A stretch of DNA of 64,000 bases from NCBI GenBank assembly GCA_965216565.1, contig OZ244170.1, forward strand, positions 2,880,001 to 2,944,000, written 5' to 3'. Below, piece by piece: positions 1 to 64,000 of this stretch (its first letter is position 1; the number at the start of each line of letters is the position of its first letter). The position numbers and the translations under genes were made by a program. The notes beneath the pieces were generated by a model, which was not told the DNA's origin, searched no databases, and saw nothing but the letters and a program-made list of their open reading frames with translations. The DNA comes from Bythopirellula sp. Lineage in GTDB: Bacteria; Planctomycetota; Planctomycetia; Pirellulales; Lacipirellulaceae.

Positions 1-6
1 CTTTAA

Positions 7-74
7 TAGCCCACGCCTCTGGCGTGGGATTCGTCACGCACAGTCCATCCATCCCACGCCAGAGGCGTGGGCTA
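7..74. repeat. REPIN-like element: 24-bp perfect inverted repeat, each arm itself a palindrome
   Basis: TAGCCCACGCCTCTGGCGTGGGAT (7-30) and its exact reverse complement (51-74); the right arm contains the TAG stop of cobA-hemD. Confidence 0.85.
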
Positions 75-1595
75 AGCGTTTTCCGCTTCGAGAATTGCGG
101 CGATCAGGCCGGCGGTGGTGTACTCGCTGGCGACAACCGTCGGCTCGTGGCCCGCTTCGCGAAGAACACCCGCCGTGAGCGGGCTGATGGCGGCCAGACG
201 AGATTGCTTCAGGTCGTCGCCAAACAGATGCACTAGCGATCGTGCGATCGCCGAGCTAGTGACGGTTACCCAATCGAGGCTGCCTTCGCGGAGCGCCTTC
301 AGCACATCCGCATCGGCAACCTGGCAATCGGTGCTTTGGTACACCACGGTTTGTTCCACTTCCCAGCCCGACGAAGTGAGCATCTCGGCAAGCACCTCAC
401 GGCCACGACTGGCCCGCAGGAGCAAGCAGCGGCCCGGCTGGTCGGCTTGAGTCAGGGCCTCGGCAAGCGCTTCGGCCCGATACTCTTCAGGCTCGAGATC
501 GGCATGAAGGTGGTACTCTGCCAAAGCCCGCGTAGTTGCTGGGCCAATCGCGGCGAGCTTGCAGCCTCCCAAGGCCCGCAGGTCGATTCCCGATTCCAAC
601 AGACGGTCTAAGAAATACGTGACGCCATTCGCGCTAGAGAAGACCAACCAATCAAAGTTGGAGACATTCTGAATCTGTTGATCAACCGCTGCCCAATCCT
701 CGGGCGATGAGATCTCGATCGCGGGCTGTAGCATTGCAGTGGCACCCAGACGGCCCAGTTCCGAGACCATCTCGACAGATTGTCGTTCGGGACGAGTGAC
801 CAGCACCGTGCGTCCGGAGAGCTGCCCCGCACAATGGAAGTTCAAGTCAGCTTGCAGTGCGGAAACTTCGCCCACGATGATCGTCGCCGGAGGTCGCATG
901 TTGCCCGGCGCCAATACTTGTGACACTTCCGCTAGACTTGTGTGGAGGGTTTCCTGCCCCGGCAATCCGCAACGCCGGATGATGGCCACGGGTGTGTCGG
1001 CGGCGCGGCCATGAGCAATTAATTCTTGAGACCAAGTCGGTGCGGAGGTAACCCCCATATAGAAAACCAGTGTCCCGGGGAAGCGGGCCAAGCTGGCGAT
1101 ATCGAGTCCGTCCTGTTTGCCATCGCATTCGTGGCCGGTGACAAAGGCAACCGCCGATGCCCAGCGACGATCGGTTAGCGGAATTCCTGCCGCACTACTC
1201 GCGGCCAGAGCCGCGGTGACGCCAGGAATCACCTCGTAGGAAATCTCCGCTTCCTCGAGCGCCATAATTTCTTCTGCCGTGCGGCCGAAGATTGCCGGGT
1301 CGCCTCCTTTAAGTCGGACAACTCTCTTGCCGGTGAGTGCCGCTGCGACCAATTGCCGATTGATCTCTGGCTGGGTGAGCAGCCGCCCCTGGCCATGTTT
1401 GCCCAAGCAGACGAGCGAAACTTCGTGCGGTGCTTTGGCGAGTAGGCCTGCCTGGCGAAGAATGATGGGGTTCACCAGGTAGTCGTAGAATACAACTTCT
1501 GCTTGTTTCAGGGCTTCGAACCCGCGCAGGGAAATCAGCCCCGGATCTCCCGGCCCGGCCCCTACAATCGTTACTTTGCCCTTCGGATTTGCCAT
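72..1595 (-). CDS. cobA: Bifunctional uroporphyrinogen-III C-methyltransferase / uroporphyrinogen-III synthase (CobA-HemD fusion)
   Basis: VGAGPGDPGLI and RLKGGDP methyltransferase motifs; C-terminal HemD domain (VLVTRP, FSSANGV, AIGPAT, TSSAIA); start trimmed to ATG 1595 (MANPKGK). Confidence 0.93.
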   Translation of the reverse strand: MANPKGKVTIVGAGPGDPGLISLRGFEALKQAEVVFYDYLVNPIILRQAGLLAKAPHEVSLVCLGKHGQGRLLTQPEINRQLVAAALTGKRVVRLKGGDPAIFGRTAEEIMALEEAEISYEVIPGVTAALAASSAAGIPLTDRRWASAVAFVTGHECDGKQDGLDIASLARFPGTLVFYMGVTSAPTWSQELIAHGRAADTPVAIIRRCGLPGQETLHTSLAEVSQVLAPGNMRPPATIIVGEVSALQADLNFHCAGQLSGRTVLVTRPERQSVEMVSELGRLGATAMLQPAIEISSPEDWAAVDQQIQNVSNFDWLVFSSANGVTYFLDRLLESGIDLRALGGCKLAAIGPATTRALAEYHLHADLEPEEYRAEALAEALTQADQPGRCLLLRASRGREVLAEMLTSSGWEVEQTVVYQSTDCQVADADVLKALREGSLDWVTVTSSAIARSLVHLFGDDLKQSRLAAISPLTAGVLREAGHEPTVVASEYTTAGLIAAILEAENA

Positions 1596-1787
1596 TCGTT
1601 TTAGTTCTTTCGACCTCTCCTGCGAGGACTCGCGTGCAAGGGGTACTGCTTTTCGTTGTACCATAGAGGGCCAATGCTAGAATACACAGTAGCAGAGGAC
1701 CTGCGTAGCACTCGTTCTGGTATTGGAACGACCTGGCGGGATAAATCACTGGGACACTCGGAACTGCGACACTCGGAATCAACGCGC

Positions 1788-3248
1788 ATGGGAATTGATC
1801 AGCCATCAGGCCAGCAAGCTGCCGGTCAGTCTCCCGCTCAAGCTCCCATCACGGCGCCGCCGACAACTGCAACCAGGCAGCGTCTGCAGAAGCTTTTTGA
1901 ACACGCGCAGCGCTGTGTTGACAAAAAAGACCACGATTACGCGAATAAGCTCTTTACGCAGTGCGTGGTGGAAGATCCCAGCAATTTGATCTATTTGCAG
2001 GCCTTCCTGGGCAACCTAGAAAGCAAGTTTGGCGAGAAGAAAAAAGGCTCGCGGCTGGCCGGCATGAAGGTGAAGAGTCTCCGCAATACTTTGACCAAAG
2101 CTGCTGGCAAGGGCGACTGGCCCGTAGCGATCCAGGCAGGCTGCGACGCACTGGCCCTCAGTCCCTGGGATCCGGCCACGCTACTCGAGCTCGCCAAGGC
2201 CTACAACGAACTGGGCATTCTAGAATGCCAACTCTACTTGATGCGGTGGGGATTGGGTGCTGATGCGAAGGATGTGGCAATCAATCGGCAGGCTGCGCAA
2301 ACGCTCGAGCGCATGGGGCAGTTCGATCAGGCGATCGCTTGCTGGACTCGCGTGACCCAGGCCATTCCCAATGACGAACAGGCTTTGCAGGCCATTTCTC
2401 GTTTGTCGGTGGAGAAGACGATTCACGAAGGGGGTTACGACCCGAGTTTGCTCCAGGGCGATTCGGCCGAGGGCGGGTCGAAATCGTCAGTAGCCAGTTA
2501 CTCGCGGCATGCTGAAGAAGACGATGGCCTCACGCCCGAGGAGCGATTGCGGGCGGCGTTGGAATCCGATCCTAGTGATGCCGATAGCTGTCTGCATTTG
2601 GCCGACATTTTAATTCACAGCGCGCGGTCCGACGAAGCGGAACAACTGTTGGAGCGAGGCCGAAGTGCCGCGGGGGCGGGTGACTTGCGATTTCTGGAAC
2701 GGATCGAGTCGATCCAAATCCGCAAAGCCCACGAACAACTGCAGATTGCCCAGCAACGCCACGAGCAAAATCCCACCGACGAATCCGCGGCTCAGTTGTT
2801 GCAATTTCGCAGACAGGCCAATCAAGTGGAGCTGGAGATCTACGCCGCCAAATCGGACCGCGATCCCAGCAATACCCGGCTCAAACACGAACTGGGGCTT
2901 CGCTTCAAACGCGCCGGCAAGGTGAAGGAGGCGATCACCACCCTGCAGGGTGCCAGTGGCGATTCGAAGCGTCGGGCCCAGGTGCTCTTGGATTTGGGCG
3001 AGTGCTTCCAGAAAATCGAGCAATACAAGCTGGCCCTCTCCAATTACGAGCAGGCTATCGACGCCTGCGACAGCAACGAATCGGACGTCTACCGTCTGGC
3101 CCTCTATCGGGCAGGGGTTTTATCGACGGGATTGCGGGAAATGGACCGGGCGGAGCGGCATTTGACCGAGCTGGCCGGGCTGGATTACGGGTACCGAGAT
3201 GTGGCCGACCGGCTGGACAAACTCGCCGAATTGCGTAATAGTGGGTGA
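1788..3248 (+). CDS. Tetratricopeptide-repeat protein
   Basis: Multiple TPR-like helical repeats (LGECFQKIEQYKLALSNYEQAI; AAQTLERMGQFDQAIACW); start uncertain (ORF opens at 1656). Confidence 0.8.
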   Translation: MGIDQPSGQQAAGQSPAQAPITAPPTTATRQRLQKLFEHAQRCVDKKDHDYANKLFTQCVVEDPSNLIYLQAFLGNLESKFGEKKKGSRLAGMKVKSLRNTLTKAAGKGDWPVAIQAGCDALALSPWDPATLLELAKAYNELGILECQLYLMRWGLGADAKDVAINRQAAQTLERMGQFDQAIACWTRVTQAIPNDEQALQAISRLSVEKTIHEGGYDPSLLQGDSAEGGSKSSVASYSRHAEEDDGLTPEERLRAALESDPSDADSCLHLADILIHSARSDEAEQLLERGRSAAGAGDLRFLERIESIQIRKAHEQLQIAQQRHEQNPTDESAAQLLQFRRQANQVELEIYAAKSDRDPSNTRLKHELGLRFKRAGKVKEAITTLQGASGDSKRRAQVLLDLGECFQKIEQYKLALSNYEQAIDACDSNESDVYRLALYRAGVLSTGLREMDRAERHLTELAGLDYGYRDVADRLDKLAELRNSG

Positions 3249-3335
3249 TTCTGGCGACGTCGTTCCCTTGAACAGGGGGCTCCCTCGGCGGCCGCCTTCT
3301 CGATCCTGAAACACCACCCCACCGATTAGTTCAAG

Positions 3336-3608
3336 ATGCCCAATTCAGCCAGTGCCAAAAAACGCCTTCGCCAAAGTCAATCCAAGCGCCTCCACAACCG
3401 TTCGATTCGCTCGGACGTCCGTACTGCGATCCGCAAGGTCCGTAGTTCGATCGAGGCCGGCGATGTCGAAGCGAGCACCTCGGCCTATCAGGCTGCCACT
3501 AAGAAGCTAGACAAAGCTGCGGCCAAGAACGTAATGCATGCCAACACGGCAGCCCGCACTAAGAGCCGACTCTCCAAGGCGATCAAGAATCTCAAGGCCG
3601 CGAAGTAA
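3336..3608 (+). CDS. rpsT: 30S ribosomal protein S20
   Basis: MPNSASAKKRLRQ...HANTAARTKSRL signature. Confidence 0.97.
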   Translation: MPNSASAKKRLRQSQSKRLHNRSIRSDVRTAIRKVRSSIEAGDVEASTSAYQAATKKLDKAAAKNVMHANTAARTKSRLSKAIKNLKAAK

Positions 3609-3652
3609 ACCTCTCGCGGGTACTTTCTCGAATTCATCGCTCGATTTCATTG

Positions 3653-3711
3653 CCTAGCCGGAGGCACACTTGCCTCCGGATTTCAGCGGACCGCGTGGCG
3701 GTCCGGCTAGG
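3653..3711. repeat. Branched palindromic element between convergent rpsT and pyrK (REP-like, possible bidirectional stop)
   Basis: Outer CCTAGCCGG...CCGGCTAGG; inner CCGGAGGCA-cact-TGCCTCCGG and GGACCGC-gtg-GCGGTCC. Confidence 0.55.
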
Positions 3712-3787
3712 GCGTTAGCCACTTCAGTTAGCCTGAGCATCAGGTACGGCACCTGGGCTACGCTTTTGCATTCAAGCGAGTTTCCAC

Positions 3788-4684
3788 CTACCAAACAATC
3801 TTCCCCGCGTCGAACACGGGTCCTTCGACGCAGGTGCGTTTGTAGTCCCACTCGCCGTCGGGTTGTTGGACTTTCACCACGCAGCTAAAGCAGATGCCGA
3901 TGCCGCAGGCCATGGGGGTTTCTAGCGAGACCTCGCACGGCACCTGGCGGTTGATGGTGATTTTGGCGACTGCCTCCATCATTGGTTCCGGGCCACAGCA
4001 GGCCACGCGGACGTTCGTTCCCTTGGAATCATCGAGCGCTTGCTCAAGCAATTCTGTCACCAGACCGTGATGCCCTACGCTGCCGTCGTCGCTGCTGATG
4101 CGGAGGTCGATGCCACCACGGCGGAAATCTTCGGCACCGGCCAACAGATCTTTGTTGCGCACGCCGTAGCAGAGTGTCACCTGCTGGGCAGTTTGAACCT
4201 TGCGGCCATAGTCCTTCTTTCCGGCAAACTCTTGTCCCAAGGCGAGCATCGGCGTTTGCCCAATGCCACCGGCGACCATGATGAGATGATCGACGGGTTC
4301 CGCAGAGAATCCATTGCCCAAAGGTCCCCACACGTCGAGCGTGTCGCCAGGGCGGCACTCGGCCATCAGACTCGTCATCTTGCCCACCACCAGATAGACG
4401 ATATCTACGGCAGAGGGTTGGCCTGCACTATCGGGCACCGTGTCGTACAAAGCAAAGGCACGACCGAGGATGGGCTCTTCGCGCCCGGCGACGCGGAGCA
4501 TGAGAAACTGCCCGGGCACAACGGCTTGGGCGAGCGATTCGCATTCGAACCGCAGTCGGTACGTGTCGCGGGCTAATGGGACGCTTTCAACGACTTCCAC
4601 GCTGAACTGCTCGGCGGAGTCGGCATAGCAAGCCGCTGCCAGAGGATTGTTTCCAGTCGAGCTTTCCCTGTCGACACTGGCCAT
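3788..4684 (-). CDS. pyrK: Dihydroorotate dehydrogenase electron-transfer subunit
   Basis: PGQF, GPLGNGF, AGGIG, CGPEPM and MACGIGICFSC..C..GPVF 2Fe-2S motif. Confidence 0.9.
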   Translation of the reverse strand: MASVDRESSTGNNPLAAACYADSAEQFSVEVVESVPLARDTYRLRFECESLAQAVVPGQFLMLRVAGREEPILGRAFALYDTVPDSAGQPSAVDIVYLVVGKMTSLMAECRPGDTLDVWGPLGNGFSAEPVDHLIMVAGGIGQTPMLALGQEFAGKKDYGRKVQTAQQVTLCYGVRNKDLLAGAEDFRRGGIDLRISSDDGSVGHHGLVTELLEQALDDSKGTNVRVACCGPEPMMEAVAKITINRQVPCEVSLETPMACGIGICFSCVVKVQQPDGEWDYKRTCVEGPVFDAGKIVW

Positions 4685-4686
4685 CG

Positions 4687-5649
4687 CTACCGCGGGCTCC
4701 TCTTGCCTGTTTTGCGGCTGCCCTTGGCTGCAGTACTACCCGATTTCCTAATTCCACGTCCACGCTTGGCAGACGCAGACCGGCTCCTACCTGTGGCTTT
4801 GGAAGGAGAATCGGCTGGCGAAGAGTTGGCATAGTCGCGTAGCTTGCGGACCTCTTCCGGCGTCAGCTTGCGAATGGCTCCCCGAGGCATCTCGCCCAAT
4901 CGAACGGGCCCGACGGCAATGCGAGAGAGCCGCTGTACTTTGTGGCCCACTCGGGCCAGCATTCGGCGGATTTCGCGGTTGCGACCTTCGTCGAGCACCA
5001 TTTCCAGAATCGTAGAGTTCTTGCGGTGCCCTTTAATGCGGACCTTTACGGGATGGGCGTAGCCTTCGGCCAGATACATGCCTTTACGAAGCTTACCAAT
5101 CACTTCGACATCGGGCCGCCCAGCCACTTGGACTTCGTAAGTTTTTTCTACGCCATGCTTCGGATGCGTCAGTTTGTTAGCCAACTCGCCGTCGTTGGTA
5201 GCCAGGATCAGGCCTTCGCTCTCCATGTCGAGTCGACCCACGGTAAACACGCGGCCCGTGTCGGGAGGTAACATGTCTATCACACGCGGACGACCTGCTG
5301 GATCGCGTGCCGTGCATACGACGCCAGTAGGTTTGTTCACCGCCAGGTAGATTCGTTTTGGCTGAGGCAGCGCTTCGCCGTCGACATGAATCGTTTGGTT
5401 GTCGACTTCGACCCGGGTTCCGAGCTCGGTAACGACAACACCATCAACTTCCACGCGACCTTCCAGAATCAGTTCCTCGGCCTCGCGGCGACTTGCCAAA
5501 CCGGCCGCGGCGAGAATTTTCTGCAAACGCTCCCCCGGTTGGTCGTTGGTGCGCGGCGTGCGTTTGCCCGGACGGCGTCGCTTCGTGGTACGACCCGGCT
5601 GCGCGGTGTTGGACGAAGGTCGTCCAGATTTCTTCAAGGGGCGCGCCAT
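4687..5649 (-). CDS. rluB: rRNA pseudouridine synthase, RsuA/RluB family
   Basis: S4 domain (RLQKILAAAGLASRR), NKPTGVV, VGRLD catalytic motif, EGRNREIRRM. Confidence 0.88.
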   Translation of the reverse strand: MARPLKKSGRPSSNTAQPGRTTKRRRPGKRTPRTNDQPGERLQKILAAAGLASRREAEELILEGRVEVDGVVVTELGTRVEVDNQTIHVDGEALPQPKRIYLAVNKPTGVVCTARDPAGRPRVIDMLPPDTGRVFTVGRLDMESEGLILATNDGELANKLTHPKHGVEKTYEVQVAGRPDVEVIGKLRKGMYLAEGYAHPVKVRIKGHRKNSTILEMVLDEGRNREIRRMLARVGHKVQRLSRIAVGPVRLGEMPRGAIRKLTPEEVRKLRDYANSSPADSPSKATGRSRSASAKRGRGIRKSGSTAAKGSRKTGKRSPR

Positions 5650-5789
5650 GGGATACTCGGGTGGGGAGGATAGGGGGAGAACATCCCATCATACCCTGCA
5701 CAGAGAGCAAAACCCAGGGGCCGCCTTTTAATGGACCAATGTCCTAATGACCAAGTATCTAAGATCCAGAGCTTATTGGCATAGTTGCT

Positions 5790-6071
5790 TTAGTATCTGG
5801 GAACCAGTGCCGGTTGGGCGGGTCCCAACGGCTGTTGTTGGCGCGAGCGTGTCACTTCGTCTTCCGGCTTCTGAAATTCTCTCGGCCTGCCGCCGACGAT
5901 TTCTGGCCCCAAATCGTTGAGCGGATAAGGATCGAATTCCTGGGCCTGTCCGCGCTGGTACCAGGCAGGGCCAGGGTGGAGCAATTGTGGCTTCCGCACT
6001 GCCGACGAACATGCCGAAAGCGACACGAGCAGAATGCCAAGCAAGACATGTCGCATTGCGGGGAGTTTCAT
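5790..6071 (-). CDS. Small putative lipoprotein (hypothetical)
   Basis: Signal peptide with lipobox LSAC after MKLPAMRH; DPYP..GPEIVGGRPREF segment; start trimmed to ATG 6071. Confidence 0.65.
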   Translation of the reverse strand: MKLPAMRHVLLGILLVSLSACSSAVRKPQLLHPGPAWYQRGQAQEFDPYPLNDLGPEIVGGRPREFQKPEDEVTRSRQQQPLGPAQPALVPRY

Positions 6072-6418
6072 TGTTGCAATTCGCCAATTTGAGATTTCGT
6101 CGGCTGGGGGGCAGCGGGGTTGCAGAGTGTAGAGCTGACCAACAGCTAGGGAAAGAGAGGCTCTGCCACGATAGCGGAACAGGTAGAACGATGAATCACG
6201 AAGAGAATCCGTTGCCAAATTCGCACAAAGCCCCTAAATTGCCACACACGGGGTTATTTAACTGGGTGGTATCGTGCGCCTTGGGTAAGCTCTAACTGAA
6301 AGTGCTAGCTCGGTAAGATATGCATTGCCCGCGCGCCGATAAATCACTACATTCCCCCACCCTTCGCCCCTCAATCTTAACCGGCCAGATTCCCAGGCCC
6401 TCACTAGGCAGAATTATT

Positions 6419-8392
6419 GTGAAGTCGGAAAAGAGAGTCAGTACTTTGAATTCCATGTTTTTAACAGCACTCGTGGCTGCCCTTTCGCTCACGGCGACCT
6501 CAGCCCGGGGAGTGGTGCCTAGCGATCAACTCATGTCAGAGAACACGCGTGGCTATGCCTCGATTCCTGACATCGAAGAGCTAGCCACAAAATGGAATCA
6601 AACTCAAATGGGCCATCTCGTGCGCGACGAAGCCATGAAGCCCTTCATGGACGACTTGAAGCGACAACTACGTCGGAAGATTACCGGCGTGAAGGATAAG
6701 CTTGGCATCGAACTCTCCGATCTGCGTGACGTGGCGGGCGGCGAGATTGGGCTCGGCTTAGTGGAATTTGAGAACGAGCGAGCGGTTGTCGCCCTGACGG
6801 TCGACGTTACCGGCAACGAGAAGAAACTCAACAAGTTGCTCACGAAGGTAGACAAAGAACTCACCAAGCGTAAGGCAACCAAGGACAACGCTAATTTTGC
6901 CGACACCGAGCTTACGATCTATACCATTCCGCCTAAGAAAGAAGACGACCCTGTGCTGACGGCCGTTTTCTTCACCAAAGACAACATGCTTTGTGCGAGC
7001 GACAATCGTAGCGAAGCGGAACGTATGATCCATCGCTTCGAAGGCAGCAAGTGTTTGGCCAATATCAAGCAGTATCAAGCAACCATGCAGCAGTGCGAGC
7101 AGGAGTCGGGCGGCATCGCTCCTCAGCTCCGCTGGTTCCTCGATCCATTTGGTTACGCCCGCGCCGTGCGTTCGTTCAAAGACGCAAATGAAAAGTCGCG
7201 TGGCAAAGATTACGTCAAGATTCTCAGCTCCCAAGGATTCGAGGCCGTCCAAGGTGCCGGTGGATATGTAAGTCTGTCCGTGGGCGGTGCCTACGAGATG
7301 CTTCATCGCACAAGCGTCTACGCTCCTGCCGTTGAAGGCGCTCCAGATAAGTACGAGCTAGCTATGCGGATGATGGATTTCCCCAACTCGGACAATCTGG
7401 AAGCCCAAGATTGGCTGCCGCGAAAACTGGCTTGCTACCGAACTTTTAATTGCAATCTCGACAATGCGTTCGAGAACTTCGACTCTCTGTTCGATGCCAT
7501 TGCTGGTTACGACGATGCCTTTGCCGGAGTACTTGAAGGTTTGGAAAAAGATCCCTATGGCCCGCAGGTGGACGTCCGCAAGGATTTCATTGCCCATCTC
7601 GGACAACGCCTGACTCTGGTAACTGATTACGAAGTCCCAATCACTCCTAAGTGCGAGCGATTCCTACTTGTGCTGGAAGTGACCGACTCTGAGGCAATCG
7701 CCGAAACGGTAAAGAAGTTTATGGAGAGCGATCGAAATGCTATCCAAACCGATTTCCAAGGCAATGTAGTTTGGGAAATCCGAGAAGCGCAGCAAGAGGT
7801 TCCCGATTTGGATATTGCTGTGGCTGATTTGGATTTGCTGGCCCCAGTCGAAGCAGGCCCCGTAACCGACGGTGGTGAGGGAGCCTTGGCGAGCTCGGCT
7901 GTGAGCGTGGTCGATAATCACTTGTTTATTGCGTCGCATGTCGATTTCTTGAAAGAAGTTCTCAGCGAAAATGCTCCCCAAACGGGTCTGTCCACGGCAG
8001 GCGACTACCGCGAGGTGAATCGGGCCATGTCGCAACTTTCGCCCGGCGAAGCCGCGGCACGCTTTTTCATGCGTACGGACGAAGCTTATCGCCCCGTCTA
8101 CGAGCTGTTGCGGCAGGGCAAAATGCCTGAGAGCGAAACGCTGTTGGGACGCATCCTCAATCGATTGCTGACTCCACCGGATGACGAAGAAGAGGGCATC
8201 CTCCGCGAGCAGAAAATTGATGGCCGGCAGTTGCCCGACTTCGAAATGGTACGCCGCTACTTTAGCCCGGCTGGGACATTGATTCGCAGCCACGAAGACG
8301 GCTGGTTCGTTGTTGGTGCGACGCTTAGCAAGCTCGCCCCTCAAGCACGGGCGGAGACTAGTTCGGAGACTTCCGCAGGAACACTGCGTTAG
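6419..8392 (+). CDS. Large secreted hypothetical protein
   Basis: Long ORF with host-like codon use and a signal-peptide-like segment (MFLTALVAALSLTATSARG); start GTG 6419 or ATG 6455. Confidence 0.75.
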   Translation: MKSEKRVSTLNSMFLTALVAALSLTATSARGVVPSDQLMSENTRGYASIPDIEELATKWNQTQMGHLVRDEAMKPFMDDLKRQLRRKITGVKDKLGIELSDLRDVAGGEIGLGLVEFENERAVVALTVDVTGNEKKLNKLLTKVDKELTKRKATKDNANFADTELTIYTIPPKKEDDPVLTAVFFTKDNMLCASDNRSEAERMIHRFEGSKCLANIKQYQATMQQCEQESGGIAPQLRWFLDPFGYARAVRSFKDANEKSRGKDYVKILSSQGFEAVQGAGGYVSLSVGGAYEMLHRTSVYAPAVEGAPDKYELAMRMMDFPNSDNLEAQDWLPRKLACYRTFNCNLDNAFENFDSLFDAIAGYDDAFAGVLEGLEKDPYGPQVDVRKDFIAHLGQRLTLVTDYEVPITPKCERFLLVLEVTDSEAIAETVKKFMESDRNAIQTDFQGNVVWEIREAQQEVPDLDIAVADLDLLAPVEAGPVTDGGEGALASSAVSVVDNHLFIASHVDFLKEVLSENAPQTGLSTAGDYREVNRAMSQLSPGEAAARFFMRTDEAYRPVYELLRQGKMPESETLLGRILNRLLTPPDDEEEGILREQKIDGRQLPDFEMVRRYFSPAGTLIRSHEDGWFVVGATLSKLAPQARAETSSETSAGTLR

Positions 8393-8402
8393 TTCTGAGC
8401 CT

Positions 8403-8485
8403 TGCATTGCGTGGCAATGCGGCTAAAGCCTACGGACAGCACGTTCTGCGCTCCTTACATGCGAGCCGCATTGCCATGCAATGCA
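8403..8485. repeat. REPIN-like inverted repeat, 22-bp arms
   Basis: TGCATTGCGTGGCAATGCGGCT (8403-8424) / AGCCGCATTGCCATGCAATGCA (8464-8485), one mismatch; arms are self-palindromic. Confidence 0.8.
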
Positions 8486-8530
8486 TGGCAGAAAAGGAAT
8501 CGAGAAAAAAAACTTCCGCAATTTATATTG

Positions 8531-8566
8531 CCCCCTCACCTAGCCTCTCCCCAAAGGGGCGAGGGA
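8531..8566 (+). repeat. CCCCCTCACC...GGGGCGAGGG REP-like unit; related inverted copy at 50093-50132
   Basis: CCCCCTCACCTAGCCTCTCCCCAAAGGGGCGAGGGA resembles the reverse complement of 50093-50132. Confidence 0.55.
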
Positions 8567-8607
8567 CTATGGAGAAGTTTTTTTTCTCGATTCCACAAGC
8601 TCACACT

Positions 8608-10995
8608 CTATCTCCCTCCGACCTCGATTTTTGCCCAGAAGGGGCGTAAGCGATCGGTGCGGGTACGCACATCTTCCAGCAACACTTCCAGCTGCGGCTC
8701 GATGCGAGTGCGGCCGCTGGTGAGCTTGTTGCCGTTGAGCGTGATCCTCACGGGCTTGTCGAAGTCGACAATCTCCGGGCCCAGCCAGATGGTTGTCTCG
8801 GCCGATGCCGATCGGGCCGAAAGCACATTCTCTTTGAGGATCTTCGCTTCGACCTCCGTCGGACGGGCACCCTTCACCCAGTTTTGGGGATAGACGGGAT
8901 TGGGAAACTCGCGGCCTTCGATCCACCAAAAGAAATTGTCCCAAGGTCGCATCGTGCGGCAGACAAATTCCTTGGGCGGTCCCGAACGAGATTGACGCCC
9001 CATCCAGTCAAATAATCGGAGGATTTCGTCGTGGAACGATTCGTGGCCGCGGCCGTGATACTCGGCCACCGTAACGTCGAACCGTTTTTTGAGATACTGA
9101 TTCCAAGACTGTTCGTTCTGCGACATCTTATTGCCATCGAGTTCGCCGGCAACAAAGTACAGCGGCACGTGCTCGAGATTTTTCCAATAGTGGCTGACGT
9201 ATTTGTCCCCCACAGCAACAAATGGAATCGCCCCGGCCCACAAATCGGGGTGCGCCTGCGCAAAGTCCCAAGCGGCCTCGCCACCAATGCCGTGGCCCGA
9301 GAGATAGACGCGGTCGGTATCGATTCCAAACCGACGGCAGGCATCGCGGAGGCAGGTGAGGACCGCCTCGTGCTCGCGGAGCGAGTATTCATAGCGGAAC
9401 TGCTGCGGTTTCTGCCAGTCGACAGACAGTGTGATATAACCATGCCGCATAGCCTGGCCGTTGCGCGGGCCGACTGGCTCGCCGGAACGATCCCTGCGAA
9501 TGGAGCCCGCCCAGAAATCGAGTTCCTGCAAGGGCGAGTTGTGCGCTCCATTCAGGGCGACAATCATGGGGTAGTGTCGATAGCGATCGTATTCAGGAGG
9601 TAGTTGTACGAAATAGCGAAAATTGCCGTGCTCGGTGCGACCCTCGGCCGACAATTCCAGTGCATCGAACTTGCCACCCTCCTGCTGAGGAACTTCCCAC
9701 GGCGGCGCGAGGTGAGCAATCAGCTCGGCGACGTTCTCCACCGAGGCCCCTTTCATACTGCCGATCGATTCCAGTAACGCGAGGCGCTGGTGTGCCATCG
9801 GCTCGCGAAGGTACTTCAAGACGCCCTGCCGAATTGTGATCAACGACACGGCCGCGGCAAAGTCTTGTTTCGCATTGTTGCCACCTAGCAACCAACCAGA
9901 AATCGCCAGGGCTACTTTCTGTTCGGCAGAGAGCGAACTATCGTCGAAGAGTTGATCGAATGGCACCATCCGCTCGACCGTGCCCTGAGTGAGATCGGTA
10001 ATAATCTCTTTGACGACCGGTGAAATCAGTTCGCGCTGCTCCGGATCGGAAATCTGTCCGGCGGTGGCCTGCAATTGCTGACCCAGTCGTTGCACACGTG
10101 CCTGGGCGCCTTCATACTGGCCAATCATTTCCCGAACGCGTTGCAGAGTTTCGCCAGAGACCTCCTCGGTGGGAAAGTTAGTGAGCAATCGCGTCACCAA
10201 GGGGTACTGTCCGGCATCGTGGCGGAGTTCAATTTCGTCCAGCACCCGTTTGGCACCCATTTGCCGTAGTTGGCGGGCTTGTTGCTGAAGTTCGCGCCGA
10301 TCGGGGAAGCGATCCATCAACGCCTGCAGTTCGACACGGGCATCGTAGTAGTGCTGGCCTTGAAGATAAAATCGAACGACCTCCAACCATTTGTCGGCAT
10401 CGTCCCGCGACACAACCTTAGCCAATATTTCTTTGAGTTGCGCTTTGGGGATGGAACTCGTTGCTAAGCGCATGTCCCATTGCACTTTTCTCGTAGAACC
10501 CTTGAGAGACTCAAGCTTCGCAAAACGATGATTCAGTTCGGTAATCCCTTGGATCACTGCCAACGGGCCTTCTCGAGTCTGCATCTCGTAAATACGACGG
10601 CCATAAGCATCGAACGGGGTGAGTCCCAAACTGGGGCCGACGCTGCCGACGGTGGTGCTGCCATGTGCCAGCGGCTGGTCGATGCGGATGGTGACCATCT
10701 GCGTCGGCACTTGTTCGAGCAACTCAGTCACGCGCAACTTGGGCACGAAGGTTCGTCGCAGGCCATCGTCGACGACGACGATGGGCAGTGGCTTGCCCTC
10801 GCCCTCGGGATCGGGATTGGCGACAATCTTGTCGATCACGCCTGGGGTTTTGGCGAACTTGCCTTCCAGAATGCGGCCGTCATCCATACGGATCCGCTGC
10901 CCGTTGGCGGGACCAGCCAACCAGCCGCAAAGGGCCCAGGCGAGGAGGCCCACGCTCCAAAGGTTTCGAGAGGTTCTTGTTCCGATGTTTACCAC
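8608..10995 (-). CDS. Secreted protein with C-terminal alpha/beta-hydrolase (esterase/peptidase-like) domain; nucleophile Ser replaced by Gly
   Basis: Signal peptide; YFVQLPPEYD..YPMIVALNG; IDTDRVYLSGHGIGG; AGELDG; HGRGHE. Confidence 0.8.
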   Translation of the reverse strand: MVNIGTRTSRNLWSVGLLAWALCGWLAGPANGQRIRMDDGRILEGKFAKTPGVIDKIVANPDPEGEGKPLPIVVVDDGLRRTFVPKLRVTELLEQVPTQMVTIRIDQPLAHGSTTVGSVGPSLGLTPFDAYGRRIYEMQTREGPLAVIQGITELNHRFAKLESLKGSTRKVQWDMRLATSSIPKAQLKEILAKVVSRDDADKWLEVVRFYLQGQHYYDARVELQALMDRFPDRRELQQQARQLRQMGAKRVLDEIELRHDAGQYPLVTRLLTNFPTEEVSGETLQRVREMIGQYEGAQARVQRLGQQLQATAGQISDPEQRELISPVVKEIITDLTQGTVERMVPFDQLFDDSSLSAEQKVALAISGWLLGGNNAKQDFAAAVSLITIRQGVLKYLREPMAHQRLALLESIGSMKGASVENVAELIAHLAPPWEVPQQEGGKFDALELSAEGRTEHGNFRYFVQLPPEYDRYRHYPMIVALNGAHNSPLQELDFWAGSIRRDRSGEPVGPRNGQAMRHGYITLSVDWQKPQQFRYEYSLREHEAVLTCLRDACRRFGIDTDRVYLSGHGIGGEAAWDFAQAHPDLWAGAIPFVAVGDKYVSHYWKNLEHVPLYFVAGELDGNKMSQNEQSWNQYLKKRFDVTVAEYHGRGHESFHDEILRLFDWMGRQSRSGPPKEFVCRTMRPWDNFFWWIEGREFPNPVYPQNWVKGARPTEVEAKILKENVLSARSASAETTIWLGPEIVDFDKPVRITLNGNKLTSGRTRIEPQLEVLLEDVRTRTDRLRPFWAKIEVGGR

Positions 10996-11227
10996 GTCGT
11001 CTCTGTTCGCTGCTCGTTAAAACCTGTGTCGGTCACAGATTGACCACTTCTCCGCCCTAATTCCATTGTGGGCCGCAACCATCTGGAGTCAATTTGCAAC
11101 TGGTCGGCGAATCCATGAGAGCATTGACAGGCAGCCACCCAGAGTTGGAAAATGCCCCTGGTTTGTCACAATATAACGGTTACAAAGATTACACAGACCA
11201 CAGCCACCTTGGGGAGACACGTAAGCG

Positions 11228-11464
11228 ATGAATACCAGAACTGCCGTGAAGTCGCTGTTGACGCTCGTCTTGGGGCTGCCTGTGATCCAAGCCGTGCTGG
11301 TCTGGGTCGGTGGTTTGCTCGGTACCATGGGAGACGAGGCGACCCAATCAGTACTGAAGACCGTAAACACCACCCTGGGCATTGTATGGCTGACGAGTCT
11401 GGTGGGACTCCTCGTGGTCTTGGCGATGCAGTCGTTGGAAGATCGCGACAGGCCACTTGAGTAA
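11228..11464 (+). CDS. Small two-helix membrane protein (hypothetical)
   Basis: 78 aa with two hydrophobic segments; fills the gap ahead of the HD-domain gene. Confidence 0.65.
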   Translation: MNTRTAVKSLLTLVLGLPVIQAVLVWVGGLLGTMGDEATQSVLKTVNTTLGIVWLTSLVGLLVVLAMQSLEDRDRPLE

Positions 11465-11507
11465 GGGGCGATTGCCAGGAACAGATGTCGCCTGCACAAT
11501 CGAGACT

Positions 11508-12899
11508 ATGGAAAAAATCAACCGCGAGAGTCTGCTCCACGATCCCATCCACGGCTATATCCCGTTTGTTTCCATTGTCGATCCAGGCGAAACCGCGGAG
11601 CGGACGCTACTCGATCACCCTTGGCTGCAACGGCTGCGACAGATTCACCAATTGCAAACTGCCTGGTGGGTCTACCCTTCGGCCGAGCATACTAGATTTC
11701 AGCACGTGGTGGGTGCCATGCACATGGCGAGCCGGGTGGTGGATAGTTTGTACGGCAGCCTGCAGGAAGTGTGCCCCGACGTGCCTAGTCGGGGATATGT
11801 GGAATGCCTAGCGCGGATGGCTGCTCTGCTGCACGACGTGGGCCATGGCCCTTTCGGGCACTTCTTCGATGCGCATTTCTTAAGTGAATATAACCTGACA
11901 CACGAGACCTTGGGCGCGCACATCATTCAGCACGAACTGGGAGATCTCCTCAAGAATGTGCGCACGTGTCCCAACAGCCGACTGGCGGATGGCGAAACCC
12001 TCGATCCCGGTCAAGTCGCCTGGCTCATCACGCGGCCAACCTCCGACGAAGTCGATCGACCGCGGTGGATGGTGATGCTACGTAGCCTGTTCTGCGGGCT
12101 GTACACGGTCGACAACATGGACTTCGTACTCCGCGATGCCTACATGTCTGGCTATAGCAGCCGATCGTATGATCTCGATCGACTGCTGAGGTACAGTTTT
12201 TTTAGCGATAAAGGGCTCACCATCCACGAACGGGGGCTCAACGCCCTGGTGCGATTCCGGCAGGCTCGGAGCGAACTGTTTCGGTCGATCTATTTCCATC
12301 GCACGGTACGGGCCATCGACGAAACGCTCAAAGGATTGTTCCGCGACAGCCGAGGGATGCTGTTCCCCGGCAATCCACTGGAGCATTTGGGCGAGTATCG
12401 GCACTTCACCGAATGGTCGCTACTAGTGGATGTCGCACGTTGGCACGAAAGCGAGGACCCCGCCAAACGGGATCTCGCGCCACGATGGGAAGCGATTCTC
12501 TCACGGCAAGTCGACTGGGAAATGGTCGACGAACGAATTCGGCTCGACCCGCACTCCACCGACGTTTTCCGCCAGGGGAAAGAAGTCGCCGAGCAAGCCT
12601 TACGGCATAAACTCCCGGCAGATCTACAAGATATCGCGCTTGCGATCGATCTGCCGACTTACATTGATCGCCCCGATCCGAAGACGCCTGCCGCCGGGCA
12701 GAATTTTCTCTATCGTTCTGCCACCGGCCAGGTGCGTCCCCTGACGGACAACGAACTCTACAAACACTTGCCGGTGAGCCAGCTTGCCTGCCGCGTGTAT
12801 CTTCCCAAAGGGGCTCCGACCGAGCATATCAAAGCGGTGGCTGAAGCGCTCGATGCTTTGCTGGGGAGCGCGAGTGGCGATGATCTCACGAATATGTGA
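11508..12899 (+). CDS. HD-domain phosphohydrolase (dNTP triphosphohydrolase / SAMHD1-like family)
   Basis: HDPIHG, QRLRQIHQL, HTRFQH, LHDVGHGPFGH and DNMDFVLRD motifs. Confidence 0.88.
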   Translation: MEKINRESLLHDPIHGYIPFVSIVDPGETAERTLLDHPWLQRLRQIHQLQTAWWVYPSAEHTRFQHVVGAMHMASRVVDSLYGSLQEVCPDVPSRGYVECLARMAALLHDVGHGPFGHFFDAHFLSEYNLTHETLGAHIIQHELGDLLKNVRTCPNSRLADGETLDPGQVAWLITRPTSDEVDRPRWMVMLRSLFCGLYTVDNMDFVLRDAYMSGYSSRSYDLDRLLRYSFFSDKGLTIHERGLNALVRFRQARSELFRSIYFHRTVRAIDETLKGLFRDSRGMLFPGNPLEHLGEYRHFTEWSLLVDVARWHESEDPAKRDLAPRWEAILSRQVDWEMVDERIRLDPHSTDVFRQGKEVAEQALRHKLPADLQDIALAIDLPTYIDRPDPKTPAAGQNFLYRSATGQVRPLTDNELYKHLPVSQLACRVYLPKGAPTEHIKAVAEALDALLGSASGDDLTNM

Positions 12900-13006
12900 G
12901 GGGTGAGGGGCTAGGAGCTAGAGGCTAGGGGTTAGAGCTTCCACGGTAGCCGCGATCCGATGGATCGCCGGGGCCCATATCGTCCGCGCCCGCCGAAGAT
13001 TAGGAA

Positions 13007-13140
13007 GTAGGGTGGGTGGAGCACGTCCAGTTGTGGTGGGTTACGTGAGCTAGTAGATTTAAATTCAAAATAGACCATAGCCCGACCGTAAACTGAGTGC
13101 GTAACCCACCTGAATACTTCGCTCACTCCACCCACCCTAC
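13007..13140. repeat. GTAG-type REPIN with nested inverted repeats
   Basis: GTAGGGTGGGTGGAG (13007-13021) / CTCCACCCACCCTAC (13126-13140), perfect; inner GGTGGGTTACG (13035-13045) / CGTAACCCACC (13100-13110). Confidence 0.85.
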
Positions 13141-13200
13141 AGTCTAGGCTTCATAGCGATCCCGTGCCTGTCCCCATTTCAAGCGGTGCCGCAGTAGTCC

Positions 13201-13286
13201 GTCGAAAAAAGGGACAGGCACGACGACCCGTCGTGTGCTCAGGTGCAGACCGTTATCGCGCGTCGAGCCAGTCCCCTTTTTTCGAC
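13201..13286 (+). repeat. ~86-bp dispersed MITE-like element, copy 1
   Basis: Terminal IRs GTCGAAAAAAGGGAC / GTCCCCTTTTTTCGAC; near-identical inverted copy at 25010-25096. Confidence 0.85.
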
Positions 13287-13411
13287 TTCTGGACCTGCGC
13301 AGTTGAACTAGAGCTGCCGGGGCCCGTATCGTTCGCATCCACCAAAGATTAGAATAGAGGTAGGCGTTACGAACAGAATCCCTGCCCTCTCACCCCGTCC
13401 CCTGCCCCTCC

Positions 13412-14833
13412 ATGGACACCTACGACAATCCGCTGATCAGCCGTTACGCTTCCGCCGCAATGAGTCGGCTATTCAGCCCGCAACATCGGCACAGCACCTG
13501 GCGGCGGCTGTGGATAGCTTTGGCCGAAGCGGAGGCCGAACTGGGATTGCCGGTTACCGCCACGCAAATCGAGCAACTCAAGTCGCACGTCGACGATATC
13601 GATTTCCAAGCCGCTGCCAAGTACGAGCGTGAATTGCGGCACGACGTGATGGCCCACGTGCACGCCTACGGGGATCAATGCCCCGAAGCGAAACCGATCA
13701 TTCACCTGGGGGCCACAAGTTGCTTTGTTACCGACAATGCCGAGCTGCTATTAGTGCGCGATGCCATGCAGCTAGTCTGTGGGCGTTTGGCGGGAGTGAT
13801 CAATGCCCTGGGGTCCTTTGCCCAAGCGCATCGCGATTTGCCGACACTGGGATTCACCCACTTGCAACCGGCGCAGCCGACAACCGTCGGTCGTCGGGCC
13901 TGCTTGTGGGCGTACGATTTGGCGCTCGATTTGGCAGAGCTGGAACATCGCCTGGGTTCGCTCAAGGCGCGAAGCACCAAAGGCACCACCGGTACCCAAG
14001 CCAGTTTTCTCAAACTGTTCGATGGCGATCACAATAAAGTGCGGCAGCTAGAAACACTGGTTGCCCAGAAGATGGGATTCGACTCCAGCTACGCCGTCAC
14101 CGGGCAGACCTACCCGCGCAAGATCGATGCTCAAATGCTCGATGCCCTCAGTGGTGTGGCAACGTCCGCACACAAGGCGGCCACCGACGTGCGGATACTG
14201 GCGCATCGCAAAGAGATCGAAGAACCGTTTGAGAAAAGCCAGATTGGCTCGTCCGCCATGCCGTACAAACGCAACCCGATGCGGACCGAGCGTATCTGCA
14301 GCCTGGCCCGGTTTGTGACGAGCCTGCAAACCAGCCCCGTTGCCACAGCCGCCACCCAGTGGATGGAGCGCACCCTGGACGACAGCGCCAACCGACGGCT
14401 GGTGATTCCGCAAGCTTTTTTGGCCGTCGATGCGGTGTTGATTCTTTATCACAATGTCGCGTCGGGTTTGGTCGTGTACCCAGAGGTGATCGCCCGCAAC
14501 CTTCGCGAGGAGGTACCATTCATGGCGTCGGAAAACATTCTGATGGCCGCGGTTTCCGCAGGAGGCGATCGGCAAGAGCTGCACGAACGCATCCGCCAGC
14601 ACAGTCAAGCTGCTTCTGCGGAAGTGAAACAGCACGGCAAGCCGAACGATCTGCTCGAGCGCCTTGCCGCAGACGACGCATTCCAAGGAGTCGACCTGGC
14701 CGCCGCAGTGGACCCCGCGTCGCTAACCGGTCGCAGTAGAGAACAGGTTGATGAATTTCTGGGCGAAGTCGTCGAACCGATCCGCAAACGCTATGCGGAT
14801 CGAAAAGTTGAAGATGAGGAGTTGCGGGTGTGA
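13412..14833 (+). CDS. purB: Adenylosuccinate lyase
   Basis: [22 protein letters not shown] and [11 protein letters not shown] signature. Confidence 0.96.
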
Positions 14834-14922
14834 TAAAAGCGTACCTTTTCAGCTCTCGATTGTCTTGACCCTCCTCTGCTTGCACCAGATAATACAATAG
14901 TAACTTCGCGAGAATCCTAACT

Positions 14923-15150
14923 ATGAACCGCATTACAATCGACGACGCATTGAAGACGCAGCTATTCGGCAATACCGAGCCAATGGAATTGTGCGATTCG
15001 AATGGCTCGCCTTTGGGTCACTTTGTACCAATCGTTCCTGTTGGCCGAGATGATAACTGCCCCTATGAAGAGGAAGATCTCAAACGAATGCGTGCCGAAC
15101 AAGGCGGACGCACTTGGGATGAGATCAAGAAATCTTTGGGTTCAGAATGA
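14923..15150 (+). CDS. Putative antitoxin
   Basis: 75 aa with C-terminal GRTWDEIKKSL helix typical of RelE/ParE partners; ATGA overlap with the next gene. Confidence 0.65.
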   Translation: MNRITIDDALKTQLFGNTEPMELCDSNGSPLGHFVPIVPVGRDDNCPYEEEDLKRMRAEQGGRTWDEIKKSLGSE

Positions 15151-15398
15151 AGTTTACTGTGGTATGGAGACCCTCTGCCGAAGCCAAGCTAGCCGACATT
15201 TGGGCCGCTGCTGAAAATCGTCAAGATGTGACGTTGGCTTCGGACTCAATTGACTCTTTACTCAAGAATTCGCCCTCAGAAGTAGGCGAGTCGAGAGAAG
15301 AGAATAGCCGATTTCTTAGTGTTCCACCTCTTGCGGTTTATTACGACGTACTTGATCAAGATCGCATGGTTTTTGTGTGGGCAGTTTGGCAGATCTAA
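15147..15398 (+). CDS. Putative RelE/ParE-superfamily toxin
   Basis: MKFTVVWRPSAEAKLADIW N-terminus and LAVYYDV..DRMVFVWAVW C-terminal strands. Confidence 0.7.
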   Translation: MKFTVVWRPSAEAKLADIWAAAENRQDVTLASDSIDSLLKNSPSEVGESREENSRFLSVPPLAVYYDVLDQDRMVFVWAVWQI

Positions 15399-15403
15399 TT
15401 AAT

Positions 15404-16381
15404 TCACCCCGGCAGCGTGATATCCAGCACGATTGAAGGCTCGTTGGGTGTGGCCTCGACTGCACCGGCTGCGGCGGGGAGCAAGCAGGTTTGTCCCGTA
15501 GTAAGGGGTTTCTCGGTTGGGTCGCCTGAAATGTCCAGGCTGCCATCGATTCCCACGAGCAGATGGAATCGCTCATCGCCACCGATTGATTGAGGAGCGG
15601 TAAGTTGGCAGCGGTCGAGGGCAAACTTGTCGCAGTCGACGAGCCGTTGGCGTCCCTCCTGCTGAGTGGGTTGCGGCTTGACGGGGTCGACCGGTCCGCG
15701 CTCGAAGTCGATCGTTTCCAGCGACTGTTCGATGTGCAAGGGCCTGGGGTTCCCTTCGGCATCGACGCGATTGAAATCATAAAGTCGGAACGTGGTGTCG
15801 CTGGCCTGCTGAATTTCGGCAATCACCAAACCCGCGCCCAACGCATGGACTGTGCCCGCCTGGATGAACACGCACTGCCCCACCTCGGGCTCGAACTCGT
15901 GCAGACAGCGTTCGCACTCGCCGGCCTCCAGGGCTTGTCGTAGTTGCTCGCGAGAGACGTCCGGCTTTAAGCCCGCATAAATCTTGCTTCCGGGCTCTGC
16001 CGCCAGCACCAGCCACGCCTCTGTCTTCCCCAGGTCGGGCGGATCGAGCTTGGCCCCTTGCTCGTCGTTGGGATGGACCTGGACCGAGAGCGTGCGGTTG
16101 CAATCGAGAAACTTGAACAGCAACGGAAATTGATTCTGCGGAGCGTGTTTGCCAAAGAGAGATTCGGTGTGCTGCTGCACAAGCTGCTTGAGGGTTAGCC
16201 CCTCTGCATTTCCCGCCAATACGACACTCTGGTCTTCGCCATGATCGACCACCTCCCAGCTCTCGGCATAGTCGTCGCCGTCGCCGAGCTGTTTGTCGAG
16301 CATCGTGGCCAGCCGGCGGCCTCCCCATAGGTAACGTCGGAATAGGGGTTGGAATCTCAAGGGATAATCGCAGCTTGGCAT
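15404..16381 (-). CDS. manA: Mannose-6-phosphate isomerase, type I
   Basis: YLWGG, AESWE, LSVQVHP, KTEAW, GTVHA and EIQQASDTTFRLYD motifs. Confidence 0.92.
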   Translation of the reverse strand: MPSCDYPLRFQPLFRRYLWGGRRLATMLDKQLGDGDDYAESWEVVDHGEDQSVVLAGNAEGLTLKQLVQQHTESLFGKHAPQNQFPLLFKFLDCNRTLSVQVHPNDEQGAKLDPPDLGKTEAWLVLAAEPGSKIYAGLKPDVSREQLRQALEAGECERCLHEFEPEVGQCVFIQAGTVHALGAGLVIAEIQQASDTTFRLYDFNRVDAEGNPRPLHIEQSLETIDFERGPVDPVKPQPTQQEGRQRLVDCDKFALDRCQLTAPQSIGGDERFHLLVGIDGSLDISGDPTEKPLTTGQTCLLPAAAGAVEATPNEPSIVLDITLPG

Positions 16382-16393
16382 TTCTAGACTGTG

Positions 16394-16458
16394 CTCCTAG
16401 TTGGGGCTCCTGGATGGAGTTCCTGGTTGGGGCTCCTGGTTGGGGCTCCTGGTTGGGG
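16394..16458. repeat. 13-bp tandem repeat x5 (consensus CTCCTGGTTGGGG)
   Basis: Units at 16394, 16407, 16420, 16433 and 16446, directly upstream of manA. Confidence 0.9.
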
Positions 16459-16674
16459 TATCTATCACTTCCTATAAACCCTTGTTAATATGGCACTTAA
16501 AGTGCTTCTGCAAGGGCTCGATTCGCGCCGTATTCTTATAGTGAGCTGGCGCATGAGCCGTCAGCGGTCAGTTTTCAGCAGTCAGCAAATCTAGTTTTGA
16601 AGTGCTGAGGGCTGACAGCTATGCAGTGAAACACATCTCCAGCCGACAATCAATCCACGCTTCGCCCCATACGC

Positions 16675-17733
16675 ATGCCAGAGCCCAAAGACGAGCAAGA
16701 GCTAGAGCACTCGAAGATGTCGTTTGCCGATCATCTCGAGGAGTTGCGGACTGCGCTTTGGAAATCGATTTTAGCTTTGGCCGTGGGTTCTATCGTCGGC
16801 TTTTCCGTCGGTGGGTCGGTGGTCGACTATATCCAAACTCCGTTACGACAACAGCTTGAGCTCCACTTTGGACGGCTGGCAGTTCAAACCCAGGTCGACC
16901 GTCTGGAAGAGATGCAAGCGGCCGGCATGACAGTCCCAGAAGACTTGGAGGCTGCGGCGCAAAAGATTGTGGACGATGGCCTCGTGCCGAAGGATATCTA
17001 TCTCGATCGAGCCGAGTTACAGCGTGCTTTGGGTGAGAAGGAATCAGAAACTCTGGCCGCGAAAGATCCAGGACTTCTTAGCGAAGACCTTGTTCTATTG
17101 CGAGCCTACGAACCTTTGTCGGCTGACTCCCGATTGAATCTTGTGGGCTTGAGTGCCCAAGAACCCTTCTTCGTTTACGTGAAGGCTGCGGTGGTCGTGG
17201 GGGCGGTTGTCTCTAGTCCTTTTATCTTCTTCTATATCTGGGAGTTTATCGCAGCGGGACTCTACCGGCACGAACGCAAGCAGATTTATCTCTACCTGCC
17301 TATTAGCCTCGGTCTGTTTTTTGCCGGGGCTGCGCTGGCGTTTTATGGAGCGCTCAGCTTTGTACTGACGTTTTTATTCTGGTTCAACGAGCAGATGGGC
17401 ATCGTCCCGACGCTGCGGATCAGCGATTGGATTAGCTTTGTGCTGATGTTGCCGCTGGGCTTTGGCATTAGCTTCCAATTGCCGCTGGTGATGTTGTTCC
17501 TAGAGCGCATCGGCATCTTCACGGTTGCCGACTATAAGAAAAAATGGCGCATCGCGGTCCTGGTGATCTCAATTATTTCGATGCTACTCACACCTGCTGA
17601 CCCTTGGAGCATGATGCTCATGGGAATTCCGCTCGTTGCCCTCTACTTCGGCGGGATCATGCTTTGTAAGCACATGCCGCGTAGCAAAACGAAGCCCATT
17701 GAAGGCATGCCTGAAGAGACGAGCGGCTCGTAA
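16675..17733 (+). CDS. tatC: Twin-arginine translocase subunit TatC
   Basis: MSFADHLEELR, EPFFVYVK, WEFIAAGLY..E, FGISFQLP and LTPADP motifs. Confidence 0.93.
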   Translation: MPEPKDEQELEHSKMSFADHLEELRTALWKSILALAVGSIVGFSVGGSVVDYIQTPLRQQLELHFGRLAVQTQVDRLEEMQAAGMTVPEDLEAAAQKIVDDGLVPKDIYLDRAELQRALGEKESETLAAKDPGLLSEDLVLLRAYEPLSADSRLNLVGLSAQEPFFVYVKAAVVVGAVVSSPFIFFYIWEFIAAGLYRHERKQIYLYLPISLGLFFAGAALAFYGALSFVLTFLFWFNEQMGIVPTLRISDWISFVLMLPLGFGISFQLPLVMLFLERIGIFTVADYKKKWRIAVLVISIISMLLTPADPWSMMLMGIPLVALYFGGIMLCKHMPRSKTKPIEGMPEETSGS

Positions 17734-17752
17734 GCTTTGCGGAAAAGTAGCC

Positions 17753-17839
17753 TTCGAAAATAGGAACAGGCAAGACGACACCAAGAGCGCTGAGCGCTCA
17801 AGCCGTAATCGAACGTCGAGCCAGTCCCTATTTTTCGAC
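17753..17839 (+). repeat. Degenerate copy of the ~86-bp MITE-like element
   Basis: TTCGAAAATAGGAACAGGCAAGACGAC...CGTCGAGCCAGTCCCTATTTTTCGAC matches the ends of 13201-13286. Confidence 0.7.
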
Positions 17840-17861
17840 TCCCAATCCCGCACTAAAGCTA

Positions 17862-19652
17862 TCATTCTTCGGTTACGTGGCTTTCCTCGGCTCTTAGCGT
17901 TCTCGTCGCTTCCATGTCGGTAATGCGTCCAGAGATTTCGTCAAAGCGACTGGTCATTACCAAGGTCAGGATGGTGGCAACAACCAGATAAGCAATCACC
18001 CCAAGAATGTAAGCCACAGCCATCTCATCCTCGAAACGCCGAAAAGAGTACGCGTCGACAAGCTCCAAGTATCCCTGGGGCGGCATGATAAGCTGGAACG
18101 GAATGCAGGGCGCGAGCATCAGTTCCTCCAATTGCGAGCCGCCCCCACCGACCATCACCGCGCAGCAGCAGAACATATATCCGCCGCCAAAGAATATTAG
18201 TGTTGCCAGTGTGCCGCCCATGGCTTGCAAAGACGTTTTGCAATGGAGCGAGAAGGTAAGCCCCAAGTTTGTGGCATACCAGCAATGGATTCCAAACGTT
18301 GCGGCTAGAACGACAATCGCCCAAAGAAAGCGAAGATCGAGAATCAGCCCCAAACCCCATATCCCAGCCAGCACTACAAGTGCCCAACGAATGCTGTACA
18401 AGTTGCCCCACATTTTGGCAAACATGATCTCGCTCCCGGAAAGAGGCGTGGCCAGCAAGGAATCCCAGGTTTCGCTCTCCTTCTCGTGAGCGACCAAACT
18501 GGCGGCCCGCGACCCTAGCAGGATCAGAATTCCACTTCCCAATAGCGCTGTTATCATCGAGAGATACTCGAAGTAACTGCTGGTTTTGGAGCCCCACCGC
18601 TTGTAGACTGCCTCCCAAAAAGCATAACCGGTTAGCCCAGCAACTGTTGCTAAGATTAGAGCAACGGCAATCACACCGATCACCCCGAGCCGGGTCTTCG
18701 CAGTATCGGCAAACATTTCTTTCCACAGCATCGGACGCGTTCCCAGCGCAGGTTTCCATCTTGGTAATCGGAACGGCCAACGCGGAAACAGTCTTCTAAC
18801 ACCGCGTGAAGACTCGGCCAAATGGACGCCGCGCACAGCAAATGTGGCTGACAGCAACGCCGCGCCCGACAGAATGGTTTGCCAAAAAACTGTCCGCAGG
18901 ACGCCCGACACATTCAATCCAAGCCCCATAGCAAAACGACTGCCCAAGGCTTGAATGAGCGCCCAAATGGGATTGATCACCAGCAGTGCATCCACAGCAG
19001 GCTTAAGAACCAACGTCCATACCCATGACGAACGCCCAAAGGCAGGGCCGGCTATGTTCAGAATGAGTGGTATCAGAAACAAAACGGCTAATAGCAAATA
19101 GATTCTCACCGTGGCATCCCGGGACCGGGCAGACCACACCGACACAAAGATGCTAAGTGCCGTGACCATCAGGGCCAAACTAGCTGAGAGTAAGAACAGA
19201 GTTAGCAGAGCGCCAACCGGTATTCCGCCAAACAGACGGAACAGAAACAAAATCGGCAAGCCAACCAAGATCATTTTGAAAAGCAATAGCAGCCGTGCAG
19301 TCGCTTTGCTCAATACGATTTCTCGGTCCGAAAGATCGGTAACGAACAGGTACTCGATGGTGCGACGTTCTCGCTCGGTAGCGATGGTACCAATCGCCAG
19401 TGAAGGGCCTACAGACAGAATGGCGAGGGTCTGCAGCCAGGCAAGTCCCATGAAAAACTCCGAGGCCATTGCCGAAGAGCGTTGTGTGGAGAGCGGTTGT
19501 TCTGAGAATTGCAGATTAGCTGACGAATTCTCGTAACAGGTCCACAACATCGCCAGAAGTAACAGGCCATAGACAACCCGCAACACGAAATAGCGAGCTC
19601 TGCGCGACGTGGAGACAAGCTCTACCTGAAATATTGGCCCCAACAGCATCAC
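17862..19652 (-). CDS. ABC-2-type transporter permease with two membrane domains
   Basis: IATERERRTIEYLFVT and VAHEKESETWDSLLATPL ABC-2 motifs; many TM helices. Confidence 0.85.
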   Translation of the reverse strand: MMLLGPIFQVELVSTSRRARYFVLRVVYGLLLLAMLWTCYENSSANLQFSEQPLSTQRSSAMASEFFMGLAWLQTLAILSVGPSLAIGTIATERERRTIEYLFVTDLSDREIVLSKATARLLLLFKMILVGLPILFLFRLFGGIPVGALLTLFLLSASLALMVTALSIFVSVWSARSRDATVRIYLLLAVLFLIPLILNIAGPAFGRSSWVWTLVLKPAVDALLVINPIWALIQALGSRFAMGLGLNVSGVLRTVFWQTILSGAALLSATFAVRGVHLAESSRGVRRLFPRWPFRLPRWKPALGTRPMLWKEMFADTAKTRLGVIGVIAVALILATVAGLTGYAFWEAVYKRWGSKTSSYFEYLSMITALLGSGILILLGSRAASLVAHEKESETWDSLLATPLSGSEIMFAKMWGNLYSIRWALVVLAGIWGLGLILDLRFLWAIVVLAATFGIHCWYATNLGLTFSLHCKTSLQAMGGTLATLIFFGGGYMFCCCAVMVGGGGSQLEELMLAPCIPFQLIMPPQGYLELVDAYSFRRFEDEMAVAYILGVIAYLVVATILTLVMTSRFDEISGRITDMEATRTLRAEESHVTEE

Positions 19653-19825
19653 GCACCTGTCCCGGTCCAGAGAATGACTAGGACTGCATGTTAAACGTTA
19701 TTTTACTGAAGCTCCAGCGCAACCATGAAGATGCAATGCTAAATCACCCCAAAGCTGGTTTCAAGAGTTCAAGGAGCCGAACGCGAATGCCTTGGGCAGC
19801 ATCGGGACCAATCGCTAATGCACCT

Positions 19826-19850
19826 ACCCGCGGCTAGCGCCGTCGGCTCA
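19826..19850 (-). repeat. REP unit TGAGCCGACGGCGCTAGCCGCGGGT (single copy)
   Basis: Identical to the arms at 23908-23932 and 23963-23987. Confidence 0.85.
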
Positions 19851-19875
19851 GTTAGATTCTGTGGCCGCTTTAGAA

Positions 19876-20835
19876 CTAAATCTGATAGTGCACTTCCGGC
19901 TGCAGGTCGTCGGGGCCTTCGTTGCGCATTCTGAGTTTTGGCTTTTCCAGCACTACCGTTGTGTGCGGTTCGATGCTCGATGTAAGCCACACACTCGAGC
20001 CAACCACCGAATTGTGGCCCAGAACGGTTCGGCCTCCCAGGACCGTGGCGTTGGCGTAGATGACCACATGGTCTTCGAGCGTCGGATGACGCTTGTGACC
20101 ACGTACCAATTGGCCATCGCCATCGGTGGCAAAGCTCAAGGCACCGAGCGTGACACCTTGATAGATCTTCACATGATTGCCGATCTCGCAAGTTTCGCCA
20201 ATCACCACACCCGTACCGTGATCGATAAAGAAATGCGTGCCGATCGTTGCACCCGGATGAATATCAATCCCCGTGTTCTTATGAGCCCACTCACTCATCA
20301 TGCGGGGAATGAAAGGGATCTCAAGCTCGTTGAGCAAGTGCGCTAATCGATAAACTGTAATGGCTTCTAAGCCTGGGTAGCAAAAGATCACTTCGTCCAG
20401 GTTCTTGCAAGCCGGGTCGCCATCGTAGGCGGCCTGTACGTCGGTGGCTAGAATTTGCCGCATCGCAGGCAGTTCGTCGAGAAACTGCAGCGTCTTGGCC
20501 TGGCCCAATGCTTCGAAGTCGACGTCTTGATTGCAGTCGCTGGTGGCTCCGGCCTCGTGACGTAGCGCGCGGCCAATTTGAGTAGTCAATCGATCGTGCA
20601 ACCTATCGATCAAATCGCCGACGTAGTAGCGGACATTGCCACGGTGCAATCCCTCGCGACGCCGATAGCCTGGGTAGATGATTTCGAAGAGGTCTTCCAA
20701 CGACGCCATAATCTCTTCGTAGCTTGGCAACGGGCAATGGTCGAGATGATTGATCGAGCCCAAATCGTCGTACGTATCGACAATGCGATCGGTGATGTCG
20801 GGCAATTGGTCCTTCAAACGGAAGTCGGAAGCCAT
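19876..20835 (-). CDS. cysE: Serine O-acetyltransferase (CysE/EpsC type)
   Basis: [47 protein letters not shown] and KRHPT; AGGAG SD ahead of ATG 20835. Confidence 0.93.
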
Positions 20836-20946
20836 GTTTCTGGTTTCTCCTGACGCGTGGTCACTCGTGACGCGTCTTGTGGTGGGGGGAGAGAGATCGA
20901 GATAGAATGCCACTTGCGGGGCATATGCAGGCGAGAATGTCCGGCC

Positions 20947-20994
20947 CTAAGCCGGACAGGTACAGCTACAGTAGTGGTGCAAGTTACTTTTCAT
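20947..20994 (-). CDS. Putative cysteine-sensing leader peptide MKSNLHHYCSCTCPA (15 aa)
   Basis: ATG AAA AGT AAC TTG CAC CAC TAC TGT AGC TGT ACC TGT CCG GCT TAG; same strand as cysE, ending 111 nt upstream of it; hairpin overlaps the stop. Confidence 0.65.
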   Translation of the reverse strand: MKSNLHHYCSCTCPA

Positions 20995-21081
20995 GGTAGG
21001 AACCGAAGGCTAGTTGGAGTTGCCTTATTGGTCCGACACAAGACGGACCCCAGAGGTTCTCTCGGCACGGCAACCACTTGG

Positions 21082-21109
21082 AGTTTAACAATTCTGCCGG
21101 TGGTGGCAA
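21082..21109 (-). promoter_or_regulatory. Putative sigma70 promoter for the cysE leader transcript
   Basis: Minus strand TTGCCA-16 nt-TAAACT with extended -10 TG. Confidence 0.5.
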
Positions 21110-21267
21110 CGTTTTCCTGGCAGGAGGTTCTGCCAGTCAGTGCTGGCATTGTTGTTTTTTTACAACACGGAAAGCCGCAACGTGATGTCCCTCCGCCTCA
21201 AGAAGTAAGGTACGTTTAAGTAGACACCGGTGCTCTCATCACCTTGCACCATTTGGAGGCTCTCCCC

Positions 21268-21657
21268 ATGACACAGTTTATCCAACTGTTCGATCCGTCG
21301 GTCTTGTTCTTTGTCGTTCTGCCAATCGCAGCGATCGTTGCTGCCTGGGCGCTGAAAATAGCCTGTGCTATTTGCGACCTGGATTCGCCCGATTTCTGGC
21401 ACTGTGTGCTGGCCGTGATTGTGGTCGCTGTTGCCAACCTGGCACTTCGCTTTGCCTTACGCGCAGGGGCCGGCCCAATTTCTTTTGAAGCCCAAGTACT
21501 CGCCCCGCTGGCCACCACCGCCTTGGTGCTCTCGATGAGCATCCGTACCGGGCCCATCAATGCCTGCAAGGTAATGCTCGTACACGGTTTGCTTTGCGGT
21601 ATGATCCTTAGCGCCGTGCTACTGATGAGCCAATCGCTACCCCTGGCCAGCATGTAG
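21268..21657 (+). CDS. Membrane protein, four predicted helices (hypothetical)
   Basis: Hydrophobic ORF; GGAGG SD ahead of ATG 21268. Confidence 0.7.
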   Translation: MTQFIQLFDPSVLFFVVLPIAAIVAAWALKIACAICDLDSPDFWHCVLAVIVVAVANLALRFALRAGAGPISFEAQVLAPLATTALVLSMSIRTGPINACKVMLVHGLLCGMILSAVLLMSQSLPLASM

Positions 21658-21717
21658 CAATCAGGGTGCAGTAATACATTCCGGTTGGCTGCTCGAAATT
21701 CCGCGAGAGGGCTCGGC

Positions 21718-23808
21718 TCAATCGTCGTCTTCTTTGAGCTTCGCCTTGGAAATGATCTCCTGCTGGACGTTGCCCGGCACGACATCGTAGTGCGAAAACT
21801 CCATTGCATAGCTGCCCTGCCCTCCTGTCATCGAGGAAAGCGTTCTGGCATACGTCGCGGCTTCCGCCAGTGGCACCTTAGCTTCCACCGTGGTCATTCC
21901 ACCACCGGCCGTTTCCATACCCGACATCTGTCCTCGTCGCCCCGAGAGATCGCTGGAAACGTCGCCCACGTTGTCGGCAGGAACCGTGATGTGCATGTTG
22001 ACGATCGGCTCCAACAGGCTCGGGCGCGCTTCCTTAAACACCTGGGCGAACGCCTTACTAGCTGCGATTTTGAACGCCGACTCGTTGCTGTCCACGGGAT
22101 GGTCTTTGCCAAAGTGTACTTCTACACATACGTTTTGAACCGGGTAACCGGCGACCACGCCCGCTTTGGTGCGTTCCAAGAAGCCTTTCTCGATCGCCGG
22201 CATAAAGTTACCTGGAATCGAACCGCCCACGACCGAGTCGATCCATAAGAAATTGCTCTTCTCGTGGAAGTGCTTGGATTTTATATGTGGGAATCGGGCT
22301 TTGGTGGCGTATTCCTCTGGGTCGGTACCTTCGGGGAACGGATACATGCGAATGTGTACTTCACCAAATTGCCCGGCACCGCCCGACTGTTTCTTGTGCC
22401 GATAGCTGCCGTCGGCATTCGCTTGAATTGTCTCGCGGTAGGGAATCTTTGGTTCTTTGGTTTCTACTTCGACCTTGTCGCGACGCTTGAGTCGTTCCTG
22501 AATTAGATTGAGATGCAGTTCGCTCATTCCGGTAAGCACCATCTCCTTGGTCTCGGGATCGTGCTCAAGATGGATCGTGGCGTCTTCCTCGGTAATTTTG
22601 TGGAGCGATCCGGATAGCTTGGCTTCGTCGCCGCGACTCTTAGGTTCGACTGCAAGTCCGACCATCGGTGTGGGGAAGCCGATTGGTGGCAATTCGACTT
22701 CGCCAATCGAAGTGCCGGTGTGGAGTTCCTCGCACTTGGCAACCGCCACGATTTCCCCAGGTCCCGCATCATTGATGGGCGAAGTTTCGTTTGCTTGCAC
22801 GGTGAGCAGAGGACCGAGCTTGATCCCCTTGCGTGCACCGGGCGACTCGACGGTGGTATCCTTCTTGAGAGTGCCTGAGAAAATCCGCAGGAAGCTGAGC
22901 TTCTGGACAAACGGGTCGATGCGCGTCTTGAAAACCTGCGCGGCAAGCGGCGCGCTGGGATCGGGTTTGAGCGTTACCTGGTCGCCATCTTTGGTCCCCG
23001 TGCGGGTAATCGCATCGGGCGGCAACGCGGCCTGGGCTAGTGCGTCCATGAGTTCTTTGACGCCAATTTCGTTCTTCGTCGATACACACACAATAGGCGT
23101 CAGTGATCCTGCCGCAATCGACTGCACCATCAGTTGGCTCAATTGCTCACTGGTTGGAAGTTCGCCTTCGAAGTACTTTTCCATCACCGCTTCGTCAACT
23201 TCGATGATCGACTCGACTAGCGATTCGTTGATCTCCGCGGGATCGATCAGCGCGCCCTCGGTGTCGTCGGGCACATCAAGTGTGCTGGCCACACCGCGTA
23301 GCGAATCGCTAACGCCCAGCGGTACGTTGAGTAACGCACAACTATTGCCAAATACCTCTTTGATGCTTTCAACCAGCCCGGGGAAATCGATGTTGTCGGT
23401 GTCGAGCTTGGTGATGACAAGAATTCTGCCACAACCGGCCTTGCCTGCTTCGCTCCATGCCCGCCGGGTGTTCACCTTAATCCCAGCGTGGGCATCAATG
23501 GCGATGAGCGCGGTTTCCACCGCTCGCAGCGAGCCGATCATTTGCCCGACAAGATCGGGATAGCCGGGCGTGTCGATGATATTAAAGTGTTTGCCGGCGT
23601 GGTCGAAATGGGCCACCGATGCTTCGACCGAGTGCTTGTGGTGCTTTTCTTCTTCATCGAAGTCACAGATGCTTGTGCCGGCATCGACGCTTGGATTCGC
23701 ATTGACCGCGCCGCTACCTATCAGCAACTGATCGACAAGGGTCGTTTTGCCGGCACTCCCGTGGCCGCAGACAACTAAGTTTCGGATATCTCCAACATTC
23801 CTAGCCAT
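21718..23808 (-). CDS. fusA: Elongation factor G paralogue (EF-G2 type)
   Basis: GHGSAGKTT, DTPGY, GMSELHL, PYRETI, HKKQSGGAGQF, LLEPI and LSSMTGGQG motifs; start ATG 23808. Confidence 0.9.
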   Translation of the reverse strand: MARNVGDIRNLVVCGHGSAGKTTLVDQLLIGSGAVNANPSVDAGTSICDFDEEEKHHKHSVEASVAHFDHAGKHFNIIDTPGYPDLVGQMIGSLRAVETALIAIDAHAGIKVNTRRAWSEAGKAGCGRILVITKLDTDNIDFPGLVESIKEVFGNSCALLNVPLGVSDSLRGVASTLDVPDDTEGALIDPAEINESLVESIIEVDEAVMEKYFEGELPTSEQLSQLMVQSIAAGSLTPIVCVSTKNEIGVKELMDALAQAALPPDAITRTGTKDGDQVTLKPDPSAPLAAQVFKTRIDPFVQKLSFLRIFSGTLKKDTTVESPGARKGIKLGPLLTVQANETSPINDAGPGEIVAVAKCEELHTGTSIGEVELPPIGFPTPMVGLAVEPKSRGDEAKLSGSLHKITEEDATIHLEHDPETKEMVLTGMSELHLNLIQERLKRRDKVEVETKEPKIPYRETIQANADGSYRHKKQSGGAGQFGEVHIRMYPFPEGTDPEEYATKARFPHIKSKHFHEKSNFLWIDSVVGGSIPGNFMPAIEKGFLERTKAGVVAGYPVQNVCVEVHFGKDHPVDSNESAFKIAASKAFAQVFKEARPSLLEPIVNMHITVPADNVGDVSSDLSGRRGQMSGMETAGGGMTTVEAKVPLAEAATYARTLSSMTGGQGSYAMEFSHYDVVPGNVQQEIISKAKLKEDDD

Positions 23809-23907
23809 AACTACTCCAAATGAAAAGTTGCTTGGCGTGTTTCCCGGCTCGCTGTCTGCCGGGCTCACCCATTCAGTAGTAAAACTATCAGCCGAATTTA
23901 AAGGTCC

Positions 23908-23987
23908 TGAGCCGACGGCGCTAGCCGCGGGTTGCATTCGAGGCAACTCTGGTCGCGGAGTAACCCGCGGCTAGCGCCGTCGGCTCA
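23908..23987. repeat. REPIN: 26-bp perfect inverted repeat
   Basis: TGAGCCGACGGCGCTAGCCGCGGGTT (23908-23933) / reverse complement (23962-23987). Confidence 0.9.
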
Positions 23988-24033
23988 AAAAAAGATGGCG
24001 GCTATTGTTGCTTAATGTTCCTCCTCGGTACGT

Positions 24034-24771
24034 TTACGCTTTGATACTTCCGGTATCTCCGGCTGCCGCCAGCGCGTCCGCCAACGTAATGGTTCCGGCA
24101 TAAAGGGCTCGCCCAATGATGGCTGCCGCCAGTCCGGCATCGGCAAGCTCCGCTACGTTCTCTGCTGTGGTCACTCCGCCAGAAGCGACCACCGGCAACT
24201 CGACATGCCGCTGCATCTCGGCCATAGCAGAGACATTGGGCCCGGCTAGCATGCCGTCGGTTGCAATATCGGTGTAAACAATGGCCGCGAGAGGCGCATC
24301 GCGAAATTCATCCGCCAGTGCCGTCGCTGGCGTCGAACTAGTTTCTAGCCAACCATCGGTAGCGACCATTCCATTGCGAGCGTCGATCCCTAAAACCAAC
24401 TTGTCGGGAAACTGAGCACACATCTCGCGGAACCAGTCGCCCCGTTTCAAAGCAGAAGTCCCCAGCACTAAACGGTCGAGGCCCAGGCCAAGCAGGTTTT
24501 CGATCGTCGCTTGGTCACGAATTCCGCCGCCTATTTCGCATTGCATATCGACAGCTTCGACGATCTGGCGAACCGTATCGTGATTGGTCGGCTTGCCATC
24601 GCGAGCACCATCGAGGTCCACCAGATGAAGATATCCGGCACCTTGCTCTTGGAAACTCTGTGCCACGGCAACAGGATCGTCGGAAAACACGGTTTCGCGA
24701 TTGTAGTCGCCCTGTTCCAAGCGGACGCACTTGCCGCCCAACAGATCAATCGCAGGCCATATCTGCATCAT
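24034..24771 (-). CDS. hisA: ProFAR isomerase
   Basis: PAIDLLGGKCVRL, LHLVDLDGA, GGGIR, TDIATDGML and ASGGV motifs. Confidence 0.95.
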   Translation of the reverse strand: MMQIWPAIDLLGGKCVRLEQGDYNRETVFSDDPVAVAQSFQEQGAGYLHLVDLDGARDGKPTNHDTVRQIVEAVDMQCEIGGGIRDQATIENLLGLGLDRLVLGTSALKRGDWFREMCAQFPDKLVLGIDARNGMVATDGWLETSSTPATALADEFRDAPLAAIVYTDIATDGMLAGPNVSAMAEMQRHVELPVVASGGVTTAENVAELADAGLAAAIIGRALYAGTITLADALAAAGDTGSIKA

Positions 24772-25009
24772 GCGCCACCGCTATTGTTGCCTAGGTACCA
24801 AAGACTCAGTTACTAGATTCGGCTAGTGAAGAGTCCATTAATATCGCACAGGAGTGGGTAGTTTTCAAGCGGCGCGGCAAGCAGGAAGTGTCCTAAGACG
24901 GTGCCACTTAGAAGTCAGGAAAGGAGAGGAGATAGGGGGATGAATGGGGATCACGGGGATGACTTGTCCTGGCACTGGCACGCTCAAGTACTACTGCACA
25001 GGACCGGGA

Positions 25010-25096
25010 GTCGAAGAAAGGGGACTGGCTCGACGCTCGATAGCGTCCTGCGCCTGAGCACACGCCGGGTCGTCGTGCCTGTCCCCTTTTTTCGAC
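25010..25096 (-). repeat. ~86-bp dispersed MITE-like element, copy 2 (inverted)
   Basis: Reverse complement closely matches 13201-13286. Confidence 0.85.
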
Positions 25097-25128
25097 GGAA
25101 CACTACGGTACGGCTTAGCCTGCTGGCC

Positions 25129-25746
25129 TTAGCCCGCCGTCCCTAGCTCAGCAAAGTTCTGGAGCACACGCAGGCCAGCCGTCTGGCTCTTTTCCGGATG
25201 GAATTGCGTAGCGAACAAGTTGTCGCGCCAGATCGCAGCGCAAAACGGATCCGGGTAATCTGCCTCGCCGGCGACCACTTGCGCATCTTCCGGGACCACG
25301 TAATAAGAATGCACGAAATAAAAATGGCTCTCCTCCGGCAAACCGGCAAAGATTGGCGGTCGACGCGGCCAGGAAACGGAGTTCCATCCCATGTGCGGTA
25401 CTTTGTATTCGCTCGGAACTTCAAATTTGCGAACCTCTCCCGGAATAATCCCCAGTCCCCGGTGCTCGCCATCTTCGTAGCTGCAATCGAAAAGCATTTG
25501 CAAGCCAAGGCAGATGCCTAGGAACGGCTTGTCTGCTTCGATCGCCTCCCGAATGGGCTCGACAAGGTCGCGACGTTCCAGCTCGGCAATCGCATCGGCA
25601 AACGCGCCGACTCCGGGCAGAACAATTTTGGAAGCCTGAGCCAACACGCTGGGGTCGCTGGTCACCGCTGCCGCATGGCCAACACGTTCAAATCCTTTTT
25701 GAACGCTGCGCAAATTGCCCATTTGGTAGTCGATGATGGCGATCAT
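25129..25746 (-). CDS. hisH: Imidazole glycerol phosphate synthase, glutaminase subunit
   Basis: IDYQMGNLRSV, LPGVGAF, GICLG, VPHMGWN, YFVHSY and QFHPEKS motifs. Confidence 0.96.
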   Translation of the reverse strand: MIAIIDYQMGNLRSVQKGFERVGHAAAVTSDPSVLAQASKIVLPGVGAFADAIAELERRDLVEPIREAIEADKPFLGICLGLQMLFDCSYEDGEHRGLGIIPGEVRKFEVPSEYKVPHMGWNSVSWPRRPPIFAGLPEESHFYFVHSYYVVPEDAQVVAGEADYPDPFCAAIWRDNLFATQFHPEKSQTAGLRVLQNFAELGTAG

Positions 25747-25952
25747 AGTGAGGGATCAGAGGTCAGGAGTAGGGGTTCAGGGTTTGTCAAGAACTAACCG
25801 CTCAAGGCTGGTAGCAAGCAGCCTCAAGAAATGACACATGGTTTCGGTCTAGGTTCCGACTTAGTACGGGACATTCTATCGAAATAATCGCTGGCATCTA
25901 CTCACCTGCCTTGCTAGGTTGAATTCGCGAGGCAATTCATCATGAAAGGTGG

Positions 25953-27143
25953 TTGGCTATGTTGTACCGATTTCTGCTGGCGACGGGCGGGCCTGCGCTG
26001 CTGGCCCTAGCCTGTTTCACATTCGATGCCGGGCTAGCTCATGCTCAGCAAGCACCTGCGACCGACGTTTTGAGTGAAACGCAGTGGGATCGAATAGACG
26101 CTTCAGTCGACCGCGGGCTGGCGTGGCTCGCCAAACAGCAGCAAGCCGACGGCTCGTTTCCCACGGTGACCTACGGTCAGCCCGGCGTGACTAGCCTGTG
26201 TGTTCTGGCCTACCTCTCCCACGGCCATATGCCGGGCTCCGGGCCTTATGGCAAGCTGCTCGAAGATGCAGTTTCTTATATTGCTTCTTGCCAAAAGCCA
26301 AACGGACTGGTCGCCGTTGTGGCACCCGGTGGAGCGAAGATCGTCCGCAACGTTCCAAGAATGATGGGTGGCACCGCTGTTTACAATCATGGCATTGCCT
26401 CGTTAACTCTCAGCGAAGTCTATGCCAGCACGCAAACAACCACCGCCAAAAAGATCGAGAGTATCATCGAGAAATCGATCGAGGCCACACTCACCATGCA
26501 GCGTTGGCCCAAGGCCCGCAAGATCGACGAAGGCGGTTGGCGTTACCTAGATTTGCTCAACACCTCGGGAGAATCTGTTGATTCGAATCTGTCGAACACC
26601 GTATGGCAAATGCTTTTTTTGCGCTCCGCCAAGAACGCCGGTTTCGAAGTTTCGCAGGAACCGATTGATGGTGCCGTACAGTTCATCCGATCGTGCTTCC
26701 ACAATCGCTACCACACATTTGTACTGATGCCTTCCCACTCCGATCACCGCACCCGGGGGATGTCTGGCGCGGGCGTGATGTGCCTGGCACTTGCCGGCTT
26801 GCACGAGTCTCCCGAGGCTACGACGGCCGGCGATTGGATTCTGCAGCACGATTTCAATCGCTACAACTACGTCGAACCGTTTGGCCAGCGCGGTTGGCTC
26901 GACGACCGTTATCATTATGGTGTGTTCTTCTGCACCCAGGCGTCCTATCAACTCGGCGGCAAGTACTGGGAAGAATTCTTTCCTCCCGTGGCGAGGGTGG
27001 TACTGACCAACCAACGCGAAGATGGTTCCTGGGACCGCGAAAGCCACAATAGCGACAATAAATATGGCAATAGCTATACCACTTCGCTCATGCTACTGAC
27101 ACTGGGGGCACCGAATCAGTTGCTACCGGTGCTGCAGCGATGA
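25953..27143 (+). CDS. Secreted prenyltransferase/squalene-oxidase repeat protein
   Basis: Signal peptide; QW-like repeats QQQADGSF, GGWRY and NQREDGSW; start may be ATG 25959. Confidence 0.85.
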   Translation: MAMLYRFLLATGGPALLALACFTFDAGLAHAQQAPATDVLSETQWDRIDASVDRGLAWLAKQQQADGSFPTVTYGQPGVTSLCVLAYLSHGHMPGSGPYGKLLEDAVSYIASCQKPNGLVAVVAPGGAKIVRNVPRMMGGTAVYNHGIASLTLSEVYASTQTTTAKKIESIIEKSIEATLTMQRWPKARKIDEGGWRYLDLLNTSGESVDSNLSNTVWQMLFLRSAKNAGFEVSQEPIDGAVQFIRSCFHNRYHTFVLMPSHSDHRTRGMSGAGVMCLALAGLHESPEATTAGDWILQHDFNRYNYVEPFGQRGWLDDRYHYGVFFCTQASYQLGGKYWEEFFPPVARVVLTNQREDGSWDRESHNSDNKYGNSYTTSLMLLTLGAPNQLLPVLQR

Positions 27144-27193
27144 TGTTGGGCTTTCCGATCGGCGCGGCGCGAACCTTACCACCACAAATGCCC

Positions 27194-28393
27194 TTACCTC
27201 TGATAAATAGGCAAAATCTGATACTGTGGAGTTAAAGCAAGAATCGAAAGCGCGGTCGAGTAGGGGCGCCCGTAGCTGTCCCAACCTGGCGATGGTTTCC
27301 AAGATCCATCGGCTTGTTGATTAGCTGCCAGCGTCTGAAGAAGAGTTGGGAAATACCTGGACCAATAGGCGTCGCCCATCTGATACATGGCCTGACTGCA
27401 ATGATAGATTGTGTACTGGTAATGTTCATAGGGAGTCAACACTTCGTTGTATTTGAAAGATTGCTTGATCAAACGGTCTGAGGCAACCCGGGCACTCTCT
27501 GCGTGATGCTCGCCTGCAAGTTTCAAGGCCAGAATGCCAGCGCCGACAATACCTCGACTTGTGTACGGTCTTGGCTCTCGAATGCCGTACAGGAATTCTG
27601 CATTCTTTTCATCAAAGGAGCGTTGCACATAGTCAACCGCATCCTGGGCGTATTCCTTCGGCACATCGAACCCTGCGTTCTTGGCAGAGCGAAGAAAAGA
27701 CAACTGCCACGCAGTGACGGACAAGTCCGAATCAGCCGGTGTATGAGGGGACCGTTGAGAGTATTTCCATCCACCGATATCGATCTTCCGGCGTTTCTTC
27801 TCCGTTTGGTATTTGCGGGATAACTCTAAGGCGAGAGTCACGGAGGATTCAATTTTTTGATTCTGCCCAGTCGAGGTCATACCGTATGTCTCAGCGAGCA
27901 ACAATCCAGCCATTGCGTGGTTGTAAAGGGCGGCGTGGGCGGCGTTGTTTGGCGAGTAGTATCGTCCCGGTTTCACCTGAGAAAGCAAACCGTCCTCTTG
28001 CTGCGTCGACAAAACGAAACTAATAGCCTTCTGCAGCTGTCTCCCCTTCGGCGAATCGGAGGGTGCTTCGCCCGAGGACAGGACCGCCAAACAGCACAAA
28101 CTAGTGATCCCAGGCTGACCAATGGGCCCGGCTGCGAACGAGCCATCAGGTGACTGAGATTGCAAAATGTAGTCGATACCGCGATCAACGGTTTTTTCTA
28201 AGAGCTCCGACTGCTTGTCGGTGAGTTCGAACGAACTTAGGGCAATCGGAGAATCCTCTAGAGATTGCTGGCCCAAAGAGGTTGGCAGTGGCATGAACAG
28301 GGCACAACTAATGCAGACAATCAGAAATTGCCAAGGCAGAGGCACTCGGCCGCAATTCCTGGATAGTTTGCAACGCCAACTGGAATTCTGCAT
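27194..28393 (-). CDS. Secreted prenyltransferase/squalene-oxidase repeat protein (paralogue)
   Basis: SQSPDGSF, LYNHAMA, GGWKY, SDLSVTAWQ, RSAKNAGF and NQQADGSW. Confidence 0.85.
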   Translation of the reverse strand: MQNSSWRCKLSRNCGRVPLPWQFLIVCISCALFMPLPTSLGQQSLEDSPIALSSFELTDKQSELLEKTVDRGIDYILQSQSPDGSFAAGPIGQPGITSLCCLAVLSSGEAPSDSPKGRQLQKAISFVLSTQQEDGLLSQVKPGRYYSPNNAAHAALYNHAMAGLLLAETYGMTSTGQNQKIESSVTLALELSRKYQTEKKRRKIDIGGWKYSQRSPHTPADSDLSVTAWQLSFLRSAKNAGFDVPKEYAQDAVDYVQRSFDEKNAEFLYGIREPRPYTSRGIVGAGILALKLAGEHHAESARVASDRLIKQSFKYNEVLTPYEHYQYTIYHCSQAMYQMGDAYWSRYFPTLLQTLAANQQADGSWKPSPGWDSYGRPYSTALSILALTPQYQILPIYQR

Positions 28394-28558
28394 TGCTGGT
28401 TCCCGGGTTAGAGCTCAGAACATAGCAATCATCGATCGAACAGTTGGAATCATTCTAGCGCATTAAGTTCCGTCCGGCGCATACGTTTTTGTGATCGCAG
28501 CAGAATTTCGAGAGCAAAAACGACCGGTCATTTCCAGTCGATGACTATTGGCAATGAG

Positions 28559-29392
28559 CTACTGCCCTGCGACCCGCTCAGGATAGACGACCATTTCGAT
28601 GCGGCGATTGCGCTGTTGGCCGTTTTCGGTGGCATTGGAGACTACCGGGTGATTGGCACCATGGCCGATCACGAAGAGTTGCTGCTGAGGGACCGTGCCG
28701 CGTTTCGAAAGTGCGTTGTATACGGCCAGGGCTTGGGCAACCGAGAGATGATGGTTGGTGGGATGCTGTTGGGAGTGGGTGGGCCGATTGTCGCTGTGAC
28801 CTTCGATACCGATGATGTTCTCGGGGAAGTTCCGTCGCAGCTCGGCGGCAACACTGTGGACGATTTGTTCAGCGTTGTTCTGCAAGTAAGCGCTGCCTGG
28901 CATAAACAAACCGTCACCGGCAATTTCGACACGCACCACGTCGCCATCCTGACGAACCGTGGCGCCCGGGATGTCTTTGATATTGAGCGTTCTCAGCAGA
29001 CTATTGTTGGCGCGAATTTCCGCCCCAGCACGTTTTTCTGCCGAGGCCAGCAGGGCTGAGGTTTTCGTTTGCAATTGATTGTTGCTCTGCCGCATGGCGA
29101 GCAATTGATCAGCGGTTGTCTTCAGTTGCTGACGTGTGGTATCGACTTCGTCTGTGAGCAGTTGGATCTGCTGACGCGATTGGGCGAGCATGGTTTCCAG
29201 CTCTTGATTGTTCCGGTCCAACTCCTGCGCGCGAACTTGGTACTCTTGCGTCTGCTGGGCTAGAGTCTGCATTTGATGTTGCGCGGCAGCCGTTCCGTTC
29301 TGGCCGGAATTGTGCACAAGACGTCCACAACCACTTGCCGGGAGCAGCAACAGGAGAGAGAGCAATCGCAGCTTGCGCCTTGCCGTATTCAT
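28559..29392 (-). CDS. OmpA/MotB-family lipoprotein with coiled coil
   Basis: Lipobox ASGC, Gln-rich coiled coil, IEGHSDN, LSVAQA and NRRIEMVV motifs. Confidence 0.85.
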   Translation of the reverse strand: MNTARRKLRLLSLLLLLPASGCGRLVHNSGQNGTAAAQHQMQTLAQQTQEYQVRAQELDRNNQELETMLAQSRQQIQLLTDEVDTTRQQLKTTADQLLAMRQSNNQLQTKTSALLASAEKRAGAEIRANNSLLRTLNIKDIPGATVRQDGDVVRVEIAGDGLFMPGSAYLQNNAEQIVHSVAAELRRNFPENIIGIEGHSDNRPTHSQQHPTNHHLSVAQALAVYNALSKRGTVPQQQLFVIGHGANHPVVSNATENGQQRNRRIEMVVYPERVAGQ

Positions 29393-29424
29393 AGGACGCG
29401 AACAGTATCAGCCGCGCCGGTCGC

Positions 29425-29964
29425 TCACAAGGCCAGCTCTAGCTGACGAGTGCTAGCACTGGGCTGTTCCTCTCGAAACCCTGGTAGCGGTGTCGAGGGA
29501 TACGAACCGTAAAAACGCTTGATGTAATTGCGATGCCAGCGTTGGGAAGTATGAGGTTCCCAGCCAAACCGTTGGAGCAGCCGGTCGGAAATCCGTTGAT
29601 TTAAGGCGTCGCACAGGAGGGCGTCGGTCTGTTTTATCTCAGCCACCCCGTCCAAGGCCTCCACAGCCGCCTGCAGCGTGGCGAAGGAGGTCTTACTCGT
29701 CGACACTATGTACTTCAAGGCGAGGAAGTTGGAGTGGCCACGCGGTTGATTGTAATAGAGCAGGCAGCGGTCGGGCTGGCCGCTGGCCCGATAGGTGCTT
29801 CCCACGGGCCACAAGTCAGGCCACGAAAGAAGCTTGGGAAACCGGCGGAAATGAATGGCCACGAGTTGGCCGGCAGAGGTCTCGATCACCCCGTAGCGCC
29901 GGGAGCGAATCGCCGCAGAGGCTACCCCCGATTCGAATTCACCATGGAAATCTACTGACTTCAC
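29425..29964 (-). CDS. Hypothetical protein, possibly divergent GNAT-like fold
   Basis: GTGA start/stop overlap with the prepilin peptidase gene; 179 aa. Confidence 0.65.
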   Translation of the reverse strand: MKSVDFHGEFESGVASAAIRSRRYGVIETSAGQLVAIHFRRFPKLLSWPDLWPVGSTYRASGQPDRCLLYYNQPRGHSNFLALKYIVSTSKTSFATLQAAVEALDGVAEIKQTDALLCDALNQRISDRLLQRFGWEPHTSQRWHRNYIKRFYGSYPSTPLPGFREEQPSASTRQLELAL

Positions 29965-31325
29965 GGCGTGCCTCCTTCCTCTGGCCGGCCGAACAGTGCC
30001 ATTTTGATTTGTTGCCATACTGCGAGTAGTATCCCCAGCATCGCAAAACTCACCAGCAGCACCACGGGCATCAGCCAGCCGATGCTAAAGATGGCTTGCA
30101 ACCCGGTCGACCAAAACGATGGCCAACCAATAATGACGGCAAGGGTTCCTAAACAGAGAAAAGGGCCATAGGGAATCACATCATCGCGATGCAGCACCAG
30201 TTGTGCGACGCCAATAATCAGTGCGGCAAACGGCGCCACAAAGAAAATGACTACCCCAGCCTGCCAGCCGACAAAGGTGCCGACCATCATCATTAATGTC
30301 ACATCGCCGAAGCCCATCGCTTCGCGCCCCAAAGCCGCCGAGCCCACGATGCGCACCACCCACACCAATCCCCCACTAACGATCATCCCCAACAGCGAGG
30401 TGAGCAATCCAATCCAATACGTCCCACCTATCCACCACACCAGAGGAATCGCAACCGTCCCCGCCAGAGCGAAGACTCCCAAGGGAGGCCGTGTGAGCTC
30501 TCGAAAAACACGACGCGCCACCAGCGCCAGCGCGCGGCAAATCCCGTGGCGACGTCGCAAGATTCGTGGCGCAATCGCAAAACACCAGAGCCAATAACAA
30601 CCTAGTGCCATCGCCAGCGCTGGCCAACCGTTCAGCTCTTCGGTCCATTCGTTTGGCGCGGCCAGGGTGACAGGCTCTGCGTAGGCGGTGATTCCTGGCT
30701 TCATGGCTGCCAGCACCGGGGGCGGCAACGCGACTGGTTCGCCCAAGGCAGGTGGGGCCGGTCTAAGGTCTACGTGGGGCAGTAGCGCGGTGGGCAGCAA
30801 TGTCATTAGCACCAGACCTAGCAGCGTGCCAATCACGGTGATGTCGTCCGGGATGAGTTTCTCATCGATATCAATAAAACTCGCCGCCGCCATGAACGTG
30901 ATCAAAATGACATGGCTGACAAATATCGAATGGGTCAGGCTCTCTGAAACCAAAGGCAAAGCCAGCGGCACCGGACCAAAGATCTGGCGGACTAAATCGA
31001 ATACGATCGCCTGCTGGTCGACTTCCCACCAATACAGGGCCGCGAGCCCCACCGCCATGCCCAACTCAATCAACAGTGGTCGTACCCAGAAACCACGGCC
31101 GTGCAAGTCAGACTCTCGTCGCAAGCCAAGCCAGCCGAGAACTGGAATCCGATCGGCGACGCCACGGGCAGAACCTCCCGTCGGAAACGGCCCCCAGGGA
31201 CTGATCTCCCGACGATGCCATGCGAGCCGATAGGTGGCCCAATTCACCAGCGCACCCAAGACCGCCCCCACGCCGGCGACCAAGGCCAACCGTATCGAAA
31301 GCGGTAGCGCGAATAGGGCGTTCAT
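29961..31325 (-). CDS. A24-family prepilin peptidase
   Basis: IDIDEKLIPD and MGFGDV catalytic Asp motifs, IPYGPFL; polytopic membrane protein. Confidence 0.88.
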   Translation of the reverse strand: MNALFALPLSIRLALVAGVGAVLGALVNWATYRLAWHRREISPWGPFPTGGSARGVADRIPVLGWLGLRRESDLHGRGFWVRPLLIELGMAVGLAALYWWEVDQQAIVFDLVRQIFGPVPLALPLVSESLTHSIFVSHVILITFMAAASFIDIDEKLIPDDITVIGTLLGLVLMTLLPTALLPHVDLRPAPPALGEPVALPPPVLAAMKPGITAYAEPVTLAAPNEWTEELNGWPALAMALGCYWLWCFAIAPRILRRRHGICRALALVARRVFRELTRPPLGVFALAGTVAIPLVWWIGGTYWIGLLTSLLGMIVSGGLVWVVRIVGSAALGREAMGFGDVTLMMMVGTFVGWQAGVVIFFVAPFAALIIGVAQLVLHRDDVIPYGPFLCLGTLAVIIGWPSFWSTGLQAIFSIGWLMPVVLLVSFAMLGILLAVWQQIKMALFGRPEEGGTP

Positions 31326-31352
31326 AAAGAAAGGTCCGGGCGACAGGGAAAG

Positions 31353-31880
31353 CTAATTCAAGCGAAGCTGGAGGACGATCTGTTCGGCGATCTCCGCCGG
31401 CGTCCTATCTTCGGTATCGACCTCAAGGGTAGCACATGCCCGGTAAATCGGTTCCCGCTGGGCCAGGAGGGCCTCAATTTCGGTACGACCGCCGTGATTA
31501 GTCAAATTAGGACGCCGCTCGGCGGTGGTAGGGTCACCACCCATTCGCTGCTCGATCGTCGCTGGCGAGGCCGTGAGCCAGACCACCGCCTGGCAATTCT
31601 TGAGCAGTTCGCGGTTTGCCGGAGCCAAGACGGCTCCTCCCCCCAGCGCCAAGACGGTTCTTTCGCGACTACACAATTCCTGCAGAACCCGTGACTCAGC
31701 GACGCGAAACTCGGCCTCTCCCAATTCGGCGAATATTTCAGCGATACTCTTGCCAAGCGCCAGTTCGACCTCCACGTCGGCGTCGACCCAGTCGTAGCCA
31801 ATACGTAAAGCGATCTGCTGCGCAACTGTCGTCTTGCCCGTACCGCGATAGCCGATGAGTGCTAGGGGAGAATTAGACAC
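31353..31880 (-). CDS. aroK: Shikimate kinase
   Basis: GYRGTGKTT, DAD, GEAEFR, LGGG, RPNL and REPIY motifs. Confidence 0.93.
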   Translation of the reverse strand: MSNSPLALIGYRGTGKTTVAQQIALRIGYDWVDADVEVELALGKSIAEIFAELGEAEFRVAESRVLQELCSRERTVLALGGGAVLAPANRELLKNCQAVVWLTASPATIEQRMGGDPTTAERRPNLTNHGGRTEIEALLAQREPIYRACATLEVDTEDRTPAEIAEQIVLQLRLN

Positions 31881-31903
31881 AGGCGATGAAGCAATCGTTA
31901 GAG

Positions 31904-33397
31904 TTAAAAACGGACCGGGCCGATGGTCCGCTTCAGCACTTCGCGCATCAGATCTGCATCGGCTTCCTGCTGCGTGAAAAGATAAAACTGTAGCATGGCC
32001 TGGCGAATGAACATTTCGACGCCCGTAATCACCTGACAGTTCCGGCTACGTGCTTCTTTGATTAGCAAAGTGGTTTCCGGATTGTAGACGGTATCGAAGA
32101 CCAGTATCGAAGGCTTCAAGAAACTCTTGCCCACGGGCGACTCGTCGACGTTCGGGTGCATGCCCACCGGCGTGCAGTTCACCATAATGTCGCACAATGC
32201 TCGTTGGCGTGATTCCCAGTCGATCGCTTTGCAGTCGAAAGTCTTGGCAAGCTTCTCCCCCTTTGCCAAGGTGCGAGCGGCAATAGTGACCAAAGCGCCT
32301 CGGTTCCTGAGTCCGTACACAATCGGCCGCGCCACCCCGCCCGAGCCAAGCACCAGGACCCGTTTGTTTTTCAAGGGGCTTGGATTCGCACCGATCGAGC
32401 CAAGTGCGTGTTCCATGCAATCCATGGCCGCGTTGTAATCGGTGTTGTAGCCCACGACCTCAGAACCGTCGAACACGACCGTATTGACTGCGGCAATGCT
32501 CTTCACCGCCGGGTCGACCTTGGTCAAACTCTTGGCAATCATTTCTTTGTGTGGAATCGTCACGCTAAGCCCTCGAATTCCAAGCCGAGGTGCATCGCGC
32601 ATGAACTGCTCGAGGCTATCAGCCGGCACTCGAAACGGGCAGTACACCGCATTGATTCCATTGGCATGAAAAGACGCATTGTGAACATGGGGACTCAGGC
32701 TATGACCTACCGGGTCGGCAATGACTCCATACACATCGGTTTTGTCGTTGATCGATCCATACCGATAGACTTCGTTCATATGTTTGAAGCTCAGCTGACC
32801 TGGGGCCAGTGCTCGCTCGTGATGAAACGTCGCGTATGTGTAGGGAGATCCAAATTTAGCGGAGAGGATGCGCGAGGGAGTGCCAATGTCTCCCATGCAC
32901 ATGCCCACCGTGGGCACAGAACTTTCCTGCATGACCTCCAGCATTCGCAAGTTATCGTGCGGATCGTTTGCCATGGTGGCTAACTTCACGAAATCGGGAT
33001 CAAGCTTGCTCATCCGATTGTGAATATCGCGAAGGTCTTCCGGTGTTTTGCGAAAGTTGTGATAGCTAATAATGCGTTTCGTCTTACCAAAGCGAGGAAT
33101 CTGAGCGGCAATGTCTTCTTCGATGTCAACGTAGTCGACGCCCTCGGCAATCGCCTCGCGCAGTAGCGTCTGCCGTGCCTCCTCGGTGCCTGCCCATTTG
33201 CCGCCGTCTTCCTTGCGACGCACCGTGATGATCACTTGGCACTTGGGGGGGATATCGGCCAGTAGCCGGCCGATATTCACTCGGCTGGCGACGTAGTCGA
33301 GCCGCAACTCAACCATCTCTGCACCCTGCTCCGCAAGATGCTTATGTTCGGCCATCATGTGTTTATGTCGGCTTCTGCCGATTGCTACGCAAAGCAT
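31904..33397 (-). CDS. aroE: Bifunctional type I 3-dehydroquinate dehydratase / shikimate dehydrogenase (AroD-AroE fusion)
   Basis: ELRLD, ISYHNF and APGQ (AroD); HSLSP, SVTIPHK, NTD, GSGGVA and NCTPVGM (AroE). Confidence 0.93.
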   Translation of the reverse strand: MLCVAIGRSRHKHMMAEHKHLAEQGAEMVELRLDYVASRVNIGRLLADIPPKCQVIITVRRKEDGGKWAGTEEARQTLLREAIAEGVDYVDIEEDIAAQIPRFGKTKRIISYHNFRKTPEDLRDIHNRMSKLDPDFVKLATMANDPHDNLRMLEVMQESSVPTVGMCMGDIGTPSRILSAKFGSPYTYATFHHERALAPGQLSFKHMNEVYRYGSINDKTDVYGVIADPVGHSLSPHVHNASFHANGINAVYCPFRVPADSLEQFMRDAPRLGIRGLSVTIPHKEMIAKSLTKVDPAVKSIAAVNTVVFDGSEVVGYNTDYNAAMDCMEHALGSIGANPSPLKNKRVLVLGSGGVARPIVYGLRNRGALVTIAARTLAKGEKLAKTFDCKAIDWESRQRALCDIMVNCTPVGMHPNVDESPVGKSFLKPSILVFDTVYNPETTLLIKEARSRNCQVITGVEMFIRQAMLQFYLFTQQEADADLMREVLKRTIGPVRF

Positions 33398-33450
33398 AGG
33401 AGTGGGTGTGTCACTGGGTTTGAGATGAGCGGTAAAAAAGACTTATGATT

Positions 33451-33514
33451 GTATTGGTGAGTAGGTGAGTAGGTCTCGAAACCAATACCTACTCACCTAC
33501 TCACTTACTCACCC
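33451..33514. repeat. Inverted arrays of an 8-bp unit (GGTGAGTA / TACTCACC)
   Basis: 18-bp perfect IR 33457-33474 / 33487-33504. Confidence 0.8.
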
Positions 33515-33543
33515 CATTATTGTGCTGCAAGGACACGCTAAAA

Positions 33544-35379
33544 TCAAATCCGCTTGAATTGTCGATCGAGTTGCTCGCGGGTAAAGACTAAGGCGGTGGG
33601 GCGCCCGTGGGGACAATGGTGGTGGTCTTGGGCCAGGTGCCGTTGTGCGAGTAACGCCTGCACTTCCTCGCTGGTGAGGGCATCGCCAAACTTCACAGCC
33701 GCTTTGCAGGCGATGCTATGCATCAGATCATCGAGCAGGTCGCGAGGTTCGGGCGTTTTACCCTCGGTCTGCAATTGTTCCGCCAAACTCCGCAGCACAT
33801 CGCCGGGGCTGAAGTTTGCCAGCATGGCGGGATAAGCACTGAGCAGAACCGTTTCGCCGCCAAATTCTTTGACCTCCAACCCCAGGCTGGCCAGCAATTC
33901 GCGATTCTCTAAAACGGCTGCTGCCTCCGCTGCCGCCAAGTCGACAGGCTCCGGCACTAGCAGACGCTGACTCTCCAAGACTCCAGCCAACACTTTTTCG
34001 CGCAGCGACTCGTAAAGAATCCGCTCGTGGAGTGCATGCTGGTCGATGACTTCTAGGCCATCTTCATTTTCCACGACCAAGTAGCGATTGTGAATTTGTA
34101 GCGCACTCGTAGCATCGGGTGGATCGACCCTTTGATAGTATTCCCCAACCGCGGACATGGGCTGATTCGTTGGCTGACTCGCAGCTGGGAAATCGTGCAG
34201 GCGAAGCGGACCGGCGGACGCACCACTGTCGGCGGGGCTCTGCAGACCGCCCTGCCCCGCCCAGTTGGATTCGGAACCTGAACCAAGTTGACGTTTGGCC
34301 CAATCGAACAATTCGCTGCTTTTAGGTGTACTCTGCGCAATCTCATCGCTCTCGTCACCCTGGGACGGAACGGACCCGCGGGCCACTAAGTCGGTCGACA
34401 AGAACTTACTGCGTAACGTTCCCAACAATTGGCTATACAGGCGGCCGCCATCTTGAAATCGCACTTCCAGCTTGGTGGGATGCACATTCACATCTACCAT
34501 GGCTGGCGGGATCTGCAGCGAGAGGAAACAAATAGGATATCGGCCCGTGAGTAGCAACCCACGATAGGCTTCCCCCAGAGCGTGCTGCAGAGAACGGTCG
34601 CGGATGGTGCGGCCATTGAGAAATAAATACTGTAGGCGATTGTTGCCCCGGTTTTGGGTCGGATTGGCAACATAGCCACGCAAACTGATTTCGCTCTCCT
34701 CGCTTTCGACAGGAATCAAATTCTCGGCGATCTCTTGCCCGAAGAGCGCCGCAACACGATCTCTCAAATCGGTAACTGGAGGCAAATCGTGCATCAAGCG
34801 ATTGCCATGGGTCAGTGTAAAATGAACCTGCGGATTGCCCAGGGCTAACCGCGTGACTGCCTCGCTGATATGCCCCATTTCCGTCTGCGTGGTCCGCATA
34901 AATTTGTGACGAACGGGCGTGTTATAGAAAAGTTGTCGCACTTCGATGGAAGTCCCTTGAGGCGATCCAACTGGCTGAATGGGTTCGGCCACGCCGCCCA
35001 CGATTTCCAGCACCGCGCCCGACTCGCAGTCTTCTGGACGGCTGGTAATCACCATGCGGCTGACAGCGGCGATCGAAGCGAGGGCTTCGCCGCGGAATCC
35101 TAGCGATTCGACCGAGAACAAGTCGTCGGCGGTAGAAATCTTGCTGGTTGCATGACTCGCCACGGCAAGTGACAGTTGGTCCGCTCCGATACCGCAACCG
35201 TTGTCGGTGATACGAATGAGCTCCGCCCCACCCTTCTCCACCGTCACATCAACACGATCGGCTCCCGCGTCGATGGAGTTCTCCACCAATTCCTTCACCA
35301 CACTCGCCGGACGCTCGATCACTTCGCCGGCGGCAATTTTGTTGATGATGCTCGTGGATAGTTGGCGAATTTCTGGCAT
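33544..35379 (-). CDS. mutL: DNA mismatch repair endonuclease MutL
   Basis: IAAGEVIERP, GFRGEAL, DVNVHP.K, DQHALHERILYE, ACK and CPHGRP motifs. Confidence 0.97.
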   Translation of the reverse strand: MPEIRQLSTSIINKIAAGEVIERPASVVKELVENSIDAGADRVDVTVEKGGAELIRITDNGCGIGADQLSLAVASHATSKISTADDLFSVESLGFRGEALASIAAVSRMVITSRPEDCESGAVLEIVGGVAEPIQPVGSPQGTSIEVRQLFYNTPVRHKFMRTTQTEMGHISEAVTRLALGNPQVHFTLTHGNRLMHDLPPVTDLRDRVAALFGQEIAENLIPVESEESEISLRGYVANPTQNRGNNRLQYLFLNGRTIRDRSLQHALGEAYRGLLLTGRYPICFLSLQIPPAMVDVNVHPTKLEVRFQDGGRLYSQLLGTLRSKFLSTDLVARGSVPSQGDESDEIAQSTPKSSELFDWAKRQLGSGSESNWAGQGGLQSPADSGASAGPLRLHDFPAASQPTNQPMSAVGEYYQRVDPPDATSALQIHNRYLVVENEDGLEVIDQHALHERILYESLREKVLAGVLESQRLLVPEPVDLAAAEAAAVLENRELLASLGLEVKEFGGETVLLSAYPAMLANFSPGDVLRSLAEQLQTEGKTPEPRDLLDDLMHSIACKAAVKFGDALTSEEVQALLAQRHLAQDHHHCPHGRPTALVFTREQLDRQFKRI

Positions 35380-35481
35380 GGGACAGATTATTCAAGTTTC
35401 ATTAAAAAAGAGATACTTGGAAATGATGACGATGCAATGGCCAACTGTTTTTCACTTTACAACTGACAGCGTAAGTTTTGG

Positions 35482-35719
35482 ACCACGAATGGACACGAAT
35501 CTACACGAATGAAACATACAGAATTGGAGATTACTGTCATTCCGAGGTCCGCCGAGGAATCTAGTCTGCCCCCTAAGTATTTCAGCGTCATAGATACTGA
35601 ACTAGCCGAAAGTGAACACAGGACTACCCATAACTCCCCAGTTGTTTGAAATGTTGATTGAGATACCGTCCAGTAATGCTACTTGAATTCATTCATGTAG
35701 ATCCGTGTCCATTCGTGGT
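35482..35719. repeat. MITE-like element with 32-bp, 10-nt-periodic terminal inverted repeats
   Basis: ACCACGAATGGACACGAATCTACACGAATGAA / TTCATTCATGTAGATCCGTGTCCATTCGTGGT, 2 mismatches; AT-rich interior. Confidence 0.8.
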
Positions 35720-35806
35720 TAAAACAACTCCACTCCATCAATCTGTGTCGTGCTCCGATTCACCCATCCCCGCTATCTCCAACATCCCCCAGTTCCTTCG
35801 CCTCAA

Positions 35807-37201
35807 TCAAAGATTGAATTCCTTGATCTTGCGATAAAGCGTGCGCTGGCCAATTCCCAGGAGGTTAGCCGCCTCTTCGCGGTTTCCGCCGGTGAACTGC
35901 AGCGTTTCGGCGATGAACATCCCTTCGATTTCTGAGAGGGGCTTACCAACAAGCTCACCCAGCCCCCGCCCGTTTGCGTCGGCGACCGTCGACTCTCCCG
36001 CGGCCAGATCGTCGGGCAAGTCGTCCACGTCGAGCACTCCGTCATAGTCGACAACCACCATACTTTCGATCGTGTTTTTCAACTGACGAACGTTCCCAGG
36101 CCAATTGAATGCCATCAGACGCCGACGCGCGGCTGTCGACATCCCAGAGATTTCTTTGTTGTGCCGTTGGGTGTGCATTTTGAAGAAATGCTCGATCAAT
36201 AGCGGAATGTCCTGACTGCGATCGGCAAGCCGCGGCAAATCGATCGTGACCACCTTGATCCGATGGTACAGATCTTCGCGAAAGGTACCCGCTTCAATCG
36301 CTTCCTCGAGGTCACGGTTCGTTGCGGACAAGATTCGCACATTGACCTGAATCGGTTCGTTTGAACCGACCCGCGTGATCTCGTTGCTTTCCAGCACGCG
36401 CAGCAATTTGATCTGAGTGGGTAGTGGCATATCGCCCACTTCATCGAGAAACAGGGTACCACCATGGGCATATTCGAACTTGCCGACCCGATCGGCGCTG
36501 GCATCGGTAAATGCCCCTTTGATGTGACCGAACAGTTCGCTTTCCAGAATATTCTCGCTGAGCGCGGCACAATTGAGGCCCACGAAGGGTCGGCCCTTGC
36601 GAGGGCTATTTTGATGAATGGCCTGGGCAACCAGTTCTTTCCCCGTGCCGGTATCTCCCTTAATCAAGACCGTGGCATCGGTGGGTGCGATCCGTCGGAG
36701 CCGATCGATTACCTCGTGCATCTGTGGGCTATTCCCTACGACGCCCTCGAAGCCAAATTTTTCGTCAAGCCGACGACTCAGTTCTGCATTCGCTCGACGC
36801 AGATGTTGGTTGCGGGCCGCGTTGTCGACCACCGCTCGCAGTTGCTTGAGATCGAGTGGCTTCAGCAGGTAGTTGAACGCTCCCTGCTGCATTGCCTCGA
36901 CGGCAGACTGCACCGTGCCGTGCCCTGTGACGAGAATGACCTCCGCATCTGGCTGGGCCTCTTTCGCCGCGGACAGAATCTCTAGGCCACCCACATCGGG
37001 CATCTTCAAATCGCTAATCACGATTTCGAATGTCGATTTCGCCAACAGCTCGGCACCTTCCGAGCCCGAGGTAGCTACCGTGCAATCGTAACCTACGCTC
37101 GATAGGCTATCGGCCAACGTTTCGGCGTGGGCCGGATCGTTGTCGATGACAAGAGCGCGAATTGGAGGGCCAGTGCTGGCTACGTTCTTAGTTTTGGCCA
37201 T
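35807..37201 (-). CDS. Sigma54-dependent response regulator (NtrC family)
   Basis: Receiver (DLKMP), [36 protein letters not shown] and Fis-type HTH. Confidence 0.95.
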
Positions 37202-37412
37202 GTTCGATGTTCAGTTTATTTGAACAGGAGGCAACGGAGTAAACGGAGTTTCTCAAGTGAGCATCAAATAAGGGAGTTGATCGCAGGATCGACGAGCAGC
37301 GTTGAATCGAGCCCGCGGCGAACACCTAGGCTCACCAACACCGCCGATACCTCGGTTTTCTCCAGTAAAGATTAATCTCTTTGTGTTGTAACTAAACGGT
37401 GTGGTGAGATCA

Positions 37413-38186
37413 TCAATTCTCAATAATGGCCTGATGATCTTGGGGCAAACGTGCCGGTACGGGCAGGGTGACGGTGAACTGGGTGCCTCGGCCAACTTCA
37501 CTTTGCACCGTAATTCGACCCCCGTGCGCCTCGATAATTTTTGCGGTAGTCGGCAGCCCCAGTCCAGAGCCGCCCGGTTTGGTTGAGTAAAACGTGTCGA
37601 ACATTTGGGCCGCGGTGCTCTCGTCCATTCCGCAACCCGTGTCGATCAACAATAGCGAAACGCTGTCGCCGGAGGCAGTGGTGCGGGCCACCAACTGCCC
37701 TCCATGCGGCATGGCCTGCTTGGCATTGATTAGCAAATTGAGCAACGCACCCCGAAATGCTTCGCGATCCAGCAACACGCTGGGCAGCTCTGGATCGAGG
37801 TAACGGATCATTTCGATCTCTTCCAATTCGAATTCTGGGGTACAGAAATCAAGAGCCTCGCCAATCTCCAAATTCAAATCGCATGGTTGCAAATCGAGGT
37901 GTCGCACCTTGGCATAGTTGAGAAAATCATCAAGTAATTGTTGTAGTCGCTGACACTCGCGATGTGTAACCTCGATGCGCTTCAACGCTCTCTTTTGAGC
38001 CGGTGATTCGGTTTCGTCCAGGTCTTCCGCAAGCAATTCCATATTTAGCCGAATGGTCGATAGGGGATTCTTGATCTCGTGTGCCAGTGCACCGGCCAGG
38101 CGCGCAATCTCGGTGTATTGGTCCATCAAACGCTGAACCGCTTGCGACGTTTGATCTTTGCCTGAGTTTTTCGAATCTTCGGCCAT
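37413..38186 (-). CDS. Histidine kinase lacking a sensor domain (HisKA + HATPase only)
   Basis: AHEIKNPL, NLLINA, DTGCGM, FYSTK and GSGLGL boxes; start ATG 38186. Confidence 0.9.
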   Translation of the reverse strand: MAEDSKNSGKDQTSQAVQRLMDQYTEIARLAGALAHEIKNPLSTIRLNMELLAEDLDETESPAQKRALKRIEVTHRECQRLQQLLDDFLNYAKVRHLDLQPCDLNLEIGEALDFCTPEFELEEIEMIRYLDPELPSVLLDREAFRGALLNLLINAKQAMPHGGQLVARTTASGDSVSLLLIDTGCGMDESTAAQMFDTFYSTKPGGSGLGLPTTAKIIEAHGGRITVQSEVGRGTQFTVTLPVPARLPQDHQAIIEN

Positions 38187-38293
38187 AGTTGCTTCGCACT
38201 GCGGACTGAGCAATCCTACTATCATAAAGCAATCGGGGAGCGGCGAGCTAGGACTGGCACAGTATTTCTAGCGAATGGGAGATGGCATGGACG

Positions 38294-38325
38294 AAAAAAG
38301 CCGCAGGCATTTCGCCTGCGGCTTT
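38294..38325 (-). terminator. Rho-independent terminator of pnp
   Basis: Minus strand AAAGCCGCAGGC-GAAAT-GCCTGCGGCTTTTTT just after the pnp stop. Confidence 0.85.
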
Positions 38326-38351
38326 CGGAACTTCAAATCGATAGACAGGGT

Positions 38352-40505
38352 CTAGCTGGTGGCGTCAGCCGTTTCGCTTTCGCCCTTGGCATCCTCACCA
38401 TCGCCATCACCTGCAAGTTCTTGCATGGCGACCCGGCGGCTTAGCTTCACACGATCTTGCTCATCGACAGCAATAACTTTTACCTTCATGGCATCGCCTA
38501 CCGAACAAATATCGGCGACGTTGCCCACGTACTCGTCAGAGAGTTCGCTAATGTGGCACAGTCCGTCGCGGCCGGGGAGGATTTCCACAAAGGCACCAAA
38601 GTCCTTGACGCTAGTGACGGTGCCATCGTAGATTTTGCCAACCTGCACACTGGCGGTCAGGGCATCGACACGAGCCAGGCCTGCCTCGGCAATCTCCTGG
38701 TCGGCACCTGCAACGGTGACGGTGCCATCCTCTTCGACATCAATCGTGCAACCAACGTCTTCTTGGATTCCACGGATCGTCTTGCCACCAGGACCAATGA
38801 GGAGGCCAATCTTTTCGGGATTGATCTTCGTCCGTAGCAAGCGAGGAGCACTAGCGGCAGTAGTGCCTCTAGGCCGAGGAATCACCGACAGCATGTTGCG
38901 AAGGATTTCAATTCTTGCTTCTCGCGATTGAGCGAGCGTAGCCCGAATGATTTCTTCGCTGATCCCTTTGATCTTCAGATCGAGCTGAATGCCGGTGATA
39001 CCGTTCTGAGTACCTGCGATCTTGAAATCCATGTCGCCGAAGTGATCTTCGTCGCCAATGATGTCGGTCAGCAGCACAAACTTTTCACCTTCCTTGACGA
39101 GTCCCACCGAAATGCCGGCAACCGGGTTGGTGATCGGCACACCAGCAGCCATCAGGCCCAGAGTTGCACCGCACACGCTCGCCATGGAACTGGAACCGTT
39201 CGACTCCAAGATGTCGGAGATAATTCGCACGGTGTAAGGAAAATCGTCGTGGTCGGGGAGCACAGGATTCACGCTCCGCTCGGCCAAGGCACCGTGGCCA
39301 ATTTCTCGACGGCCTGGGCCACGGATGGGTCGTACTTCGCCCACCGAGAACGAAGGGAAGTTGTAATCCAGCATGAACCGCTTCGAATATTCTTCGAACA
39401 GCCCATCGACACGCTGCTCATCGCGGCCCGTGCCCAACACAACGGTAATGAGCGATTGCGTTTCGCCGCGTTGGAAAACTGCCGAGCCATGAACGCGTGG
39501 CAACAGATCGACTTCGCAAATGATTTCGCGAAGCTCATCGGGTCCGCGTCCATCGGAACGCTTACCTTCTAGGATTAGCTGACGGATGACATGCTCTTCC
39601 AAATCGTGCCAGCTCTTGCCAAACGAATTTGTCGTGTAGGCGCCTTCGGCATCGGGATCGGGAATCAGCTCTTCCAAGGCTTCTTTCTTGAGCGAGCTAA
39701 CCGCCTCGGCTCGATCGTGCTTGCCTTCGGTTTGACGCGCTTCGCGAAGCCGGTCGGTGTATTTATCAGCCAACACGTCGTACAGACCGTCCGACTCAGG
39801 AGTCTGGAAATCCATCTTCTGGACGTTGACCTTGTCGATCAGCTCTTGCTGAAGATCGCACAACTCGCAGATCACCTCGTGGGCCTTCATAATGGCCTCG
39901 GCCATCGTGTCTTCGGGAAGTTCCCGAGCGAAGCCCTCGATCATCAGCACGGCGTCTTTGTTGCCGGAGACAATCAAATCGAGCGTGCTGCTTTCCAGAT
40001 CGTCTTGCGTGGGGAATGGCACGAATTCGCCATCCACACATCCCATTCGCACAGAAGCCAATGGCCCCTGGAATGGCAAGGGAGATAAGCCAAGCGCCGC
40101 ACAGGCGCCGTTCATCGCCAGCACATCGCCGTCGGTTTGCTGATCACTAGAGAGCACGAAGTTCTGGATTTGAACTTCATCTTGATACCCTTCGGTAAAC
40201 ATCGGCCGAATCGGACGATCGATCAGCCGGGCGGTGAGTGTTTCTTTCATGGTGGGACGTCCCTCACGCTTGAGGAACCCACCGGGGAACTTGCCGGCTG
40301 CCGCCTGCCGCTCGCGATAGTCGCACATCAACGGGAAGAAATCGATTCCCGGACGCGCGGGGCCTGCAGCCGCTGCGGAGAGGACCACGGTATCGCCATA
40401 TTGAACCGTGCAGCACCCAGCTGCCTGTTTGGCCAATGCACCTGTTTCAATCGAGAATACGCCTGCACCAATTTTCTTTTCTACTTTTATTCTTTCCACT
40501 TTCAC
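38352..40505 (-). CDS. pnp: Polyribonucleotide nucleotidyltransferase
   Basis: DFFPL, RLIDRPIRP, RREIGHG, ESNGSSSMAS, GDMDFK, KH and S1 domains. Confidence 0.97.
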   Translation of the reverse strand: MKVERIKVEKKIGAGVFSIETGALAKQAAGCCTVQYGDTVVLSAAAAGPARPGIDFFPLMCDYRERQAAAGKFPGGFLKREGRPTMKETLTARLIDRPIRPMFTEGYQDEVQIQNFVLSSDQQTDGDVLAMNGACAALGLSPLPFQGPLASVRMGCVDGEFVPFPTQDDLESSTLDLIVSGNKDAVLMIEGFARELPEDTMAEAIMKAHEVICELCDLQQELIDKVNVQKMDFQTPESDGLYDVLADKYTDRLREARQTEGKHDRAEAVSSLKKEALEELIPDPDAEGAYTTNSFGKSWHDLEEHVIRQLILEGKRSDGRGPDELREIICEVDLLPRVHGSAVFQRGETQSLITVVLGTGRDEQRVDGLFEEYSKRFMLDYNFPSFSVGEVRPIRGPGRREIGHGALAERSVNPVLPDHDDFPYTVRIISDILESNGSSSMASVCGATLGLMAAGVPITNPVAGISVGLVKEGEKFVLLTDIIGDEDHFGDMDFKIAGTQNGITGIQLDLKIKGISEEIIRATLAQSREARIEILRNMLSVIPRPRGTTAASAPRLLRTKINPEKIGLLIGPGGKTIRGIQEDVGCTIDVEEDGTVTVAGADQEIAEAGLARVDALTASVQVGKIYDGTVTSVKDFGAFVEILPGRDGLCHISELSDEYVGNVADICSVGDAMKVKVIAVDEQDRVKLSRRVAMQELAGDGDGEDAKGESETADATS

Positions 40506-40786
40506 ATTTCCTAACTAATTGGGAATCTCCAAGAGGTCCTCGTCGTTCGCAGTGACGAACCGCACAAAGCGGCTGCCGACGGTTTGATGTACGAGGCTGA
40601 AGTTGGCCGAGAAGTTCATTTACGGCATACACTCTCTCGAGCGATGCCTTCCGAAGCAGAGGGAATAGAGGATTCAAGGCGGGGGTACGGGACGATCCCG
40701 CAATCGCGCTTCTCTCGCTCTGCCATCCTGGGCAGGCCTTAGCGAAGTCCTGGCTAGAAACGGAGTTTCGATTACCTGCGTCGCAA

Positions 40787-41056
40787 CTACTTACGAATGT
40801 CTAAACGACGAAGCAAGTCGAGATACATTTGTGGATTCACTCGCTTGACGTAGTCGAGCAACCGACGACGTCGGCTAACCATTCGCAACAATCCGCGACG
40901 GCTCGCAAAATCTTTGGGGTGAACCTTCATATGCTGGGTCATTTCAGCGATACGTGAAGTGAGGATCGAAATCTGCACTTCGGGCGAACCGGTGTCTGAA
41001 GCACCGCGTCCATATTCTTGAACCAACTCTTCTTTACGCTGTTTTGTGACCGACAT
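40787..41056 (-). CDS. rpsO: 30S ribosomal protein S15
   Basis: DTGSPEVQ, H.KD..SRRGL and RRRLLDY; canonical rpsO-pnp order. Confidence 0.97.
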   Translation of the reverse strand: MSVTKQRKEELVQEYGRGASDTGSPEVQISILTSRIAEMTQHMKVHPKDFASRRGLLRMVSRRRRLLDYVKRVNPQMYLDLLRRLDIRK

Positions 41057-41561
41057 AGTTTTCCGCTTCTAAACTTTCCTTGAGGGACTTTCCTGGAGGG
41101 CATGTGAACGCATGCAAACGGGATATGTTTGCTGGCGCTCGGCGAGCTATCCTCGATGAACCAGCTCTGGGACCAACTGTTTTCCTACTGAGATTCTTCC
41201 TACAACATTGACATAGTATTTTCACAATCTACATACGAATCATACAATCTACCGGACTCGCACTGGCCTGCAACCTCAAATGGGGCCCGATTCCGACTAT
41301 TTCCAGCGTTTTCGGCGGTCTTGGGGCCCAATGGCCCGGTCTGAACCGGAGGCCGTCGATGGCCCCCAGCGTCGGGTCTTTGCAATTATCGCCACTGGTC
41401 GTTGCAATCATCACCACTGGCAATCTTGGGTTTCCGACCCGATACTTAGGATCCGCCGACTCGAAGGTCGATTTCCGGCAAGAATTGGCCCGCTGAACGA
41501 ATAGCATGCGAAGATTCGCTCAGTTCAATACATAGCTTAATGTAAGAGGAACAATCCGCCT

Positions 41562-42278
41562 GTGGGTAGTGTCGCCGTTGTTATCTTCATTTTTGTGATT
41601 GTCTTGCCCCTCGCAATCGCGGCGGCCTACTACTCTTATCTCCAACGCCAAAAACGTTTGGCCGACCTCTCGGCACTCGCCTCCCGAAACAACTGGAGTT
41701 TCCGATCCGCCAGCAATTACGCTCACGACGGCGAATATCCGCAATTCAGCATCTTCCGCGAGGGACACTCTCGCTACGCCTACAACACCATGCGGGGAAC
41801 TATCGAAACCCATGGCGGGCTTTGCCCAATCCAGCTCGGCGACTACCACTACAAGATTACGACGCACAACGGGAAGAGTAGCTCCACCCGCACCTATCAA
41901 TTCAGCTATGGAATCGTAGAGTTGCCGTACGTCGATCTGCCTGATCTTTCGTTCCGTCGAGAGGGCTTTTTCGACAAGGTGGCCGGGTTCTTTGGCTTCG
42001 ACGATATCGATTTCGAATCGGCAGAGTTTAGCGATCAATTTAGCGTGAAGGGCTCCAACAAGAAATTCGCCTACAGCGTGATTGACCCACGCATGATGGA
42101 ATTCCTGCTTTCCTCCAGTCCCCCCATCACTCAGATCGCTGGCGGAGCCTGCTGCATCTACGACTCGAAAATTTGCTGGTCCCCCGAACAGTTTCAAACA
42201 AGGGTCGATTGGCTGCACACTTTCTTCCAGCACTGGCCTCGGCATGTAGTCGACGCCTTGTCGGAAAGAACGGTCTAA
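41562..42278 (+). CDS. Membrane-anchored hypothetical protein (DUF3137-like, LemA-associated)
   Basis: N-terminal TM helix; DIDFESAEFSDQF.V and AY.VIDPRMME segments; upstream of lemA. Confidence 0.7.
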   Translation: MGSVAVVIFIFVIVLPLAIAAAYYSYLQRQKRLADLSALASRNNWSFRSASNYAHDGEYPQFSIFREGHSRYAYNTMRGTIETHGGLCPIQLGDYHYKITTHNGKSSSTRTYQFSYGIVELPYVDLPDLSFRREGFFDKVAGFFGFDDIDFESAEFSDQFSVKGSNKKFAYSVIDPRMMEFLLSSSPPITQIAGGACCIYDSKICWSPEQFQTRVDWLHTFFQHWPRHVVDALSERTV

Positions 42279-42482
42279 CATATAGACAGCACGACTCTTT
42301 TTAGCCACAGAGGTCACAGAGAACACGGAGGGAGATCGTTACTTTCCATACGCATTTTGAAAGAAAAGCTGTGCCACTGGGTTAGAGTCTTCTCTATTAT
42401 CTCTGTGGACTCCGTGACTAGATTTTTCGAAGATTCACATAACATTCGACTAGATCGGTTTGCTCAAGACTCCAAGTCCACT

Positions 42483-43055
42483 ATGCCTGAATACGTTCCT
42501 CTAATCATCGTCGCCTGCGTTTTTGGCTTGCCGCTGCTATGGCTGCTGGTGAATTACAATCGCTTTGTACGAGTGAAGCAGCACCTCCGCGAGAGTTGGG
42601 CCGACATCGACGTGGAGATGAAGCGACGCTACGACCTGATTCCCAACCTGGTCGCAACGGTCAAAGGTTATGCCACCCACGAGCAAGACGTCCTGACCCA
42701 GGTGGTAGAACTTCGCAATCGCGCGCTGGCCAGCACCGGAAACGCTACCGAGCAGGCCGTCGACGAAACAGCCCTGGCGATTGGCATGAAGCGTCTATTC
42801 GCCGTCGCAGAAAACTACCCCGATTTGAAGGCGGACGTCCACTTTCTCGCGCTGCAAAAAGAGCTTGCCAACACCGAGGACCGCATCGCCGCATCCAGAC
42901 GTTTCTTCAACGGCAACGTCCGCGAATTGAACCAACTCTGCGAGCAGTTCCCCACGAACATCATCGCAGGGTTGTTTGGCTTCGAGCGAGCGGAGTACTT
43001 CGAACTGGCCAGCGAGGCAGAGCGCGTGGTACCGCGGGCCAGCATAATTACCTAA
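42483..43055 (+). CDS. lemA: LemA family protein
   Basis: YNRFV, WADIDV..KRR.DLIPNLV..VKGYA.HE, AVAENYPDLKA and FPTNIIA motifs. Confidence 0.93.
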   Translation: MPEYVPLIIVACVFGLPLLWLLVNYNRFVRVKQHLRESWADIDVEMKRRYDLIPNLVATVKGYATHEQDVLTQVVELRNRALASTGNATEQAVDETALAIGMKRLFAVAENYPDLKADVHFLALQKELANTEDRIAASRRFFNGNVRELNQLCEQFPTNIIAGLFGFERAEYFELASEAERVVPRASIIT

Positions 43056-43087
43056 GGCACACGACACAGACTCGCTTCTATCTATTC

Positions 43088-43411
43088 CTACGGAATCTCT
43101 TGGTCTTCAAGCAGTTCTTGCCCTTTGCCACGAACCCTGAGAATGGTTATCCGAGTTCCTTCGATAATGAATACTGCTCGGTAATGGTCGCCCGATGGGG
43201 TTTTGAAGAGCGCCTGCCTGAGATTTCGCTTTATCGCAGGCTCTTCTTGGGCAGGACTACACAATAGCGGATTGTTCAGAATTCTAGCTTGTGCTGATTC
43301 GTAGGCTTCGATCCAATTCAGCACTCCTTTGATAGACCGTTCACCAATATATTCGGCGATCGTTTCTGCATCCCCGATAGCAAGAGGATGTATCGCGAGG
43401 CTAAAACTCAT
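43088..43411 (-). CDS. RelE/ParE-family toxin
   Basis: MSFSLAIHPLAIGDAETIAEYI, YRAVFII and ITILRVR; ATGA overlap with the upstream partner. Confidence 0.8.
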   Translation of the reverse strand: MSFSLAIHPLAIGDAETIAEYIGERSIKGVLNWIEAYESAQARILNNPLLCSPAQEEPAIKRNLRQALFKTPSGDHYRAVFIIEGTRITILRVRGKGQELLEDQEIP

Positions 43412-43647
43412 TCTCGAAGCTTCTTGTCGAGTTTAGCTCGCAACTGCTGCATAGCCTCTTCTGCAGGAACTCCCCGTTCCCCAGCATCGTAGCTTTCTAG
43501 AGCTTCGCGAACGGCGCTCAAGTCTTGCCGATTGAGAGCCTGCCAGCGGTCGATTACGACATCGAGAGAAAGCTCAGGGTTCCCCTGCTCTTCAACAAAA
43601 CGCTTCGCAAAGGCGTTGAAGTCAGAAATCTCATCGGCGATGCTCAT
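43408..43647 (-). CDS. Putative antitoxin (ParD-like C-terminus)
   Basis: AVREALESYDAGERGVPAEEAMQQLR; upstream of and overlapping the toxin gene. Confidence 0.72.
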   Translation of the reverse strand: MSIADEISDFNAFAKRFVEEQGNPELSLDVVIDRWQALNRQDLSAVREALESYDAGERGVPAEEAMQQLRAKLDKKLRE

Positions 43648-43695
43648 AAACTAATTGTAGCATCTGTCTGCAAGATGTGGGCAAGCTATCTGCCT

Positions 43696-44703
43696 TTACG
43701 CCGCCTTGCGGACGTCTTTTAGCCGCACGACATCCCACGCCAGACCGAGCTTTTCCATTGCCAGGATTACCCAGTAGGTGACGTCGATTTCCCACCAACG
43801 ATGGCCTTGGCTGGCGACGCGTTGGTAGGCATGGTGGTTGTTGTGCCAGCCTTCGCCAAACGCGAGTAAACCAACCCACCATAGATTGCGGCTATTGTCG
43901 TCCGTCTCGTAATTGCGATATCCCCAGAGATGGGTCGCTGAATTGACAAACCAAGTCACGTGCAAGACGTAGACCATTCTGACGCCGAGGCCCCAGAACA
44001 CCATCGAACCGCCTGCCCAGGCGGAGCCTAGACCCCAACTCTCAGGACCGAAATATCCACAGAGGAACAAGATTCCTGCCAGCACGAAATGCGAAGGCAA
44101 GAACATATGATGGATCGCTACCATCATTTTGTCTTTCACAATATCAGGAGCATAACGCTTCAGAAGTTCATAGTGCCATTTGCGCCCAAAGTCGGGCATA
44201 AACCACAATAGGTGGCTCCAGGTGGTGCCGTCTTTGGGCGAATGCGGATCGCCGTCGTGATCACTGTAAGCATGATGCTTGCGATGTTGGGCAACCCAGG
44301 TCAGTGCCGAGCCCTCTCCGGATAACCCCCCTAAGAAAGCCAACAACCAACGCACGGGGCGATAGGTTTTAAAGCTCTGGTGCGTTAGCAAGCGATGATA
44401 GCCCATGCAGACGCCCATGCTTCCGGTGATGAAAGCAAGGATGATGCAGGTGACTAGCGCAGGCACCGTGAAGAAAAACGGAGCAATCAGCGCCAGGACG
44501 TGGACCAATACTATCCAAATCACTATGGGCCAATTCAGTCCACAATCTCCCAGGGTGTTTGCGTCGATCGCAATCGAACCACGGTCGGCCAACGATGCAT
44601 CTCCTACACGGTCCATGCCATCGGAAGAAGGGGAAGCATCAACATGTTTAACAACTGCGCGTCGACTGCGACGTGCATTTCGTTCTGAACTACTTTGCGT
44701 CAC
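43696..44703 (-). CDS. Delta-9-type fatty acid desaturase
   Basis: His boxes HRLLTH, HRKHH and HNNHH; DPHSP, VNSATH and GEGWHNNHH. Confidence 0.93.
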   Translation of the reverse strand: MTQSSSERNARRSRRAVVKHVDASPSSDGMDRVGDASLADRGSIAIDANTLGDCGLNWPIVIWIVLVHVLALIAPFFFTVPALVTCIILAFITGSMGVCMGYHRLLTHQSFKTYRPVRWLLAFLGGLSGEGSALTWVAQHRKHHAYSDHDGDPHSPKDGTTWSHLLWFMPDFGRKWHYELLKRYAPDIVKDKMMVAIHHMFLPSHFVLAGILFLCGYFGPESWGLGSAWAGGSMVFWGLGVRMVYVLHVTWFVNSATHLWGYRNYETDDNSRNLWWVGLLAFGEGWHNNHHAYQRVASQGHRWWEIDVTYWVILAMEKLGLAWDVVRLKDVRKAA

Positions 44704-44978
44704 GGATGGTGTTCCTCGTCCAATGTGCCACGTACGAATGGTTGGGTGCGACTAAAAAAGGTGGGATCTCGGTAGTTGAGATTGTAGTCGTACGACGCTG
44801 AAACTTTGAAAGTATCAAAGGGGATAAGATAGGAAAAAAACCGCCTCTTTACTAGAGGAAACGTCTGCTAGCAGCAAAAAACTTACTCTCATTCTTAGCC
44901 AAGAAATCTTGGACTGACAAGGAGGCTAAATTGGCCAGTTCCTGCAAAACGGCCATTACTTAGCCCTACTGGAGCCGA

Positions 44979-47498
44979 TCACCGCGGCGGGTTGCCGGGA
45001 TTGAGGTAAGTAGACACCTGAAATGTGTCGGGCGAAATCACGAATGACGTCGCCCCGCAGTCGGAAGTATGTCGAACCTCAGCCCCAAGTGCCCGATAGC
45101 TCTCAGCGGTAAAGTCATCGCGACCGTTCGTGTTTCGACCGCTGACAACCACCCACTCCGGTGTGCACCAGGCAGCAAAGCCGGGCGGATCGCTACGCAC
45201 ACTGCCGTGATGAGGGGCAAGCAAAATATTGCAGTCCAACGCTGGTTCTGCCATCACAGCCTCGATCCCCGGCGATTCCAAGTCTCCGGGCAGCAGAATC
45301 GTTTGTCCTGCATAACGGATGCAAAGCATGATGCTGTTCGCATTGTCGCGACCTGCAACCCCAGTCCGGGGAGGATGCAAAACCTCAATCGAAACATCTG
45401 TCGATGCCGTGGCAAGATTGTCGTTCATCCAAACTTCTTCGATAGGTACGTCAGCGGCGACCAACGTCTCTTTCAAATAGTTGGGAGCCGTCAACTGACC
45501 TTGCGTGGCCCAAGGATCAAACATCAATGGAGAAACATACACGGTCTCGATGGGTACTCGGTCGAGAAGATCTGGGATGGCGTTGTAGTGGTCGATGTCG
45601 GCATGCGATAAAACCACGGCATCGATTCTAGAAATTCCCTGCGACCAAAGAAACGAAGCAATCGATCGGCTAGCCCCTTCGGGCGATCCCAAACTGCCTG
45701 CGTCGTACAGTAACGTCTGACCGCCGGGAAGTTCTACGACGACGCACGTCCCGTGACCAATTGCCAGAAAGGTGCATTGCAATTGCGACTTTTTCATGCG
45801 AAGTGAACTCGCACCAAACCCAACCGATATCCACATCGCGACGGCAGCCAGTTGCCACTTCCAATCGATACTACGATTGGCTAATAGCGCAATAATCCCA
45901 AGCAACGCGTATAACCCCAGCAACCACCAAGCTGCCGGACCGGCGGTGAAGAAGTGCCCAATCTCCCAACCCGCGGCGAACTCCACACACGACTCGGTGA
46001 CTGCCAAACAAAATGAAATTAAACTTCCCAACACGTACCCCACCGGAGGCAAAACCCAGCCGACAATGCAGAGAGCAAATTCAGCCACCAAGGCAATCGC
46101 CACCAGCAGCCAGATCATAGGAGTTAGCAACACGCTCACTGGCGCTGCCATGTGGAAGTGGTAGGCCACCAGCGGAGCGGTAACAAGCCAGATCACCAGG
46201 GAGATCAGAACAAGCTGAACGAACCAGGTCCGACACGATTCCAGCAACTTCTGCTGCCAAGGCTTATAAGTTTCAATCAAATCGGCCAACGGGTCGAACG
46301 TGTGACGACGCTCAGCAAACCCTAGAAACCAGGCAATTGCGGAGACGCATAGAAAACTTAATTGGGTGCCACCGCGGAATAGCTCGCCTGGATTGATCGC
46401 CAGCACAATCATTGCTGCGACCGCGATGAGGTTTGCTCGCGTGGACCGTCTCCCCAAGAATACCGAAGTCATCGCCACCAAGATCAAGATGGTGGCCCGC
46501 AGTACCGGTGGACGAGCGCCTACGATTAACGCATAAGCCACTATCAAAACCGTCGAGGCAGCCAATGCCGTCCGTGGCGCAAGAATTCCAGCCCGCACGA
46601 AAAGCCATAGTATCGTCGCCAGAAATCCCACGTGTAGGCCTGATACCACTAGCAAGTGCACGGTGCCAGTATGCAAAAACGAGGCGAACTTTTCTTCAGT
46701 CAGCCGCTCTCGCTGGCCTAACATCAGGGCCAGTGCCAGATCGCGCTGTTCGGCGTCGACATACTTTGTGATTTGATATTCGCACCAACGTGTAGCGCGA
46801 TCCAGAAAACTCGTTGGTTGAAACGCAGTGACCTGCTCCACGGTCACGCATTGGGGCATGCGGCAGAAGAGTTCGACAAAGCGTCCCGCACCGCGTTCTG
46901 CTTCGGCCCACTCATATTGGCCCGGGTTAATTGCCGGGCGAGGCCGGCCAAACTGGCCGAAGAGTTCGAGCTGATCGCCTCGCTGAATCTTCGCCAGCTT
47001 TCCTTCCACTCGCAGATTGCAACGGCCCGAGGTCCGAATCCAATCGCTACCATCGCGAACCGCGGTTAAGGAAACGGGGATCACACTCCGCGAACCCTCG
47101 GGCACAACCCTCAATGGGTTTGCCTTAGGTGCTGGTGTCCACTGAGCGCGACCCAGGGCAACCGCGCGCACACAAATGGGTTCTGAACGCGTTTCAGCAA
47201 ATCGCGCTAGATGGCTATCGCCCAAATAATTCCAGCACTCGTGATGCCATGCGCCGCTAAGCGCAGCAAATGAACCAAGCAAGAACCAAGCCGAGAGCCG
47301 AGGGGAGTTGCTACGCAACGAGAAATAAGTTGCCAGCACGCAAGACAAAGCTAGCGACCACCAACCGTAAAGCCCCACGCTTCCCAGCACCGAACCCACG
47401 TATCGATCTGCAACGATCCCAGTCATCATCGCCAACGCGACCCAAAGTAGCGGCCGATAAGTCGGCACTTGCAGGCAAGTCGTGGGAGCAGGTTGCAT
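44979..47498 (-). CDS. comEC: ComEC/Rec2 competence protein with C-terminal metallo-beta-lactamase domain
   Basis: HLLVVSGLHV, LSHADIDH, LPGD and PHHGS motifs. Confidence 0.9.
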   Translation of the reverse strand: MQPAPTTCLQVPTYRPLLWVALAMMTGIVADRYVGSVLGSVGLYGWWSLALSCVLATYFSLRSNSPRLSAWFLLGSFAALSGAWHHECWNYLGDSHLARFAETRSEPICVRAVALGRAQWTPAPKANPLRVVPEGSRSVIPVSLTAVRDGSDWIRTSGRCNLRVEGKLAKIQRGDQLELFGQFGRPRPAINPGQYEWAEAERGAGRFVELFCRMPQCVTVEQVTAFQPTSFLDRATRWCEYQITKYVDAEQRDLALALMLGQRERLTEEKFASFLHTGTVHLLVVSGLHVGFLATILWLFVRAGILAPRTALAASTVLIVAYALIVGARPPVLRATILILVAMTSVFLGRRSTRANLIAVAAMIVLAINPGELFRGGTQLSFLCVSAIAWFLGFAERRHTFDPLADLIETYKPWQQKLLESCRTWFVQLVLISLVIWLVTAPLVAYHFHMAAPVSVLLTPMIWLLVAIALVAEFALCIVGWVLPPVGYVLGSLISFCLAVTESCVEFAAGWEIGHFFTAGPAAWWLLGLYALLGIIALLANRSIDWKWQLAAVAMWISVGFGASSLRMKKSQLQCTFLAIGHGTCVVVELPGGQTLLYDAGSLGSPEGASRSIASFLWSQGISRIDAVVLSHADIDHYNAIPDLLDRVPIETVYVSPLMFDPWATQGQLTAPNYLKETLVAADVPIEEVWMNDNLATASTDVSIEVLHPPRTGVAGRDNANSIMLCIRYAGQTILLPGDLESPGIEAVMAEPALDCNILLAPHHGSVRSDPPGFAAWCTPEWVVVSGRNTNGRDDFTAESYRALGAEVRHTSDCGATSFVISPDTFQVSTYLNPGNPPR

Positions 47499-47663
47499 AG
47501 GCCGTTTGCATCCAGTGGGAACTCACATTTTCACTGCGGATGATTCTACCAGGCGGGCTTCGCCAGCGAAATCGGACGACTTGGCTTGAATTCGCGGGCG
47601 GCAAGGGAAACAATACGCCTTCTTCCCCGTCATCCCGCCTGCCATTCAGGAGAGTCACCCTCC

Positions 47664-49835
47664 ATGCGATCCACCACAGTCTATCAGCCCAGCCTGCAAC
47701 TACTTCTGGCAGCCCTGGCGACTTGTTTCACGCTTTCGCAACTCTCGCGTGCCGTGAGCGTTGCCTCCAATCCTTCAGCCACCGCGGATTCGTCGGAAAC
47801 CGCAAAGGAGCCTACCTTGATTCCCCGCAGCGTTCTCTTTGGCAATCCAGAAAAAGCTATGGCACGGATTAGCCCGAATGGTAAATGGCTCAGCTACCTG
47901 GCCCCCGTCGATGGCATTCTCAACGTTTGGGTGGGCCCACTTGATGCCCCAGACCAGGCCAAGCCCGTGACCAAGGATAAGGACCGAAACATCCAGGGCT
48001 ATCGCTGGGCGTACAACGGCGATCAAATTCTTTACAGTCAGGACAAGGAAGGCGACGAAAACTGGCACGTCTACGCCACGAACGTCGAGACGGGTGAAAC
48101 CACTGACCTGACGCCACTTGAAGGCATCCACGCTCGCATACAAGAAACAAGCCAAAAATTTCCCAACGAAATTCTGGTTGGCCTCAACGACCGCGAACCA
48201 CGCTTCCACGACATTTACCATGTGAATCTTGAGACTGGCGAGCGAAAGCTAGTGCAAGAAAATCCTGGCGTAGCAGCCTACGTGACCGACGACGATTTCA
48301 ACGTTCGGTTTGCCTTCAACTTCACACCTGACGGCGGGCAGGTGTTACTCAAACCGAAAGTTGAGGGCGAGACCGGCAAGGATGCCGAGTGGGATGAGTT
48401 CATCAAGGTTGGCCCCGAAGATGCGATGAACACCTCGCCGGCTGGCTTCGACAAGACCGGTCGCATTCTTTACCTGCAAGATAGTCGAGAGCGTGACACT
48501 AGCGGACTGTTCGCACTGAACCTCGACACTGGCGAGCAAACGCTCGTGGCAGAAGATCCCCGTGCCGATATTGGCGGTGCCATTACGCATCCCACCGAAA
48601 AAACGATCGAGGCGGTTAGCTTCACTTACTCCCGCACCGAATGGACCATTCTGGACGAATCCATTCGCGATGATCTCGACTACCTCAACTCCGTGGAAGA
48701 TGGCGAGCTGGTGGTCACTGGCCGCACGCTCGACGATTCGCTGTGGACCGTCGCCTTTGTTCTGGATGATGGCCCGCTGAAGTATTACGTCTACGACCGG
48801 AAAAATCGCCAAGCAAAATTCCTGTTCAGTAGCCGCGATGACTTGGACGACTACCAACTCGTGAAGATGCGTACGCCTGTGATTGACTCGCGGGATGGTC
48901 TCAATCTCGTGAGCTATTTGTCGCTGCCCCTCGACAGCGATGCCGATGGTGACGGGCGTCCCGACAAACCGCTACCCATGGTTCTCGATGTGCATGGCGG
49001 ACCGTGGGCTCGCGACGGTTGGGGATACAACTCCACGCACCAGTGGCTCGCCAATCGAGGCTATGCCGTGTTGAGCGTCAATTACCGTGGTTCGACCGGC
49101 TTTGGCAAGAATTTTGTCAATGCCGCCAATGCCGAGTGGTCTCGCAAGATGCACGACGATTTGATCGATGCCGTCAATTGGGCCGTGGAAGAAGGCATTG
49201 CTGACAAAGACAAGGTTGCCATCATGGGTGGTAGCTACGGCGGCTATGCCACGCTCGTCGGGCTGACGTTCACTCCTGATGTGTTTGCCTGCGGTGTCGA
49301 CATAGTTGGCCCTTCGAGTCTGGTGACGTTGATGGAGAACATTCCACCCTATTGGTATTCGTTCTTGCCCGTCATGAAAATTCGTGTTGGCGATGCCAGC
49401 ACCGAAGAAGGCCGTGCGGAACTTCTTAAGCGTTCCCCACTTTCATTGGTTGATAAGATCAAAAAGCCGCTCCTCATCGGCCAAGGTGCCAACGACCCGC
49501 GCGTGACGCAGCTCGAGGCGGACCAAATCGTCGAGGCGATGACCGCTAACAACATCCCCGTGACTTACGTGCTGTATCCCGACGAAGGGCATGGTTTTTC
49601 AGGCGAGCACAATCGCATGTCGTTTAATGCGGTGACCGAGGCTTTCCTGGCCGAGAACCTCGGCGGTCGTTTCCAGCCGGTGGGTAACGACTTTGAAGAG
49701 TCGAGCCTGTACATCCCCACCGGGGCGGACGACGTACCCGGCGTGGCAGACGCCCTTCCTGAGGGACGAGCGGAAATGCCACCCGTGGAAGAAGAGGCTG
49801 ACGAGAACGAAGCGGCCGCCGCGTCGCCTGAGTGA
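47664..49835 (+). CDS. S9-family (prolyl oligo/acylaminoacyl) peptidase, secreted
   Basis: VHGGPW, NYRGSTGFG, GGSYGG, GANDPRV and DEGHGF; signal peptide. Confidence 0.93.
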   Translation: MRSTTVYQPSLQLLLAALATCFTLSQLSRAVSVASNPSATADSSETAKEPTLIPRSVLFGNPEKAMARISPNGKWLSYLAPVDGILNVWVGPLDAPDQAKPVTKDKDRNIQGYRWAYNGDQILYSQDKEGDENWHVYATNVETGETTDLTPLEGIHARIQETSQKFPNEILVGLNDREPRFHDIYHVNLETGERKLVQENPGVAAYVTDDDFNVRFAFNFTPDGGQVLLKPKVEGETGKDAEWDEFIKVGPEDAMNTSPAGFDKTGRILYLQDSRERDTSGLFALNLDTGEQTLVAEDPRADIGGAITHPTEKTIEAVSFTYSRTEWTILDESIRDDLDYLNSVEDGELVVTGRTLDDSLWTVAFVLDDGPLKYYVYDRKNRQAKFLFSSRDDLDDYQLVKMRTPVIDSRDGLNLVSYLSLPLDSDADGDGRPDKPLPMVLDVHGGPWARDGWGYNSTHQWLANRGYAVLSVNYRGSTGFGKNFVNAANAEWSRKMHDDLIDAVNWAVEEGIADKDKVAIMGGSYGGYATLVGLTFTPDVFACGVDIVGPSSLVTLMENIPPYWYSFLPVMKIRVGDASTEEGRAELLKRSPLSLVDKIKKPLLIGQGANDPRVTQLEADQIVEAMTANNIPVTYVLYPDEGHGFSGEHNRMSFNAVTEAFLAENLGGRFQPVGNDFEESSLYIPTGADDVPGVADALPEGRAEMPPVEEEADENEAAAASPE

Positions 49836-49866
49836 ATGTGGTAGCAAGTCTTTTTTGGAATTATGC

Positions 49867-49895
49867 TTGTCAATCTCCACAATCGAGCCGACAAT
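49867..49895 (+). promoter_or_regulatory. Putative sigma70 promoter of the aroF leader
   Basis: TTGTCA (49867-49872)-17 nt-GACAAT (49890-49895). Confidence 0.6.
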
Positions 49896-49904
49896 GGAGG
49901 TGTA

Positions 49905-49988
49905 ATGCACGCGAATACTTTTAACTTCTGGTTTACGACCGCTCGCTACTTCTATTTTGGCAGTAGCGGGGCTGGAGGTTTTGCGTAG
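49905..49988 (+). CDS. Aromatic-amino-acid attenuator leader peptide MHANTFNFWFTTARYFYFGSSGAGGFA (27 aa)
   Basis: 6 Phe, 1 Trp and 2 Tyr codons in FNFWF and YFYF clusters; GGAGG 4 nt upstream; followed by a terminator and aroF. Confidence 0.82.
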   Translation: MHANTFNFWFTTARYFYFGSSGAGGFA

Positions 49989-50013
49989 GCGTTACTACAA
50001 ATCCTACAAAGCA

Positions 50014-50054
50014 AAGACCCCGAGCACCGCAATTGTGGTTCTCGGGGTTTTTTT
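50014..50054 (+). terminator. Intrinsic attenuator terminator upstream of aroF
   Basis: GACCCCGAG-C-ACCGC-AATT-GTGGT-T-CTCGGGG followed by T7. Confidence 0.85.
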
Positions 50055-50208
50055 GTTGGTGCATTGAGAACGAAAATAATGCGTTTCCACGTCCCCCTCC
50101 CCCGTTTTCGGGGGAGGAGTTAGGAGAGGGGGCTGTCAGTGTTGAGATAGCAGCCTTAGACAAACTTCGCCAATTAGGCATACAAACTAATCTACAGGAG
50201 TAAACAAA

Positions 50209-51225
50209 ATGATCATCGTCATGAAGCAAAACGCACCGACCGATGAGATCGACCACGTCGTCTCGAGCGTCAAGGAACTAGGGCTGAAACCAGTTATCAT
50301 CGAGGGCACCGAACGGACCGTCGTGGCAGTGGTGGGCGAAGAACGGGACGCCGGCATCATGGCCCTGGAAAGTAGCCCGGGCGTGGACGAAATCCTTCCG
50401 ATTGTCGCCCCCTACAAACTCGCGAGTAAAGAAGTCCGCCCCGAGCCCAGTACGGTCAAAGCGGGCAGCCTCACCGTGGGCAACGGCAAGATCGGTGTGA
50501 TTGCCGGGCCGTGCTCGGTAGAGAGCGAAGATCAACTGATGGAAACAGCTCACGCCGTCAAGAAAGCTGGTGCCACAGCACTCCGCGGCGGTGCGTTCAA
50601 GCCACGCACCAGCCCCTATAGTTTCCAAGGTTTAAAGGAAGAAGGTTTGAAACTACTGGCCGAGGCTCGCAATCAAACCGGACTGGCCGTAGTGACCGAA
50701 GTGGTGTCGCCCGACGATGTTGACTTGGTTTGCGAATATGCAGACGTCTTGCAAATTGGCGCACGCAATATGCAGAACTACCGCTTGCTGGAAGCGGTGG
50801 GCCGTTGCCCGAAGCCGGCACTTCTGAAACGTGGCCCCAGTGCCACCGTCGACGAGTGGCTGTTGGCAGCCGAGTACATCCTCGACGGAGGCAATCACAA
50901 CGTGATGCTCTGCGAGCGCGGCATTCGCACCTACGAGGCGCACACCCGGTTCACCTTGCCGCTGGCCTCGGTGCCCTACGTGCAACAAAAGACGCACCTA
51001 CCCATCGTCATCGACCCCAGCCACGGCACAGGCCACACCTACATGGTACCTGCGCTTTCACGGGCAGCGATTGCCGCTGGGTGCGACGGCCTCATCGTCG
51101 AAGTCCACCGCAATCCCGACAAAGCGATGAGCGACGGCTATCAATCGATGACGCACGATCAGTTCGAAGAGATGATGACCGGTTGCCAGAAGGTAGCGGC
51201 GGCGATGGATTGCGAGTTGGGATAG
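50209..51225 (+). CDS. aroF: 3-deoxy-7-phosphoheptulonate (DAHP) synthase, type I-beta with N-terminal regulatory domain
   Basis: [46 protein letters not shown] and SDG motifs; AGGAG SD. Confidence 0.95.
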
Positions 51226-51597
51226 CGGTGGGGAGTGATCGATAGTTGTTTGATAACCACAAAAAGCACAAGGAGGCACGAAAGAGTGTATGCAATGAAT
51301 CTCTTTTTGTGACTCTTTGTGTTCTTCGTGGCTATTGTTAGCAGGATTGGCTGAAGTTGGGTGGCAGCTACACTTGTCCGCAGTGGACGTCGCCACTTAG
51401 AAACTATATTCGGACACGTGTCGGTGTCGCTTGCGACAGGAGGCTCGCCCGGTTTGGCTCCGGTGCTTTGCACACGGCTAGTCGACCCAAAGTAATTACT
51501 CGCTTGGCTGCCTGATCGCCATCCGACTGTTCGGGCTACATGCGGGCATTCTCATAAACCAGCATTTTTCTCCATCGTTGTGTTAAGGGGAACATTA

Positions 51598-51828
51598 ATG
51601 GGTCGAATCACTGAAGTATTCATAATCGAAGAACTATGCCTGTTACATGGAATGTGCGTGCCCGAGTGTCCGGAAGTCTTCCGGATTCGGGACGGCGATT
51701 CATTTGCCTCTATTACCCCGAACGCCGAAAAGTACTTTGAGACCCTGGACGGAGACATTCGTTCAGCTATGGAGTGCTGCCCTATGTCATGCATCCAGGT
51801 TGTCGAAGTCGATGACTCAAGTCCTTAG
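51598..51828 (+). CDS. Single-cluster ferredoxin with CxxHxxC...CP motif
   Basis: CLLHGMCVPECPEVF ... AMECCPMSCI; purine-rich RBS ahead of ATG 51598. Confidence 0.75.
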   Translation: MGRITEVFIIEELCLLHGMCVPECPEVFRIRDGDSFASITPNAEKYFETLDGDIRSAMECCPMSCIQVVEVDDSSP

Positions 51829-51924
51829 CGGCGGCCCATCGATTTCTCTCGTTCGAGCGCAACCCACACGATGGGCCTAACGTCACCATCCTACCTCTGA
51901 ATCAGCAATCGCCCTATATAGATC

Positions 51925-53835
51925 TCACCGATCGAGCTTTTGCTTCACCAACCACTGAAGAATCGCCCGCTGTACATAAGCGGGTTGGCGGGCGATGATG
52001 GTGCCGCTATGCGAATCAAACAAGAGCGTGGCTTGATCGTTGCTGGCGCCTGTCACTGTCGCGAGGTGGTTTGCCAGTGCTTTGACCACCTGCTGACCAT
52101 CGGCAGCAGAGTTTGCATTCAGCGGGTAAAGTTCCAACTGGTAATCACGCGCAAACTGCTCGGCGGTGGAGATCTCAATCGTGCCTCCAAAGGAGACTCG
52201 CCAGTCGAGACCCAACGGTTCGAGCACTTCGTCGAGCGCCTGTTGCCAATTGCGATCACTCACCGCACACACGATGGTGGCCTCGGGCCACAGATCGAGC
52301 TCCGCCAGCGCGACCCAATCGACCAGGATGGGCACATCGAGTTCACGCTGCCAGTGTTGCACGACTTCCGCAAGCGGAGTTTCATTGGAAAACGTGAATA
52401 GCGCCGGTCCTGTCAGCCGAGCCGCCATCGCCGCGTGCAGGGGCGTCGGTGCTAGCCGCTCCACCGGGAAGCGGCTGCGTGTGAGTCGCCCATTGACCAG
52501 CCGTAGTCGTTCGAGGAACACCAACAATTCGTAATGAACTGGTTGCGATTGAGTGACGACCAACGAGTTCCCATCGAGTTCCACAGTGGCGACACCCCAA
52601 CTCTCGGGAGCGACGAGTTGTTTGACAAGGTAAATCAACGTCTCGCCGTCTTCTGCGGAATCGACCAAATCGTCGAGAGGGTATTCGATCTCCCGCGTCT
52701 GCTCTGAGTTCTTACGCGTAACTACCACGTGCGGGCCACGATATTGATGCTCAAGTTTCAAGCTTGCCAACACTTCGGCGAGCGCGGCATCGAGCGTTAC
52801 GTCGGTTGCATCAATCGAAACCCGCTGTCGTCCGGAAATGCCGGCCATCAGCAAATGCTCGGCGTCGACACTTACCGGCACGCCGGCTAGCTGCGAAGCG
52901 AGCTGCAAGAATTCAACCAGTGGCATCTCGCGGACCTGAATCCCTGGCAGCTTACGGGCGAACTGCTCGCGGGCGATTCGCGTTGCAGCCCCGTCGTCCG
53001 GCAGTTTCCCTCGCCGCACAAGTGGCAGGGTCGTCGATTGCGGTTCCGGCGCATTGCCGGCTTGCACATTGCCCACCTGCGGACGCGGCGGCATTTTGAT
53101 TTTGGGCTCCGGGGATTCCGGCTCGGTATCGCTGAGGGTCTCCAGGTCGAGCGACTCGGGGTCGAAGTCCAGTGCGTTGAACTGGCGGCCATTCGCCGGC
53201 TCAATCTTCTCACGGCTAGCTACTTTCGGAACTTCGGATGCCGATGGTTCACTGGGTGTGGATGTTGGCTCTGATTGTTCGCTAAGCGATGCATCTGCTT
53301 GGGGTGTGGTTGGATTATCTGGTAGAGCTGGTTCGCTCTCAGCTGGATTGGTTGGCAGCTTTGCATCAGGTGCTGCTGGTGCGGCCTCTAACTCATGTCG
53401 AACAACCGGCTGTTGGCTTTTTTCTTGAACGATGTTTTCTTGAGCAATGGTTTCTGGGGGTGCTGCCGGCGTAGTTTCTGGCTTGGTTTCAGAATCTGGA
53501 ATCGTCGCTTGGACAGACGCAACCTGTTGCGGGTCGACTTCAGAATCCCCGGGCCAGAAGGCGACCGCGGCGATTGCCAGCACCCCAAGTACTAATATTC
53601 CACCGGCAAGGGCTACGACTGGAAAAGCGGAGGCAGCTTGATCGGCTCCCACAACGAGCGGCGTTTCAGAAGGGGGCGAAGTTTCAGCACCCTCCTTCGG
53701 TGCCGCTTCTGCGGGAGAATGCACTTCAACCATGCTCCCGCAACGGGGGCAAGCGATGATCTGTCCGACGATCGACTCGCTGCGCACCGAGAGCGCAGCC
53801 TGACACGTCACACAGTTGATCTTGAATGGTTCCAC
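51925..53835 (-). CDS. Planctomycete-type membrane protein: N-terminal Zn finger, TM helix, Pro/Glu-rich linker, secretin-N/STN-like domains
   Basis: CVTC...CPRC; hydrophobic helix; MPLVEFLQLASQLAGVPV and VAPESW segments. Confidence 0.72.
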   Translation of the reverse strand: MEPFKINCVTCQAALSVRSESIVGQIIACPRCGSMVEVHSPAEAAPKEGAETSPPSETPLVVGADQAASAFPVVALAGGILVLGVLAIAAVAFWPGDSEVDPQQVASVQATIPDSETKPETTPAAPPETIAQENIVQEKSQQPVVRHELEAAPAAPDAKLPTNPAESEPALPDNPTTPQADASLSEQSEPTSTPSEPSASEVPKVASREKIEPANGRQFNALDFDPESLDLETLSDTEPESPEPKIKMPPRPQVGNVQAGNAPEPQSTTLPLVRRGKLPDDGAATRIAREQFARKLPGIQVREMPLVEFLQLASQLAGVPVSVDAEHLLMAGISGRQRVSIDATDVTLDAALAEVLASLKLEHQYRGPHVVVTRKNSEQTREIEYPLDDLVDSAEDGETLIYLVKQLVAPESWGVATVELDGNSLVVTQSQPVHYELLVFLERLRLVNGRLTRSRFPVERLAPTPLHAAMAARLTGPALFTFSNETPLAEVVQHWQRELDVPILVDWVALAELDLWPEATIVCAVSDRNWQQALDEVLEPLGLDWRVSFGGTIEISTAEQFARDYQLELYPLNANSAADGQQVVKALANHLATVTGASNDQATLLFDSHSGTIIARQPAYVQRAILQWLVKQKLDR

Positions 53836-53919
53836 TTGAATTTAGCGCCGTACGGGTCGCTGCCTGGTCATCGAATCTCGAACTCGATGACTGTTCTGAT
53901 TTAATTCCATTATAGCCAG

Positions 53920-55500
53920 TTACTCAGTTTGGGGGACAAACACTTCTGGCAAAGCGTCACCCCGTTTTTCTGCCGCCGTGCGTGTCGTCACAACGATTAC
54001 GCCGGTCGGGCTATCTGTATCTCGCAGGACGTATACCAATTTTTGCTTTGTATCGGACAAACTCTCAGCAGTGCGATCTGGATTCGCCTGGGCCAGAATT
54101 GCTTGCAGGATCTCACTCGCGGGGAGGTCGCGGAGGTCCATCCCAAAAGATTGGTTCTTTGTGATCCCCTCTAATTGTAGGTCACGCCCGGCGATCTCGA
54201 TTTTGGCCCCAATATCCTCGGAAAGCAGAGCCAGGGCCTGCTCCAACGTGTCTTTGGCGAACGACATCGAAGTGACTATGGTGAGTTTTTCACGCAACGT
54301 TTTTGGCGATGCGCTAGGATCAGAAACAAGTTCCCCTTCGTTGGGCAATGACAGCAATAGCTCGCTAGCCATCAAGAAATTGTGCCCCGCGGCCACAGGC
54401 AGGTAGCACCGCAGCACGCTCACACCCTCGACCTCTCCACTGCGTGCGTAACTACCCAAGAGATTGAGCATGGCAGGAAATCGCTCGACGATCTCTCGTC
54501 CATGGGGATGAACCGGCTCCGACGAAATTGCAGTTTCCAGCTTGGCCGACGCATTGGGTATCCAAGCGGCAAGTTTCGCCCCAAACCGATGTGCGCGGAC
54601 GCTGAGTGCGACACTCGATTGAAGTTCCAAAAAGAAATGGTCGCCCCAATGCGCGCTCAGCGCAACCCCCATGGCATCGTCCCCGGCAATCTTAGCGACG
54701 AGTTCGCTCAGTCCCTCGGCATCGCCCTCCAAAAGCTTATGCCCTTCGGTCTTGAGAAAACGCGTTGGAAACACCAGCGTTGCCGTTCGTTCGTCATCGG
54801 TGCGGTCCAGCAATCGTTGCATGTCGCGCGGAAACAAGGCGGGCTCGCTGCCATACTTCTCCAAGTCAGCGCGGTCTTCCTGATGGCAACAAACCAAGAT
54901 GCGCTTACCGGTCGACTCCGCTAGGAAACAAACATAGCCATCCGCGCTAGTTTCATCAGACGGTAGGGATGTGGCGGTGGTTGGCTCGATTCGTAACGTC
55001 GTGTGCAAATCTCCGCGTACCGTGGAATGCACGGCGACCGTCAACGATTCGATTTCCTCTGGCTGCAGACCGGTTCGCTCGGTCAACCGTTGCACGGCAC
55101 TCTCGCCCCACGGCCCCAGCGCGGCCATGATCTTTTCGGCTTCAGGATGGTCGTTAAGCTCCGCCATTCGCAAGTGGAGTATCAATTGCGTACCTGCGGG
55201 GATGTAGGTCAGTGCAAGCGGTTGTCCCACGGTGGGCGAAACCCACAATGTCTTCCCATCGTCTGCGATTGCCGCCGGAGCTACTGCGTCTCGCTCGATC
55301 GTTTGCTCTGCGGATTGCTCCGCAACTGTTTCGTTCGCGGCAGCTTCCACCTCGGCAGCAGAGTCTGTCTGACTCTCTTTCTGGGAGACATTTTGTGAAG
55401 ACTCTTCTTTCGAGCAGCCTGCCAGAAGCAGCATCGCGCCAAGTAGAGAACTGCAGATTGCAAACGAAATGGGGTTTTGCGTCATTTGGCTCTCTCTCAT
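53920..55500 (-). CDS. Putative lipoprotein with C-terminal STN-like segment (hypothetical)
   Basis: Lipobox LLAGC; TLEQALALLSEDIG..DLQLEGITKNQ; start uncertain (55500 or 55485). Confidence 0.7.
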   Translation of the reverse strand: MRESQMTQNPISFAICSSLLGAMLLLAGCSKEESSQNVSQKESQTDSAAEVEAAANETVAEQSAEQTIERDAVAPAAIADDGKTLWVSPTVGQPLALTYIPAGTQLILHLRMAELNDHPEAEKIMAALGPWGESAVQRLTERTGLQPEEIESLTVAVHSTVRGDLHTTLRIEPTTATSLPSDETSADGYVCFLAESTGKRILVCCHQEDRADLEKYGSEPALFPRDMQRLLDRTDDERTATLVFPTRFLKTEGHKLLEGDAEGLSELVAKIAGDDAMGVALSAHWGDHFFLELQSSVALSVRAHRFGAKLAAWIPNASAKLETAISSEPVHPHGREIVERFPAMLNLLGSYARSGEVEGVSVLRCYLPVAAGHNFLMASELLLSLPNEGELVSDPSASPKTLREKLTIVTSMSFAKDTLEQALALLSEDIGAKIEIAGRDLQLEGITKNQSFGMDLRDLPASEILQAILAQANPDRTAESLSDTKQKLVYVLRDTDSPTGVIVVTTRTAAEKRGDALPEVFVPQTE

Positions 55501-55625
55501 CCGTGTATTTTCGAGTCCTCGGTTCCTGTCGCTAGCCTGCTGTTGTTCGCCAAGCTGCCAAAACGTATCATCCACGCCAATGGAGACTCAAGCATCCTTC
55601 CTAGTCTACTGGCGAAGAGACAATT

Positions 55626-56861
55626 ATGAAATCGTTCGAGGCGGTGAAGCATTATTTCCATCTGGCAGCCGATCAATTGGAGTTTAGCGACGAAGTTCGA
55701 ACTCTGCTGCTCACTTCCAAGCGTGAAGTCCGGGTGCAGATTGCCGTGGAAATGGATAACGGCGAACTTAATACTTTGATTGGCTACCGCGTGCAGCATG
55801 ACAATGCCCGAGGGCCGATGAAAGGTGGCTTGCGTTATCACCACGAAGTCGACCTCGACGAAGTCCGTAGCTTGGCCTCGCTGATGACGTGGAAGACGGC
55901 CGTCGTCAATATTCCTTACGGCGGCGCCAAAGGCGGAGTGGCCGTCAACGCACGCGAACTCAGCCTACGGGAGATGGAACGTATTACGCGCAAGTTTGTC
56001 GACGAAATTCACGACATCATCGGCCCCGATGTCGACATCCCCGCTCCCGACATGGGCACCAATGCCGAGGTGATGGCGTGGATTATGAATCAGCACAATA
56101 AATATTATGGGTTCAATCCCGGGGTGGTCACCGGCAAACCGGTCGAGTATTACGGCATCCCCGGTCGCGAAGAAGCCACCGGCCGGGGCGTGGGCATCCT
56201 GGCATTAAAGACGCTCCAACGCTTGGGGCGCAAGCCTCAGGAAACTCGCGTCGCGATCCAGGGCTTCGGTAACGTCGGCTCGCACGCGGCAAAATTCTTG
56301 CACGAGACAGAATGCAAGATCGTCGCCATCAGCGATGTCACCGGCGGGTACTATCGACGCGACGGTATCAACGTGATGGAAGCCATCCGTCATGCGAATG
56401 CCAACAATCGTTCCCTCGGCGGCTTTGTGGGCACCGAGAAAATCACCAACGAAGAACTTTTGCAGCTCGACGTCGATCTGCTCGTCCCCGCGGCCCTAGG
56501 CGGAGTGATTCACGAGGAAAATGCACCGAAGATTCAAGCCCAAGTCGTCATCGAAGCTGCCAACGCGCCGGTGCGGCCCGAAGCCGACGAGATTCTCCAC
56601 GAGAAGGAAGTCATCGTGCTGCCCGACATCCTGGCCAACGCGGGCGGCGTGACGGTGAGTTACTTTGAATGGGCCCAAAACCGTCAGCACTACAAATGGA
56701 GCCTCGACCGCGTCCGGCAAGAGCTAGACCGCCAGCTAACGACCGCGTTTGAAGAAGTGTGGACCATGGCCACCGAACGCGACGTCCCACTTCGCACCGC
56801 CGCCTTCATGATCGGCCTAGAACGCGTCCGCCGGGCGACGGTGTTGAGTGGGATGGTTTGA
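55626..56861 (+). CDS. gdhA: Glutamate dehydrogenase (Glu/Leu/Phe/Val dehydrogenase family)
   Basis: RGPMKGGLRY, GGAKGG, DIPAPD, VTGKP, ATGRG, QGFGNVG and NAGGVTVSYFEW. Confidence 0.92.
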   Translation: MKSFEAVKHYFHLAADQLEFSDEVRTLLLTSKREVRVQIAVEMDNGELNTLIGYRVQHDNARGPMKGGLRYHHEVDLDEVRSLASLMTWKTAVVNIPYGGAKGGVAVNARELSLREMERITRKFVDEIHDIIGPDVDIPAPDMGTNAEVMAWIMNQHNKYYGFNPGVVTGKPVEYYGIPGREEATGRGVGILALKTLQRLGRKPQETRVAIQGFGNVGSHAAKFLHETECKIVAISDVTGGYYRRDGINVMEAIRHANANNRSLGGFVGTEKITNEELLQLDVDLLVPAALGGVIHEENAPKIQAQVVIEAANAPVRPEADEILHEKEVIVLPDILANAGGVTVSYFEWAQNRQHYKWSLDRVRQELDRQLTTAFEEVWTMATERDVPLRTAAFMIGLERVRRATVLSGMV

Positions 56862-56957
56862 ACGCTCTTGAAGAGCCGTGGGCGGGGACGCCACGGCTCG
56901 CTCTAGACTTGGGTGGTAGGGTGCGTGCAGTGGCAACGGAACGCACCGGAGAACACA

Positions 56958-58010
56958 TTAGTTCTGGTGCGTTACGCTTTGCTGAACACACGCCGCCACT
57001 TCTTCGCACTCTTCCAGCGTCACGTCCAAATGCGTCACCGCGCGGACGCGTTGCGGACCGATGGGTAGCATGCGTACGCCTTGCTCGGCGAGCTCCGCGC
57101 AGAACTGCTTCGCGGTGCCACGGTCTTCGGCAATATCGAAAATGACTATGTTCGTATCGACGGCGTCGTAAGCGAGCTGCAGGCCTTCGGTCTCCGTTAC
57201 CGCTTGGACAATCACCTGTGCCTTGGCGTGATCTTCGGCCAGACGCTTGACGTGGTGCTCCAGGGCATGGAGCGCACCGGCGGCAATGATGCCGGCCTGG
57301 CGCATGCCGCCGCCGAAGAGTTTGCGATGCCGGCGCGCCAGGTGGATCATCTCTTCCGTGCCACAGAGTGCCGAACCGACCGGAGCTCCCAGTCCTTTGC
57401 TGAAACAAATGCTCACCGTGTCGAAATGCTGGGCCCAGCGGTCCGCCGCGATCCCCGAGGCAACCACGGCATTGAACAGGCGGGCACCGTCTAAGTGTCG
57501 GGCGAGACCCTGCCCTGCGGCCCACTGGCAAATCGCTTCGACGCCTTCGTAGGGAAGCACCCGTCCGCCGCCACGGTTGCTGGTATTTTCCAAACAAACG
57601 AGTCGCGTCACGGGGCGGTGAACATCGTCGGGCTGAATTTTGTCTTGCAGTTGTTCCAGATGAATGATTCCGCCGCGTCCCGGGATGGGCTGCATCGACA
57701 AACCCGAGAGCTGGGCATGGCCCGCTTGTTCGTATTGAAGAATATGGCAATTTGCATCGCACAACACCTCGTCGCCGGGTCGGCAATGCACCCGCAAGGC
57801 AATCTGGTTGCTCATGCTGCCCGAGGGCACGAAGATCGCGGCCTGCTTGCCCAGCATCTCCGCCAAACACCGTTCCAACTTCAGCACGGTCGGATCTTCG
57901 CCAAACACGTCATCGCCCACCGGGGCGGCGGCCATGGCTTCGCGCATCGCGTCCGTGGGTCGGGTGACCGTATCGCTGGCTAAATCGATCCTGGGTGGGA
58001 CACCTTTCAA
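56958..58010 (-). CDS. ltaE: Low-specificity L-threonine aldolase
   Basis: SDTVT.PT, VGDDVFGED, SGSMSN, ENTSNRGGG, HLDGARLFNA and CFSKGLGAPVGS; start probably TTG 58010. Confidence 0.9.
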   Translation of the reverse strand: MKGVPPRIDLASDTVTRPTDAMREAMAAAPVGDDVFGEDPTVLKLERCLAEMLGKQAAIFVPSGSMSNQIALRVHCRPGDEVLCDANCHILQYEQAGHAQLSGLSMQPIPGRGGIIHLEQLQDKIQPDDVHRPVTRLVCLENTSNRGGGRVLPYEGVEAICQWAAGQGLARHLDGARLFNAVVASGIAADRWAQHFDTVSICFSKGLGAPVGSALCGTEEMIHLARRHRKLFGGGMRQAGIIAAGALHALEHHVKRLAEDHAKAQVIVQAVTETEGLQLAYDAVDTNIVIFDIAEDRGTAKQFCAELAEQGVRMLPIGPQRVRAVTHLDVTLEECEEVAACVQQSVTHQN

Positions 58011-58143
58011 TTTCTTACCCTCTACGAAACAATGAGGAATAGTCGAGAGACGAGAGCCAAGAGGCGAGAGAAGTTCAACTCGCAAACTCAGGACTCTTGG
58101 CTCTGGACTCTAGACGCTCGCCTCTCAACTCGAAACGCACACC

Positions 58144-59496
58144 ATGACTCTCGCCATCCAACGTATCGACACCTCCACGCCCGAGGCAAGCCAGCAAATC
58201 GAAGAGCTGCGCAAAAAGCTATCTCCCCAGGGAAATGTGGTGAGCGAAGCGGGGCGGCAGAAAACGATCGAGGTCTTTGGAGAACCGCTATCGCCCGTGG
58301 CGGCCGTCGAGCGAATCTGCGGCGAGGTTCGAGAGCAGGGGCTGGAAGCGGTGCTGGAGTACACGCAAAGGCTCGATGGGGCGGAACTCGATGCCGAGTC
58401 GATTCGCGTTTCGCCCGAGGAACTTGCCGCCGCCCACGAGGCAGCCGATGAGGCGTTTCTGGAAACTGTCCGCCGCATTCGCGAGAACGTTCTGCGATTC
58501 CAGCAAGCCATCTTGCACGAGGATGTATCGATCGAGGTGCCCGAGGGGGGCTATCTCCGGCAGCGCTATTTGCCCTTGGAGCGTGTCGGCATCTGTGTGC
58601 CCGGCGGTGCAGCTGCGTATCCTTCGACGGTGCTGATGACCGCCGTACCGGCACAAGCCGCGGGTGTTGATCAATTGGCGGTTGTCGCTCCCCCCACAAA
58701 ATTTGGTTCCTACAATCAAGATCTGCTAGCCACTTGTTACGAGTTGGGCATCGATGAAGTCTATCGCGTCGGTGGCGCTCAGGCAGTGGCCGCGCTCGCC
58801 TTTGGAGTGGAGGGCATTGCCAAGGTCGACAAGATCGTGGGCCCTGGCAACTTGTTTGTGGCCCTTGCCAAAAAGCAGATGTTCGGCACCGTCGACATCG
58901 ATTCGATCGCCGGCCCTAGCGAAGTGATTGTGATTGCCGACGAGAGTTGCCGACCAGACTTCACGGCACTCGATCTCATCGCTCAGGCTGAGCATGCCCC
59001 CGGCTCCAGTATTTTGATCACCTGGAGCGAGTCGCTTCTGGACAAGGTGGCTGCCGAACTGCCAAAGCAGCTTGCCTCGCTGGAACGTGGCGACTTGGCG
59101 CGGCAATCGCTCGAAGAATTCGGCGCGTTGATCTTGGTCGCAGACCGCGATGAAGCAGCGGAGCTGGCCAACCACCTAGCCACCGAGCACCTGCACATCG
59201 CCTGTGACGATGCAGAAGATTTGGTCGCTGCCATTCGTCATGCCGGCGCTGTGTTCGTTGGTCCCTTTAGCCCAGTGGCCCTTGGCGATTACGTGGCGGG
59301 CCCCTCGCATGTACTGCCCACCGGCGCTACGGCGCGTTTTGCCAGTGGATTGTCGTCCAACGATTTCCTCCGTGCCGGCAGCGTCATTCACTTCACTGCC
59401 GAGGGGCTCAAGTCGGTGGCAGACGAAGTGGAGCTGCTCTCCGGCAAAGAACAACTCACCGCCCACGGCAAGAGTGTGACAATCCGACGAATTTAG
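58144..59496 (+). CDS. hisD: Histidinol dehydrogenase
   Basis: VPGGAAAYPS, GGAQAVAALA, GPGN, AGPSE, QAEH, EHL and GDYVAGPSHVLPT. Confidence 0.96.
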   Translation: MTLAIQRIDTSTPEASQQIEELRKKLSPQGNVVSEAGRQKTIEVFGEPLSPVAAVERICGEVREQGLEAVLEYTQRLDGAELDAESIRVSPEELAAAHEAADEAFLETVRRIRENVLRFQQAILHEDVSIEVPEGGYLRQRYLPLERVGICVPGGAAAYPSTVLMTAVPAQAAGVDQLAVVAPPTKFGSYNQDLLATCYELGIDEVYRVGGAQAVAALAFGVEGIAKVDKIVGPGNLFVALAKKQMFGTVDIDSIAGPSEVIVIADESCRPDFTALDLIAQAEHAPGSSILITWSESLLDKVAAELPKQLASLERGDLARQSLEEFGALILVADRDEAAELANHLATEHLHIACDDAEDLVAAIRHAGAVFVGPFSPVALGDYVAGPSHVLPTGATARFASGLSSNDFLRAGSVIHFTAEGLKSVADEVELLSGKEQLTAHGKSVTIRRI

Positions 59497-59595
59497 ATTT
59501 CGATTTAGACAGGATGACGGGATGAAAAGAAAAGTTTATTCCTGTAAATCCTGCAAATCTTGTCATCCTGTCCCTACAAAAAAGCCATCCATTTC

Positions 59596-60645
59596 ATGAA
59601 ATACTTCCGCGAAAACGTCGTCGCCATGCGAGGTTATGTCCCTGGGGAACAGCCGCAGACGGGCGACATCATCAAGCTCAACACCAACGAGAATCCGTAT
59701 CCCTGCTCGCCGAAGGTGAAAGCCGAGATCGGCCGTGCTATTCAAAGAGGCCTGCAGAAGTACCCCGATCCCGCTGCCACGGACTTTCGCAACGCAGCGA
59801 GTAAGTTGCTCAACATTCCTCTCGACTGGATCCTCTGCGGCAACGGCAGCGACGACCTGCTGACGATCATCACCCGGGCGATGGTCTCGCCGGGCGATTC
59901 AATTCGTTTCGCCCAACCCAGCTATGTGCTCTATAAAACCTTGGCCGAGATTCAGGGGGCCAAGTGCGACGTGGTGAGCTATCAGCCCGATTGGTCATTG
60001 GGCGACGGTTTCATCAAGCCGAGCGATTCGCTCCGGCTCGCGTACCTGGCCAATCCCAATAGTCCGTCGGGGACGATCATCCCACCGGATGAAGTCGCGA
60101 GAATCGCGGATGCCCTGCCCTGCCCGCTACTGGTGGACGAAGCCTATGGCGACTTTGCCTCGGTGAATTGTTTGGATCTGGTGGCAACCAGCGAGAAGAT
60201 TATGGTCTCGCGAACGTTGAGCAAGTCCTATTCGCTTGCCGGTTTGCGTTTCGGCTATTTAGTCGCCCAGCCGCAGATCATCGAGCAACTCGCCAAGGTA
60301 AAAGATTCCTACAACTGCGATGCCCTCTCGATTGCCGGTGCCACCGCGGCGCTCGGCGATCAAGATTGGTTCCAGGAGACTCGTACCAACATTCTCAACA
60401 CGCGAGCCTTTCTGCTGGAGAAACTTCGTGGGCTCGGATTCGAATGCGTCGATTCCGAGGCCAACTTCGTGTGGTGCCAGCATCCGCAGCATGCCTCACA
60501 AGAGATTTACGAGTCTCTCAAATCTTCCCAGATTCTCGTCCGCTACATGAACTATCCCGACTGGGGAGATGGCCTACGCATCACGGTGGGCACGGACGAG
60601 CAAATCGAAGTCCTGCTAAATCAACTTGCGAAGCATCTTCAATGA
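59596..60645 (+). CDS. hisC: Histidinol-phosphate aminotransferase
   Basis: KLNTNENPY, YPDP, GNGSD, NPNSPSG, DEAY and RTLSKSYSLAGLRFG. Confidence 0.95.
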   Translation: MKYFRENVVAMRGYVPGEQPQTGDIIKLNTNENPYPCSPKVKAEIGRAIQRGLQKYPDPAATDFRNAASKLLNIPLDWILCGNGSDDLLTIITRAMVSPGDSIRFAQPSYVLYKTLAEIQGAKCDVVSYQPDWSLGDGFIKPSDSLRLAYLANPNSPSGTIIPPDEVARIADALPCPLLVDEAYGDFASVNCLDLVATSEKIMVSRTLSKSYSLAGLRFGYLVAQPQIIEQLAKVKDSYNCDALSIAGATAALGDQDWFQETRTNILNTRAFLLEKLRGLGFECVDSEANFVWCQHPQHASQEIYESLKSSQILVRYMNYPDWGDGLRITVGTDEQIEVLLNQLAKHLQ

Positions 60646-60827
60646 GTGCTAGCAGCACCATCGGGGAAAGCTAGGGAACTCCTGCGGGTCGCGAAAAGGT
60701 CGCTGATTCTCTGCTGGCGGAACGACCGATGCAACCGGTATGAACTGCGCGGATCGATATCTGCGCATTGTTGCGTGCTGATGCAATGATCAGCACGCAT
60801 TCCTGGCTGAAATACCGTGAGCTTACT

Positions 60828-62063
60828 GTGCTAAACGGCCTTCGCATCTTGTTTGTATTCGCACTACTAGGCTGTGTTCTGCAATCAGCTCACGCTGAAG
60901 ATCTGCGAGCGCTGCCGCGGCCCTTGCCGGAAGCGCAAGAGAAAACACTGCCCACCGTTACGCCGGTGAGTTTGATCGAAGAAGATTATTCGCAGCAAGT
61001 GGCGGCCATGCGGGACGACCCGATGCTGTGGCAGCAATATCAGGCCCTGCAAGCTGGTGGCCCGGTCAACCAAACTGGTGGCGGATGTGGCTGTGGGAAT
61101 GCCGGCTACGACCGTTGCGGCTGCAATCCGGAAGTGTTTCCCTGGATCGATGGGCCAGGATCGTGCGATGCCTGGTGCGTCGGCCCACGATGGGCTATTG
61201 AAGCAGATGGGCTTTTTCTGTTCCGCGACGATGCCAATTGGAACGGTGTCGCCGCTGACTTAGGCGTTGTGCCTACCTTAGTCGATCAATTCGATCACGC
61301 CCTCGGCGGGCGGCTGTTTGCCACTGCTTATAACGAATACGGCTACGGACTGCAGATCGGCTACGAGGGAGCCAACGATTGGAACGGTACGTTCCTATTT
61401 GAACCCGATGCCACCAGCGATCGGACGCTGAATTACGAAACACGGCTGAATTCCTTAGAAATCAACTTTCTTCCGAGAGTCCCGTTTCTCTGGAAATTCT
61501 ATTCCGGGTTTCGCTACATCGAAATCGACGAGAACCTCTACGACACAACGGTTGTCGACAAGCCGATCCCTCCCCCGGTGAGTGGCGGAACTGCAGCAGC
61601 TCCCTTTGTGGACAACGGCAACAACTTCCTTCTGGAAAATCGGCTTATTGGTTTCCAGTTGGGCGGGCGGCGAGACAGCTGGCAATTAGGTAGGTGGATA
61701 TCGATCGATACGTTCGCCAACGCGGGCGTCTATTGCAATAAGTTCAAGCGCGATGACGTCACCGTCACCCGCACGACGATCATCACTGGTGAAGATCTCG
61801 ATACCCCGGAACAGGAATTCGACATCACGACGACCGAGGTACAGACCCGCGTCCGCCGAGACTTCGCAGATGTCGCCTTTGCCGGCGAAGCAGGCATCAG
61901 CGCCGTGGCACGCCTCAATCAGTGCCTGTCCCTCCGGGGCGGCTATCAGGTCATGGTTGTCGATGGCATGGGCGAAGCCCTCGATGCGTTTTCGACGCCA
62001 CAACTCGTCACATCTACCGTGCTCTATCACGGACTGCAATTCGGCCTGGAATACCGCAGATAA
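60828..62063 (+). CDS. Planctomycete outer-membrane beta-barrel protein (BBP7-like)
   Basis: Signal peptide, Cys/Gly-rich N-region, GFRY..IDE, N.LIGFQLG, LRGGYQ and terminal HGLQFGLEYRR strand; start uncertain. Confidence 0.72.
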   Translation: MLNGLRILFVFALLGCVLQSAHAEDLRALPRPLPEAQEKTLPTVTPVSLIEEDYSQQVAAMRDDPMLWQQYQALQAGGPVNQTGGGCGCGNAGYDRCGCNPEVFPWIDGPGSCDAWCVGPRWAIEADGLFLFRDDANWNGVAADLGVVPTLVDQFDHALGGRLFATAYNEYGYGLQIGYEGANDWNGTFLFEPDATSDRTLNYETRLNSLEINFLPRVPFLWKFYSGFRYIEIDENLYDTTVVDKPIPPPVSGGTAAAPFVDNGNNFLLENRLIGFQLGGRRDSWQLGRWISIDTFANAGVYCNKFKRDDVTVTRTTIITGEDLDTPEQEFDITTTEVQTRVRRDFADVAFAGEAGISAVARLNQCLSLRGGYQVMVVDGMGEALDAFSTPQLVTSTVLYHGLQFGLEYRR

Positions 62064-62170
62064 TTCGACCCTTCTAGGTCTCTAGGTAGCAATTCTCAGA
62101 CGCAAAGCGCTCTCTCACCTCGCCCCGGCGTGTCGCCTTAGGAGACCCGAGGCCTGCTGAGGGTCTTGCC

Positions 62171-62200
62171 AGATTCCTCGACAGACCTCGGAATGACAGT
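62171..62200 (-). repeat. 30-bp REP-like unit; inverted copy at 35533-35562
   Basis: Reverse complement ACTGTCATTCCGAGGTCTGTCGAGGAATCT vs ACTGTCATTCCGAGGTCCGCCGAGGAATCT, 2 mismatches. Confidence 0.75.
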
Positions 62201-62546
62201 TACCGACGTAGCTGTACTGACGTAGCTGAGTGAATCGATAGAACTCACCATAATTTAGGTTGTCCGATTGGCCGGGTTCCACCGTTTATAGCTCTGGGAA
62301 CTGCTGCGCGCTTGCTCAGCTTGGGGTCGTGCCGATCGTAACGATCGTGATCTATGGCAGCGTTGAGTTTTTGCAACTTCTCTCGTTATTTGGCGTTGCG
62401 TTTACGCATCACGTCCTAAGTTTTTACATACGGCAAATTGCGCCCCCACCCGCCAACTAGCGGCACCCTCCCCCCACCTGAAGCCTCCCCCCTCCCCCAC
62501 TGTGCTAGGAATGCGAATCATGAGCGGCATACTCTCGACGGACCCG

Positions 62547-63689
62547 ATGTTTACCCGGCTCTTACGAATTGCCACTGTTGCCTTACTGGCGACCGTGATC
62601 TGTGCCGCGATGGCTTCGGCTCAATATTGCACGTGCGATGAATGCCATAGCTGCAACTTGAACGTCTGTGGTGGAAATTGCTGCAACGAACTACCTGAGT
62701 TGTGGGTCTTCAACACCCGTTGTGCGCCGAAGTGCTCCAATCTGGATCGAGGGTTGTATTGCATCAATGTTCAACGCTACGACCGTTGCAAATGCCGCTG
62801 GGTGAAAGAGAGCATCGAGACGTTCCTTGCTCAAGAGGCTTCGATGCCGACCATGATTTGGGCTCACGGCAATACGCTAAAGCACAAAGGGGCAATGAAG
62901 CAATGCTGGGAAGTTTATAAGAAAATGCGTTGTTGTCCCGGTAAAAAACGACTGGTTTACTGGTCATGGCCCGCCCAACGCGTCCACAAAATGAAGGGGC
63001 TGAAGTTCAAGGAAATGGTGATGAAGAATCTTCGCACCAAATATGTGTATTCAGAATATCAAGGCTACTACGTCGCCAAGCTGGTCAATCAAATGAGCTT
63101 GTCACAACGCGTGACCATTGCCGGCCACAGCTACGGCGGGATTATCTCCGCTGCCGCGTTGCATTATCTGGGTGGTGGTTGTCTGCGAGGCCTCACTCTC
63201 GAAGGAGGCGCACCGGTTGAGCGTCCCAACCTCCGCGGTGGAATGATCTCGGGCGCATTCGACAACGATGCGATGCTACCGGGTTACCGTTACGGACAAG
63301 CATTTGTCTCTGCAGAAGCGATCTTTATTACTCGCAATATCAAAGATAAGACGCTCAAGAACTGGCATGACGTCTCTTGGCGATGTCGCCCAGCACTGGG
63401 CAAAACCGGCATCAACGCCAACCGACTTGGACAGTATCGCCATAAACTTTGCCAGAAAACGATGACCATCGATGTGGGCAAATCGCATTATCTCAATCCA
63501 CATCTGAAGAGCGTCACTTTTGTCCGGCTTTTATGTTGCCTCGCGTATCCCGAGTGCCAGGGCTGCCAAACCGCCGGGCAGCCGCTGCCTACCGAGGGAG
63601 AGCTAACGCAAAATCCCACGGCCGACGAAGCAGTGAAACAAGAACTGCTCTCTGCGGAACTCGAGCAGGCTTTTCTTGATGCCGCCTGA
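62547..63689 (+). CDS. Secreted Cys-rich alpha/beta hydrolase (DUF900-like)
   Basis: Signal peptide, IWAHGN, WSWP and GHSYG nucleophile elbow; 23 Cys; start uncertain (62520 or 62547). Confidence 0.75.
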   Translation: MFTRLLRIATVALLATVICAAMASAQYCTCDECHSCNLNVCGGNCCNELPELWVFNTRCAPKCSNLDRGLYCINVQRYDRCKCRWVKESIETFLAQEASMPTMIWAHGNTLKHKGAMKQCWEVYKKMRCCPGKKRLVYWSWPAQRVHKMKGLKFKEMVMKNLRTKYVYSEYQGYYVAKLVNQMSLSQRVTIAGHSYGGIISAAALHYLGGGCLRGLTLEGGAPVERPNLRGGMISGAFDNDAMLPGYRYGQAFVSAEAIFITRNIKDKTLKNWHDVSWRCRPALGKTGINANRLGQYRHKLCQKTMTIDVGKSHYLNPHLKSVTFVRLLCCLAYPECQGCQTAGQPLPTEGELTQNPTADEAVKQELLSAELEQAFLDAA

Positions 63690-63737
63690 AAGGGTGAATA
63701 TTTGGTGTCCAAAGAGAAAACGGCAAAGTTAGTTAGT

Positions 63738-63926
63738 TTGGCCGAAGGCCTTCTTCATCGTAGCCTAGGGCATCGCCCTAGGAACGTTAGCTAGATGCGA
63801 CAATCTTTTGGCTGAAGGCCATACTCACCTTACCAAGAAGATGAATTAGGCTTTCAGCCAATGAATCTTCTCACCTCATCTCCTAGGGCGATGCCCTAGG
63901 CTACGGTGAACTTGGCCACCGGCCAA
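63738..63926. repeat. Compound REPIN with nested inverted repeats
   Basis: CGTAGCCTAGGGCATCGCCCTAGGA (63759-63783) / exact reverse complement (63881-63905); inner TTGGCTGAAGGCC / GGCTTTCAGCCAA; outer TTGGCCG / CGGCCAA. Confidence 0.85.
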
Positions 63927-63965
63927 GATACTATAAGCAGTTTCAATAATCAAAAAAATCTCATG

Positions 63966-63990
63966 TGAGCCGATGGCGCTAGCCGCGGGT
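63966..63990 (+). repeat. REP unit of the TGAGCCGACGGCGCTAGCCGCGGGT family
   Basis: One mismatch to 23908-23932; any partner arm would lie beyond the window. Confidence 0.8.
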
Positions 63991-64000
63991 AGCGTTAGGC

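Follow-up and report, generated by a model that had tools for sequence, protein, structure and literature searches.

DAHP synthase opens the pathway to the aromatic amino acids, and enzymes of its class I-beta type are feedback-inhibited by Tyr and Phe. The stretch of DNA analysed here, 64,000 nucleotides long and called the window throughout, carries a gene of this class, aroF, whose product scores above the cut-offs of PRK08673 and TIGR01361 in profile searches, has PF18152 as its N-terminal domain and finds its closest solved structure in 1rzm, aligned across residues 1–334; its nearest named relatives come from Bythopirellula sp. (77%) and Lacipirellula sp. (76%). An SD-like motif for aroF, AGGAG, lies at 50196–50200. 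The wider surroundings are ordinary, with a ComEC/Rec2-type competence gene (PF03772, PF00753) on the minus strand upstream (44979–47498) and a small ferredoxin-like ORF on the plus strand downstream (51580–51828). The features at and before aroF are collected in Table 1.

Table 1. Features of the aroF locus; positions are those of the window.
Feature	Coordinates	Strand	Basis or remark
S9 peptidase gene (PF00326)	47586–49835	+	Neighbour 5′ of the leader, outside the element
Promoter-like site: −35 TTGTCA (49867–49872), −10 GACAAT (49890–49895)	49867–49895	+	Motif score 9/12
Leader ORF (uORF), 27 codons	49905–49988	+	Control codons F6, F8-W9-F10, Y15-F16-Y17-F18
Segment 1a, the F8-W9-F10 codons; with 49971–49979 forms the outer protector helix	49924–49932	+	Minimum-free-energy fold, pairing
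Inner protector or pause hairpin 1b:2a (49942–49950 with 49962–49970)	49942–49970	+	Fold, covariation
Antiterminator: G-rich 49967–49989 with terminator 5′ arm and spacer 50003–50025	49967–50025	+	Two registers possible
Intrinsic terminator, GC stem and T7	50013–50054	+	Fold z −6.96, covariation
Dispersed palindromic repeat in the aroF 5′ UTR	50091–50134	none	14 further matches in the genome
aroF (class I-beta DAHP synthase; ferredoxin-like regulatory domain at the N terminus)	50209–51225	+	Profile matches

The positions given for the uORF, the terminator and aroF in a preliminary description of this DNA all match the sequence, and so does the uORF product, MHANTFNFWFTTARYFYFGSSGAGGFA, in which nine of 27 residues are aromatic. 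Its control codons, five for Phe, one for Trp and two for Tyr, fall into two clusters; a search of the peptide against NCBIfam found no match. An in-frame start at 49863, which would give an ORF of 41 amino acids, was rejected as lying 5′ of the −35 box. Also rejected, as a second regulatory element, was the hairpin between the terminator and aroF, a GC-rich, REP-like palindrome of ~43 nt that recurs elsewhere in the genome.

The promoter proposed in the preliminary description, TTGTCA and GACAAT with 17 nt between them, is by itself at chance level (two such sites found, 2.1 expected), but a TTG.. −35 element with an nAnAAT or nATACT −10 element stands at the same place in 31 of the 34 leaders of the family alignment. 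Among those 31, the distance from the −10 element to the ATG is 6 nt in 18 leaders, 7 nt in three, 9 nt in seven and 10 nt in three. This spacing predicts a transcription start at about 49902–49905 and a 5′ leader of 0–3 nt, which makes a leaderless or almost leaderless uORF probable; an SD-like motif precedes it in only 5/34 family leaders. GGAGG at 49896–49900 is unlikely to act as its Shine-Dalgarno sequence on transcripts from this promoter, since it lies 3′ of the −10 box and 5′ of the expected start, and could be used on read-through RNA from the peptidase gene. A near-leaderless uORF would have a precedent in Corynebacterium glutamicum ilvBNC, for which a title in the reference list of PMC4046766 speaks of leader-peptide formation without a ribosome-binding site.

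Conservation of the leader at orthologous loci

We defined a leader as an ORF of 12–45 codons with at least four F, W or Y codons in 14 and, 30–110 nt beyond the stop codon, a hairpin and U-tract. The rule gave 97 hits, of which 93 were kept as leaders after removal of a weak paralogue (L066), a repeat of one leader (L104, the same as L011) and two doubtful cases (L106 and L129). The preliminary description had predicted aromatic-rich uORFs in orthologous leaders, and we found a leader with terminator at 50 of 59 orthologous aroF loci in the order, a count that includes the present locus and, since related genomes are not independent, is to be read, like the other pass figures here, as a count and not a probability. 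Altogether 61 genomes were searched; two with gene fragments only (G002 and G021) were left out of the 59.

The controls point the same way. Just one of 29 paralogues (46–51% identity) passes the rule, and weakly. Across the genome background 61 of 3,500 crude gene starts pass; aroF ranks at the top and is alone in having eight aromatic residues in 14 codons. In the collection of named records 46/80 loci pass (two doubtful, one a duplicate, four with less than 300 nt upstream), the passing records including Pirellulales, Planctomycetales, Gemmataceae, Isosphaeraceae and Phycisphaerae. When the phylum was sampled evenly, 10/29 loci passed: nine of the 13 best-scoring and one weak case among the other 16. 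Outside the planctomycetes, F/W/Y-rich leaders with terminators also occur at class I-beta DAHP synthase genes of Thermodesulfovibrio, Ardenticatenaceae, Anaerolineae and one further bacterium (L162, L155, L164 and L159).

The nine orthologous loci that fail comprise two clear losses (L008 and L021), one contig end (L029), one disrupted leader (L054), one locus whose leader is visible by eye and whose U-tract is atypical (L046), and four with other upstream DNA. At both clear losses, in small assemblies of 4.0 and 2.8 Mb, neither leader nor intergenic region is left, the S9 peptidase frame continuing directly into the aroF start, an arrangement that suggests loss of attenuation and coupling of aroF to the peptidase gene.

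Several loci carry additional sequence before aroF. In L019 a gene for a four-helix-bundle protein (TIGR02436; L019:2621–3016, minus strand), with 12-nt repeats on its flanks, sits between terminator and aroF, and the attenuator is intact ~550 nt upstream of aroF. In L035 the same interval holds ~420 nt of long nested inverted repeats. L053 has a tRNA-like sequence, recognized by eye, ~330–270 nt upstream of aroF at the place expected for the leader, and in L045, where no leader was found, another ORF ends close upstream of aroF.

Protector, proposed antiterminator and terminator

Pairing and covariation were scored on an alignment of the 34 family leaders with 500 shuffles. The GC-rich terminator proposed earlier is borne out: the segment 50010–50058, overlooked by a simple terminator scan, folds at −27.8 kcal/mol (z −6.96; 0/200 shuffles as good), and its stem is 95.7% paired across the family with 21 double-change cells (0/500 shuffles). 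The hairpin 1b:2a likewise folds as had been claimed; alone it has a z of −2.2 (6/200 shuffles), and in the family it is 85.6% paired, with six of nine pairs double-changed and 15 double-change cells (0/500). The preliminary description had stopped at this inner hairpin and missed the outer helix over the F-W-F codons (49924–49932 with 49971–49979), which is 89.9% paired with three of nine pairs double-changed (8/500 shuffles); its covariation score is not significant (64/500). The entire leader folds with a z of −5.56.

The antiterminator is less clear-cut. The pairings proposed for it exist in this sequence, and the complementarity between antiterminator and terminator arm is kept in the family: the core CGGGG:CCCCG is 94% paired and invariant, without column covariation, with a small margin over shuffles and in an ambiguous register. 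The inner stem of the proposal, TTTGC-GTAGG with CCTAC..GCAAA, is not a conserved helix, pairing in register in 48% over the 34 sequences in a region that aligns poorly; folding finds a local stem of some kind there in most of the leaders inspected. Taken alone the proposed fragments are weak (z −0.9 and −2.1), and the register of lowest energy (−17.4 kcal/mol) differs from the one first proposed (−14.1 kcal/mol). Over 88 leaders, native duplexes of segment 2 with the terminator arm are 1.8 kcal/mol better than cross-species duplexes (0/10,000 permutations), a difference inflated by kinship.

Folding statistics rest on these 88 leaders, the 93 less five for which the wrong terminator arm had been picked (L007, L036, L044, L131 and L137). 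In our model the transcript ends before the 3′ arm of the terminator, and the ribosome is an unpaired block that extends 9–15 nt beyond the A site. In the leader studied here the terminator arm is predicted to be captured (0.74) for a ribosome as far along as G19–S21 and not at all (0) for one at the stop codon, which places all aromatic codons from F6 to F18 in the modelled permissive window. Across the 88, the median modelled pairing of the arm is 0.75 for a ribosome at the final aromatic codon against 0.15 at the stop; the drop exceeds 0.4 in 65/88, and the antiterminator collapses one to five codons beyond the last aromatic codon in 70/88. With shuffled spacers median arm pairing is 0.61 against the native 0.75, and 28/88 leaders stand clearly above their own shuffles. 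The model lets the antiterminator form without a ribosome as well (0.72–0.79, truncated transcript).

Of the two alternative folds, proposed in the preliminary description as mutually exclusive, equilibrium favours the terminator at every stall position after its 3′ arm has emerged, so that read-through must be kinetic. In this sequence the terminator has −23.1 and the full protector −19.2 kcal/mol, and inner hairpin plus antiterminator reach −29.4 against −42.3 kcal/mol for protector plus terminator. At the first decision point the modelled extent of terminator formation is 0.72–0.82 for a stall at W9 or F10 and 0.31–0.36 for one at F16 or F18. Of eight lengths of untranslated RNA folded from 49985 on, only one, 50030, has a lowest-energy fold that lacks the protector.

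The leader has an aromatic-enriched uORF, an intrinsic terminator and a protector lying over control codons, and in the model a suitable spacing of stall and stop sites. Its layout of protector, putative antiterminator and terminator, with the control codons in segment 1, is that of E. coli trpL, pheL and pheM; the preliminary description had assigned it to the trpL/pheL class. On the strength of conservation, covariation, modelled geometry and the paralogue control we hold, with high confidence, that a ribosome-mediated transcription attenuator resembling trpL and pheL precedes this class I-beta DAHP synthase gene, and very probably the speed of the ribosome on the leader switches on DAHP synthase here and in most relatives.

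Such an attenuator might work as follows. Polymerase would start 0–3 nt before the uORF AUG, and in the nascent RNA the two-part protector helix would bury the G-rich segment 49962–49979. When charged aromatic tRNAs are plentiful, the ribosome would reach the stop codon (49986–49988) and cover the G-rich segment, and the terminator would form, ending transcripts near 50054; were the uORF left untranslated, the protector would keep hold of the G-rich segment and the terminator would form too. A ribosome stalled on F-W-F or Y-F-Y-F would open the protector and free the G-rich segment to capture the 5′ arm of the terminator, and polymerase would then read on into aroF.

Amino acids that may be sensed and alternative roles

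The preliminary description had one leader integrating Phe, Trp and Tyr. Among the 93 leaders, F is present in all, Y in 89 and W in 85, with all three in 81; W is thus absent from eight and Y from four. F accounts for 15.3% of the residues in leaders (3.8% in the proteome), Y for 6.6% (2.5%) and W for 4.9% (1.5%). Counts of the triplets in frames 0, 1 and 2 (TGG 127/20/59, TAY 169/9/86, TTY 393/143/126) favour the reading frame in a comparison biased by the choice of leaders for in-frame F, W and Y. Both synonymous codons of F and of Y are in use across leaders.

While most leaders keep all three residues, only Phe is universal, and it is quite possible, if somewhat short of probable, that the same attenuator works in practice as a sensor of Phe, or of Phe and Tyr, with the Trp codon kept mainly because UGG pairs with GCCGG or GCUGG in the protector helix; this competes with the three-amino-acid claim alone. 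The single W codon here, beside five for F, lies inside helix 1a, where the CGA and CGG replacements found elsewhere keep part or all of the pairing; four of 23 leaders in the genus have no W, and the modelled stalls at W9 and F10 resist the terminator less than those at F16 and F18. The C. glutamicum aroR–aroF system, a leader-peptide attenuator of DAHP synthase with an F-Y-F motif, answers to Phe and not to Tyr in the available text of PMC11802643 and PMC4046766, and is given as controlled by Phe and Tyr in that of PMC7356990. Against a purely structural role for the Trp codon, UGG is kept in 27/34 family leaders although CGG would pair as well or better, which points to selection on Trp itself; the enrichment of W over the proteome, the two or three W codons found mid-cluster in many distant leaders, and a modelled permissive window that takes in every aromatic codon from F6 to F18 argue in the same direction. 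Phe-tRNA is then the surest signal, Tyr a likely one and Trp plausible, and whether all three are sensed together we put at about even odds.

We think it improbable that the leader acts chiefly in trans, as a small RNA or an aromatic peptide, or senses a general slowing of ribosomes, with amino-acid-specific attenuation secondary. Termination would leave a stable leader RNA of ~150 nt, the leader peptide ends in a conserved GAGG motif, and action in trans is published for a trp leader, rnTrpL/peTrpL of S. meliloti (available text of PMC7298713). The conservation of GAGG, however, is accounted for by the RNA pairing of GGGGCCGGAGG in the outer protector helix; length and order of the peptides vary widely, whereas aromatic content and distance to the switch are constant; and the leader always stands before a gene of the pathway that makes those very amino acids.

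It is very improbable indeed that the hairpin serves merely as terminator of the S9 peptidase gene, with an incidental uORF and an aroF promoter downstream, an arrangement that the preliminary description had named among its refutations: a search of the interval from the peptidase stop (49835) to the leader gave no terminator, so that the hairpin would stop peptidase read-through too, and 154 nt separate it from aroF here, but no S9 gene lies upstream of 79/93 leaders, the U-tract is at most 50 nt from the aroF start in 15/88 (minimum 26), where a promoter would scarcely fit if at all, no plus-strand promoter-like site was found in 50054–50209, and both uORF and promoter are conserved. With an S9 peptidase gene upstream in 14/93 only, the leader travels with aroF and not with the upstream gene.

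Reach of the control and known leaders

The genome encodes a second DAHP synthase, of class II (TIGR01358 above cut-off; L171, G000:C1 1168102–1169460), upstream of which an aromatic leader was sought and not found. The attenuator hence gates one of two DAHP synthase isoenzymes only, and control of entry into the shikimate pathway, as the preliminary description put it, is overstated. A search upstream of trpE, pheA and a second trpE/pabB-like gene found no leader, and neither TrpR nor a class I-alpha DAHP synthase was found in the genome, which is 94% complete. The lack of a detected TrpR and of leaders at trpE and pheA is the ground for a broader proposal, to which we give slightly less than an even chance: that a single, mostly leaderless uORF truly reads three inputs, the tRNAs of Phe, Tyr and Trp, and exerts the chief transcriptional control over planctomycete aromatic biosynthesis, and that the same design before class I-beta DAHP synthases in Planctomycetota, Chloroflexota and Thermodesulfovibrio forms a widespread attenuator family absent from Rfam.

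Elsewhere in the genome, a Leu-rich leader, MPLESLLSLLLLELSRLGT, with a terminator (−23 kcal/mol) precedes leuA (TIGR00973 above cut-off; L204, G000:C1 274700–276800, minus strand) and is likely a second attenuator. An Ile/Val-rich leader, MVSTIRPLIPDAICVDIIAIVIGRRP, also with a terminator, precedes the citramalate synthase gene cimA (TIGR00977 above cut-off; L205, G000:C1 5095800–5097900, minus strand) and is a candidate for an Ile attenuator of the citramalate pathway. With leaders and terminators at leuA and cimA as well, the organism seems to use attenuation at several committed steps.

Leaders that sense several amino acids are familiar from thrL and ilvL. Neshat et al. are said to have described the aroR–aroF attenuator of C. 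glutamicum in 2014. Like the leader studied here, aroR places an aromatic-codon peptide before a DAHP synthase gene; stalling on it raises transcription, as is predicted for the present leader. Judged by the motif in the available descriptions (F-Y-F, with no Trp), aroR differs from the present leader, whose control codons (five F, one W and two Y) form two clusters and whose downstream gene is of class I-beta. In Acholeplasma, the available text of PMC8632094 predicts uORFC-13-1, a uORF with intrinsic terminator found only upstream of aroF in 24 representatives; it belongs to another phylum and has a ribosome-binding site and a U-run coding for at least one Phe, whereas the uORF here is probably near-leaderless and has F, W and Y. 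Attenuators have been predicted before aroA-I-beta operons of Thermus thermophilus and others (Merino database, Table 7 of PMC1173090); these share the class I-beta gene downstream, and the available text describes no leader peptide and mentions no planctomycete. E. coli places its DAHP synthases under TyrR and TrpR (available text of PMC11802643).

The claim of novelty stands in part. In the open literature we found no report of a planctomycete attenuator, whereas C. glutamicum has a published and Acholeplasma a predicted aroF leader; subscription surveys (Gelfand/Lyubetsky), Neshat 2014 and supplements may hold a prediction. As far as their available text goes, PMC4833913 gives a statistical count of planctomycete leader genes with aroF unmentioned, and PMC2965389, checked by phylum name, and PMC2659441 contain no planctomycete case. 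No Rfam family matched at its gathering score, the best leader hit being Leu_leader (17.6 bits against 50, E 0.53), and no Trp or Phe leader matched up to E 10.

The mechanism is a textbook one, a DAHP-synthase leader was already known and the control reaches just one isoenzyme of the two, which makes the result moderately surprising to a specialist; the leader belongs to no Rfam family. The finding brings leader-peptide attenuation to a phylum in which we found none reported, and adds a small gene missing from annotation together with a cis-RNA family from which a model can be built. C. glutamicum aroR, with a Tyr codon and reportedly no response to Tyr (available text of PMC11802643), raises the question of how one leader weighs several amino acids, and that question can be put to the test with leaders in which Trp or Tyr codons are naturally present or missing.
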